From Spizellomyces punctatus DAOM BR117 (Eukaryota): a stretch of 64,000 nt of DNA. This document shows, piece by piece, positions 1 through 64,000 of the stretch. The notes under the pieces are model-generated. The model was not told the origin of the DNA, ran no database searches, and saw only the letters and a program-made list of their open reading frames with translations. The number at the start of each line of letters is the position of its first letter. Position 1 is the stretch's first letter. The stretch is taken from NCBI GenBank assembly GCA_000182565.2, contig KQ257453.1. One strand, written 5' to 3'. The position numbers were made by a program, and so were the translations under genes.

Positions 1-2037
1 GCAGCGCAGAAGTCTGACGATGACCTGACGCTGCCGACGCTTGCTCACCTGGACGAACTACAAAGTGTGTTGTTGCGAAAGCAAGAGGCCGAAAAACATC
101 AGGCCCTCTTAGGAACATCTGATTCGCTGCTAAACGTGAAGGAGGTCAATCCGTTTGTGGAAGGCACAATGTTCACGAGTGACTCGTTACAGAGCCTCTT
201 GGACGATAAAGGCGCAGATATTCTTGGAAGCTTTCGAACGCCAGGCAAAGCTAGGCGAAAGATTGTGCCTAAGGATGCAACAGCGTTGAGTGGGAGTGGG
301 GCCGGGCCACATCCAGCCAAGAAATATCCTTCTCAGCCAGTAGGGGCTACCATGCCAAAGACACCAGCATCAAGCGGACGCTTTGATAAGACGCTCAACG
401 TTGGAAATTCTCCTGCCTCAGCGCGTTTCTATGGAGCATCTCCTAGCACCCCTAGTGGCAGAGATAGTATACCATTGTCCCCACGGGGACCATCTCCGAA
501 CGCCATAAAGTTTGCGGATAGGCTCAACAAAGCAAAGAAGGAAGAAACTTTAAATGATCATGTACCGATGGTTGCGTCGTCACCCGAAGATCCAGTGAGA
601 TGCGAAATTTCATTAGTTCCAGGCCAGCAAACCAGCGGTTATCGATATATGTACGAGAAGTTGATGGAAAAGGGCGACTACTTGGATGAGCGTATTGATC
701 AATTTGCAGAGCTTATTGTAGAAGCGATTCGTGAAACTCTACCAGAGGAAACCCGAAACGACTTCCAACTGCAGCATCCTGGTGTGCCAAACCAGGATCC
801 GATTATAACCGTTGGCCGAGTCTGTTGCGATTCGTTAGTGGAAAATGCGAAATTGAATGAGCAGTCTATTCTGCTAGAATCATCGCGTGCCATGGGGGCT
901 GGGTGCCGGGTAAAGCTAAACTTGAACGAGATCCCGGGTTTCACGATGTTTCCTGGCCAAATTATTGGTGCGGAGGGAATGAATTCAAGTGGAAGACTAC
1001 TCAACGTGTCCAAACTATACCAGCCACCACATCCTCCTAAAGCAACCTCAACACCGTCACAAATCGTTAATTTCTACTCAGAGGAGGGCACCGTTTCTAA
1101 GCGCCCTGTTAACGTCTTCATCGCGAATGGTCCATATACCCTGGACGACAGTCTGAATTATGAGCCATTTGAAGAGTTTGTGACTCAAATTTCGAAAGAA
1201 GCTCCTGATGTCGTCATACTACAAGGACCTTTTGTCGATGCGTCGCATCCTATGATTGCGCAAGGCGATCTTGACGTTGACATTGATGAGTTATTTCGAG
1301 TGCAGATTTCCTCCCGACTTGAACGTATAATACAGGCAAGGAAGCATCGTTCGACCAAAGTAGTTTTGATCCCTTCCACGCGAGATGCCTGTTCAGAATG
1401 GGTATCCTTCCCTCAACCGTCTCTTGCAGCAGGATTGACTGACCAGGAGTCACGCGAACGTCGTAGAGTGTTGGGCATTCCAGGCGAAGTGATGCTCTTC
1501 CCTAATCCAGTGCAATTTACGATCAACGAAACAGTGTTTGCTTGCTGTAGCACAGACATCCTCTGGCAGATGTGCGCTGAGGAGGTTGCCCGGGTACCGA
1601 AACAGCAGCAAGGGTCGAACGATGCGAATGGGATCTCCAACCACAAGATAACACGCCTGTTCCAACACATGCTGAGCCAAGGAAGCTTCTATCCACTATT
1701 CCCGCCAGCTCTGGACGATGCTTGTTTGGACCTCTCGCGATCAAAAGCGTTGGAACTGCAAGCAACTCCAGACGTCTTAATTGCTGGAAGCAGATTACAG
1801 TATACCGCACGGAAAGTGAACGGTTGCGTATGCATAAATCCAGGATTGCTTGTGAAGGGGCGAGGAGGTGGTACATTTGCCAAGATGTGTATCTGGCCTT
1901 TAGATTTGGATGGAATTAAGACGTTGGTTAAAGAGAAGACTACCGACTCCATGGATGTCGACGGGGAGGATGAAGAAGACATAGCTATCGCCCACGCTGT
2001 TGAAGAAAGATGTAGAGTAGAAATTCAAAGAATTTGA
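1..2037 (+). CDS. POL12: DNA polymerase alpha/primase subunit B (5' truncated by window)
   Basis: Frame open from base 1; motifs YRYMYEKL, VGRVCCDS, FPGQII, GPYT, GPFVD, FPQP, SFYPLFP, CINPG. Confidence 0.95.
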   Translation, partial: AAQKSDDDLTLPTLAHLDELQSVLLRKQEAEKHQALLGTSDSLLNVKEVNPFVEGTMFTSDSLQSLLDDKGADILGSFRTPGKARRKIVPKDATALSGSGAGPHPAKKYPSQPVGATMPKTPASSGRFDKTLNVGNSPASARFYGASPSTPSGRDSIPLSPRGPSPNAIKFADRLNKAKKEETLNDHVPMVASSPEDPVRCEISLVPGQQTSGYRYMYEKLMEKGDYLDERIDQFAELIVEAIRETLPEETRNDFQLQHPGVPNQDPIITVGRVCCDSLVENAKLNEQSILLESSRAMGAGCRVKLNLNEIPGFTMFPGQIIGAEGMNSSGRLLNVSKLYQPPHPPKATSTPSQIVNFYSEEGTVSKRPVNVFIANGPYTLDDSLNYEPFEEFVTQISKEAPDVVILQGPFVDASHPMIAQGDLDVDIDELFRVQISSRLERIIQARKHRSTKVVLIPSTRDACSEWVSFPQPSLAAGLTDQESRERRRVLGIPGEVMLFPNPVQFTINETVFACCSTDILWQMCAEEVARVPKQQQGSNDANGISNHKITRLFQHMLSQGSFYPLFPPALDDACLDLSRSKALELQATPDVLIAGSRLQYTARKVNGCVCINPGLLVKGRGGGTFAKMCIWPLDLDGIKTLVKEKTTDSMDVDGEDEEDIAIAHAVEERCRVEIQRI

Positions 2038-2419
2038 TAGTGTGTTTCATATGTGCCAACCGAGAGAACAATTAAACTGCGGCTGCCAGACTTCCTGATG
2101 TTCCTCGATCAAACATTCTTAAATGTTGCTTATACTCTTTCGTTTCTCGCGGCAGCATACCAGAACCTTGTCGCCAGCGGAGATCAATGACATGCGCTCC
2201 TCCTCTCGACTAGTGACGTGTGGAGAGGCTTCGCAATATGGTTACTAGACGGGGTGTAAAGGAACTCCCGCCGCAGTATTGAAGAATTCAAATGTATAAA
2301 TTGTTCTTTTTTGATATTCATTGGTACTAAACACATATATTTTATGAAAAAAATCAGCTATATCGAACTCTTTGGCATATTTTGGAGAATTACAATCCAT
2401 CAACGCTCAACGCCGGGAT

Positions 2420-3968
2420 CTACCACTTGTATCCCAATTTGCCACCGTCAATGTCCCTGGTCCATTGTGGAGGAGCCTGGTATAAGGCACCCCCAGCTTC
2501 GAGCTGACTCTTCGATTTAGGGTCATAGTAGGGACGTTCTCCGAGTACGACGACACGTTGTGCGTGGCGGGTGTTTGGGTAATAGTCCCAAAGAGCCAGA
2601 TGCTGCGTGGCACGATTGTCCCAGATAGCTACAGAGTTTTTCTCCCAGCGGAAACGGACTTTGATATCTGTTAGCGGGAAGACGTCTGACTTGGTGAGGT
2701 GTTCAGTAAGTGGACAAGGAAAGTTTAGACAGTACCATCACTAGTTGCGATATGGTTGGTGAGGAAATGCAACAATGCATCTGTTATGAACAGACATTAG
2801 ACTGAAAGCTTCCAGGACATCAACGTGTACCCAATCTTACCTGACTCGGCCTTTGTGTATCCCTTGATATGCTTCGTGAATCCAGAGTTCACAAACAGAA
2901 TTTTCCAACCTGTGGTGGGATGAGTGCGAACTAGCAAATTTAAAATGTCAGAGGGGGATCGGGAAAGGTAGAAGACTGGTGAAAATAATCGATATCTTAC
3001 CAACGGGGTGCTCATTTGATTGGACAACGTCCTCCCGACGAAGGTAGACACTCCCAGTTGGATCGCTCTTGGCAGCGAGAAATTGCTACAATAATGGAGG
3101 TTAGACGATATTGAAGTGTGGAATATGGTGCTACACAAGGACGAACCTCTGCATTGTGTAGAGCCGTGAGATGCTCAATGGTATCCCGGAAGGAAGGTGA
3201 CAGTTTGTCGTAAGCGGCATATGTGGAAACCCAAATAGTGTCACCGCCAACGGGAGGAACTTCCAAGAGCTTGAGAATCGCATAGGCGGAGGGAACTTCT
3301 TCGAAAGAAATATCCGTGTGCCATCCATCGCCGGCGTGGATCTTTGAACTGCAGGTGTTAAACCTTTAGACTCGATATACATTGTCGCCATAATAATAAA
3401 AGAGTGAACCACAACATACGCTTCATTAGTCTGGAAAATTTGGGCATCCTCCTTCGCTTCGTCTTTTCGACCGATAGGGTGGACATGAAGCGGCCCTGTA
3501 TAGAGTTCCAAATGAGACGAGTTAAAGTTTGTTCTCTGCTGGATGAGTCAATTTTGGGTTGAGAGCACGCACCCCAGCTTTTCCCCAACTCCTGCTGCTG
3601 GTCGAGGTCGATGTCCTGGTCACGGAAAAAGACAACCCCGCGCTCGCTAACAAGGAGGGCCAGGTCTTCTTTCTGCTGCTCTGTGAGCTGGGACAATTGG
3701 ATACCGTGGAGCTCAGTACCCAACACAGGGGAAAGGTCAACTCTCTTTGTCACGGCATCCAGCAGAGATTTCTTTTGAGGATCAGCTTTCTTTCCGGCGA
3801 GAGCATTCAAAACCTGTAACAAATGAAATTAAGCGCTGCTCTCCAGGAAATTCACCGAATGCTTGGTCTGCTCACTTTGCATGCAGGTTTGAATCGAGCT
3901 TCGGCCTTGGGGTTAACGTGAGCGTGGCTTTGGCCATTGGTGGCTTGAACTGGACCTTCGACTGTCAT
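2420..3968 (-). CDS. TauD/TfdA family Fe(II)/2-oxoglutarate sulfonate dioxygenase (JLP1-like), multi-exon
   Basis: Spliced peptides LSPVLGTELHGIQL, ERGVVFFRDQ, WHTDISFE (HxD), GGDTIW, VRTHPTTGWK, VRFRWEKNSVAIWDNRATQH. Confidence 0.93.
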
Positions 3969-4175
3969 GTTGGGAATGCTTGTAAATACGGCTCGAGAAG
4001 ATGGAGACTGAAGAAAGGGGGCTGGAGTCGCCCGTTTTTTATAATTGTTCCCGTCGTGCGGCCCAGTATCTGATCAAGTAGAATGTTCTTGATGAACCTG
4101 TATTGATAATCAGCAAGGACTTGCCTGATTATCTGGCACATGTTGCAGAAAAGGGGAAAATCAGCCTTCCACCAC

Positions 4176-4964
4176 CTGGCGCCATATTTCCCCGATATGT
4201 TGCTTTCCTCCTCATGTGCCCCCCCCCCCCCCCCCTCTCCCATGCGCAAGTGGTGGCCACCCTGCCAAATATCCTCGGCAACAGAATATGTCGCCATACG
4301 CTTCTTTAATGTCTTTAAGCATTTGTCAGGATGCTTCCCCGTCTTTATCCTGCGCGAACGCCGTGTGCAACTCTAGTAGCGAAACGCGAGCCTAAGCGTG
4401 TGGCGCAGTTGATGGCTCATCGCGCAATCGACTGTTGGGACGTTGAAAATTGTGCCATCTCATCTTGTTCCCCCTCTTTTCCAACCAACGATACGACTTA
4501 CCAGCGTCTTTTTTCTTGTGCATGGATGGGAGGAGACATCCATCCGTGTTTGACACGAACGCACAATCTCATATATCCGTGGATGGCCCATGGACAGGTC
4601 TGGGTCGTTCGTTTTGGGGAGAGGCGAGAATTACGACAATTTGACAATTTCCTTTGGGTAAGATTAGATCTCGAGAAGATTAGAAGCTTTGTGATTTGTC
4701 ATATAGATAATTCAAATATTTGGTGGTACCGTTGGTATACGATGGCGGGATGAACCCCTCGGGACGGTTGAACCTGCAGCGACAGATCCATCCGCCAAAA
4801 CAAAAATTACCCCTTTTGATTGCGCAATAATGGTCAACTGCCTAGAATCCTGCCTCCAGAAGCGCCATTAGTATTATCAACGGAAAACCAAATGATACTT
4901 GGACATCTTGGAAGCGCCTCTGTAAACAGGAACTTGGACACTCTCTTCAGAGGGATTGCACAAT
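4176..4964. promoter_or_regulatory. Cluster of CYS3/MetR-like bZIP 10-mer sites in the divergent promoter
   Basis: CTGGCGCCAT 4176, ATGTCGCCAT 4288, ATCGCGCAAT 4419, ATTGTGCCAT 4449, ATTGCGCAAT 4819, ATTGCACAAT 4955. Confidence 0.5.
4219..4235. repeat. poly(C)17 tract
   Basis: 17 consecutive C. Confidence 0.95.
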
Positions 4965-5096
4965 TTTAGGTTGATCTTGGCGATAAAAACCATCTCTCCT
5001 GGACGGGAGAGTTTCTGGAGTATGTAAAGGCAGCAATGTTTGCCATTTCCCAGCATCAGCCTCGCTTTAAGTCTTCACTTCCTGGCCATTTACACC

Positions 5097-6934
5097 ATGT
5101 CCGACCCCGACAAGACATTAACGCGCCGGGTAGACCTTGCGTTCGACTATACACTCATCGATGATGAGGCCCTTGCCAATCATTACCAGCCGCGCGCAGA
5201 CTATGAAGGTATCTTGGCCATGCTGTACTGCATAACTTACGCATGTACTAATGTGGATTTATAAATCAAGGTCGCCATCGCTGGGATCCTAAAGCGTCAT
5301 GGACTGCCGAGGAAGAGAAGAAGTACGTTGCCTTTCAGTAATGAACTATTTTCAGCTTTGCATTAATTTCCAAATCTGTTTTTTATTCAGACTTGTTCGA
5401 AAGATTGACTTGCGCATTATGCTATTCGTCTGTCTGATGTTCTTTGCTCTACAACTCGACCGCGGCAATATTTCGCAAGCGCTATCGGACAATATGCTCA
5501 AGGATCTCCACTTGACAACAAACGATTTCAACTACGGTCAAACTATCTTTTTCCTCTCATTTCTTTCCGCTGAGCTTCCGTCCCAACTTGTTTCAAAAAA
5601 GCTCGGACCTGACAATTGGATTCCCATTCAAATGGTTTTGTGGTCCGCCGTGGCAATCAGCCAAGCGTGGCTGACTGGCCGTACAACGTTTTTTATCACT
5701 CGGGCATTGCTGGGAATCTTGGAAGGCGGCTTCATCCCGGATGTTGTTCTGTATCTCACGTACTTCTACAAGAGCAACGTAAGCAAAGATGATGGCTTGC
5801 GCACAGTTCAACTGGGTTCTAACATATTCCTCTCATGAATCTTCAGGAATTGCCTATTCGTCTCAGCTGGTTCTGGACTGCGTACACATTAACCAATGTC
5901 GTGTCGGCATTCATGGCTTTCGGAATCCTTCATCTTCGTGGTGTGAATGGCTGGGAAGGATGGCGGTGGCTCTTCTCGCTCGAAGGAGCACTAACCGTTA
6001 TCCTCGGAATTGTTGCTTTCTTTTACCTTCCGCCATCTCCGACTCAAACCGCCAGCAAGTTCCGAGGTAAAGATGGATGGTTCAGCGAACGCGAGGAAGT
6101 CATTATGGTCACCAGAATTCTGCGGGACGACCCATCCAAAGGCGACATGCATAACCGTCAACCTCTTACTCCCCGCAAATTATTTAAGGCCCTCACCGAC
6201 TGGGATATGCTCCCTATTTATATCATTGGCCTGACTTGGTTGATTCCTTCGGCTCCTCCGACTCAGTATCTGACTCTTACACTACGATCCCTGGGCTTTG
6301 ACACGTTTCAAACAAGTCTTCTTACCATTCCGTCGTCCATCCTGTTCATTGGCCAGGTGAGCATTGATTTGCAAGAAATATCGTCCGATGGTATATATGC
6401 TGATCCCTTAATCATTACCAGCTTCTATTCTGGACATGGATCAGCGAGCGGTACAACGAGAAATCTTTGCTGGGAGTGATAGGCCAAGTTTGGCTCATTG
6501 TTCTGTTAGTATCGTTAACGCTACTTCCGGACGAGGCAAACCCTTGGGTTCGTTTCACGATCCTTTCCCTTATTATCGGGTTCCCGTACGTCCATGCCAT
6601 TTTTGTCGCCTGGACATCACGTAATGCCGGGTCCGTTCGAACACGTACTGTGGCTTCTGCACTGTATAACATGACAGTCCAAGCTTCAAACATCATCGCC
6701 TCAAACATCTACCGTGATGACGACAAGCCGCATTATAGGCGAGGAAACAAGATACTTATCGGCATTGCCGTTATGAACATTTTCATTTTCCTCGCCACAA
6801 AGGTGTACTACATCCAGCGGAATAGGTACAGGGAACGAAAGTGGAGTGCGATGTCGAAGGAGGACAAGAAGCATTATCTACAGACAACGACAGACGAAGG
6901 AAATAAGAGATTAGACTTTAGGTTTGCTCATTAA
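5097..6934 (+). CDS. MFS transporter, DAL5/allantoate family, SOA1-like sulfonate/sulfur-compound transporter, multi-exon
   Basis: [51 protein letters not shown]-terminus [13 protein letters not shown]. Confidence 0.88.
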
Positions 6935-7483
6935 AGAGCGTCAGATGGGTGGGTGGGCGGAGATGTAATTGTTACTGAATATATATACATAGGATTGCTG
7001 TATGGGAATACAATCACATTGTCAAATCTCCAGTCCTTTTATAAATAAGCGCCCAGGATCGCTATCTACCGGCTGGACCATGTCACACGTTCTTGACGGG
7101 CACGTCCCGCATCAAGCATTCCGCCTATAGCGGAGCACAGGAACATATCACAATAAGGAAGCAGAACAGCTTGGATGATAGCAGTGCGACTCAACTGACT
7201 GGCAGTCATAAACCTCCCGGTGGAGTGCGGACGTCTGGATCACTGGGTATATTTCAGTATGCTGTCTTTTATCCTTTTGTATCTTGTCTTGTCCAGTTGA
7301 ACTCCGTCGGTCGCTGCCCTTCGCCACGCTTTGTCAGCAAAGGCACGTGCCTATTGCCGACTGCGCTTCAATCGCTTGCCACGCCGCACACAACTAACTT
7401 TTCCATTGTCTTCCAACATCTTCGTCCATTCAGGCTGCTGAGATTTCCGACACACACCAATCTATTAACGGCCTCCTGTAGAG

Positions 7484-8409
7484 ATGTCTGCACCAGGTTT
7501 CTCATTTTTCTCAACCTCCCCCGCGTCCTCTATGCGGTGGGACAATCTCAAAATGAACCTTTCACCAAGCATCCAGCATCATGTCCGCAACGTCTATACG
7601 AATCTGGCGGTCATGCTCGCTATATCCTCTCTAGGTGCTTATCTGAATATGTCTGGGATTATCAGAGGGGGAACTTGGAGCTTGGTTGGGTGTATGGGCA
7701 CACTGAGTAAGTGAAAGTCGGATGGTACAAGCTGTTGTGAACGTCTTTAACTATGCCTGGTGTTCAGTTGCATTTTCCTTAACGCCGCCTAATCCAAGTA
7801 ACGAGAATTGGAGAAAGTATCTCTTATACGGGTTCGCCTTGTCCAAAGTAAGCATGCGAGGAACCGTGCTGTAATCAGGATGTCGTTGCTGACTTGGTGT
7901 TTCAGGGTCTATCGCTTGGTCCTCTACTTTCGTTCTCCCTATACGTTAACCCTGGGACTGTCTTCACTGCTCTTCTGGGCACTTGTCTGATCTTTGCCTG
8001 CTTCAGTTTAAGTGTGCTGACCGCTCCAAGTCGAAATGTTTTGTACACCCGCGGCCTGCTTTCCACTGCGGCAATGCTACTGGCGGGGCTTGGTCTTTTG
8101 AATATCTTTGTGGGCTCAAAAGCGATTTTTAATGTAGAGCTATATCTTGGCCTGATGGTATTTGCTGGTTATGTAGTGTATGATACGCAGCTGATGATTG
8201 CAAAGGTAAGGTTCTTCATGCAACGGTTAGTGAACTAGACGATAAAAGCTCACAGCATGATAAAGGCCGAATTAGGGTCCAGAGATTATCTTCGCCATTC
8301 GATGGAACTATATGTGGATTTAGTAGCAATATTTGTTAGAGTTCTATTAATTCTCAACAAAAGAGCAGAAGAGAAGGACAAACGTAAGCGGAACGAGAAG
8401 CGGAGGTGA
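7484..8409 (+). CDS. Bax inhibitor-1 (TMBIM6-like) membrane protein, multi-exon
   Basis: [52 protein letters not shown] and basic C-terminal tail. Confidence 0.9.
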
Positions 8410-8698
8410 AGGGCGGGTCTCGACATTGACGTAGTGAATGGAAACAAACGTAGTGGCTAGCGTTCCATGTTTAGATGATTTATTGGATTTTAATTTTAAC
8501 AAGCTTAACTTCCAGGTCATTGTGCTCCAGCTTGGAGCAATATCTCTTTCCACACTTAATAGATTCCCAACAATTTGTCGCGAGACTGTACAGTCGCTGT
8601 CGAATTTCACCCTTAGTCAGAAACCTTGGACAATGGCACGTACGAACAAAATACGGTAAACAATCGCCAAGGGGAAACATGACTGCAGAAATTCCAAT

Positions 8699-9260
8699 TC
8701 ATTCCTTCTTCAGAGCTCCCCCGCCAGCATCCGGAGTCTCCCCCTGATCTTCAATGAATGCCACCACAACATACGCAAATACAACCAGGTTTGCGACGAT
8801 CACTGCAGCCATCGCGCTGTAGTTCGAGTTACCTGACAGATAATGTTGGTCAGCGCGACCTCCTACGAACGATGCTTGCCTAGATATGCGAGGCACGTAC
8901 CATTGAAAATAGTCCTGAGAGTATAAAAGTAGGTAGCAATTGGGAGGGAAAATAGGAGGAAAGAGAAGATCAGGAGCTTAGCGATCACAGCTCTGGTGAA
9001 GTAAGGTTGAGTTGGGGTTACGAGCCAAACAATGCGCAACAAAAACTCACGGTGGAATTACCGCGCGCGACGGTGTCGGAGGAGCCTTCTTCACGGTTGA
9101 AGGCGCTTCGGAAGGGACCTTTTCCTCCGTACTCTTCACTGGTCGTTGTCGAACTTCTGACATTTTTGGGGGGACCGCGATCTTTCAGAGATGGGTGGAA
9201 GATGACGACGAGACCCCTAGAACCAAAGCCCAACGCACTGGAACCGGATCCACTCGACAT
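8699..9260 (-). CDS. VMA21: V-ATPase assembly factor Vma21, 3 exons (start uncertain)
   Basis: AVIAKLLIFSFLLFSLPIATYF, SAMAAVIVANLVVFAYVVVAFIED, C-terminal dilysine ER motif LKKE. Confidence 0.85.
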
Positions 9261-9365
9261 ACGGCCTCGCCAGGAGGCACATCGAGTGTACCGTTTTCCG
9301 TAGCCAGCGGCTTCCCCCATCTTTCGCAACCTGCTGCGACTACTTTTACTATCACGTTTTCAACA

Positions 9366-10596
9366 ATGGCAGACCACAATGAATCGTCAGAGGACCTTGC
9401 CCCTACCCAGACGGCAGGATACAAACCGCCAGAAAAGAAAACTGTCGCGGAGCTCGCGCAACTAGATGCACAAGATGGTGAGTCGCAATTGGAAACGCCA
9501 AAAGTAACTTGGTTCATAAAAGGAGCAGACGAAACTATGGTGGCACGTATATGTATGGAAGTCATTCCCGGACCATACTTGTGCTGCTTTAGTGCTGCGC
9601 CAATTTGGTGTGCGTGGACATTTGGAGGGATGGCTGGACTTGTGCGAAGGGTTTGCCACATTTGGTTCTGTCGACACTCACCACGGCGTTCTTTTTCACC
9701 CCACAGAATCTTTGCGAAAGTGGAAAGAGAGTCTAGGTCTGAAAACTGGTATGTTTATGGTGACTAAGCGCGTCGCCCTACCCAGTCATATACTCAAAAG
9801 TATTCTTCGAGCAGAAGCGGCGGGTCCCGTCGATGATCCCCGCAAAGTCGTAGTTCTCTCCTTGGGGATGGAAAGTCCAGGGCGGCCCGATGTCAGCGTA
9901 GACCTCTCAACGGCTGGTTGGTTACATGGCGTTCCAGAAGGATTTCATCTTAAATTGGGCTTATCTAACGCGTCGTAATGATCTAATCTTGTCTACTAGA
10001 CGCGATCGCAAAGTTGAAAGACCAGCAGATGACCATAAAGGAAGGTGTCGAGTACCGACTCAAGGTCAAGTTCAAGGTGCAACACGATGTCGTGTCCGGT
10101 TTGAAATATTTGCATGTTGTTAAGCGCAAGGGAATCAGAGGTCAGACTCCTATGTATGGAAATCGAGCCTTAAAGCTGAAAACTGACTTTGTGAGTGGAA
10201 AATAGTGGATAAAATGGAGGAGATGCTGGGATCCTACGGCCCCGCTGCTGAACCATATGAAAAGAAGGTACGAATGGCATCTCGTCAGGTATTAGTAAGT
10301 TGACATTTGGGAAGCTAAAGGTCCATCTTACCTGGCTAGTTCTTGACGGAAGAGGCTCCAAGTGGCATGCTTGCCCGTGGGCACTACGAAGTAAAGGTGC
10401 AGAACCGTGAACGCCAATCAATTCCGTGAGCATTCACTGACCACATCTACACTCATTAGAGCAAGTTTGTGGATGACGATGGCACATCTCATCTTGAATG
10501 GTCATGGGTAAGACTTCGATATAGAGTATGTAGCTTGGATTTCAGACTAATGGGTCTTCACTTCAGTCTTTTGACATTAAGAAAGAATGGGATTAA
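9366..10596 (+). CDS. RDI1: Rho GDP-dissociation inhibitor, multi-exon
   Basis: GYKPPEKKT, DESLRKWKESL, IKEGVEYRLKVKFKVQHDVVSGLKY, EEMLGSYGP, EEAPSGMLARG, SFDIKKEWD. Confidence 0.95.
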
Positions 10597-10855
10597 GAAT
10601 TTGTCCAATGCATCCCTACGTGCGATCGATAGTGCTCAGTTAGCCATGTACACCAGAAATGTATCCTATCGTTTATAAAATGACTGGCATCACACCATGA
10701 CGATGGCTTCGCAGGAGAATGACTCTGCATTTCTGACATCCTGCTGAATGGCGCTATCCAAGAGGTCGGCGCCAGTCCCTTCAATAGGAGATGCCGGACG
10801 CGACAGGAGTTATGGCTTGGTATGAGTTTGCCTTTATTTTACAATTTCCTCGAGC

Positions 10856-11369
10856 TCATGCCAAACCCAACCATTGCGGCACCTCCCCAATTTCATTCGC
10901 CTCATCCAGTTCGTCATGTCCCTAATGATCCAATATCAGTTCAGTCCGTAACACATTGGAAGCACTAATAACAACGCTCAATCGGATGGCATACATACCC
11001 CTTTATATTCCCCATCTACAAATATCTGTGGCAGTGTGTTTTTTCCACTTTTTCTATACATGTAATCTTTCGCATCCCTTTTAAACGATGAATGCAGAGA
11101 TCAGCCCGGACAACCCTCCTGGATCGGGTACTGGCCAGCACTATCCCATCATGATGCATGTAGCGTACTTACTCATCCGCTGCAACGTCCACCATTTCGT
11201 ACTCAACTTTCCGTGCCGCGAGAATGTCCTGAACCCGAGTTTGCTGTTTCTTCACCTATGAACAACGATATCTGCGTTATACATTGTCGATTGACAAAAG
11301 GAATGCACAAACACAAACCTGCAGAGCCCCCGACACGGAGGAGTAATATATCGTGACTCTTGGAGCCAT
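10856..11369 (-). CDS. SH3BGR/glutaredoxin-like thioredoxin-fold small protein, 4 exons
   Basis: Spliced MAPRVTIYYSSVSGALQVKKQQTRVQDILAARKVEYEMVDV...LPQIFVDGEYKGGHDELDEANE; no CxxC. Confidence 0.85.
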
Positions 11370-11856
11370 CTTGTTTCGCGGATGTCGCAGCGATGTTTGT
11401 TGAGGAAAGTTGCTGCCGCGTCTGCTTAGGTGACCCATCCCTCCTTGTTGCCATAGCGTAGACCTGCCACCCAGACTGCCTTCTTTCAGTTCACTTCCAT
11501 TTGGATTGCGTTTCACTGGCAAAAAGGTTCGTTTTCTTGGACATAGACTAAACTCGTTGAGGGTGGGAGGGGCGAAGGGTGACATGGGCAAGAGCTCCTT
11601 GGGAGGGTGAAAACGCAAAGCAAACGCGGGGAACACCTCACAAAATGCATATATCTGAATACATTTGTAAAGATTTTAAGAAATTCATCCTCTACCCTTC
11701 TCTGTTCACATTCAGTTTGATCGTATTTGCCGTGCAGTCCTCCATTGGAGCCACTGCCACTCCCTAGTTCGTGGCCGTGGGGTGGCCGTCGAGGATCGTG
11801 TGGATGTGTCCGTACAAAATTTGTGAACTCTCGGTTTTTCTTTACTGTGAATCACG

Positions 11857-14055
11857 ATGACTATCCCTTCTTCCTCCGATACGGCCTTTCCTGTATGTGC
11901 ATTTGGGCAGGCGGGCAAGAGGTCCGTGAAACTATGCGGTGTCTTTGAGCAACCACTGGATCGCCAATGTCCATGTGTGCAGACTGCAGGAGATCTTTAC
12001 TTGCGGTTTTCAGAGAAACAATCTGTTTGCAAACCTTCCGGTTGACAGCCCGCGGAACGTCTTGGTGACTGGTCCCAGTGGGTCTGGTGAGTTGCTGAGA
12101 TGTAAAAGGTGTTGTAACTCATAGTCTGGAGGTCATAACCGCATCGTTCGATAAGGCAAAAGGTCCTTGACTTTGGAGCTATGTCGTCAGTTTGGAGTCA
12201 CAGTTGAGTATGGCAGGGAAATTAAGCCATGCTTTCAGCTATTGAGAATCCGCCCTCTAGCCCGTTGTCATCAGCAGCGCACGATTATCATTAGAGTATC
12301 CTGGCCAGATGTCCAAAGGGATAGAAACGTTATGTAATTCGGCGACTGGAGATCTGCCAACTGCTAGTATGTACTCCAGAGGCGTTGCTGAACGCCGAGG
12401 GACCAATGAAAATTGCTGAGTTTGCCAACTTATGATAGTTATATTCCAGAGCATCCACGATCTTTTTCCTTCACGGAACACAGATGAAGAGGCGTACCAT
12501 GCCTTCACCATCTCGATGCGAGGCCGTCAGTCACACCGCAAAGAGCGGACACTCATCATTGCCACGACTGCAGATCTTGATAGTGTCAATGAATCAGTGA
12601 AGAATTCCTTTGAGGTGCGCTGCGGAAAGCAAAGCACATCATGTTTATGCTTTTCTGAGGCTGGTACCTATAGGAGCACTTGTCCTTGGAACTTCCAACA
12701 CCGACGCAGCGAGGAGAGCTGCTCAAATGGCTTCTTAGCTCTCCATATAATGACCCATCTTTCAGTGTTCGCCAGGTAGCAGACAGTTGCCACGCCTATA
12801 CGCTGGCAGATCTAGCCACCCTCTGTCGACGAGCCGTAGAAACTGCCAGGAAACGAACAGATTCGTCCAACTTGTCGAATGAACCTACACCTGTCACGTT
12901 ACGCGATTCAGATTTCCAACAGAATTTGTCTTCGATCAAGCTAGCAGAGAATAGAAAACGGTATGATGTCTCACGAATGGAGGCTGTCAGATGGACGGAT
13001 GTTGGCGGTCATAGTACCGTTAAGGTAGTGTGAGTTTGACTGTTGTCATATATGGAATAAAGAATTGCCTAACGCGACGATTCCAACAGCGGCTACTCCA
13101 AGAAAGTGTGGTGTGGTTTTACCAAAACACTGCGGCGTTTGCCAGACTGGGAATACAACCTTCGAAAGGCGTCTTGCTGTATGTTTCCATGCAGTAATTG
13201 TACGGTCATTGTACGGATGCCCCTCTCTGACGATTTCGTAACAGATACGGACCACCAGGGACTGGGAAAACCCTTCTAGCTAAAGCGGTTGCGTTCGAAT
13301 CCGGAGCGAACTTCCTTCCCATATCCATTTCCGAAATAATCAAGGGTGAAGTAGGTTGATGTAGCTATGGCACCGACCTTAACTTCCAGAGCTAATACAT
13401 ACTTTCTAGGTTGGGGAATCCGAAAAGGCAATAGCAAGAACATTTGAAACAGCTCGGCGATGCAGTCCTTGTATCATTTTCATGGATGAGCTCGAAGCAT
13501 TGTTTTCACGCCACGATCAAATGGGCCAGGTCGGAAAGAAATTATTTTCACAGCTTGTTGTGGAGGTAGATGCTCTGGACTGGCAAAGTTCCCGTATTGT
13601 GCTCCTTGGCGCCACCAATCACCCAAATTCTCTGGACCCCGCCCTCCTTCGGCCAGGTATGTTGAGTATACATAGAGGTCATTGACACACGTTGTTCCTG
13701 AGATCTCACGTTACCGACTGTCAAGGCCGGATCGATCGTCTCATAGCTGTCCGTCCCCCATCGGCTTCTGAACGTGTCGACATTCTGCAGACACTGGCTT
13801 CGAAGATCCCTTTCGAAAAAGACTTGGATTGGTCCGGGATTGCGGCGCGCACCCGAGGAAAGACGGGTGCTGACCTCAAGGAGTTAGTTCGACGAGCTGG
13901 ATTAGCTGCTCTAAATCGGACGACATTGGACGGGCAGGTGGGTTTTTGACTCTGCAGTGGCGCTCTTTATAAGACCTAACTCCTTGAAGCCTACCGTCCA
14001 AATGTGTGATTTCGAGGATGCTCTTCGTACTCCTCAATTTAGACAGCCCAGTTGA
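11857..14055 (+). CDS. CDC48/AFG2-family double AAA+ ATPase (degenerate D1, intact D2), multi-exon; start uncertain
   Basis: D1 [12 protein letters not shown]2 [61 protein letters not shown]. Confidence 0.85.
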
Positions 14056-14067
14056 TCCTCTGAGTGC

Positions 14068-17000
14068 CTAAATGAAACCACCAGCAACATCCCTAGTAGG
14101 TCCTTCTAGACTGACAGGCAATTCTACCACCGGGCCGCTCCTCCACACATTACCGACTAGATCAACCAACTTGCAAGTGATTCGGACAACGTATTCTCGT
14201 GTTTCTGGATTCCTACACTCCGTAAAAGACACCGCGCAGAGTTGGGCGAAGTACCCTTTCGCAAGGTTTGCCCGAAGAACATTTTGGGGGCAGTGGTGTT
14301 GCTAGAGGACTAGTATAAACGAGTATGTAGCGCCTGTGTGCAAATCCAATATGAATACCTTCGGGTAGGTTTCAAAGGCGTCTGGCAGCCTTTCCTTTGT
14401 GCCAACCATCGGGACTACCTCAGTGACATATTCGAGGGCGACGATCTCTCTTCCGTGTCCTTAAAGCGTGGTCCAGAAAGTTAATACATCCATCACATCC
14501 TTGCCGCAGTCCATGCTATAGTGGCAAGCCCACCTCTGAGCTTCCAGTTCGCGGGAGTTTTTACTGTCCCTTCCAGCTTTAAGATCAAGTCTTCGTAAGT
14601 CTTGACGCGACGAACTCCGTTTCTCCAATTGGGAGTTACTGTCACCTGCAATGGAAGCATTTGAATTTGAGTTGAGCATACTCTGTTGCTCGCATTCTGT
14701 TGTGTCAGCTGCTGTACCTGGACTGTGACGCTTGGTCGTGTGACAAAAAAGTAACTCGGGATTAATAGCGTCTCACGCAAGACTTGGGAGATTCTTCGTC
14801 CTACGTCCTATGTTGAGATATATGTTAGCATTTGTAGTGGGACCTCCTTCTAAACCATCCGGTGAAATAAACCTTGACTTGCATGTGGCTCTCATCCTCT
14901 ATTCCACGTAGTACATCAGCTAAATGCGGTGGCAACCGGCTTCCAGTTCTTGTGCTTGACACCGGCTGGGCATACATCATCAGGTAGAGCCGCGAGGGTG
15001 ATATTTCGGGTGCTCCTGCCTCGAAGAGCCCAGTCCTTGCAACAAACTGTCCTGTCAGCTCTGTCATGAATACACAGAATACCGCCCATGTGAAACAAAG
15101 TTAAGGAAACAACAATTCTTAACGTCATAAAGGGTAGCAATGCAATGCAAGTAAAAAGGATATGAATCAAGAACATCCAGGCTTGCATCGTCGATATCCA
15201 CAAAACTTTCTGCCAGGCAGCTGTATCCTCTAGAGCAAGTATCGAACGTTTCTTTGAAGGTTGACCACTTCATCGACTGCGTTACACGATCATCGCTGTG
15301 ATTTTCTAACGTTGCCAGGACTCCCTGTGTTGCTTCAAGGGTGGTCGCATGCAGTATCAGAAGATCATACTGAAATGCGCGGGACCCCTGGCTTGCCGCG
15401 AGTGACTGTGGACAGTTAGGGCGTGGGTAGCAAACGAATCGTCTGCGATGAAACACACCTTGATGGCCGTTGATGAGCTTCGAAGACTGTCAACGAGCTT
15501 GTGAAAAACTTCGATATTAGTTGCACTTTCTAAAAGTGCATTGATATATATGCCCGCCTGGGCAACATGTTCCAAACTGCGTATCCAAAAACCAACTGAC
15601 TCGGATGTAACCTGATCAGATACAAATCAGATACAATAAGTTGATTCGTTAGTCAAACGAAAGTTGAACTCTCCATACCTGAAGAACGAGTTCCTTAAAT
15701 ATATCGTGGGCAAGACCATAATGTCCAGCACACACGGCTTCTCGCCCAATACCATAAAGATGCCAGTACCCTTGGACACCTTCCTTCGACCGGATAAGAA
15801 GAGGGGTAATGGTTGAAGCAAAATCAGGCTGTCGGGAAGGCGGAATCTGCCCACACCGTAGCGCAACCCGCAGCGCCGCAGCCTAGCAAGCATATATACT
15901 CTTAGTTGACAGACACAAGGAACGGTTGGGGATAATCAGCGGCTTACAACGGTGCGAGCAGGTAACACTGAAAGGTAGACAATGGCCATCGAAATTAAAG
16001 TGTTAACCGAGTGATGATCGGAATCGGTTTGCTGGCTCAGCATTCGTAAAATCAAGTTGAAGAGTTTTGTTAAAACTGGGCGATATCATATCAATATACT
16101 GGCCACTATCGACAAAGCATTGCAGATACCTAGCGGATTCTTCTGTGATGCCGAGAGCATGGCATTCCATACCTCAGGACCGTCACGTAATCTCGACAGT
16201 TGCACCAGCGTCTCCGCGGTATATCTGAACTATTAAAGTTTAGAGATGTCAGCGCAACGCTTGAGTGACAGCTCCAGCCGAGATAGTACTTCTGACGCGG
16301 AGACATTCGTCGACATGGAAGCTAGTTTGTTGAGAAGCTGACGGACAGTCGCATGATCGACATCTGTAAACAGACGCCCAAGAGGTGAGAAAAAGAAGCG
16401 ATTGCCGATTTAATGATTGTATGAACTCAGACCTGAGATGAAACCAATTTCAATTCCATTCACTGAGAGATGAGTTTGCGCGAATGTGTACATCTTGCAT
16501 AATGTCCTAGCCGCATAGACAGAGCTCGCATCTCCCTGTGACATGATAGACTCAATGTCCGACAGGGACACCTGCTGGGATATCGTGTTCCCGCCTCCGG
16601 GACTGTGGAACAAGCGGAGGAGAAGGTCAAAGTGACCGCAGAGCACACTGAGCACTTGAAAGCCCTTCTGGCGGACGACGCTGCATCTCGCTGAACATGC
16701 AAACTTCATGATATACTGCAACCACAGTAAGTTAATTCCGGTTCCTCAGCTGTACAGTTGTCCTCCATTACCAAGAAGTTCTCCTGTGTGAAGTGATGCC
16801 CTTGTGCCTTTCCGAGTGTCCTTAAGCAGTCCAAAGCACTCCATTGCAATGGTATTCGGCGGTCCTGCTCCAGGTACCCAATCAGCAGTTCCACCTTCGT
16901 ACAGTTAGTTCATCGTGAAAATACGGTTCGGATCCTAATATACAATGCCTACCTGAGCATCAATCTGAAATATACAGCGCTTGGCAAGAACTGTCAGCGT

Positions 17001-18054
17001 GCGAGCAATGGTTATGATGTAGTCTTCATCGTTGGAGCCGCGGAGGTATCGTAAACAGGATTGTCGTGCCTAACCGTGTGATGGTGAGTAACGAAGCAGC
17101 ATTCTCGTTCATGCGCTTCGGTATTTACCAAATTTGCCAATTGCTGATCATGGTGCATGTGCCTGAAAATCCTGAAAACCTTTGCAGTTGTTGCAGTATT
17201 CTGAATTGGGTCTAGTTCTGCACGTCAGTATTTGGCGTTTCCTTGGTCCACGAGAACGTCATCGCACCTAGCACCATAAGCTCCAGTTTATCCATGATGT
17301 TGGCAGCAAAGGTCCTGGACTTTGAAGCAATCCTATCGGTCGCGAAAATAGCCGCCTCCAATTCTAAAGGATCATTGGAGTCCAAGAGAAGTCGAACACT
17401 ATTTGGCGATAATTAACCTCAACTCTGCGCGACACATCATTTTAAGAATGCTAACCGATGATGAACTTCAATCCGTTCTTGAACAATAGCAGACATATAT
17501 GCGAGCAGCCTGGAAATAAAAAGGAAAGCAAATGTGGGAATGGGCGAGCTACAGCGCATTCTGGGATATATATCATACCTGAGAGTGAGCGCACGAGCAA
17601 TGGGGTCATTGCTCGTCAAAACAACAAATATCCTTCGCAGCATGTCATCTACGCTAGTGATCTTCGTCAAGGCATATTGGCTATGTTTGAAGACCTTGAA
17701 AATTGACTGTCGCACGATATTATTGCTGCGATTTTCAAGATATAAACAATTTCTTCCAGGAATCTGTACCAAATTATTCTAAAGGTGACCGACCTTGTGC
17801 GCCAGTACTCGGCCAATTTGAGAAAACCTGGTGGGTTTTAATAAGGCCTTGGAACAAGGTCCCAGCGGGGCATGCATTTAGGATTACAGAAGCATACCAG
17901 AAGTGACCAGGTCAGGGGATGGGTATTTGACAAAAAAATGGGTATATTGTAAAATGGACTGCAATTTGTGCTCTAGCTTGGGGGACCTGTAGGCTTTATC
18001 CAATGCAACAAGCTCCTGCAGGCCGGGATCTACCAGCGACAACCCTTCCGACAT
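14068..18054 (-). CDS. INTS7: Integrator complex subunit 7, multi-exon
   Basis: FLKLAEYWRTSNNIVR, SNDPIARALTLR, LDSNDPLELEAAIFA, LLIGYLEQDRR and C-terminal GNVWRSGP match remembered animal INTS7 motifs. Confidence 0.88.
15090..15163 (-). other. U12-type (minor spliceosome) AT-AC intron in INTS7, 74 nt
   Basis: Minus-strand donor ATATCCTTTT, branch TTCCTTAAC (15108-15100), acceptor TTTCAC; removal joins ...LDVLDS to WAVFCVFMTELTG in frame. Confidence 0.9.
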
Positions 18055-18307
18055 TGTCAATGAGTACCGGCTTTGGTAGACCCGCTAAAGCCAATTCCCA
18101 AAGACTTCAATAGTGCCTTCTTGAACGGTTTTCCAGCACCGTATCCTGGCCTAAACGTTCGTAAAATCCCGTCGATTGGAATTGGGAAACTCTCAAGCGC
18201 AACACGATCTGGCCAATGCGCGCGGCTAACCATCCGATGATTCATCATCACTATGGTAACAACGATGAGTGAATCGCTGAGACCAGTGGAATTTTGTCCC
18301 AACCTGC

Positions 18308-20261
18308 ATGAGGAGGGTGGCCGACATCAGGCACCATTTGCCGCGCAGATTACTCCTACGGCCCGTCGGTACTCGTACCAACTTTTTTGTTCTCGGAGCT
18401 ATCTCTACCCCCCACAATTGGACTGTCCGTCACTTCTCAAATTACAACTGTCAAATGACCGTAGACGGCGTTATTAACAAGGAGGCCGAGCTTTCGCAGC
18501 TGGAGGCTCTTGAGGCAGCCTGCCGCTCTCGCATAAAGGAACACAAGAAGAATGGAGACAAGGTCGCTGAAAAGTCGCAATTGGAAGAGCTGAAAGAGGT
18601 TATGCGAAGAAAGAAGGAGCTCCTTGGCCCCAAGAAGAAAGGCGAAAACGCAGAAGGGACAGAGGAGAAGGCTAAGGATGATGTGAAGTCTTTTACTCTG
18701 AAGACTCCGAAGGTATGCTGGCGAAATCACCATGCATGCGTAACTCGATCCGTTAAACGTTCATGTCGCTGTGCAGGGAACAAAAGATTACGATGAGAAG
18801 GATATGGCAATCCGGGAACAAATCTTCTCTACAATTACCAGCATCTTTAAGCGGCACGGCGCAATTACGATCGACACGCCAGTGTTTGAGCTGAAGGAAA
18901 TTCTAGCTGGGAAGTACGGGGAGGACAGCAAGCTCATCTACGACCTGGAAGATCAAGGCGGAGAAAAGTGTTCTTTGCGATATGATCTCACTGTGCCCTT
19001 TGCGCGATACCTTGCTGAAAATAAAATATCCAACCTGAAGCGCTACCACATTGCAAAGGTTTACCGACGAGATCAACCGGCAATGAATCGTGGTCGAATG
19101 CGAGAATTCTATCAATGCGATTTCGATATTGCAGGAGTGTACGATCCCATGGTACCGGATGCGGAAGCACTACGTGTTATGGCAGAAATTCTCAAGGGAT
19201 TGGATGTTGGTGAGTTCACTATCAAAGTGAATCACCGCAAGATTTTGGATGGAATGTTCGAAGTATGTGGTGTACCAAGCGATAAGATCCGTACAATATC
19301 ATCCGCTGTTGACAAGTTGGACAAAATGCTTTGGGCGGATGTCAAAAAAGAAATGGTGGATGAGAAGGGTCTTGCGGAAGAAGTCGCGGACCGGATTGGT
19401 GAATATGTGAAACTTAAAGGTACGTTCACCGTGGCTTTGCAGAGATGGCGAATGACTAAGTCACGAACTTGATATCAGGCTCCAAGGAACTATGCGAGAA
19501 GCTAGCAGCGGACACAGGATTATCAGGAAATGCCAACGCCACAGCCGGAATCGCGGACATGCGACTGTTGTTGAATTACCTGGAAGTTTTCAACGTCCTC
19601 CCGCACATTTCCTTCGATCTCAGCCTTGCACGAGGACTAGACTATTACACTGGTGTCATTTACGAGGCTGTGATCAATGACTCACCTAGTGTACAAAGTA
19701 AGTAATTCTATTTTCAAGTACACTGCCTCTTGCACGCGGTCTCTTATTGCTGCTCAACCTCATACGTCAGACGGAGAACAAGTCGGCGTTGGCTCGGTTG
19801 CCGCAGGTGGCCGATATGATGATCTCGTTGGGATGTTCTCCGGAAACAAGAAGATTCCATGCGTAGGTGTTAGCATCGGTGTGGAGCGGGTGTTTGCACT
19901 TTTGTCGAGCCGCCGAGACCGTGCCAGCATCAAATCCAACGCTACGGAGGTGTACGTCATCGGACTTGGAGAAGGGTTTTTGGAGGAACGAATGCGCATC
20001 TGCAGTGAGCTTTGGGACGCAGGTGTAAAAGCTGAGTATATGTTCAAGAAGAAGCCACGAAGTCTGCAGGTTCAGTTTGATGTCTGCGACAAGGAGCAGA
20101 TACCTCTTGCTATTATCGTTGGTGGAAAGGAGATTGAGGCTGGAGTGGTCAAAATCAGGAAGATGGTAAAGGAAGAAGCGTCAAGTGGGGATAAAGAGGT
20201 CACTGTCCCAAGAACAGGTCTTGTTGAGGCAGTGGAGCAGAAGCTTCAGGAGCTAAGATAG
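18308..20261 (+). CDS. HTS1: Histidyl-tRNA synthetase with putative mitochondrial presequence, multi-exon
   Basis: [65 protein letters not shown]. Confidence 0.97.
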
Positions 20262-20534
20262 GACCAGACGAAATAGTTTTTGTTTATAGATTAATCATTG
20301 CGTCAACGTGTACATTTCATACACTCTCATGGACCAGATTAACGTCATAGACCTTATGGAGGATATAAGTCATGGCCAGTCATAGTCCCATGTTGGAACT
20401 GCATGTTGAGATATTGTTGACTGCGATCTACTTATTCTATTGCAATCTACAAGTAATACACAATGTCCATTCTATAATACGAAGTATAATATTTACACGA
20501 TCTATTCTGTACATGTCACCGAAACGGAAGAATC

Positions 20535-20927
20535 TCATGACAACTTTGCAGTTATGTAATTCAAGGTTCCGACTTGCTCGATCACGAATTGTGCTTTGGA
20601 CGATAGCCGTTTACATTGTCGAAGCACCTTGTTCGTATCTACACCAGGTGGGATTTTCCAGCGCATAGTGCGAAAGCCTTTTTGCTGCTGGAGAGACTGG
20701 ACGTCCTTTTCGACCGTAGCAATAAATATCTTGTAGGGGTCGGCTTCCTTTGGGACTTCCTCTACTTGTTCTGTGGACTCGTCGTTGAGAGTGTCTTCTG
20801 ACGAAATTCGACGCAGAAAATCCACAGCGGACGCATCGACAGCGGGCTCACCGCGTTTGAAGAGGGCAAAGATACCTTTCACACCAGTTTTCCTGGCTGC
20901 GGTACTTGTTGCAACTGTGGTGGGCAT
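20535..20927 (-). CDS. Hypothetical 130-aa protein
   Basis: ATG-initiated intronless ORF with protein-like composition in an otherwise empty interval; no family recognised. Confidence 0.55.
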   Translation of the reverse strand: MPTTVATSTAARKTGVKGIFALFKRGEPAVDASAVDFLRRISSEDTLNDESTEQVEEVPKEADPYKIFIATVEKDVQSLQQQKGFRTMRWKIPPGVDTNKVLRQCKRLSSKAQFVIEQVGTLNYITAKLS

Positions 20928-21435
20928 AGCGAAAAATTAGTGTAATACTGGGTTGTACTCTTTTCCACAGGCGGCGATGGGGGAGCCGCTTCTACTTTTA
21001 TGTCTTCTCCATCCTTCCCCACTCCATCCAATTGCAATCCAAGGACGGGATAGCAGCTCTTGGGAGGAGAGTCGCCGCCGGCAGGGACCTAAAAATAGCT
21101 CATCTCAGTGGTTTAATTGATGTTGGGTGAGGGTGAATCCTGATTACGTAAGCACCGGTGATGTTTAGCCCGGCGACTTTTCGACCGACGACCTTTCTCG
21201 TCGTTTTCCGCATGGCATCGATGCTCGTTTTGTACTTGTCATTTCCTGCTTCCATACATTGATAGATCACAGTTACCGACATAACCGTATGGTTAGACAT
21301 TATCCAGCCAATTCGGAAACCTTATTTAAAGTCTTTAAGTCTTGATCATCTCATGAGTGCCTCGCCCAACGGCAAGGTCCTGCTGCAACATACAAGCTTT
21401 AAAGGATGTAGCTTTCATTCAAATACTACCATCTA

Positions 21436-21448
21436 CCCCCCCCCCCCC
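21436..21448. repeat. poly(C)13 tract
   Basis: 13 consecutive C upstream of ARD1. Confidence 0.9.
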
Positions 21449-21502
21449 GCTTCGTATAGCAGCTTGAGCAAGGATCAAGGCAGACTCACGAGGTAGATCT
21501 GG

Positions 21503-21516
21503 GTCTCCATAGCAAC
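21503..21516. promoter_or_regulatory. RFX X-box
   Basis: GTCTCCATAGCAAC, about 87 bp upstream of the ARD1 ATG. Confidence 0.65.
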
Positions 21517-21602
21517 AAGGCTTCCAATGTCAATGCAGGTACTGTCCAAGCGCAGGTTTTCCGAGGCATACCCTTCCACCGACCCAGGCTTCATCAGACA
21601 CG

Positions 21603-22455
21603 ATGATAAACATCCGACCTGCAACAGTACGTGCTAGGATATCATATATAGCAATCGATATTTGGGCTCTAACTCCTAAAGTGTCTCGTAGGTGGACGAT
21701 CTGCTGTCCATGCAGAATTGCAACCTAATGAACCTTCCCGAGAACTACCAAATGAAGTACTACATATATCACGCCTTATCATGGCCTCAGCTCTCCTTTG
21801 TTGCGGAGGATCAAAAGGGCCGTGTTGTGGGCTATGTTCTAGCTAAAATGTGAGTTGAGATAAGTACCGTATGTGCCATTTCCATGTGGTCTCATGCAAA
21901 TGCCTACAGGGAGGAGGAAGTGGGCGATGTGCCACATGGACATATTACAAGTTTATCTGTAATGAGGAACTGGCGACGATTAGGCATTGCCGAGAAGCTG
22001 ATGAGCCAAGCACGTACGTTCTTACTTTTTCGCGGTGATCGCATGTCGTCCGTTGATGTGTTTGTACAGAGAAAGCAATGCTGGAAGCATTCCATGCACA
22101 TTACGTCTCGCTGCATGTAAGAAAGAGCAATCGTGCGGCCCTCCAGCTATATCGCGATACCTTAAAGTTCAGGTATAGTAGAACTGTCATTACGTGATTG
22201 GAGATTGTTAGACAACAACGCACACGAAACTGACTCACGCTTGTAGTGTGCACGAGATCGAAAAGTCTTATTATGCAGATGGAGAGGTAAGTTTGGCTGC
22301 TCGTCTCGCGAAAGGTATTGTTATGCTGATGATACGGATTACAGGATGCGTATGCCATGCGAAAACAGTTGAAGGAAGATGCAGAGGGAGCGCAGCATGG
22401 TCGTGGATCAAAATCAAAGCCCTTGAATGGGAGGGAGGGTGGCCATTCGCATTGA
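21603..22455 (+). CDS. ARD1: NatA N-terminal acetyltransferase catalytic subunit (Naa10), multi-exon
   Basis: [58 protein letters not shown]. Confidence 0.96.
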
Positions 22456-22738
22456 ACAGAGATTTTATAAGCAATCTTTCTGCTTTCGTGTTTATCGGTG
22501 TACTCCCGTGCGGAGAGCTACCGGTATAGCGACCAGTATCAATACGGGCTGATCTACTGTCAGGATGCGCAATCGGAAAATGTGATATTTACTACAGCAA
22601 AAAGCGGAATCAACGAACGAAAACGTGTACCCCCCTCTACACCAACCATACGACTACGATACAGCAAACCCTTGGTGACATCTCATCTACACGTCCTCAT
22701 CCATGCCTTCTAAATAATGATATATGATGGAAACAGTC

Positions 22739-23509
22739 CTATGATGAATCTTGTACTACGCCAACCTGAGCAGGTCTTAGAATACGGCTTCCCAACTTGT
22801 AGCCAGTCTTGGCCACGTCAAAGACAGTACCCGGCTCCTTTCCCGGAATAGGTGCCTGGAACAAGGCCTCATGCAAATTCGGGTCGAATGTTTCACCCAA
22901 GGGTTCAAATGGTTCAATACCGAAGCGTTTGAATGTGGCCATCAGATTCGACCGGGTCATGGCGACACCTGTGTAAAGATCCTTCAGGTGCTGATTGTTG
23001 CCATTTTCACCATGCTCTGTTTCCGGGACTGCCTTCAACGCCATCTCCAATACATCTGCAGTACTCAATAGCTCCTTAGCGAACTTGTTTATGGCAAACT
23101 CCTTTGTTTCCGCAACTTCCTTTCGTGCCCGTTGACGCACATTCTCCGCATCCGCGAGAGCGCGACGGTACATGTCCTATACAAAGGGTGTCCGGTCAAT
23201 ACAGAAGGTAGTTTTGCTGCTACTATGAAATAAGCATACCTGCAGTGCGGCGATCTGCTTGTCTTTTTCCGCTAGGACGGCAGCGGTATCAACCTCAGGT
23301 GCCTGTTCCTCCTGAGCTGGTTGTTCCCCCTGTTTAGCACTAGCTTGTTCCCCATTCGTTGTCTTTTGATCTTCGGTTGAGTACTGGCGACGGTTTGATA
23401 GCAGTATGGACCTTGTTCTGCCAACAGGGATACGAGCAGATACGGGAAGAGATGCGGAAAGGACTCGCACAGGGCGGAGTGCACGTAATGGTCGCAGTGA
23501 GTTCATCAT
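22739..23509 (-). CDS. MGE1: Mitochondrial GrpE co-chaperone, 2 exons
   Basis: Arg/Ser-rich presequence; RALADAENVRQR, FDPNLHEA, GYKLGSRILRPAQVGV. Confidence 0.96.
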
Positions 23510-23680
23510 ATGTTTGAGATGCGTTTTGCAGTTTGGATGAGACCAGAGATCAGTGGAGGGAGGAAACCGTCGCGAAGGAAGACGCTTTGCTAACGAGTCA
23601 AATGATTTCGGTCGGCGAATTTTGGTGGTTGATCGGGATTATTCACATTTAAATGCATTCGTCTCACATTTGAATCCCTT

Positions 23681-23694
23681 GTTGCTACGGTAAC
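23681..23694. promoter_or_regulatory. RFX X-box
   Basis: GTTGCTACGGTAAC in the MGE1/STO1 divergent promoter. Confidence 0.6.
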
Positions 23695-23856
23695 AGCCAG
23701 GACGAGCTTGTCGCTTCAATGCAAGCGATCTCTTGAATATTGCTGGAGCCAAAGGACGTGCCATCTGTCCCATTCGTTGTAGTGCAGCTGCCAGGAAGGA
23801 ACGCTTGTCGAGACAGTACCAGTATTTTGGAAGCTCGCTATTGTGCTTGGGCAGGA

Positions 23857-26800
23857 ATGTCGTATTCAAACGGACGAGGCTATGGTGGTGGTACGTGATT
23901 ATGTGCAATTCCCACACGGGGTAGCAAAGACTTCTCTTGAGCACAGGCAGAAGACTTTACCATTTTCACTCAGATCGGCATTATCGGCAACGGGGCCCAA
24001 ATCGGCGACGGTATGAGGATAATACTCCCTCTAAATCACCTGAAGAGCTCAAAAGAGAACAGATCGTGTCGTATTTATTCCGACTAGGAGACTCGGTGCG
24101 TTTGATGGGCAGTAGAAGGGAAAAGGGGGCCCGGAGGGTGTCATTGGAAGCAAATCATGCACATGTGGCTTTATACTGACGCCCGGTTATGATACATCGC
24201 TACCAGGATCAAAAACAGCAGGCGGATCTGTGCGCGACACAACTGCTACGAGACTTTGGAACACATCCTCAAATTGTGCGGAGTGTATTCAAGGAATGGT
24301 AAAGCACAACCTATCTTTCTTATCTTTTTAGACTGCCTGTTAGCTAAGACCTAGCAGCATAACCCATGTCCCTCAGAAAGTATCCTTGTACGGCACCTTA
24401 AGCGGGTTGCTGAATGCACGGAATTTTGACGCTGGTGCGGCCATCATTGAAATCACCTGTGAGGCTTTGCAAGAGGCCCTCAACAACAGCGACTTCCGCT
24501 CCACCAAGATTCTCTTGCGTTACATCGCAGAACTCGTGAACGCAAACGTTATCCAATCGACGCAACTTATCGGCCTGTACGATCTATTTTTGAACGTGCT
24601 GAATGAGCCAAATGTGCGACCGGAAAGGGCTGATGCGTTTGTCTATTCTGTGCTTGCGAGCATTCCATGGGCCGCACGTCAGCTTAGCGACACGGAAGCA
24701 ACTGAACTTGAACGCATTCTGGGGTCCATTGAGAAGCACATGAATCAGCGGCAAGCAAATCTTGCAACTAGTGGGATTGAACAGGCGATGGAAGCGCTGA
24801 AGGTGTACCGCGACGTACCCGAAGGTGAACCGTATCTCGTGACGGATCGGCTGGAGAGTCTGTGGCGCCAGATCATTCAGCTCAAGCAGGCCGACGAATG
24901 GGACCTGAAAATCATCTTGAGACCTACAGATTTTACCGATCTACTCAGCACGCAACTACAACATGAGCTGAGGCCCATATCCATTCCATCTGGAGATGTG
25001 AAGTTTTCCTATCAACCTGTTTTTCGTATTTTCGATGACTCTGTTCAAGGTGTTGAAGTAAGCCACGGTTGCGGCAATCTAGTTCGTCTCAATCAATCAC
25101 TCACCAGAATTGTCTCAGAATATCATTGTCCGATTACCCTCCGTGCTGAGCATTTCACGGTTCATTTTGGACGACTTGATTTATGATATCATCCGAATCT
25201 TCTCCCACAATCACCGGGAAGTGTGCCGAATGCTCACAGATCTGGAGACTTTTTTGAACGGGTACTATCTCAGGGATGGAGGGTTCAACGTTATGGCCAG
25301 CGTGATAGAAACCGTGTTCGGTGAACTGCTCCGGCTCCCACGGAGTGGTGAGCGATCAGTGTACTATGCTACTCTGCTGATAGATCTTATCAAAGAGGAC
25401 TTGCAGACGATTCCCAAGGTCCTAGGACGGGCCATACGAACATTGTTTTCAAGGTTGGACGGATCGCAAGGTTTGGGTGGGGGAATGGACGTGGAAGCTA
25501 TTCGGAGATTCAGTGAGTGGTTTGGCATCCACCTGAGCAACTTCGGATTTATGTGGAAGTGGCAGGACTGGTCTGTATTTGTCATTGCTCGAGAAGTTAC
25601 TTCCTTACATGCACACCATCCTAACTGAGCTCGCTGCTGTACAGGGAGCCCGTCCTGTCTGTTGAACAAGACTCTGCCTGCTTTGTGTTCATTCGGGAAA
25701 CTCTGGAACGATGTATCCGTTTATCGTATTGGGAGCGCGTCCAGGGCAGCCTTCCAGAAGCATTTGCGGAGAGTGAAATTATCTTCCCTCAGGAACCGCC
25801 TCATCCGAACTTTAAATTTGAGTCAGAGGAGACCACTGGAGGTATAACAGGATGATCACTTGATGGCTGATAACGGCAGAGATGCTTACCCAAGACTATC
25901 CAGATGCACAGCTTTATGAGTTAACCTCCCAACTGCGATCATCGTTAGCAACGAAGAGCGGGGCAGAAGAAATCTCAGATCTATTGCAAAGGATTCGTGA
26001 TCATGCCACCAGCAACGCTCCCAACGCTATGGAAGGAGTTGTTGGAGCGTCTGGCGGAACTGGGACACCTGAGGATCTAGCTCGAGAAGCGCTTGTCCAA
26101 TGCGTTATGCAACAAGGCAGCAAAAGTTTCAGTCACGTGTTGAATGTGGTTGAACGGTAAGCGCTGTCATCGTCAAACGATTAGGTCATGATGATTGACC
26201 CGTTTTACATCTTTAGGTACCTAACAGTACTACGCGATTACAATGGCACTGAAGAGGCACGAAGCCACACCGTTCGGATAATAGTTGACTTCTGGAAGGA
26301 TAATACGCAATTCTTGGAGATCATCCTGGACAAGCTCATGAACTACCGCGTTGTCACACCTAAAAGCATCCTGTCCTGGGCTTTGGATCCAAGTGTGTTG
26401 GATTCACACTACACGAGGTATGCAGCTAAACCAGCAGGGCATGCAAATGACGCAGTACTTGAACTATGTTCTGACTATAAAAAGGTTCCATCTTTGGTCA
26501 ATTGTACGCACAACCTTGGCCAAGGTGAATTTCAAGATAGCGCAAATAACCGCGAAACTTGAAGCAGCACGGAGGCAATCATCCGTAGACAACGACCTCA
26601 TGTTGCAAGGTACGTTGGATTGGATTGATTATAGATAAGGTCGGGGCTAATTCATAAACTGCCGTGCCTATAGATGGCGATGACAGTGTCATCCAATCTT
26701 TGGAGGAAAACCGACAAGGTGCTTTGCGAGAACAAAAAGAAGTCTTCCTGCATGTATTCCAGGTACATTACTATCCTGAATATCCCTTGGAAAATTGAAT

Positions 26801-27149
26801 GATCACCTCACCCAATGGCTTCCCATGATCAGAGATTCGTAGATGCGATAAGAAATAAATGTCGCTCACTGGAGTCCCAGGGGATTGACCCAACGAGAAC
26901 GGCCTGGTACCGTTGGGTTATGGGCAACATGCGGGAAGTCGCTCGTGGGGTACGTGTCAGTCGAGTCTCCTATTTGTCTTTGCCGTATCGCTGATCCTCG
27001 ACTTGAAATGATAGTTCCCAACGGAGGTGAAAGCATACCAGGTTACACTGGATATGATCATTTTTACCGACGACGTCGACCCACGCATATTGAAAGTATG
27101 GCAAGAGATCAAAAGTGTTTATTCACTACATACAGATACGCTAGCGTAA
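23857..27149 (+). CDS. STO1: Nuclear cap-binding complex large subunit CBP80, multi-exon
   Basis: PQKVSLYGTLSGLLNARN, VYYATLLIDL, RFSEWFGIHLSNFGFMWKWQDW, GSKSFSHVLNVVERY, ILDKLMNYRVV. Confidence 0.93.
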
Positions 27150-27454
27150 TCGCCATGCGAGTCAAATGATTTGTAGACGTAGTAGTGGAATATTAATTGC
27201 TTTGTCTCCAAGACCTTGAAATCGCTTTCACTCTTTGCTGGCATTTGAAGGAGGAGTGCAGTGTTCCCTCGACAATGTATGCAATCTTCCACAATCTAAC
27301 CCTGGAGCCGTTTCGGTCGTCCTTGACTGCTAGCTGCGAACGGCGCGGCTATTCAGGCCGGTATTGCTCTAGCGTAAACCGACGGTGCTTTCGCCAAGTG
27401 TCAGTTACGAGCTTTCGTAATCTTCAGAAGAATCCTACAAATCCTGGTGCTGGC

Positions 27455-28148
27455 TCATCGCTCTTTTTCCTCTTCTGGAGGAACGAGTCCGTTGTAGATA
27501 CGATAATAGACCACCGTGGAATCTGTCGACATGATCGCAAGGACGAGGCTAAGATAAAAAGTCAGTTCCTTCTCCCCAGTATGCGAAAATGCCGATATAC
27601 ACCTTTCCAAGTCTGAGGACGACTCTAAAGAAATCTCTGACAATTGCGAGAAGAGTATCGAAACGCTACGAGGGAGTGTTACTTTCATGCTATAATTGTC
27701 CTCGACAACAGACTCTAAACCCTTACCTGGACACCGACCATGATTCCGCTTCCGTCATTGGTACCATAATTTCTGCTTCTTCCTATACTATAATATTGTA
27801 GCTACGATGCTATCGTTCTCCAGTCAAGCCCTCTCCAGTACCTCCAATTCTCTCCGAGCAAGTAGTACAATCTTCTCGAGAGACTTAACAAATCTGGCGT
27901 GGACGTTTGCCCATTCCTTTGCTAAGACAAGGTTGAGAATTCAAAGATTACAAGCAGGGATCGACGAAGGTTAGTTGCTCACCTAGCACTAGATCCAGAT
28001 AAACCTGAAAAGACAGCCATCGGACCTTTTGTGGGGCATCGGGGCATTCCCGTGCAAATTGCTCATACTGAGTGAGATAAAGTATGTCAGCTTGTGATGT
28101 GCCTTGTATCTTTCAACTAACGATGCGTACCAATGGATGCCTTTCCAT
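27455..28148 (-). CDS. SEN15: tRNA-splicing endonuclease subunit Sen15, 6 exons
   Basis: Spliced MERHPLY...FQVYLDLVLAKEW...LVLAIMSTDSTVVYYRIYNGLVPP. Confidence 0.85.
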
Positions 28149-28310
28149 ACGTTTCTTCTTCTATGCGATCAGATGCAGCGAACATTTAGGAAGCTGACGA
28201 GGACGTGAGGTCATCAGCACAACTGTGCCGCCACTGCCTAGCAACAACGACCAGGCCATGACCGCGCTTCTTGAGATTGGCAATCCTTCAGTTCGTTCCA
28301 TGTAAAAAGC

Positions 28311-29977
28311 ATGTCTTCTCCCAGCCATTTTGCAGTCTTGGGGGGAGGTGTATCGGGGCTTTCGACGGCGTGGTATCTCTCGAAACTTGCACCAAAAACA
28401 GCGAGAATAACAGTTGTTGAAAAGAATGCTCGAGTTGGAGGATGGGTGCACACCAACATGCAAGATGGCCAACTCTATGAGCTCGGACCTCGCACGATCA
28501 GACCTGTCGGTGTTGCGGGAAGGGCGGTGTTAGATATGGTGGGTACACTCCTGCTGCAGAAGATGCTCTTATTGGTGTTGATTACATGTTTGGTTTCTGA
28601 AGGTCTATCGTCTCAACCTTGTAGAGGAAGTGCTTACAACGCCAAAGAATTCGCCAGCCGCAATAAACCGTTACATATACCAAAATTCTCGGCTGCACCA
28701 TTTACCTACCTCACCCCTTGACCTTTTGATGCCTTGGAAGGCAAAATCCCCACTACTCAAGGGCCTTTTGTTCAGTGTCCTTCGGGAGCCGTTCGTCAAG
28801 CCAACAAACGCGTCAGACGAGAGCATACACGGCTTTGTAGAGCGACGTTTTGGACGAGCATTGGCAGATAATCTTGTTTCTGCTGTGATACATGGAATAT
28901 ATGCTGGCGACTCTACGCAGCTGAGTGTCAGAAGTGCAATGCCGTTCCTCTGGGAGTGTGAGAAGAAGCACGGGAGTGTGGGACGAGGAGTCTTAGCACC
29001 TCCCGCTGTAGCACCGATTGGGGACGAGCGCGCACCATTGAGTGTGGAGAGTAACGACGCGAAGAAATTCATTTCGGACATCCAGCGCAATAGTAGCATT
29101 TTCTCGTTTAAGAATGGGATGCAGACGCTCACGGACGCGCTAAAAAGGGATCTGGACAAGGAGGAGAATGTGTCATTTATACGAGGCAACATTGAGAGCC
29201 TCTCTTTCAAAGAGGGCGTGGAGGTGCGCAATTGCTTTACCGTTCTATAACGGTAATATCTGATCTAACGACTTGCATCTTTTTTTTTTTTCTTTTTGTA
29301 AGATTGCTCATACTGCCTCATCACAGCCTTTGAAAGCCGACCATGTGATTAGCGCCATACCAGCGGTTGATCTTTCTCGCATCCTACCGCCCTCCAGTCA
29401 TGCACTATCTTCCCTGCTTTCGTCTATCAAGTCGGTCGACGTTGCTGTCGTAAACATATCATTTGGGGGTCATTTTTCAAAGATCCTTCCGGTGAATGGC
29501 TTTGGATATCTCGTGCCGGCAACCGAGGATACGCCAATTTTGGGCACGGTGTTTGATTCTTGCGCCATGCCCAAACAGGATTCGGGCGATCAGACCCGTG
29601 TGACCGTCATGATGGGCGGACACAAATTTCACAAGTACTTTGGTGATCCAGATGTTGTGAGCAAGGAGAAACTCTTGGAGACGGCCATGACCGCTGTAAG
29701 GACACATTTGGGTGTCAATGCTGAACCGATTGCGTCGAGCGTAGTCATTCACAAGCAGTGTATTCCTCAATACGTTGTGGGACACCGTGACCGCCTTCAC
29801 GCGATTCATGAGGAGGTCAAGTCTCAACATATCCAACTCTCCCTGGTCGGCGCAAGTTATCTGGGAGTTGCAGTGAATGATTGTGTGAAAGGGGCGCGTG
29901 ATCTTGTGTCAAATCTGCTGGTCGAAACACAAGCGAAACAGCGCAGGATTACAGGATTGGAGAGAATAGAAACCTAA
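28311..29977 (+). CDS. HEM14: Protoporphyrinogen oxidase, 3 exons
   Basis: VLGGGVSGL, RVGGW, YELGPRTIRP, GIYAGD, GFGYLVP, CIPQYVVGH, GVAVNDCV. Confidence 0.95.
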
Positions 29978-30180
29978 TTACGTATTAATAATTCTTAGAT
30001 CAAGCCATAGATAGTGTAAATAGTACCGTTGCGTATTAGCAGCATTCAGAGGCGTAAAAACATTAGGTATCTAGGAACGCTACATATGCCATGCTAACGA
30101 CTCCACGTCCGCCTACGACCGGTACGCAACTAAAGCCATAAATATCGAATTGATGTCCTAAGGTGGCGGAGGCGCTCCCC

Positions 30181-31191
<1,011 letters not shown>

Positions 31192-31315
31192 GATTGCGTA
31201 TTAGCAATTAGAAAGTAGGGGGTATCGACGGCAGATGGTAGAGGTCAAAAACTTCCAAGTTGCCGTTTTGCGGGCCTCCTCGGAAGTCGCTCTCCGGCTC
31301 AACACCGCCATTTCG

Positions 31316-31329
31316 GTTGCCATGACAAT
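31316..31329. promoter_or_regulatory. RFX X-box
   Basis: GTTGCCATGACAAT in the ADK1/RPC19 divergent promoter. Confidence 0.6.
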
Positions 31330-31419
31330 TTGTCACATCTTACGAAAGCACCAGCGATCTTCCATTGCTGTCGAGATCGTTTTTTCGCTCCCAAATTCTC
31401 AAAACACAACTTGCCCAAC

Positions 31420-32008
31420 ATGGCTATGGTAGAGCCCACCGTCGATACGCATGGCTTTCCGTTCACGGAGGGGGCCATCAAATTCGAAGTGGTAAAAGAG
31501 AACCTGCATTTTGAAAAGCTCGTTCTTGTAGGCAGAAGGACTCACTCATGCCTTAGATCTCTACAGACGAATCGGACCCATCTTGTGCAACATTCTGCGT
31601 ACATGACGAAGACCATACACTAGGAAACTCACTTCGTTACATGATCATGAAAAAGTGGGATACCTCAGAGTTTGAACATTTGACATGATAAGTATACTTA
31701 CTGGCAATTCTAGCCCTGCCGTGCAATTTTGCGGTTACTCCATTCCTCACCCTTCCGAATTCAAGATCCACATTCGTATACAAACTGATGGTACGCCCAT
31801 CCTCTTTGAAATTCAACGTTATGAACCTGATTGCTTGTACAAAGCTCAACATGAGATACTCTTCATAGGCACGATGACAGCAGCTAAAGCTTTAGATAAA
31901 GGTCTAGACGATTTGATGGCTCTCTGTCAACATGTTCTGGAAACATTCAACGCCAAAGTTGCTGCAAGAGATGAATATGAGATTCGGGAGGGCGCCGAGT
32001 TTGAATAG
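31420..32008 (+). CDS. RPC19: RNA polymerase I/III shared subunit AC19, multi-exon
   Basis: [36 protein letters not shown]. Confidence 0.94.
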
Positions 32009-32663
32009 ATCAATGAAGTTTCATGGTCAGATAGATCATAGAGTGGGATTGTCAAACGATTGTTTAGGTGAAGGTTATGTAGACATCTTGCACGGTGGCC
32101 GGTGGTCGTGTTGCGGAGGTATCACTTGTATATAGTTAATTAACATAATATCAAGCAGGGTTATGCTAGTACTCGTATTTGCTAATGCGACTACTGATGA
32201 CATCTCCATTTGAACGCACCGAGAAGAATGCTGTAGATCAATCCAAGTGGCGATCGCCTAGCTCCCAACAGATAGCGTCCCGCCTCACTCAGACAATGTG
32301 CGAGACGTAAAGCTATTGAGTCCCCCTGAGCCTCAGTCACCTACTAGTTGATGGAGTGCCCTAATCTTTTGCCCTTTTGTGAATGTCCTGTGGTCTGATG
32401 AATTGGTAAGGGTGACGACATATGCAAGGTAGCACAGAATACCTGAATAAACAATGTTTTTAAATACCAGCTACCGCATAGTCACCAGGAAGGTTTTCCG
32501 TTCGCGCGTGACGAAGCCACTAGTCAAGGTGTAGTATCTGACATCGCGGAGATGTCCGATAGTGGTCATTCGTATCCTCGTCATCACTGAGTAGGCTGAA
32601 GACGATATTTTCGGTTTTCTCAAGAGTGAGATGAGGTTGTCGTTGTGTAGCGCGGCGTATTCG

Positions 32664-34094
32664 CTACGATCGTCGTCGAGAGCCAAAATAGCTCCCTGTT
32701 TGCCTTGAGGTATTGGATATTGATGCAAGGCGCGTGGACCTCTTCGGGGTGACAGTTATGTACGAATGATCTTCATATGATGTTAGGTCCGCGCTCTGTA
32801 ATGGTGGTGGGGTAGGAGAATCCACTACAACACTCGCATCTTTCGAGTGTCGAGTTCTTTTCAGAGTTGAGGTGTTCTTCAGATCGCTTTCCCAGTACGC
32901 TTTTGGGTTCGCAGATTTCGCGGCCCGTTCGATCCGCTCCCATGCTTCTCTCGCTTGTTTGCGCATATCTTGAAGATCGGCAAAGTCATCCTCGTCAGGT
33001 GATTCCGGAGTTGCGACCTCTTTGAAAGTCCGCTTTCGGACAGGTGTGCGGACAGATGTACGCTTGTTTTCACGTAGCCCGGTTTCAGAATCCGAGCCAT
33101 ATGCTTCGAGTTCATTGTCGGCGTCGACTGCCACGTCCTGTGCCTTGTACAATCTCGAACCTCCACGCGACGGGTCCGCTACAAGCCGTTCATACTTTTG
33201 AAATTCGCAAAGAATATGCTCAACGTCCAAAGGTCGCAAAACTAATGGATCGTTTGTGTGCAGAACGTCTCCTTTGTCAAGTGTCTCGTAGGCATTGCGT
33301 AGCAATTTGTTGACCCTGACCGTCAAGCGATTGATACTATACCCGGTGAGCTCACGGTAGCCTAGGATCTCCAACCCTTTTTTGGCACCAGGACCAGGTA
33401 CAGGCGCGGTCGGCGCTGGTATGAGTCCGCACATGAACATGTCACAGGACTCTTGATATGCATGAAAATCGCCCACAAGCTCGAAGCGAAGCATATTCCC
33501 GTACACCTCCTGAAAACTCGGCTCACGGGGATTATCTGGGGGACCAAAAAGGGATTTTCCCACGTCGGCGGATAAGTGCCAGTTCACTTTCATTGCGTCG
33601 ACAACAACCTTGTACGGTGCACAGAAGGTGAATGCCCGTGTTCTCCAAGATTTGCCGGTTCGCTGTTTTGCACGTTCCCATTCCGCAAACTTCTGTAGTG
33701 CATCATCTAAATTGCTGATATATCCCAGCTCTCTATTGTAGGGAGGATTGGACAGCCATCTGTGAGTGATCACGTTCCAGAGAAAGTGAGGTTTTCTAGG
33801 ATCTCTTCTGTGAAGGATCTCCCGGATGACCCTGGACCCTCGGTCGTCCTCGCGTCTACTGAACCAGTCAGTATTGCGAATGGGGCAACGGCAACTTTCA
33901 AACTACAGGTGGATTGCGGACCTGTGGTGGCAAAAGTGAAACTCTGCCAATACACTGTCATTTGTCCATTTGGAAGGCGGCTCTCCCCGAGCGCGTCGGA
34001 GCGCTACACGCTCTCGCTCGAGTAGGTAGTGAAGGAAGAGATCCCAGGACTGCTTCTTGGCGAAGGAAGCAGAGGAGGTGCCGCACCAGTGCAT
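32664..34094 (-). CDS. 5-hmdU DNA kinase helical-domain protein (aGPT-Pplase1/HMUDK_hel family), 2 exons, with basic/acidic disordered C-terminal tail
   Basis: ERERVALRRARGEPPSKWTNDSVLAEFHFCHHR/REDDRGSR across a 66-nt GT-AG intron (33921-33856), then GDFHAYQESCD, PGPGAKKGL, DVEHILCEFQKY. Confidence 0.82.
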
Positions 34095-34115
34095 TGGAGA
34101 AATCTATCGAAACGG

Positions 34116-34254
34116 CAGTCGACCACAGTTAATGAATAGTCACCACACTCTATGCAATTTTAATGCATTAATTCAATTAAATGCACGTAAGTGGTTGGAA
34201 TTGTGGTTCCAGTGTGCCATAAATGGTTGACTATTCACTAACTGTGGTTGAGTG
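34116..34254. repeat. Imperfect inverted repeat (about 25-30 bp arms) around an AT-rich core; MITE-like or hairpin
   Basis: ACCACAGTTAATGAATAGTCACCA (34122-34145) versus TGGTTGACTATTCACTAACTGTGGT (34224-34248); internal palindrome TTAATGCATTAA 34160-34171. Confidence 0.75.
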
Positions 34255-34305
34255 GTAGGCTCATGTGCAGAGACATGTCATGGACGAGAGAACAAATGCT
34301 CTATT

Positions 34306-34887
34306 TTAAATGCTCTTGAATTCTAGATTTTCAAAAGTCGTCTCAAATCCCGTCGGTCCTGGAGCCGCACACATAATGCCCATCTCTACTGGTCCACTTC
34401 CCCAGTCATATGTCTTGCGCACAAGCTCCCAGCCATCTCCATCCGTCCAGGTCTCGACAGTAACTGTTCCCTCCGTGCGCTGCAAGCGGATACAAAGCGG
34501 CGCTCTAGGCTCTCGTTGGTGTCCAGGGTACGCACTAACAGACCAGTCAGACCAACCTCCGTGCTTATTCACGACAACGGACACGCGTGGTGCTCCATTA
34601 TAATGCTCTACGCCAGCTTTTATCCATTCCTCTGAACTATGATAAAAAATCAGACCAGCTTGCTGATACTCGCTTGTGTACTCTGCTTCAAAACGGACGG
34701 AAGCAGTAAAGTTTCCAGTAATTGGAGCTGTGTAGCAGTGCGCTGTGTCGTGTACTTTCCCTGGCCGACGATATAAATCTGTGTTTGCAGCCGCTTCCAC
34801 CACTATGACGTTCGCAGCGTGATCGACAGTATACTTTGGCGGCTCATTGAGCCATCGCAAAGGTGCAAGTGGGAGCTTTTGCGGCAT
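34306..34887 (-). CDS. DUF1349 / Ree1-like concanavalin-A-fold protein, intronless
   Basis: WLNEPP, YQQAGL, WIKAGVE, SVVV...SDWS, MGIMCAAP, F..TFENL. Confidence 0.85.
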   Translation of the reverse strand: MPQKLPLAPLRWLNEPPKYTVDHAANVIVVEAAANTDLYRRPGKVHDTAHCYTAPITGNFTASVRFEAEYTSEYQQAGLIFYHSSEEWIKAGVEHYNGAPRVSVVVNKHGGWSDWSVSAYPGHQREPRAPLCIRLQRTEGTVTVETWTDGDGWELVRKTYDWGSGPVEMGIMCAAPGPTGFETTFENLEFKSI

Positions 34888-35133
34888 CTCTTTGTGTGGC
34901 GATTAACCTCCAGTGACGAGAATCATGCCAGTAGTTGTAGTGACTTTTCCACGGTGTCGCGTTATCCTATGCCATGATGCAAAGTCCAATCGGCTCCTTT
35001 TGCACGGCCATGGGTCGTATCTTCTACTTGGCGTATTCCGGCCTTCATGCCTTCATTGCGCTGTTGATTCTTGTTTAATCCTTTGGCCGTTAAACTTTTG
35101 TTTCTCAAAAGTTGGAACTTTTGGCCTGGGGTT

Positions 35134-35147
35134 GTTGTCATAGTAAC
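35134..35147. promoter_or_regulatory. RFX X-box
   Basis: GTTGTCATAGTAAC in the DUF1349/TAF4 divergent promoter. Confidence 0.6.
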
Positions 35148-35349
35148 AAGCGGTGTGACCGTCCTCAAGACTCGCTGATCTGCGCTGGACTTTCTGAAAG
35201 TCATCCGACGCTTGACTCGGACCTTGTTGGGGGGAAGGAAAACGTTACGTTCAGCAGCTGCTTCTACTCAAGTTGGACTGCACTTTAGATAATGATGCTA
35301 ACGAGTTGATGAAAAACTACTCCCGCTTCACAATCTGTTGTTCACGACA

Positions 35350-37977
35350 ATGAATTCCGAAGACACTAGCTTTCTTGATATCTTAGCAGCCGTCGCCGAT
35401 CACGAACAACCTCTTGCGGTGAACACCGCGTCTGCGGAAATGGACAAGGATTCCGACACTGTACCTACTCCCGCGGACGCTGAACCAACCGATGAGGATC
35501 TGCTCTCGCTATTTCCAGCCCATCCGCCAGAACTGCCTGTGGAAGAGCAGATCGCCGCTGAAGAAGAAGAAGACGACGAATTGGCCGCAATTTTTGCCGA
35601 TCCACCACATATGACGTCCACAGCACCTAAAATAGATGTTTCCGCTCCAATACCTTCCCATAGTCCTATATCTCCCGCCATAATACCATCCGCAACTCTC
35701 TCTTCAGCAACGGCCCAGGCGCCGACGTCGATGATTGCGTCCTCTTCGATACCTTCTCAAACAACGATTCAATCTCCAGCGCATCATATACAACCTAGGG
35801 GAAGCCTTCCCGGTACGCCAATGACTTCACGATCGTCTACTCAAGCACCAACTGCGTATACTTCACCCATGTCCACTCTTGCTCCGGGGATGCCGGCGCC
35901 GTCGATAGCGAGCCCCGTCACTCTGCCAAAAACACCTGCATACCGACCATCCCCCCTCTCTGGAGCACGACCCTCACCCGCCCCCTCAACCCCCACCACT
36001 GCCCCCGTGTCACTTGGTCCTCAGCAGCTCCTACAAAATCTTTTGAAGCAGGTACCTGCTGAGAGACATCCCGAATTTCTCGAGCTGTATAGACAACTAC
36101 AGGTAAGCAGTAGCGACATCCTCTCCAACTACATCAAGGCGTGAACAGCGATGGGCATCGATTTCTGCATATGTTTTCTAACTTTTATGTATCGCGGTCT
36201 TGCAGAGTAAAATGCTCAACAATGACCAATTTCTTGATCGAGCAAAAGGCATGCTGAACGTTGCTGCAGCAAGGCAGCCCAGCAGCCCCAGCCCATATAC
36301 CAAAGGACCATTATCGGTAGGATAAGATGATTGGAGGGATGCAAGTTCATCACACTGATCTTATGTTAAATACTTGTCTGATTTAGGCACAGACATTTGG
36401 GGCACCAGGTGGTGTAGGCCCAGTTCTGGATGAGATGAGGAAACGGCAGGCGGAGGCAGCTCAATACGCGTCCCCACTCGGGTATGGACTAGCTAACGAA
36501 TCTCTTGTATCCACATATAACGTACTGAATTGAACTTGAAAATAGCGCGAAACGGATGAGGCCTGACAATTTTTCAACACCAGGGCGCGTGTCAATGCAA
36601 TTGAATATGGCTTCACCATTATCCAATGCTGCTGGAGTTCCAGTCGGACTCTCTCCTGCTATGCAATGTGAGTTTCCTAGAAACGTCTGCGACGAGGCCT
36701 TGTTATTTTGCGTTGTTTTGGTGAGTTTAGCGAATAGATGGGCTGATATGTTCCTCAGATCGTCCAGCAGCTTTTGGAACTCCTCGTCAGCCGGGTCCGG
36801 CGATGTCCGTTAGATCTGCAGATGAAATTGACCCAACTAAACTGGATGTTCAGAGTATGATGGACGCGACGAGTTACACCGGTGTCAATATCCGGGTACG
36901 TTGCAGTCGACCATTTGTCGCAGCGTTTCGAAGTTGAATTGCGCTAATACGGGACATCGCTTTTTTTAGGAGGAAGAGGACAATATCATGAGTACGGTCA
37001 TGATGCCTTCAGCTGGCCAGTACCAAGTTCCTGGATTAAGTCGAGTGAGGGATCAGTCTTTCCTCAACATACCCGCGCTGCGCAAGAAAGTGGAAGCAAT
37101 AGGTGAGTGATTCACGCTATTCAGATCCTTTTGCCTTCCAAGAAACGCTAAGTCCTCCGCAATAGCAAAGGATTGCAATGTTTCGCACGTGGAAGCGGAT
37201 CTTCTCTCTTACATCGCACTAGCAACTCAGGAACGAATGCGAGATCTAATGGAACGGATGGTGGTTGCAGCAAAGCACCGTACAGGCTTGATGCACGAAT
37301 ACTTTTTGAAACAGGAGAGAGAACGGATTGCCAAAGGCCAGGAAGGATTGGAGTTGCAAGTGGTGAAGCGAGATGATGTTCGCAGAAAGCTGGCAGTGAT
37401 AGAACGAAGGGAACGTGAGCAGGAGAAAAAGTTGAAGGCGTTGAGGGCCGCGACCGAGGAAGGCAACGTTAATCCAGAAGTGGATGGTGCGGATAGCGCC
37501 CCGGCGGGAGGGAAAGTCGGCACTGTGGGGACCGCTGGTGCATCCAAAGACAAAGAAGAGGGAGTGAAAAAGAAGAAAAAAAGTGTCAAGGAAAAGGATA
37601 TGCCTGAAGAAATCAAGATGAAGCTGGCCAATCAAGCTGTAATGGCTGCGATAGGTGGTACACCGTTGAAGAGCTGGATGATTGCGGGTACAGGCGGAGG
37701 GAATGCAAGTAATGGTGCAGGGGGAACGTCACTGAAGGTAGCCTCGTCTTCGAAGAAGCGAAAGTATGACGGGGATGGCACGAATCGATCTGGAGGATTG
37801 GTTGGTACAATCTCGTCGTCTACCCGGCTTCCTGGTACCGCAGGCGGTAGGCGCGGAACGGCGGCGGAGCAGGCGATGCGACGAGTGACCTTGCGAGATG
37901 CGCTGTTCTGTCTGGAGGCAGATCATGCCATGACAAAAAGCCCGCTTGTGTATAAATGGTGGGCAAATGTAACTTGA
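35350..37977 (+). CDS. TAF4: TFIID subunit TAF4, multi-exon
   Basis: DATSYTGVNIREEE, ALATQERMRDLME...AAKHR (histone fold), ANQAVMAAIGG, RVTLRDALFCLE...SPLVYK. Confidence 0.85.
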
Positions 37978-38149
37978 CTGGCAGAACAAAATGTGCATAA
38001 ATACCCTTGGAAGCATCAGAGCTGCTACCGTCGCCTTTCACATGTACGGCATTTTGCCTTTTCAACAGCAAGTGCCCACATTCAACCCAAATGGAAATGG
38101 TGCAAACGATGCTATCCTTATTTTAAAATGAAGACTACACACACGATCC

Positions 38150-40397
<2,248 letters not shown>

Positions 40398-40608
40398 AGC
40401 GCATGTGTTACTGATGCAAAGGCCCAAATCTAAAAGTCGATCTCTGAGCATGCAACAATTATCTTGCGATGAACTGCTGGCATTGTCAATGCTTAGTAAC
40501 TAATTGAACACCACGTGATATTGCCGGGCTTTGCGCAGATCTCGTCGTCGTTTTTTCTCTCCATTTCCATTCATCTGTGTAGAACAATCGTCGCTGCCGT
40601 GAGCTGAA

Positions 40609-41591
40609 ATGTCGGGATATTATCACCAAGAGATGGACCCGTCCGCCTACTACGGAACTGGTGGCGCGCAATACCAAGCAGACTCTTACATGGCATCGCC
40701 TTACGTTGCATCAGCAGCTCCAACGACATATACTGGTTCAGCAACCTATTCCGCCCCCGAATATTATTCTGCTCCCTATTACGCCAATCCCGTACCTCCG
40801 GTTTCAAGCAATGCGGCTGCATATCCTGTAGGCTACCCAACGAACTCATCGACTGGGGGTGTACCCTATCCAACAGGCTACACGATCGAATCCGAAACCG
40901 GCGCTGTCCCATATCCGGCTGGATACACACCGAGTGCTGCAACGGCAAATATTGTGCGTGTCAACACAGATGAAAACAAGAAAGCTGCTGCCCTGGCAGC
41001 GCTACCGGTCATGGCACCGCATCCCGGAAAGCATGTGGACAAGAGCGCGGAGAAGGGCAAAAAGAAGAAGACGGTGTTGCGGGCCGCAGGTGGAGAAGCG
41101 TGGGAAGATGAAACTCTTCTGGAATGGGACCAGAGTGTGTAGCATGTGCCGCTCGTTGACTGTTTTGTAAACGGATACTCACCTCCTTGGTTATATTGTA
41201 GACGATTTCCGCATCTTTTGTGGTGACCTCGGCAACGAAGTAACCGATGATCTCCTCTTCAAAGCCTTTTCAAAATACCCCTCTGTACTCAAAGCCCGAG
41301 TTGTTCGCGATAAACGAACGAACAAAAGCAAAGGGTATGGGTTTGTCAGTTTCAAAGATGCTGGTGATTTTGTAAAAGCAATGAAGGAAATGAATGGTGG
41401 GTTTAAAATTTATTACATCTTTCCGTTGGTATTTGTGAAACTGACATATGGATCAATGGCCAATAGGAAAATACGTTGGAAACCGGCCTATCAAGTTGCG
41501 AAAGTCGACATGGAAGGAGCGAACTGTAGATATCAAGACTCTCAAAAAGATGCAGCAAACATCAATTTTCAAACCTGTCATCAAGAAATAA
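40609..41591 (+). CDS. RBM42: RBM42-like RRM protein (tri-snRNP associated), 3 exons
   Basis: RAAGGEAWEDETLLEW, DFRIFCGDLGNEVTDD, KSKGYGFVSF, GKYVGNRPIKLRKSTW. Confidence 0.92.
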
Positions 41592-42142
41592 TTTCACCTG
41601 ATCGTGCAAAAAGTTAAGATATTAGATACTGTTCTGTAATTGATTTAGATTTTGGGGTGCTGGTTGTGCGGTCGATAGTCTCGTTACCGCTTTGGAAACC
41701 TGCCTAGCTTGACTGTGTACATATAATGTGATGCTTTTTATGATTATTTTTTCGTTATTCAATTTCACTGTACATGTATGCGCTCGATTATCAGTTGTAC
41801 CCAGTAGGACGCTGGTGAAATGGGGCGTCATCCATCAAGAGACCGAAAACGAGTATACTGGTGATGAACAGAGCATCATCATTAAGGACCTGTCCTTTGA
41901 TATCTGCTTCTGCCTAATGCTACATAGTTCATACATACTAACTAGAACAACATACACTGCGGTCCATTTTGAATCCCATACAGTCTTTCTGTTTCTCCCA
42001 TCTTCCTACTTCATCGCAGAGTGGGCACTGGCTCCGCAAATTGCGCAGAGATATGCGGACATATAAAGGCTGGGCTTGGTCCCGCAGCAGATGATGCGGG
42101 TAGGTTGCTTGGCGGTTGCGGCTGCCGTTGCTGTGTGCAAGA

Positions 42143-43187
42143 TCAATATGCAAGCGGTTGTTGTGGACCTGGAGGCTCTCCAGGAGCCGGATTCACCGCC
42201 GGTTGTGCAGGTGCGGGCACAGTGCGATGAGGAGTCAAGGCAATCGACAACAAGGCCCACAAAACACCTAATTGTCGCTAGAATGTTAGGCAAGTCCCTC
42301 GCAGATATGAAAAAAACAAGGGCTTACAGAGTAATATTAGTGTTGCAAGCACCCCAGAGCCATACCAAAGGAGAGTCGACTACGAAGTTGGAACTCCAGT
42401 TATCAACCGGCAACAAGGATTGGGAACTTGAAGGTCCATAGCTCACCTTGTGCTTCCTGAACCAAGTATCACTTTCCACCCGCCTTGCTCTTCTCTTGAA
42501 CAATGAGCTGGCCGTTTCCAGTTTAGCTACAAAGCATACATATATAAGTATGTTGCATCTCCAGTCAGAAACGACCGAACCCGCTCGAGACACTTGCCTG
42601 ATCTCTTCTGTATATCTTCCAACCTTTCACCTCGCTCAATCAATTTCCCTACCACCTCATGAGCTCTGTCCGTTGCTGCATTCACTTCAACAATAACTTG
42701 CGATGCAGATGTTGATCCCCTGTAGTCGCCCGCGATTGCTCCGTAATTTCTGGCAGTAGATGATGTAGTCAATCCGTCTTGCCGTTTGGCTCGTAGCGCC
42801 GACGGAATGTCCGCGTTTGGGTCAGGAGTGAGGGTCGACGATGAGGAGGCTAGGAAGGAGCGTGGAGGTAGAGCTGGTTTGATGCTGTTCTGATATTCTT
42901 GATCTTGGCGCAGTTGTCTGGCTTTCGTTGCTGCTGTTGGGAGGACAACTGTGCGCTTGGCCGATGCCGTCTCTGCTGATTCCAAGTCTGCGAGGAGAGG
43001 TGACTGGGGTTTTTAAAGATTGAGCCAACTCTGTGGAAAAAGAGTTTGTTGCATGAACGCTCACCCTCTCGTTTTGGTCATCGCTTTCGTCTCGTCCTGC
43101 TGCAACCTTATCTACTAGTGTTCTGATGCCGTCTTTGGCTGCGGCGGCCATCTTGAGAATGCGCGGTGTGCGTCCTTTTCTATCCAT
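42143..43187 (-). CDS. Synaptobrevin/VAMP-family R-SNARE with long N-terminus, multi-exon
   Basis: VVGKLIERGERLEDIQKR...LETASSLFKRRARRV...WFRKHK followed by predicted TM exons STLLWYGSGVLATLILLCVLWALLSIAL. Confidence 0.75.
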
Positions 43188-43915
43188 TACGGTAGAGATG
43201 CAAATTTCTGGATATTCGTGCTGTATGTTTATGTTCTTGGCAGCTAAACCGACAAAGCTGGAATATCGATGATGGCATTTTCCATCATGCTCATGATTAG
43301 GTTAGCAGAGTCGGGGGAAAAAATAGTAACATTCGAGAATATCCAGACGTCTGGACGAACAACCGTCAAAAGATTGATAAAAAAAAAGATGAACTTAAAC
43401 ACCGGAAGCATCGCACAGCAGTAGATTTCAACTCCGCTGACACGTAAGCGATGGGTTTACATGCGCTCGTTCTTGGCCTTTGCAAAATCCAGGCTTTTCA
43501 ATTATGTACGGATTAAAGAACAGATTCTTCGAACGTCAAAGTCAATTTTATGTTTCCAGCTGTCCCAGGCTCCCAGCTATAGACCGTCGATAAATAAAAC
43601 ATACCAACAAACCCTTTTCGGAAATGACCAATCTAACAGCCCCTCCGTTTCCTGCACAGCGACAGTCCGTAGTTTCTCCATGAAAAAGCTTCTCGTTGCC
43701 GCCCCGCCGTTGGGTCCTGCAGGACGCCAACGTAAGACCGCACCGCCGTGAACCAAACGCCGCGTTCCTCGTTCTGTATATTAAACGCTGGAGTTCGACA
43801 TTTGAGCTTGCCGTGTTGTTGTTTCGCTCCCTTTCCTTCTTGACTCTGGGCTAGTGATGCTTAAAGTTAACTTGTACGTATGAAAGTTTTTTACTTTCGC
43901 GGAGGCATCAGCAAT

Positions 43916-45418
43916 ATGGCAATCGTTGAGCTTTGTGGCCTTCTTGTGGCGACAGGACTCACTTTTGTGATCTCTGACTACCTTTTCAACCACAAGAACG
44001 CGACAGTTCCTTTGCGTCAGGACACATCCCTATCTTGGGACACCTTGAAAATGTACGGAAATATGTAGAGGCAGGCAAGGCCCATCAGTTCTTCATCGAT
44101 CTAAACAAGAAATATGGTCCGATCGTGCGTTTCCGATTTCTCTCTGAACTCGATCGTAATTTCGGATCCCATTGCGGCCAAAGAAGTACTTTCCGACTCC
44201 ACCAGCTTTCCTAGAGGAAACAAGGGACATGTAGTCGCGGACGGCATGGTTTACAATGGACTTTTTATTATGCCCACGTATGAGGTGTGGAAAATGCACC
44301 AAAAAGCTGTTGCAGCCGGGATTTGGCCTGACGCATTTGCGACATGCTGTAACAGCAGCGTCCGTAATGGGAGACGAACTGTTGCAATTATGGGATACAG
44401 TTTATGATAATGGGCAAAAGGCAAGGGGAGAGTCCGAGAGCCATCATCAATGCTCCTTTGTACATGTCCTGGGAAACGCTGGACGTGCTCGGTCAAGCTT
44501 CCTCGTACAAGTTTGAGCACGTTCGATCATTAAAGTCGAATGATGCTGACGCCAAAGCGTTATTCAGAGAGTACGAAGTTATCAACCATGGGTTGACCCG
44601 GCGACCTCTCCTGCCGCGTATTCTGTGGAATCTGGCCAAAGTGGGTCCCAATGACATCAAATCTGGTGTTAATGCCATTGTAGATGCTAGAAAAAAGAGA
44701 TCCGACGCATTTCACGCTAGTGACACCGATGCGGATTTTCTTAATCGTCTACTGTCTTCGGGGAAATTCAGCGATCAGGACATTCTGGGCGAGCTCGTTG
44801 CTTTTTTTCATTGCTGAATTTGAAACGGTAGCTATTGCAAAAAGATTGTCAGAATATATGCGGCAACGCTAAAACTGTCCACATTCTCTGGCACACATCC
44901 AATACGCTGACAAAGGCCGTGATGTGCCTGGCACAGCACCCGGATGCAATGAAGATGCTACAGGAGGAGGTCGATTCTGTCCTCGGTAGCTCCTTGGATG
45001 TGCATTCTGACGATATGTCTCGTCTCATTGTGGTGGACGCTATTGTCAAGGAAACGCTCCGCCTTTACCTTACCATCCCCGTCCTTTGGCGCTCTTGTGT
45101 CAAGGAGAGCCCCCTTGTTTCTCACAAGGCTGCCCCAGAAACAATCGTCTATATCAACATCAATTCCGACCATCACGACCCAAAGGTTTACCCAGATCCT
45201 CAGTCTTTCCAGCCCAGCCGCTGGCTCAAGGCAGATCCTGCTCCGCCAGGTTCTTTACACCCTTTGGGCTGGGCGTACACAACTGGATCGAACAAAAGAT
45301 GGCCTTGATCGAAACCAAGGCGCTGTTAGCCAAGATGCAAGCTAGATATACGTGGAAGATTGTTCCTGGGCAAGCATTGCGCATTGTGCATTCCGTTACA
45401 GTAGCAAGCGATCTGTAA
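43916..45418 (+). pseudogene. Cytochrome P450 pseudogene
   Basis: P450 motifs scattered over three frames (KYGPIVR, WKMH/KLLQPGF, ETLRL, FQPSRW, PFGLGVHNWIEQ with the heme Cys replaced by Trp); in-frame stop at 44066. Confidence 0.85.
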
Positions 45419-45746
45419 TACATAATCAATATCGTAAGCACTGCGCCGCCCAGCCCCTGACATAGCCTTGGCATCGCGTGGCACAGCAACCCTTTGAATG
45501 CCACCCAATGGAGCACGTGCGCTACGTAAGTGGCGCATGTGGTGTCCGCCAAGCCCCTTCGCGTCATCAGCGCGCGGGGGCGGGGTGTCCAATTTCAAAC
45601 CCGGTTTGGGGTCTATGAAAAGGAACGGGAAGGCGAGAACGGGGATTTTGGAAACGGAAGGAATTAGAGATTTCGTTTCGAGGATATTATTCTATTCGTT
45701 GCATCTACAGTCTTGAAGAAAGCATCTTGAGAAACCGGCATTTTGA

Positions 45747-47683
45747 ATGGCAAAGACTTCTCAAGGACAGGATGGAGCGAGACGTCAACCTTCGCTCTTT
45801 CTGAACACGTCCCTTAGTTTGAGAAACGATCACGATTCCTACGAGCACGACAATGAACACGAAGCGTCCTATATTTGCGAGAACAGCCCGTTGTTACTCG
45901 ATTACGGGTACAGAAGAGGGTCGGAAGACAACTGCGATTCAGCAAGTCTTCACTCTCGACCTCCGTCGTACGCGACCCTCGGCTCTCCAACAGATGTGGA
46001 GGAGAGCGATGTAGAGATTGAAAGTGAATTTTCGAATGACGTGAAAAAGAGTACATCCAGGTCGTGCTGGTCGCACCTACCTCCAAGAGACACTCTCACG
46101 GTGCTGTTGTCATTGTTTATTACGGAGGCGAGTCGCGGTCTGGTGTTGCCTACCATGTACGTTGTCGAGAATATAGTTAATGCCAAGGCTACAGTGGAAA
46201 CTCATCATGCCTTCCACATTGCAGGTATACTTATGTTACGTTAATGGGAGGAAATCTTTCTACATTGGGTACCATGATTTCGCTATTTTCGGTCGGGCGT
46301 CTTATATGCTCGGTTCCATTTGGAACATGGGCGGATAAACGACGCTCCTCTCGGGAAGTATTTATCTTCGCCGCTGTTTTGGCTGCGGCTTCAAATACTT
46401 TATACGCATTCTCTTGGGCTTTACCCCGTCCTATATATTGGTTGTATTTCTCGAGGTTGGCATGTGGATTCGCCACTGGCACGGTCGCTGTCTGCAGGTC
46501 ATATTTAGCGAGTGCGGTGCCTCCAGCTGAACGAACAAAAGCGATTGCGTGGAGCGGCATGGTGAGTCTCGTGCTGTCAAGTGTCCTCAGAAGGAACTTC
46601 TGCTGAAATAGAATCGTATTTCCCTAGGCACAATATGCCGGATTTTCCTTGACTCCTGGCATTGCAACACTCATCATGTATTTGGGAGGCGCTTACACAG
46701 AGTCCGATACGGCGGACGCATCGTCTGTCGAGAGCGACAACGACAAAACAGGGACGCCGACCTTGTTTGCGTGCATTCTCCCAACTGGAGCTTTAGTTCT
46801 CGTGAACATTCTCCTCATCCCAGTCCTTCTCTCGGCGATGCCGAAGCGGGATCCTGTTGCACCGGTGCCTCCGACTCTCCCACAACCAAACGGCACCGCC
46901 GCTGTATCCTCTCATGCAGAAGCGAAGCTCTTAAAGTGGGGCTTTGTCCTGTTCTTCACCCTGAATCTTGTCCTACGTGGTGTCATTGGTGTCACGGAAA
47001 CGATTGCTCCGGAATTGTATCAGCATCATCGCGTGGACGATGAGGCTGCCCTCGAACATTCCGGTCAATTCTTTTTTATGCTGGGAATAATTGGGCTTGT
47101 TGTCTTTTTCCTCGTTGATCCCATTCAGCGCCGACTGATCGCCGGACCTCATCTTTTGAATCTGGGAATTGCGGCGGTTATTGCTGGAACGCTCCTCAAT
47201 GTGGACCCGGAACCGGAGCGTACCAAAGCCAATTGGTTGTCATTTGTGGGTGGAATGACTTTGATATGGTCCATCGGGTCTCCTGTTTGTCAAACCTTGA
47301 CTGTTTCCATGTACTCTAAAATGCTGGGTAAGAGGCCGCAAGGGTCCCTCATTGGGTGGATCACCACAGCGGGAAGTATCGGGCGAATCTTGTTCCCCTT
47401 TTTGATTGGCCTAAAAGACTGTGCTGCATTTTGGGTCAATTGGATGGACGTAGTCTTGTGTTTTGGCTGTGCGGTGGGTGTCCTTGTATTTGAAAGGTGT
47501 GTGGGCAAAACGCGAAGGATGCTCGAAGGGAATGAAGAGGTGGGGCCTGATGATGAAACACCGCATCATTCGGACGACGAGTTGGATGGTGAGACGGACA
47601 GTGAAGAAGTGCCGATTGACTGCGGAGGGAATGAACGGCTGTCTGGAGGACCGGCGGAGGTCACAAACGCACAGAAAAGATGA
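45747..47683 (+). CDS. MFS transporter, MFSD8/CLN7-like, probably vacuolar, multi-exon
   Basis: ISLFSVGRL...FGTWADKRR, SRLACGFATG...RSYLA, ERTKA, SMYSKMLG, AGSIGRILFP; N-terminal dileucine ENSPLL. Confidence 0.8.
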
Positions 47684-47824
47684 GATTCCCTGTTGTATGG
47701 ATTTGGGTGATTGGCATGTTTGTAAATAGCCTTGTGTAAATATATATCACTTTGAGAACAAAACATTTCGTCCAAATGCTTTGAAGCGTAACAATGTATT
47801 AAAATGAACACTATTGTTTGATGC

Positions 47825-49160
47825 CTACGCACGACTCGTTCTGTTCCATTCCACTGCATCATCAAATCGTACACCTGTGCCCCCAAAAATGTCCAGTGCG
47901 CTGAAAGAAGGGTCCTGGTCAGCCAACCGGACACTTGCCATTTTGCCATAACGAATCCCACCTTCCATAGGTCAAATCTACTTTTCCGTTCGACAGCCTT
48001 TGCACCAGCGCCAAATCGTTGATATCTACAGGACCGTTTCCTTCATCAAAAATCTGACACTTTCCAATCACGAATTTACAGCGACACTCACCCTTCCCTC
48101 CCCCCGCGTAGGTACAAGGTATGGTACACCATTCGCCCAGACCTATAACGTAAGACTACCTTGTTCACAACGCTTTGACGCAAAGCCAAGTTGAAAGACG
48201 GTACTTACGTCGAACAAGTTCCTCATCAATGCCTTGACATAGCCCCTCTACGTCTGCAGCGTGAACCAGGAACTCGCTGAGAGTGGATGAGTAAGGAGCT
48301 GGATTCATCGGTCGAGAAAAGCCTATCATGGTTACCTGCAGTATTCGGTTATCATGTCCAACGTTTCTGATGCCCATCCCAATGAGTATCAATATTACAC
48401 GCTCAACACTTCAGGTAATTGCTCACCTTTATTGACTTCTGTATCCGTGGGTGTTTGCCATTTGTCCATGGCTACTATCCACTTGTCGCCTCGTCTCTTG
48501 CAGCTTTAACATGATCTTTAGCGATTACAAAAGGATTACGTTCCTTGCAAAAATCCAAAACTTACCTCAGATCTACTACTAAAGACTTTTTACCGATTTT
48601 CTCGGCAAGTGCACGGAGACGGTCTATGCTGAACTTTGCATTCGGGAATAGCCAACTTGTTACAATCACCTGTAAGCAAAATGAAAAAGCATATATCAAT
48701 CAATCATTCTGTGTTCTAGGAAAAAATAGCGCCATTCTCCATTCAAAAATCAAACGCAAATATATCAAGAATCCTCACCCCAAAACGCATACTTTATCTG
48801 CACCCGCATCCAGCCATTCCTGGGCGTTATCAATATTGATACCTCCACCAATTTGCAAGCCTTTGGGCCACGCTGTGAGAGCGGACTTTGCTGCCTCGTC
48901 ATTCTTTGGCCCCAGTTTAATCACATGTGCGCCGTTGAGACCGTTTTGGCGGTAGAGAGCTGCATAATATGACGGTGGATGGCTAAGATATGCAAGCAGG
49001 TCAACGAGGAGCACCATGCGACATGACATTTGCCTTACACACTTTACCTCGCGACAAAGTTCGTCTTGAGAACGGAGGGTGCAGAATCGCTCAAAGATGC
49101 CCCTACAATCTGTTTCACTTGACCTTCATGGAGGTCAATGCAAGGGCGAAAAACCGTCAT
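47825..49160 (-). CDS. HIS6: Phosphoribosylformimino-AICAR-P isomerase (HisA/His6), multi-exon
   Basis: [66 protein letters not shown]. Confidence 0.96.
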
Positions 49161-49232
49161 GCTCGCCAACGTTTTTCCAACAGCGGAGAGAGTGAAAGCC
49201 GATCGAAATGAAGCGTCAATTCCAGATCTTTT

Positions 49233-49246
49233 GTTGTCATGGCAAC
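49233..49246. promoter_or_regulatory. RFX X-box
   Basis: GTTGTCATGGCAAC in the HIS6/DnaJ divergent promoter. Confidence 0.65.
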
Positions 49247-49559
49247 TGCGGGTCAATTCGAAGCGCCATCACCTTTCGCTGTACGTTTGTGTGGCGAGAT
49301 CCTTCAAGCATTTCCATCCCTGCTGGAGAAGCAGCACCCGAGGGTTTTAACGAGACTGCGACGAGAGTGTATTGTAATTTCCTTGATTTTCGTGTACCCA
49401 CGCTTGGTTCTTTTTGTTTTGAAGGGCATTTCAAAAGCGTTTGTCTTTAGGAGGTACGAGTTGAACTCATTGTGAACTGTGGTCTACTGTTTGTCCTCAC
49501 GCAACCTCGTTTTAGTCACTCTCCGCCCGTACCCTTTAACGACTCCCGAGTCCCACGTT

Positions 49560-51324
49560 ATGACCACCCCAGAGACAGCACAACCACAACCTCCCCTCCT
49601 TCAATCCCGCCGTCACCGTCCCGCTGCAACAGCACCTTGTCCCTCATGTGGTGTCACTCTTGAATTTTCCCTACCGTCATCAACTTCCCCTCGCCCTTCT
49701 CCCACTAGCTCTCCGACCTCTGACGGGTATGCATGGGACCATTATCGTGTGCAGTGTTTCTCGTGTTTGGAAGTGGGTAGAATCCCGCTACGTGACGCTA
49801 AAAGGAAGGATGAGCCACGGCTTAATGGAGTAGGAGGATCAAATAGGGAGCAGAAAGAGGAGAAGCCGAAGGAGAAGGAAAGGGAAAGGGCTCAAGAACA
49901 GCAGCGACGAAAGGTGCCAGCCAAATTTGGGGGGAAGAAAGGCTCAGGTATGTTATAACGAACGGTTTGGGAACTGCAGCGATGGCGTATTCATTTCTAT
50001 GCCTGTTAGATGAACATCCCATCGAAATGGAATACTATGACTTATTGGGTGTGCAAGCGAGTGCGACGGCGGGGGAAATCAAAAAAGCGTATTACATGAA
50101 GGCGATGAAATGCCATCCGGACAAAAATCCGGACGATCCTGATGCTGAGGAGAAGTTCAAATTGATCTCTGAAGCATACCAAGGTGAGTGAATGCCATTG
50201 GTGTGGAGCTCTGTAGAGACTGCGGTGTTAATAGTTTATCCTTTTCAGTTCTTTCCGATCCCCAACGCCGTTCATTCTACAACCAGCATGGCAAATCCGC
50301 TTCCGGTAGTGATACTCCATTTGTAGATCCTGAGGAATTCTTCAAGCAGCAGTTTGGTGGTGACAAATTTGTGGACATTATCGGGGAGATCTCTATTGCA
50401 AAAGACTTTGCGGAAGCCATGTCTGGCCTTGGCGATGGAGGAGGTGACGGGAAAAACAATAAGGACCTGACCGTCGAAGAGAGGGTCGAGATCCGAAATA
50501 GACGAGTCGACAAGCTGGTTACCAGCTTGAAGAACAAATTGGCGCTCTACGTCGATGCGTTTCCAATTGAAGTGTCCGCTGATGCAGGGGCCGCAGATGC
50601 AACCGGAGCCACAGCACCCCCGTCGCCAGACCGTGAGCGCTTATCTGCGGAAGCGATGGAGGCTTTCCGCACCATGACAGCGTTGGAAGCTGAAACACTA
50701 AAAACCGAATCATATGGTGTGGAGCTCTTACATGCTGTTGGATACACATACCAGCTAAAGGCATCACAATGGCTGGCGAAGATTGATGCGGAAGAGGGAC
50801 CTGTCTTCAAGCGGGCATGGGGATTCGGGAGTCGGATGGCTGGCATAATGAGAGAAAAGGCGCATATCATCGGGGAAACTGTCGGAACATTCAAAACGGC
50901 TTTGGATCTGCAATCGAGCTTTGCCAAGCTTCAAGAAATGGAGAAGAAAAAGGATGAAAAGAAGAATGGAACAGGCGCGGAGGGACAAGGCGCTACTGCC
51001 GACAAGCCACCCAATCCTTCATCTGATGCAACAAAAGACGATGTGGAGATGACTGCCGAGGAGCGAGAATTGCGCACCAAGTTGGAATACGAGGCGGCTA
51101 GCAAAGGATTAGAGGCTCTATGGCGCGGTAGTAAATTGGAGGTGGAGGCTGTGCTGAGGGAGGTCTGTGATAAGGTTTTGGGAGAGGAGACGGAGACGAC
51201 AAAGGAAGTGAGACGCAGAAGGGCCGAAGCGCTAAGGGCATTGGGACAGGTATATGAGTCCGTTAAGGCGGATCAACCTGGGGCGAGCGGAGCTACTGGG
51301 GCGTCATCGGAGGCATCACGATGA
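49560..51324 (+). CDS. J-domain protein with DnaJ-X domain (Djp1/Caj1-like) and N-terminal CxxC...CxxC, 3 exons
   Basis: [70 protein letters not shown]. Confidence 0.9.
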
Positions 51325-51470
51325 AGTATTTGATAATATCGGGGCTTATATCGACGGGTCTTGCAACACACATTGTATCTATGAGTAGTAGTCTTATATA
51401 CAGAATAAGTATAATGCTCTGCAGCCAATGGTCCTCTCGTATTTCTGGATATGTAAGAGCGAAAGGAAGT

Positions 51471-52120
51471 TCATTTCTTCATCAAGAGGTAGAGGTTCAT
51501 GCCAACATCGAAATCCTGCATTTGTCGCTGATCTCCGGTGATGCACAAAAGTAGCCCACCAAAAGACGCATACACGGACCTGGTAGAAAGAAGCACAAGT
51601 CAACAAGTCGCTGCCATTCATGTTGTTGAGCAAGAGTCAGGATGGACAGCAGAACACTCACACTTTGCCAGATCCCGAATCATCGAATTTGTACACCTTC
51701 CCGTACATCACATAATCGTAATCGTCCGCCAGCGTTCGTTCTCCACTCCGATCTCTCCATGCCTCCTTGTTTTGTGCATCCCCAGCCAAGCCATCCAATG
51801 ACAGCGTTGTTGCCAGCAAAAAGGCAAACTTGTCTCCGACCTCGAGGGGGTAGATTTCCGTATTTACGTCAAGGAGCACTTCAACGTCCAGTGTTTGGCC
51901 CTCAGCTCTAATTCGAGAGACTATCCGGCTGTTCAATACTTCTTCCTATCCAGAGCATACCACCATTCCATAATGCAACCCTACCTCTGTCAAATTTTTT
52001 CCCAAAGGGGTCCATGTCTTTCACCTCAAAGGTGGACTGAAACAGTTGGTTCTGCACCCAGCGTGGTGTTAGTAATTAGAAAAGGCATTTCATGTCACGG
52101 TACAGGCACTCCACCTTCAT
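51471..52120 (-). CDS. RPB8: RNA polymerase I/II/III shared subunit Rpb8, multi-exon
   Basis: GKKFDR, LDVNTEIYP, LADDYDYVMYGKVYKF, YASFGGLL. Confidence 0.95.
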
Positions 52121-52250
52121 GTTATGCACTGGTCGTCCAAAGTTAGGAAGAAGCGTCCCGCTACGGTGGTTGGAGGGGCGGACTGGCAATCTTGCAAATA
52201 GAGATCAACAAACACACTCGGTCAGAAACCTGAGATCTACACGAAGTCTT

Positions 52251-52264
52251 GTTGCCATGGCAAT
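52251..52264. promoter_or_regulatory. RFX X-box
   Basis: GTTGCCATGGCAAT in the RPB8/DCTN4 divergent promoter. Confidence 0.65.
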
Positions 52265-52572
52265 ACAACACACCTGCTAAACTGAAGCGACCACTGGGGA
52301 CATATTGCCAGGAAGCCATCATTTCCGAAATTCACCACGCTTGGCCGGGAGATAATAATTGGCAGCAATTGAACCTTCATGTGTTCGCCGCAGAAAACTC
52401 TGCAACACTGGTTTGGAGAAGAAGCCAGCCCACTGCGGCAGAACCTGCTCGTACCCAAAGTCCCAGATGTCGCATGAAGCAGTGAGGACATGGGAATTTA
52501 ATCGAATGGCTTTAGTGCTGTCTGCGTTGATTAATTGACCAACCGCTTTCAAAGTGACAGTCATTTGCACTT

Positions 52573-52592
52573 GTCGTCGTCGTCGTCGTCGT
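52573..52592. repeat. (GTC)n microsatellite
   Basis: About 6.7 GTC units. Confidence 0.85.
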
Positions 52593-52738
52593 TTGCCTCA
52601 AAGTGCCTCGTAGCTAAGCTCTATGGCTGAGCCACTCATTGTATCCAATGACAACGAGCAGGAAGGGGCCTAGTTGATCTGTCCGTCCTACAGGAATTAA
52701 CGTCCAGAAACCTTGTGTGTTGGAGTGTTTTCGTCGCC

Positions 52739-54902
52739 ATGACCTATCGTGACGAAGCAGGCTTCGTTGTGGAAGACGTCCTAATCCCTCCTCCGTATGT
52801 GTACTATCAGGTAATACTTTGTGCGTGAGTTGCGTTTCCGCGAGATGTCGGCTGTGATCACAAACAGTCTGGGCGTTTTCTAGTGCCATTGTCATCAACA
52901 AGCCCGTATACCCAGCAATACCCAAACTACCCCCACCGGCCATGATGATGAGACCACTGAACCTCCTCGCACTGCAGACATTCTGTCACTATTTCCCATA
53001 TCCCGAACATACTACTGCGATCACTGTCACCAACTACGATGTCCTCTGTGTATATCGGAGGAAATTGCCTGTTACTATTGCCCGAACTGCTTGTTCGAGG
53101 TTCCAACCGCTTCTGTAAAGGCTGAAAAGAATCGGTAAGAAACTCTCCCGCCGCATTTGGTGTACATGACGAGCCTGGACCGACTGGATTCTTACACTTG
53201 ACTTTGAACACAGATGTGGCCGTAATTGCTTCGAATGCCCTGAATGTCAAAATACATTGACCGTGGTATCATTGGTAGATCCTGCTGCCACTGGAACAGC
53301 GGAAACTGCCGCAGGAGGAACCGCACCCGCTACTGGAAATACACATTACTTGTCATGCGGTGCTTGTCGATGGGATTCACTGGAGATTGGACTCCAGTTT
53401 GAGCGACCCACGGGCCTTGCAAGTAGGGAGCTTGATTAATCAAACGAATTCTGTCACTCGGCTGAGCGCTGACGTCTAGATTGTATGATTGTATGATCAG
53501 CACAGTTGCAACCTGTTGAAGAAGGGCGAGCCGATGTTCGCGAATTTGAAAACCTACGACTGCACTTTGAAAAACTTTTGAAAGTGAAAGACAACGCAAA
53601 CAATCAGTTCGGGCTTCTTCGAGGTCGAGGCGCGGGTGGAGCGGGCCTGAATCTTCCTTCGTCGCTACTGGCTTCGATTCCGGGATTGGCCTCACTGGCG
53701 TCTTTCGGGAACCGATCGGCTGCATCCAGCACGACCAGCCGCGATGCACGACCCGAAAATTACGTTCCTTTAACTGAGCCGCCGTTGAGCGATGACACCG
53801 AACGAGTGCAATTGGTACGAGAGGGTGCAAAGAATGGTGGGTACATTTGTGCTACCATATTGCAAACGCTCCATACTGAGCTTCAACACAGTTACCACAT
53901 TACGACAGAGAATGAATCAACCAAACGACAACCCGATGCAGAAAAGGTGGGGCGACGTAGAAATGTTGGGGAAATTCTTGCAGCTAACTAACCCAAAGTA
54001 ACGGAGCATAGCGCTCTTTATCCGCAGCGAATACAGCTGCGCACAAAGCGATCTAAACGCTGTCGCAAATGTGAGCATATTTTGGTGAAGCCTGAACAGA
54101 AAGCTCAAAGCACCCGATTCAAAATTAAACTCATGGCATCGTAAGCAGTCGCTACACGGTCAACCGTTTCTTATTGGTCATGCTTATCATTCGTGTGTGC
54201 ACAGACACTTTATTCCGACCATCAGCATTGTAAATTCTCCCTTATCCGATTTAAAATGGGATACTCCCACCCGCATTATTATGAAGTTTTCAAATCCGTT
54301 GGAAAGAAGAATCGCGATTTCACTGGCTACCACGCAAAGCGCAAGCACGAGCAGCAGACAGGCCGGTGATTCATTTCAAGCGGAAAGCAATTGTGAGGTA
54401 AGGGTACGCGATTGATTCTTGATAGTTTTAGGACTAACAGAAATTCGGGGATGGTGTAGGTAACCGTCGTGGCCCCAAATTTTACAGTTGATCCTGCGAA
54501 GGAGATTTGGGAGTATGATGAAGAGGGGACGGAGCAACCCGAAAAGGACAGTCGTGGGGCAGCATCCGCTGTTGGCATTCATGAAAGGGACAAGAACATC
54601 ACAAGTATTCTTGTTCACGTCACACCGAGGAGAACTCGTGGTGTTGCCTCAAGCAGAAGCAGTAATCAGGAGGTCATCAGGGTACGATCAATATGCGAAC
54701 GTCCTTGATATGTTCGTCTACTGACATTTGCTATCAGTTCCCACTATTGGTAACGGTTAAGCAGGCAGATGAGGTGCCTGTAGAGTCGCAAGTCACGTCA
54801 GCCAACCCGGAGGAATCATCTGGTACGGGACATAACAAATTCGAGCCGTTATCTTTCTGGGTTATGGTTGGCTTGGGAAGGCTAGCGAGGTCCAATGGCT
54901 GA
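52739..54902 (+). CDS. DCTN4: Dynactin subunit p62, multi-exon
   Basis: YCDHCHQLRCPLC, YCPNCLFEVP, CGRNCFECPEC, LRTKRSKRCRKCEHILVKPE. Confidence 0.92.
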
Positions 54903-55114
54903 TGTCTTGAATAAGTAAAACCATATGCAGCACTGCGGCGTACGTTATCACTTCCCGTTGGTAGTCCAGTTATCACACTACTTTTTTATTCAGCTAACTA
55001 GTTTCATAAGATCTATGATGCGCGCTCTCTACCGCTAGCGCCTATGCTACCGAGAACTAATCGTCTAGAAGTCCTTCACGATCGAAATTGCTTAGATACT
55101 CATTTGCATACTAT

Positions 55115-57363
55115 TTACGTCGTAGATCTCCCCGGGAAACCTAATCGAGAAAACGTATTCACCAATTGTTGACCAGGAGGCACAGGTCGTTCTGGTTTTC
55201 TCTGAGCGTTGTCCTGACGAAGAACTCTCAGGATCGGTGTCACATCCTTCCCTGCTGCACGCCATTCCTTCATTAACTGCATCGCATAGTTCTCGAACGC
55301 TTCATCTTCCGTTTCTTGTTCTCTTCGCGCGGCAAGCTCGTCTTCAAGTAGTTCTGAACGCTCTTGTTTGCGACGCCGCTCGTTCATTTCCTATGCGGAA
55401 AGATATGCCCAGATAAGGGTACTTGTGGACATGAGTGTAATTCACCTATCAGATCCGCTTACCATTTGTTCTTTGTGTGCTTTCTTAAGAATGTCTAAAT
55501 TCTTGTGTGCCGTTGCCTTTTCAGCTTTTCCCCCCTCTATGAACTCCGTCGCCTCCCTCTCAAATTTCTGCCTTATAGCTAGTCCCTCTTCTAATTCACG
55601 ACGACGGCGTTCCTGCATTTCTTTGAGCTGGGAATGGAAAGGGAACGATGTCAGAAACAGCAAGATTCTGGCGAGGATGTTGCGGATTACTCACATGTTC
55701 TATCTGATAGCTTGCTTCTTGCTCAAGCGCCTTCTTATGCCTAGCCTGTTCCTCCGCCATCCTCTTTTCCCACAACCCATCGTGAGCGTGAATGTTCTTT
55801 TCAAGGAACTCTTCTCTCCGACGCTGGTATTCTAGGCTCTGTTCGGCCGCTATGCGTGAAGCAGCTTCGGATTTGTTTTGCCTTTCTCTGTTGAAAAGGG
55901 AACATCATCAGATCATAGTGAATCGCACGATTTCTATGTGAAGACCGGATTAAGCCCAACTTACTGAATGATCCTCTTTTCTGCTTCTTTGCGTTGTACT
56001 GCAAACAAACGCTTCATCTCCGCAAATTTCTCAGCCTCCTCTTTGAGCAGCTTTTCGTCTTCAAGAATTTTGCGCTTTTCGGCCTTTGTTCAACGACACA
56101 TGCAAACGTTAGATCCTCGAGTGCATCGAATGACATTAAGCTGTTGCAACTCACTTCGTGCTGCTCTTTTGCTGCGTCCAAAGCTTTCCTTTGTTCCTCT
56201 TCCAGTTTGAGTTGGCGTTGCCGATCTGTCAATCGAAGTTCCCGCTCCTGAGCCGCTGCTCTTCGACTTTCCGCCGCCCACTTCTCATCATCTCTCTGAA
56301 GGGATGACAACATTTTAGAAAAAGACCGCACGTGAATAGCCCGACGAACAACGTCTCTTACCGTCTCATCTGTGCCAGGGACGTTTGAACTTGCCCTAGA
56401 CCTACTCTTCCCGTGTCTTTTGGCAGCAACCTGCTGTAGTTGGTCTTCGGCTGTCTGATAGGCGGCTATCCGTGCACGGACCATTGCTTCTTGTTCCTTG
56501 CGTAGAGCCTCTTCTTCTGCGTGTCGGAGCCGAGCTTCCTCGGCATGCTTGGCTTTTTCGAGTGTTTTGCGACGCTGCTCGTTCTCAATCAACTGCCTAT
56601 TCCGTTCCTGAAGTCCAGAGGGTTACCAGATTGTTCGTGCTCTACGTAGAGGTATGTGCCTACCTCAAGGACATTGGATAGCAGAAGGGAAGAATGTAAT
56701 TGCTTAATTCTGGGCTGTTCGGTACGTTGCATCCACCGAGCTCGATCGATCGCTTCCTGACGTTTAGCGTCTTTAAGTTTTGCCCATTCCTGGTCCACCT
56801 TCTGTCTCTCTTCCTATTGCTTGCAAACTCAGCCGGCAGCACCAAAACACAGCATCACCCAGCAGAAGAGTTTCGAACCTCAAGTTTTGCCATGCGCTCT
56901 TCTTTGGCAGCAAGTCTTTGTCGGCGCTGCCCCAGAACAGTGTTTCCCCAATTCTGCACTCGATCGAGTGATTTTCGATGGAGTTCTACTTTCTAGAGGC
57001 ACACCGGAAAAGGTTTTGAGTTTGCGTAGGGTCAGGGCTACATCCACAGACAAATCACCCACCTCCTTTTCCATCATGTTGCGGAGATTCTCTTCAGCCT
57101 GTGTTTCCAATGCAAGCCTTTTTGCCCTGTCCAATTCATCCGAAGCGACTAGATGTCCCGGACTAGTATTGCCATATGAAGATTTATGGTCATGGGTAGC
57201 ATTATATGGGACAAAGTCAACCGCTGATGGAACGACATGATTGAATATAAGCTTATTGGCAAGAAGACAAGTGTTTAAAACGGAAAACGGCGCCGTACGT
57301 ACCGTTTAGAACCGGGGCAACGCTTGGATTTCCACGGCGTGAGCCAACTGCAACACCGGGCAT
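55115..57363 (-). CDS. CFAP210: Ciliary/flagellar coiled-coil microtubule inner protein, CFAP210/CCDC173-like, multi-exon; start uncertain
   Basis: VQNWGNTVLGQR, RQEAIDRARWMQ...RIKQLHSSLLLSNVLEER, E/R/K-rich coil, C-terminal NTFSRLGF. Confidence 0.75.
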
Positions 57364-57830
57364 GTCTGACTACTTTAGAGGTGTAAATGGCCTCAAATCA
57401 ATGACAGTATTGGACGATACAAATTCCCAACTGAGTGTCGCTTCTAAAATCGTTGTTGAAAAAGTGAACTTTGGAAAATGCAATCACAGGTTTCAAAGAA
57501 GATTGGGACTGAGTGCGTATAGGGAGGTCCCCAAGCATAAGCATACTTTTTGGATTGGTAAACGTTAAATTCCCCCGTAAATCTATTTGCGGTCTCGCCG
57601 ATGGGGGATATCCCTTCATGATCGGCCCTAATGCAGACTATTTTAAATGGACGGTGGCTAGATGCAAGCACAGCGATGAGGTCATGCAAAAATGTGATTC
57701 AGAGACTTGATATTCTCCGAAAACGCTGGTATCGAGTTGGGTAGAAATCCAGTCCAGCAAAAGGAACATTTGGAACAAAGCTCCGTTTTATATCACCTCA
57801 AGCGAACAAGAAGAACTTTTATCCCTAATC

Positions 57831-58547
57831 ATGAGCACAGCGGCTGTCTACATCCCAGACCAACAACCTCCGTCTGTAACGGCCTGGAAAGCAGGAAATG
57901 CCACGGCGATTACCGTGAACAACTCGGGTCGGGAGCCTGCAGTCCAAACATGGAGGGACGGTCAGCCCGTCGAGACTACTTTCAACCCGGAGCGAATTCA
58001 ACCGCAATATCAAGCCCAAGATGAACTTGACCGTCTCAGAAACTATTCTACCCGGCTTAACTTGACAAACTCTGGTGGCTTTAATCCAGACCAATCTAAC
58101 AAACCACCCAATGTGGCCGCTACGTCTGTTGCTACAAATGAGTCTGCGCAAAACTCTGTGAACCCCAAGAGCACCACATCCCAGCAGGGGTTGGGCTCAT
58201 CTGAAGAGAAAGGCCATGAACCTCGTGAGGGTGCAACCTACACTGAAGTCAAAGGTGACCCTCAGACTCACACGGTCACACTGAGCACCACTACTTACCG
58301 GCCTGCCGGCGGCCATCTCATCGAAGCTGTCGACACTTACACTTATCGTCGTCCGGAAACAACCAACGGAGAGTATGGCAATTTCCCTCGTCGGACGCAC
58401 TTCGAGCATGAAGTTGATGAGCGGGGGAGTGAAGTCTTTGCTAATGGAGGCAAAATTGTGAAGAATGGAGACAGGGTCGTCCCGCTGGGAGGACCTGGCT
58501 CAGCCGAAGAGCGACCTGGGTTGGCGAGGCATGGCAATGCCCTTTGA
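57831..58547 (+). CDS. Hypothetical 238-aa hydrophilic protein, intronless
   Basis: Long ATG ORF rich in Asn/Thr/Gln/Pro filling the intergenic gap; no family recognised. Confidence 0.65.
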   Translation: MSTAAVYIPDQQPPSVTAWKAGNATAITVNNSGREPAVQTWRDGQPVETTFNPERIQPQYQAQDELDRLRNYSTRLNLTNSGGFNPDQSNKPPNVAATSVATNESAQNSVNPKSTTSQQGLGSSEEKGHEPREGATYTEVKGDPQTHTVTLSTTTYRPAGGHLIEAVDTYTYRRPETTNGEYGNFPRRTHFEHEVDERGSEVFANGGKIVKNGDRVVPLGGPGSAEERPGLARHGNAL

Positions 58548-58832
58548 TGACAGATTGTCATCACTGGCGATTAAAATGTAAAGAGAACGACGGGCTGTAA
58601 ACGGATGAAATGCTTGTAGGCAGCACATATCTTCAACATGCTTTTTGTGCATTAATATCTCCCAAATCATGTAATCTAAAGAGTTTCCAGTTTTTCACTT
58701 TCATTCTTGACTGCAACTTTCCAGATAACGCATGTCCTTCGTGGACTACGACAGTCTCTTCATGTAATAAATGAATGTGTGTTTGCTTGTACTTACAACT
58801 AATGCTATTCTAAACCTAATACAACAACCCAC

Positions 58833-61800
58833 CTACTCTAATATAGATATCCCATACTGAGCATCAGACAATTTTGGTGGAGGTTCCACATTACGTGGAG
58901 CTGGTGGTGGCAGCCCTTCCATGACCCGTCTCTTGAAGTCTTCAGCTGTCTCGGGAGCCTGCATGCGATGTCCAGGTCTTACAATCTGAATAATGATAAG
59001 CCTGCAAATGTGTTCACTCACCTGTGTTGGTGCAATGAAGATCTCTGGAATTCCGAGCTGTATCTTTGCCACCAGTGCCTTAAAAGCAGCCTGGACAGAT
59101 CGCGCGCGCTCAACATGGTTATGAACCATTAGAATGCGGACCATCGCAAGAACGTCAACTGATACATAAACATTGGTCAAATTTCTAATGGTAAGCTAGC
59201 AATGACCAGTGAATACGCACCTCTCATATCATTTGAACGATTGATTAGCTTTCTCAAGCAATTCATTAGATACTCATCCTCGAATGCTTTGTCACGGCCT
59301 GTAGCTCGTTTCCGCTCGGCCTTTCGCCGAGCCTTAGCCGTACGACTGATGCAGCAGGCAGCTTAGCTTATTATACGGACCGCTGTGGAAGAAGAACATT
59401 TAGGAACTTACGCCGTTCGCACTGTCGATCGTGAAGCCAAACTCGTCAAGGCGCTGGCGCCCGTGATGCGGGTTGTAGCCATAGACGTTGTGTCGGAAAA
59501 CATGTCAATATTATCGAGGCTTGGGTCGTGAGTTCCGGCCTCCGCTGCAGCCAAGTTCCGAGCTTTCTCCTCCCTCCATCGATGTAATCTCTCACGTCTC
59601 GTGTCGAATTCGGTGGACATGTCCTTGATGTCCTCCAGCATTTGCGCACAAGCTACAAAGCCATGTGAGCGCTTGTTGCCTGATTGAGAAAAGATATTTA
59701 GACAGAAAGCGCAAATACCTTCCAAAGCCTTCGGCTTTATAGCTGTGTCTATTAGCTCAGCATGCCCATACATACAGGCCTACAGGAGCACAGTTCGTGA
59801 GCTAGCTACGGGTCAACTAGCAGCTAAAGCAAACTTACTGTCCGGGATGCTTCACTCCACAGGGACCCTTTTACGAGAACGTTTACGGCCTCAAGAGGCT
59901 TCTTCGCGTAATCCAATAGGATCCGCGCAGCATCTCGATATTGAAGGCGTCTGATCATTTCCTCTATAATGAAGTTCAGGTTAGGACTACATCTAATGAA
60001 AATACAAGCATTGCACCCGAACAGACCAGACATGTCACAAGCCATTCCAGTTATTTCGGCCTCTGGAAGTCCAAGATTCGTGGCAATCGCAAAAGTTTGC
60101 TGCCACATTAGTGCTTTCTGATACGCCTGCATCGCTGTAACTTTGGCTCCAGCGATTTCGTACAACAGCCCAGCTTCCTCATAGTCGGAACGTTCCTCCA
60201 AGTGATCTGCATATAATCGTAACACCTCCTGGTACCGGGCCTTTTGATCAGAGAAGACGTCCATTGCCACCTTGTAAAGTCCATGCTGCTTGATGTAAGC
60301 AAGACAATTATTGTAATACTCATCACCGGCAAGGCTAAGATGGCGCAACGCCGTCTCCCGTTTTCCTAGATGATCATCGATACGGTACCGCTGATAGTTT
60401 GTTTCAAGTTTTTGTAGCTCCGAAAGGAACGGAAGATACTCTCGTGGATCTTTTTGTGAATGCTGAGCAACCATGAGCACGAGTGGAAAATCATACATCC
60501 CCAGAGCCACATCGTAAAGCTTGTCAACATCCGCAAGAAATATGACGTATTTCAGAGCAGCATCCGCCGCCTCGGGTGACTCTTTGGTCTTTACCAAGAG
60601 AATGCGCCTCATCGCCGCTTCCAAATCAGGCGGCGTTTTCTTGACATCAGTTGTCAGTATGGACTGTGTGTACCGCTGCGAATCAACTTCCTCCAGGGCC
60701 CGTCGAATAGTCTCACATATGGAATTGACTTTGCCCTCAACCTTGTCCGTCGTCCCGACCTTGGAGATGGCTCCGTAATACATTGTCACTGTTACATCCT
60801 CGTCCCTCAAAGTCGAGATAAACAGATTGAGGTATTCTGGATCATCGATCTGCCGCACAAATAATTGAATGTTGCCTTCGAATTGCGCGCGATTATGATC
60901 AACCAAAAGGTTCAAGTCGATACGATGCTTCCGGCAGTGAAGGAAGGCTGCTCGGTAATCTTTCTTATCTATTAACCGCCGAACGGTGGCAAGAACCAAA
61001 GCTCTAGGATAAACTGTCTCAAGATTGCCTCGCGGCATCTTATATTTTCGAAGTCCGGTCAGTTGAACGAAGCTCGTATCCGAGCAGCTAACGAACATTA
61101 CCTGTAAGACTAGCGATATGTCTCCTGGTACCGCCGTGACTATTCTTGAACCGCGTTCAACCCGCCGAACGTGCTCGTCAAATGGCGAGGAGGTTGTCTC
61201 CGGCAAAGTGAAATCTGACACTGAGTGTGAGATCAGCAGGTTTTGTTACGAGTGGATACTTTCACTTACCATCGAAAGCCACATTTAAAGAAATGAACCT
61301 CGCAGTGTGCGTGAAGGTCGTCAATATCAAAAAGTCATCATGGACGAAAAATGATGTACAATCGGGTGAAAGTAGTCGGTCATTTGCATACAGCTTATTG
61401 CGATCACTCAAACCTATCAGGATTCTCTGCTAACAGACTCAGGTGAGCCATAGAATCAGGCCCAGATTGTTCTGAGTTTGACATTACCTGTGATTGGCCA
61501 TCTGATCCACGGAGTTCCGCGGTAGATATCCACGGACACATGGTTGGAACGCCGGGCACAAAATGCAAAAATGGCTGCTCCGCAGCACAATCCACTGAAT
61601 CGAAGGATGTCATGAATAACGATCGTGCACGCGACGATATTACAAATCACTAACCATATGCTACCCGTCCATCAGCAGCTTCAACTACTGCTATTCCACT
61701 GTCCACGTTGCAGTGCAGCCGAACGAATGAGCGGACACCGTTTGTTGCTCGCGCGTCCCTTCTTTCGCAAACTTGCATGGTCGCTTCGTCCAGCGTGAAT

Positions 61801-63405
61801 ATCACAACATAATCTTCTCCAACCCTATCATCGTACGCCAAGGCCAAAAGAGTTTTGGCGTCAATCCAAGCAATTTGACGAAAGGTGATCGCAGAATTTT
61901 CCTGTGGAAGACTTGACCAAAAAGTTAAGACCAACTCGTTGCTTTGCTGGAAGCAAACGATGCTTAAAGCATTACCTGATATATCCTAAACGCTCAGGTA
62001 CCTTGACCGGTTTAACAACAGAGCCTCCCTTAAAGAGGTGAACCGTTTTATCGCACAGCAACACTGCGAGGTCATCGCCTGCATTCCCTGGTCCGAAGGT
62101 GACATATGCGGCAGGTGCAGGCAATTGTACCTTAACAGCAGACATCGGTGGTGGTACATTCAAATGCTTGAACGGCGTAAGAAGAACGGAGCATCCATCA
62201 ATGACAGCCACCGTAGCAGGATTTTCTGCTACCCGAGATGTGCTGACAAACTGGTCAGCGCAAAAGTCGGATCGTTGGTATGAGCCGGACCTAGTTGTCA
62301 AATGCAATCGAAGAGCCACTTCCGGATCCCATTGCATACCGGAAAATGAGTCATTCTCTGATACCGGTCGCAATTCCTGCTTCAAGTACCAGTAATAGTT
62401 ATTTGCAGTCCACAATTGAATGACTGATTCGGGCTTCGCAGAAGGAGAACCACTTTGCAGCCAAACACCAAGGACTGTTGAATCCGCATTCCACGCCACC
62501 TCTACAACCGTAGCGGTATCATCGCGAAGGGCAAACTCCCCATGTCGAAGTCCGTTCTTTTCAAAAAAGATGATATCATGCCGGTGGGGAAGCCTCTGAC
62601 TTGCGGCGATCAAGTTCCCCGAGGGTCTCCAGTTCAAGGCATGCTCCAATTGCGATACGCTTTCGCTCGTATATTGCAAAGTACATTCCCTGTCATACAT
62701 ACGTATGACTCTCTTATTGCCGTTTGGTGCCACCGCTGAGCATGCAAAGTAAGCTCCGTCGCCCCTCCATGAAATCCGTGGTCGGAAGTCATCGTCATCC
62801 GAAATCAGGTTACTGCCAGTCAGCGCATCGTCCTTACGCAAGGCAGCCTGTTTCCCCTCTGATCCATGAAATTGGGTTTCCTTTTTGCCCCATCCAACGC
62901 TTACGTGCTCCTCCTTGCCAGTCCCCTCCACATGAATCGGAATTTCTGTGATAACCTCAAAATCTTTCGTCATCTCCAATATGGTTCCTGCTCCCGTAAC
63001 TATCACTACAAGCTCATGATCTGGACTCCATTCCATGCATAAAATTCCTGAATCCACAGTTCCCACCACTTCTGGTGGTCTGTCCTCTCCATCCTCTGAT
63101 GGTATCAACACTAGGTCGCCCCCGTTGAGCGCGACGCACAATGCCTGAAGCTCCGGAACATATTGAAAGCCAACAACTTCCACAGCGGCAGTTGTTCCGA
63201 GTGGTTGGTTTGGGAATGTAGCGATTTCAGTTACTTCTTGTGAGACAGAAACTTTGTATACCCAGCTCTGACGTTCCGTTCCTACAGAAGAGTACACGTC
63301 CAGAGTTTCAGGATCGACCGCAATATGTGAACGTCCAGTACTGTCCAGCACGTCTTCTGGGTAGAGCACCGCACGGGCCTCGCTGAGAAGACACAGGCTC
63401 CGCAT
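58833..63405 (-). CDS. ELP1: Elongator complex subunit 1 (Iki3), multi-exon
   Basis: VSVGWGKKETQFHGSEGK, ISWRGDG, WRPSGNLIA, FEKNGLRHGEF, NYYWYLKQ, QMPRGNLETVYPR, SQKDPREYLPFL. Confidence 0.97.
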
Positions 63406-63607
63406 GGTTCTTTGGGCCGATCGTCGTCGTCGTCGATCTCCACAAGAAACCAAACAGCATGCTTGAAGCAATAAACCCATATATGGGCATACTGCGCCGC
63501 AATATGCGTGTGGCTTGGAACATTACTGGGGAAAGCTGAATTCTTTTTGATGATTTGCAGGCCAAGCCTTTTGTTGGAGCCCGCGTGTTTCTGCCTACGA
63601 ACGTACA

Positions 63608-64000
63608 ATGGCCAAACCAAAGCAACAGCGAAATAAGCAGCGATCAAAGAAGCATGTGCAGGCACCTGCCGCTTCCACCGACAGCGACTCTCTGGACGTG
63701 GACATTGCGGCTTTCATTGAGGAGCAGCAACTGGAGATCGACCCTGACGTTGCGGAGCTTTTGACCGAGGATACAGCCGTATCTAAGAAAAAGGGTGGAA
63801 AGAAAAAGGGAAAGAAGAGTGCGGCAGCTGCAGAGGAGGACAGCAAGATCACTGCAGAAGTGGATACGGCCCAAAATGTAGAAGGAGACAGCATGGGTGA
63901 TGTGGACATGGACGAGGAAGACGAGGCTGAACTCGCTGCGTACCTCGATATGATGAAAGGAAAAAAGGAAGACAAGGACGAAGAAGAGGACGAGCTGGTA
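63608..64000 (+). CDS. 5' part of an unidentified gene with basic/acidic, nucleolar-like N-terminus (truncated by window)
   Basis: ATG at 63608, frame open to the window end: MAKPKQQRNKQRSKK...KKKGGKKKGKK...DEEDE. Confidence 0.65.
   Translation, partial: MAKPKQQRNKQRSKKHVQAPAASTDSDSLDVDIAAFIEEQQLEIDPDVAELLTEDTAVSKKKGGKKKGKKSAAAAEEDSKITAEVDTAQNVEGDSMGDVDMDEEDEAELAAYLDMMKGKKEDKDEEEDELV

Follow-up and report, generated by a model that had tools for sequence, protein, structure and literature searches.

Minor introns have been described both in the Integrator gene INTS7 and in early-diverging fungi. In human, INTS7 is among the genes known to carry a minor intron (PMC9881141), and in U4atac-mutant human cells the minor introns of INTS7 and INTS10 were retained, the INTS7 and INTS10 proteins were reduced and snRNAs were 3′-extended (PMC9881141). 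A separate study postulated that mis-spliced U12 introns of INTS4, INTS7, INTS8 and INTS10 explain the accumulation of snRNA precursors that it observed (PMC6800510). For mouse Ints7, the branch site has been described as suboptimal (PMC8848931). Among fungi, Spizellomyces punctatus is listed with the species that contain minor introns (PMC10639083), and minor spliceosomal RNAs were found in this organism (PMC2396436). The S. punctatus rows in supplement 3 of PMC2396436 give U11 with the 5′ sequence UAAAAGGG, U12 with GAGUAAGGAUAA and U6atac with CGAAGGAGAGA; among the 61 places in that supplement where "punctatus" occurs, no U4atac row for this species was seen.

Here we analyzed an AT-AC intron in the INTS7 orthologue of S. 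punctatus DAOM BR117, located within a 64-kb stretch of the genome (the window). The intron agrees in lineage and in type with the minor introns of early-diverging fungi (Rhizophagus, Rhizopus, Phycomyces and chytrids; PMC10639083, PMC2396436) and it belongs to the same gene family as the human and mouse INTS7 minor intron (PMC9881141, PMC6800510, PMC8848931). By our own reading, the U11, U12 and U6atac elements reported for S. punctatus are complementary to the CCUUUU, UCCUUA-C and UCCUU of the intron, respectively. An Rfam scan of the 64-kb window gave 0 matches and placed no snRNA gene within it.

The intron is known already: it is present in the public coding sequence, the species has been published as containing minor introns, and the gene is a known minor-intron gene in mammals. 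The literature search returned no paper singling out the S. punctatus INTS7 intron, and INTS7 has 0 occurrences in passages and one supplement of PMC10639083; the intron database announced in that paper may list it. The finding is correct but ordinary and matters little as a discovery. Its use lies elsewhere, as a clean and well-supported case for checking annotation pipelines, because the same site is mis-modelled in Spizellomyces sp. 'palustris', Entrophospora sp. SA101 and Stegastes partitus.

Host gene and genomic setting

The host gene is SPPG_02996, whose public protein (P0001) has 927 residues. When the exon upstream of the AT-AC intron was used as a query, it matched S. punctatus P0001 at 100% and a protein of Spizellomyces sp. 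'palustris' (P0002) at 87%. Minus-strand open reading frame pieces between 18084 and 15357 were compared with the Pfam family INTS7_N (PF24436, the N-terminal ARM/HEAT domain) and scored 67.5, 46, 29.5 and 23 bits, so that two exons (67.5 and 46 bits) exceeded the cut-off of 42. The helical-bundle family INTS7_HB (PF24437) reached 18.5 bits on one exon, under its cut-off of 23, and both PF24436 and PF24437 are among the precomputed domains of P0001. Full-length P0001 also matched human INTS7 in solved Integrator structures (PDB 7cun_G, E 2.6e-64). Judged by these domain and full-length matches, the host gene is INTS7. The INTS7 C-terminal domain PF22965 is absent from the precomputed domains of P0001 and present in the animal matches; the C-terminal part of the chytrid protein is nonetheless alignable to human INTS7, up to residue 837 (7cun_G).

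Gene-dense and ordinary for a chytrid, the window also contains open reading frames assigned to the families MFS transporter, AAA ATPase, histidyl-tRNA synthetase, MIF4G, amine oxidase, DUF1349, TAF4, DEAD helicase, DnaJ-X and ELP1. In addition, an unbroken 412-residue open reading frame on the minus strand (32664..33902) matches the Pfam family HMUDK_hel (E 2e-13, 50.8 bits, cut-off 25). HMUDK_hel is the helical domain of 5-hmdU DNA kinase, which belongs to phage DNA hypermodification systems, and its appearance in a chytrid was therefore unexpected.

Splice signals and competing junctions

The preliminary description of this DNA had placed a canonical U12-type AT-AC intron of 74 nt in INTS7, at 15163..15090 on the minus strand, and when read on the sequence all of its coordinates were correct (Table 1). 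The minus strand runs ...GAT TC/ATATCCTTTT ... GTTTCCTTAACTTTGTTTCAC/A TGG GCG across the intron and its flanking exons. The 5′ splice site agrees with the pattern /[AG]TATCCTT of U12-type introns, and the branch site agrees with TCCTTRAY at ~10-15 nt from the 3′ end, an arrangement that needs no long polypyrimidine tract. The branch motif TCCTTAAC at 15107..15100 is followed by 10 nt, as had been described, and the intron tail reads TTTGTTTCAC; between the presumed branch adenosine and the final base of the intron the distance is 11 nt. The termini are AT and AC, and removal of the intron leaves an open homologous frame. Compared with the class of U12-type AT-AC introns, this intron shares the donor /ATATCCTTT, the branch motif TTCCTTAAC at 10-11 nt from the 3′ end, the AC end, a non-zero phase and a host with reported minor snRNAs, and it shows no sequence departure; it is short (74 nt), as are all introns of the chytrid INTS7 (53-74 nt). 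The 18 remaining introns of the gene are all GT-AG and very short (53-74 nt), and the minor intron does not exceed the longest of them.

Table 1. Coordinates of the INTS7 orthologue and of the AT-AC intron with its signals and flanking exons (positions in the 64-kb window).
Feature	Position	Strand	Basis
SPPG_02996 (INTS7 orthologue), coding sequence in 20 exons; the 19 introns measure 53-74 nt	14068..18054	-	Unique exact spliced mapping of P0001
Exon 15, 242 nt, ending ...GAT TC (first two bases of codon Ser677)	15164..15405	-	Spliced mapping of P0001
Intron 15 of 19, 74 nt, AT-AC, phase 2 within codon Ser677 (TC/A)	15090..15163	-	Sequence, mapping and profile test
Predicted 5′ splice site ATATCCTTT, U12-type donor consensus	15155..15163	-	Motif match
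Predicted branch-site motif TTCCTTAAC; presumed branch adenosine 15101	15100..15108	-	Motif match
3′ terminal dinucleotide AC	15090..15091	-	Sequence and spliced mapping
Exon 16, 217 nt, starting A TGG GCG (third base of Ser677, then Trp-Ala)	14873..15089	-	Spliced mapping
In-frame stop if the intron is retained; product without ~250 C-terminal residues	15064..15066	-	Open reading frame 15064..15489

The public gene model bears directly on the junction. Exact spliced mapping of P0001 onto the window had a single solution, in which 18 introns are GT-AG and one, 15163..15090, is AT-AC, and the deposited protein reads ...DASLDVLDSWAVFCVFMTELTGQFVARTG... over the junction. The peptide proposed from joining the two frames, LDVLDSWAVFCVFMTELTG, was found letter for letter in P0001, and the unspliced frame does stop at 15064, as had also been claimed (open reading frame 15064..15489, stop codon 15066..15064). 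The AT-AC junction is already used by the reference annotation of the S. punctatus genome, and its use in the public coding sequence suggests transcript support.

To compare the AT-AC junction with its competitors, all introns bounded by suitable dinucleotides and keeping the frame open were enumerated; there were 267, of which 115 had lengths of 35-200 nt. These 115 candidates (GT/GC-AG or AT-AC) were scored with a profile HMM; of 120 aligned homologues, 108 went into it, and both Spizellomyces proteins were kept out. The product of the AT-AC intron ranked first at 50.7 bits, with a margin of only 6.9 bits over the runner-up at 43.8 bits. The top GT-AG candidates were 15123..14966 (43.8 bits) and 15123..15047 (42.2 bits). 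Among the 110 homologues spanning residues 670-685, 72 were gap-free and colinear with the spliced product, and Cys682 was found in 79. The junction falls in a recognisable motif, roughly sFDaDxxtLxxiqL/lQxsC.

These scores weigh upon the possibility that a major GT-AG intron close by is the true one (e.g. 15123..15059, 65 nt, GTTAAG...ACAGAG; or 15082..15036), with the U12-like motifs being partly coding. Such introns keep the frame open, have sizes within the local range, and resemble the kind of model found in the S. 'palustris' annotation. However, they add YPFYLHCIATLYD-like residues and remove the conserved xxxC-xxM segment, the best of them score 43.8 and 42.2 bits against 50.7 for the AT-AC product, and none is used in the public S. 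punctatus model, while the S. 'palustris' protein itself is an outlier among the homologues, with an insertion at the junction column. We consider a GT-AG junction here very improbable.

A different question is which spliceosome would act on the AT-AC intron. Rare AT-AC introns of the U2 type exist, and a genuine AT-AC intron at this site might in principle be removed by the major spliceosome. Against this reading, both U12-specific elements are perfect here, the 11 nt separating the branch from the 3′ end fall within the U12 range, ordinary GT donors are found in all 18 remaining introns, and U11, U12 and U6atac of S. punctatus are given in the PMC2396436 supplement. Removal by the U2-type machinery would thus be a most unlikely outcome.

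The motifs could also be a coincidence in a region that is never spliced, in which case the locus would yield a truncated INTS7. Single motifs do occur at chance frequency: RTATCCTT has 7 matches in the window against 3.3 expected, and TCCTTAAC has 2 against 1.6, so that each is unremarkable alone. The joint signature, defined as the donor and the branch motif followed by 8-21 nt to AC or AG within an intron of at most 100 nt, was found once in the window, and 14 of 1494 first-order Markov simulations, each of 64 kb, also produced it, a tally that asks for neither the correct strand nor the correct frame nor homology. On the same terms, the motif pair was not rare once introns of up to 1000 nt were allowed (127 of 1000 simulations). 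Against coincidence stand both the rarity of the joint signature (14/1494) and the open frame, which goes on past the intron through four more exons whose products can be aligned with animal INTS7 as far as the C terminus. A chance origin of the signals is accordingly given scarcely any weight.

Taken together, the signals, the public annotation and the homology at the junction indicate that 15163..15090 (minus strand) is very probably intron 15 of 19 of S. punctatus INTS7, a U12-type AT-AC intron that would be removed by the minor spliceosome. The interpretation put forward in the preliminary description is therefore supported by all of the U12 hallmarks as well as by the conserved, colinear protein that splicing restores.

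The window contains no second minor intron. Six more RTATCCTT donors were considered (324+, 1402+, 17628+, 24380+, 18798/18805- and 37594/37601-), and none is accompanied by a strict branch motif. For the donors at 324+ and 18805-, relaxed branch matches imply introns of ~760 nt, ten times as long as is usual here. The donor at 17628+ is antisense to INTS7, whose coding sequence is on the minus strand, those at 18798- and 37594- run antisense to open reading frames on the plus strand (HisRS and TAF4), and that at 24380+ lies within the MIF4G coding open reading frame.

Minor splicing and INTS7 output

Following the U12 pathway, U11 would pair with the donor ATATCCTTT and U12 with the branch site TCCTTAAC, leaving adenosine 15101 bulged, and U6atac would subsequently take over the donor from U11. 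With the intron cleaved off after ...CAC, TC would be joined to A, and codon Ser677 and the reading frame restored. Were the intron retained, translation would stop at 15066..15064 and ~250 C-terminal residues would be lost. Because retention would bring in this stop, INTS7 output would be expected to depend on minor splicing.

A dependence of this kind has been shown only in human cells; chytrid INTS7 output may depend on minor-spliceosome activity in the same way. The preliminary description had suggested that a minor intron in INTS7 could link minor splicing, via Integrator, to snRNA maturation. The link had already been postulated (PMC6800510) and tested in human cells (PMC9881141); its extension to the chytrid is by inference only.

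The junction codon in other INTS7 genes and gene models

In the alignment of P0001 with human INTS7 (7cun_G), the codon at the chytrid junction (Ser677) is paired with Leu705 of the human protein, within ...NVEL/QQQSC. The human U12 intron is at chr1:211966499-211967877 on the minus strand (PMC9881141 Supplementary Figure S5) and the next human INTS7 intron is at 211952702-211966429 (PMC9881141 Table S3); by subtraction of these coordinates, the human exon that follows the U12 intron is 69 nt long. In normal fish INTS7, the distance from NVEL to FQEYG is 23 residues, equal to 69 nt. The exon following the minor intron differs in length between the two lineages, being 217 nt in the chytrid and 69 nt in human, and the branch site, perfect in chytrid INTS7, is described as suboptimal in mouse Ints7 (PMC8848931).

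Three animal gene models are broken at the junction column of the alignment or directly beside it. The Camelus ferus model (P0138) has a break exactly at NVEL/. The Stegastes partitus model (P0293) departs at ...LRN, contains a spurious segment of 18 residues and resumes at S/FQEYG. The Mya arenaria model (P0097) is without 22 residues (66 nt) that are found after the junction in Ruditapes, a bivalve gap of 66 nt as compared with the human exon of 69 nt. At the junction residue itself, P0097 has His instead of Gln, which fits a skipped phase-2 exon or, equally, a phase-0 exon combined with a species difference. Among the 122 vertebrate sequences, 120 continue normally past NVEL (116 identified by regular expression and 4 by inspection), and no vertebrate isoform simply lacking the short exon was found among the matches listed (120 of 644).

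From the broken Camelus, Stegastes and Mya models, we infer that animal INTS7 genes have exon boundaries at the junction codon. Together with the protein alignment, this makes it probable that the chytrid and human minor introns occupy the same codon. The occurrence of broken mammal, fish and bivalve models at one codon suggests an ancient shared intron, and the S. punctatus intron adds a single observation in favour of an INTS7 minor intron older than the divergence of fungi and animals. Such an age is relevant to the question of why snRNA-processing genes retain minor introns, be it for regulatory or for neutral reasons.

A far-reaching reading would hold that the INTS7 minor intron is orthologous and has not moved from its codon since fungi and animals shared an ancestor (in chytrids, Glomeromycotina, bivalves and vertebrates), kept not as a frozen accident but as an ancient feedback loop making Integrator output depend on minor-spliceosome activity. 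The loop would arise because Integrator matures Pol II snRNAs, including U11, U12 and U4atac. We regard this reading as unlikely; for minor introns generally, neutral retention has been argued (PMC10639083).

It had further been claimed that gene predictors restricted to GT-AG introns would mis-annotate this gene. The worry is not applicable to the S. punctatus reference model, in which the deposited protein already has the AT-AC junction; for relatives and other genomes (S. 'palustris', Entrophospora and Stegastes) it holds.

In Entrophospora sp. SA101 (Glomeromycotina), two proteins (P0153 and P0160) read FEILES/YPLGFF at the chytrid junction column, continue with ~40 low-complexity residues after YPLGFF, and then reach the conserved ...FQC motif. 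The residues YP[FL] are the expected phase-2 read-through product of [AG]TATCCTT, and both proteins look like in-frame read-through of a U12 donor. A translation of the branch site was sought in the Entrophospora read-through and was not found, so only the donor signature counts for this species.

In the sister species S. 'palustris', P0002 reads through the donor as DS-YPF, then switches frame and has the branch region translated as VVSLTLFHMG. This read-through shows that both the donor and the branch motifs are conserved there as well, at least at the codon level. The AT-AC intron has likely led to mis-annotation of INTS7 in the P0002 model. The pieces of the model correspond to 15360..15154, 15146..15084 and 15049..14873 of the window, and a conserved AVFCVFMTELTG-like segment is omitted from it.
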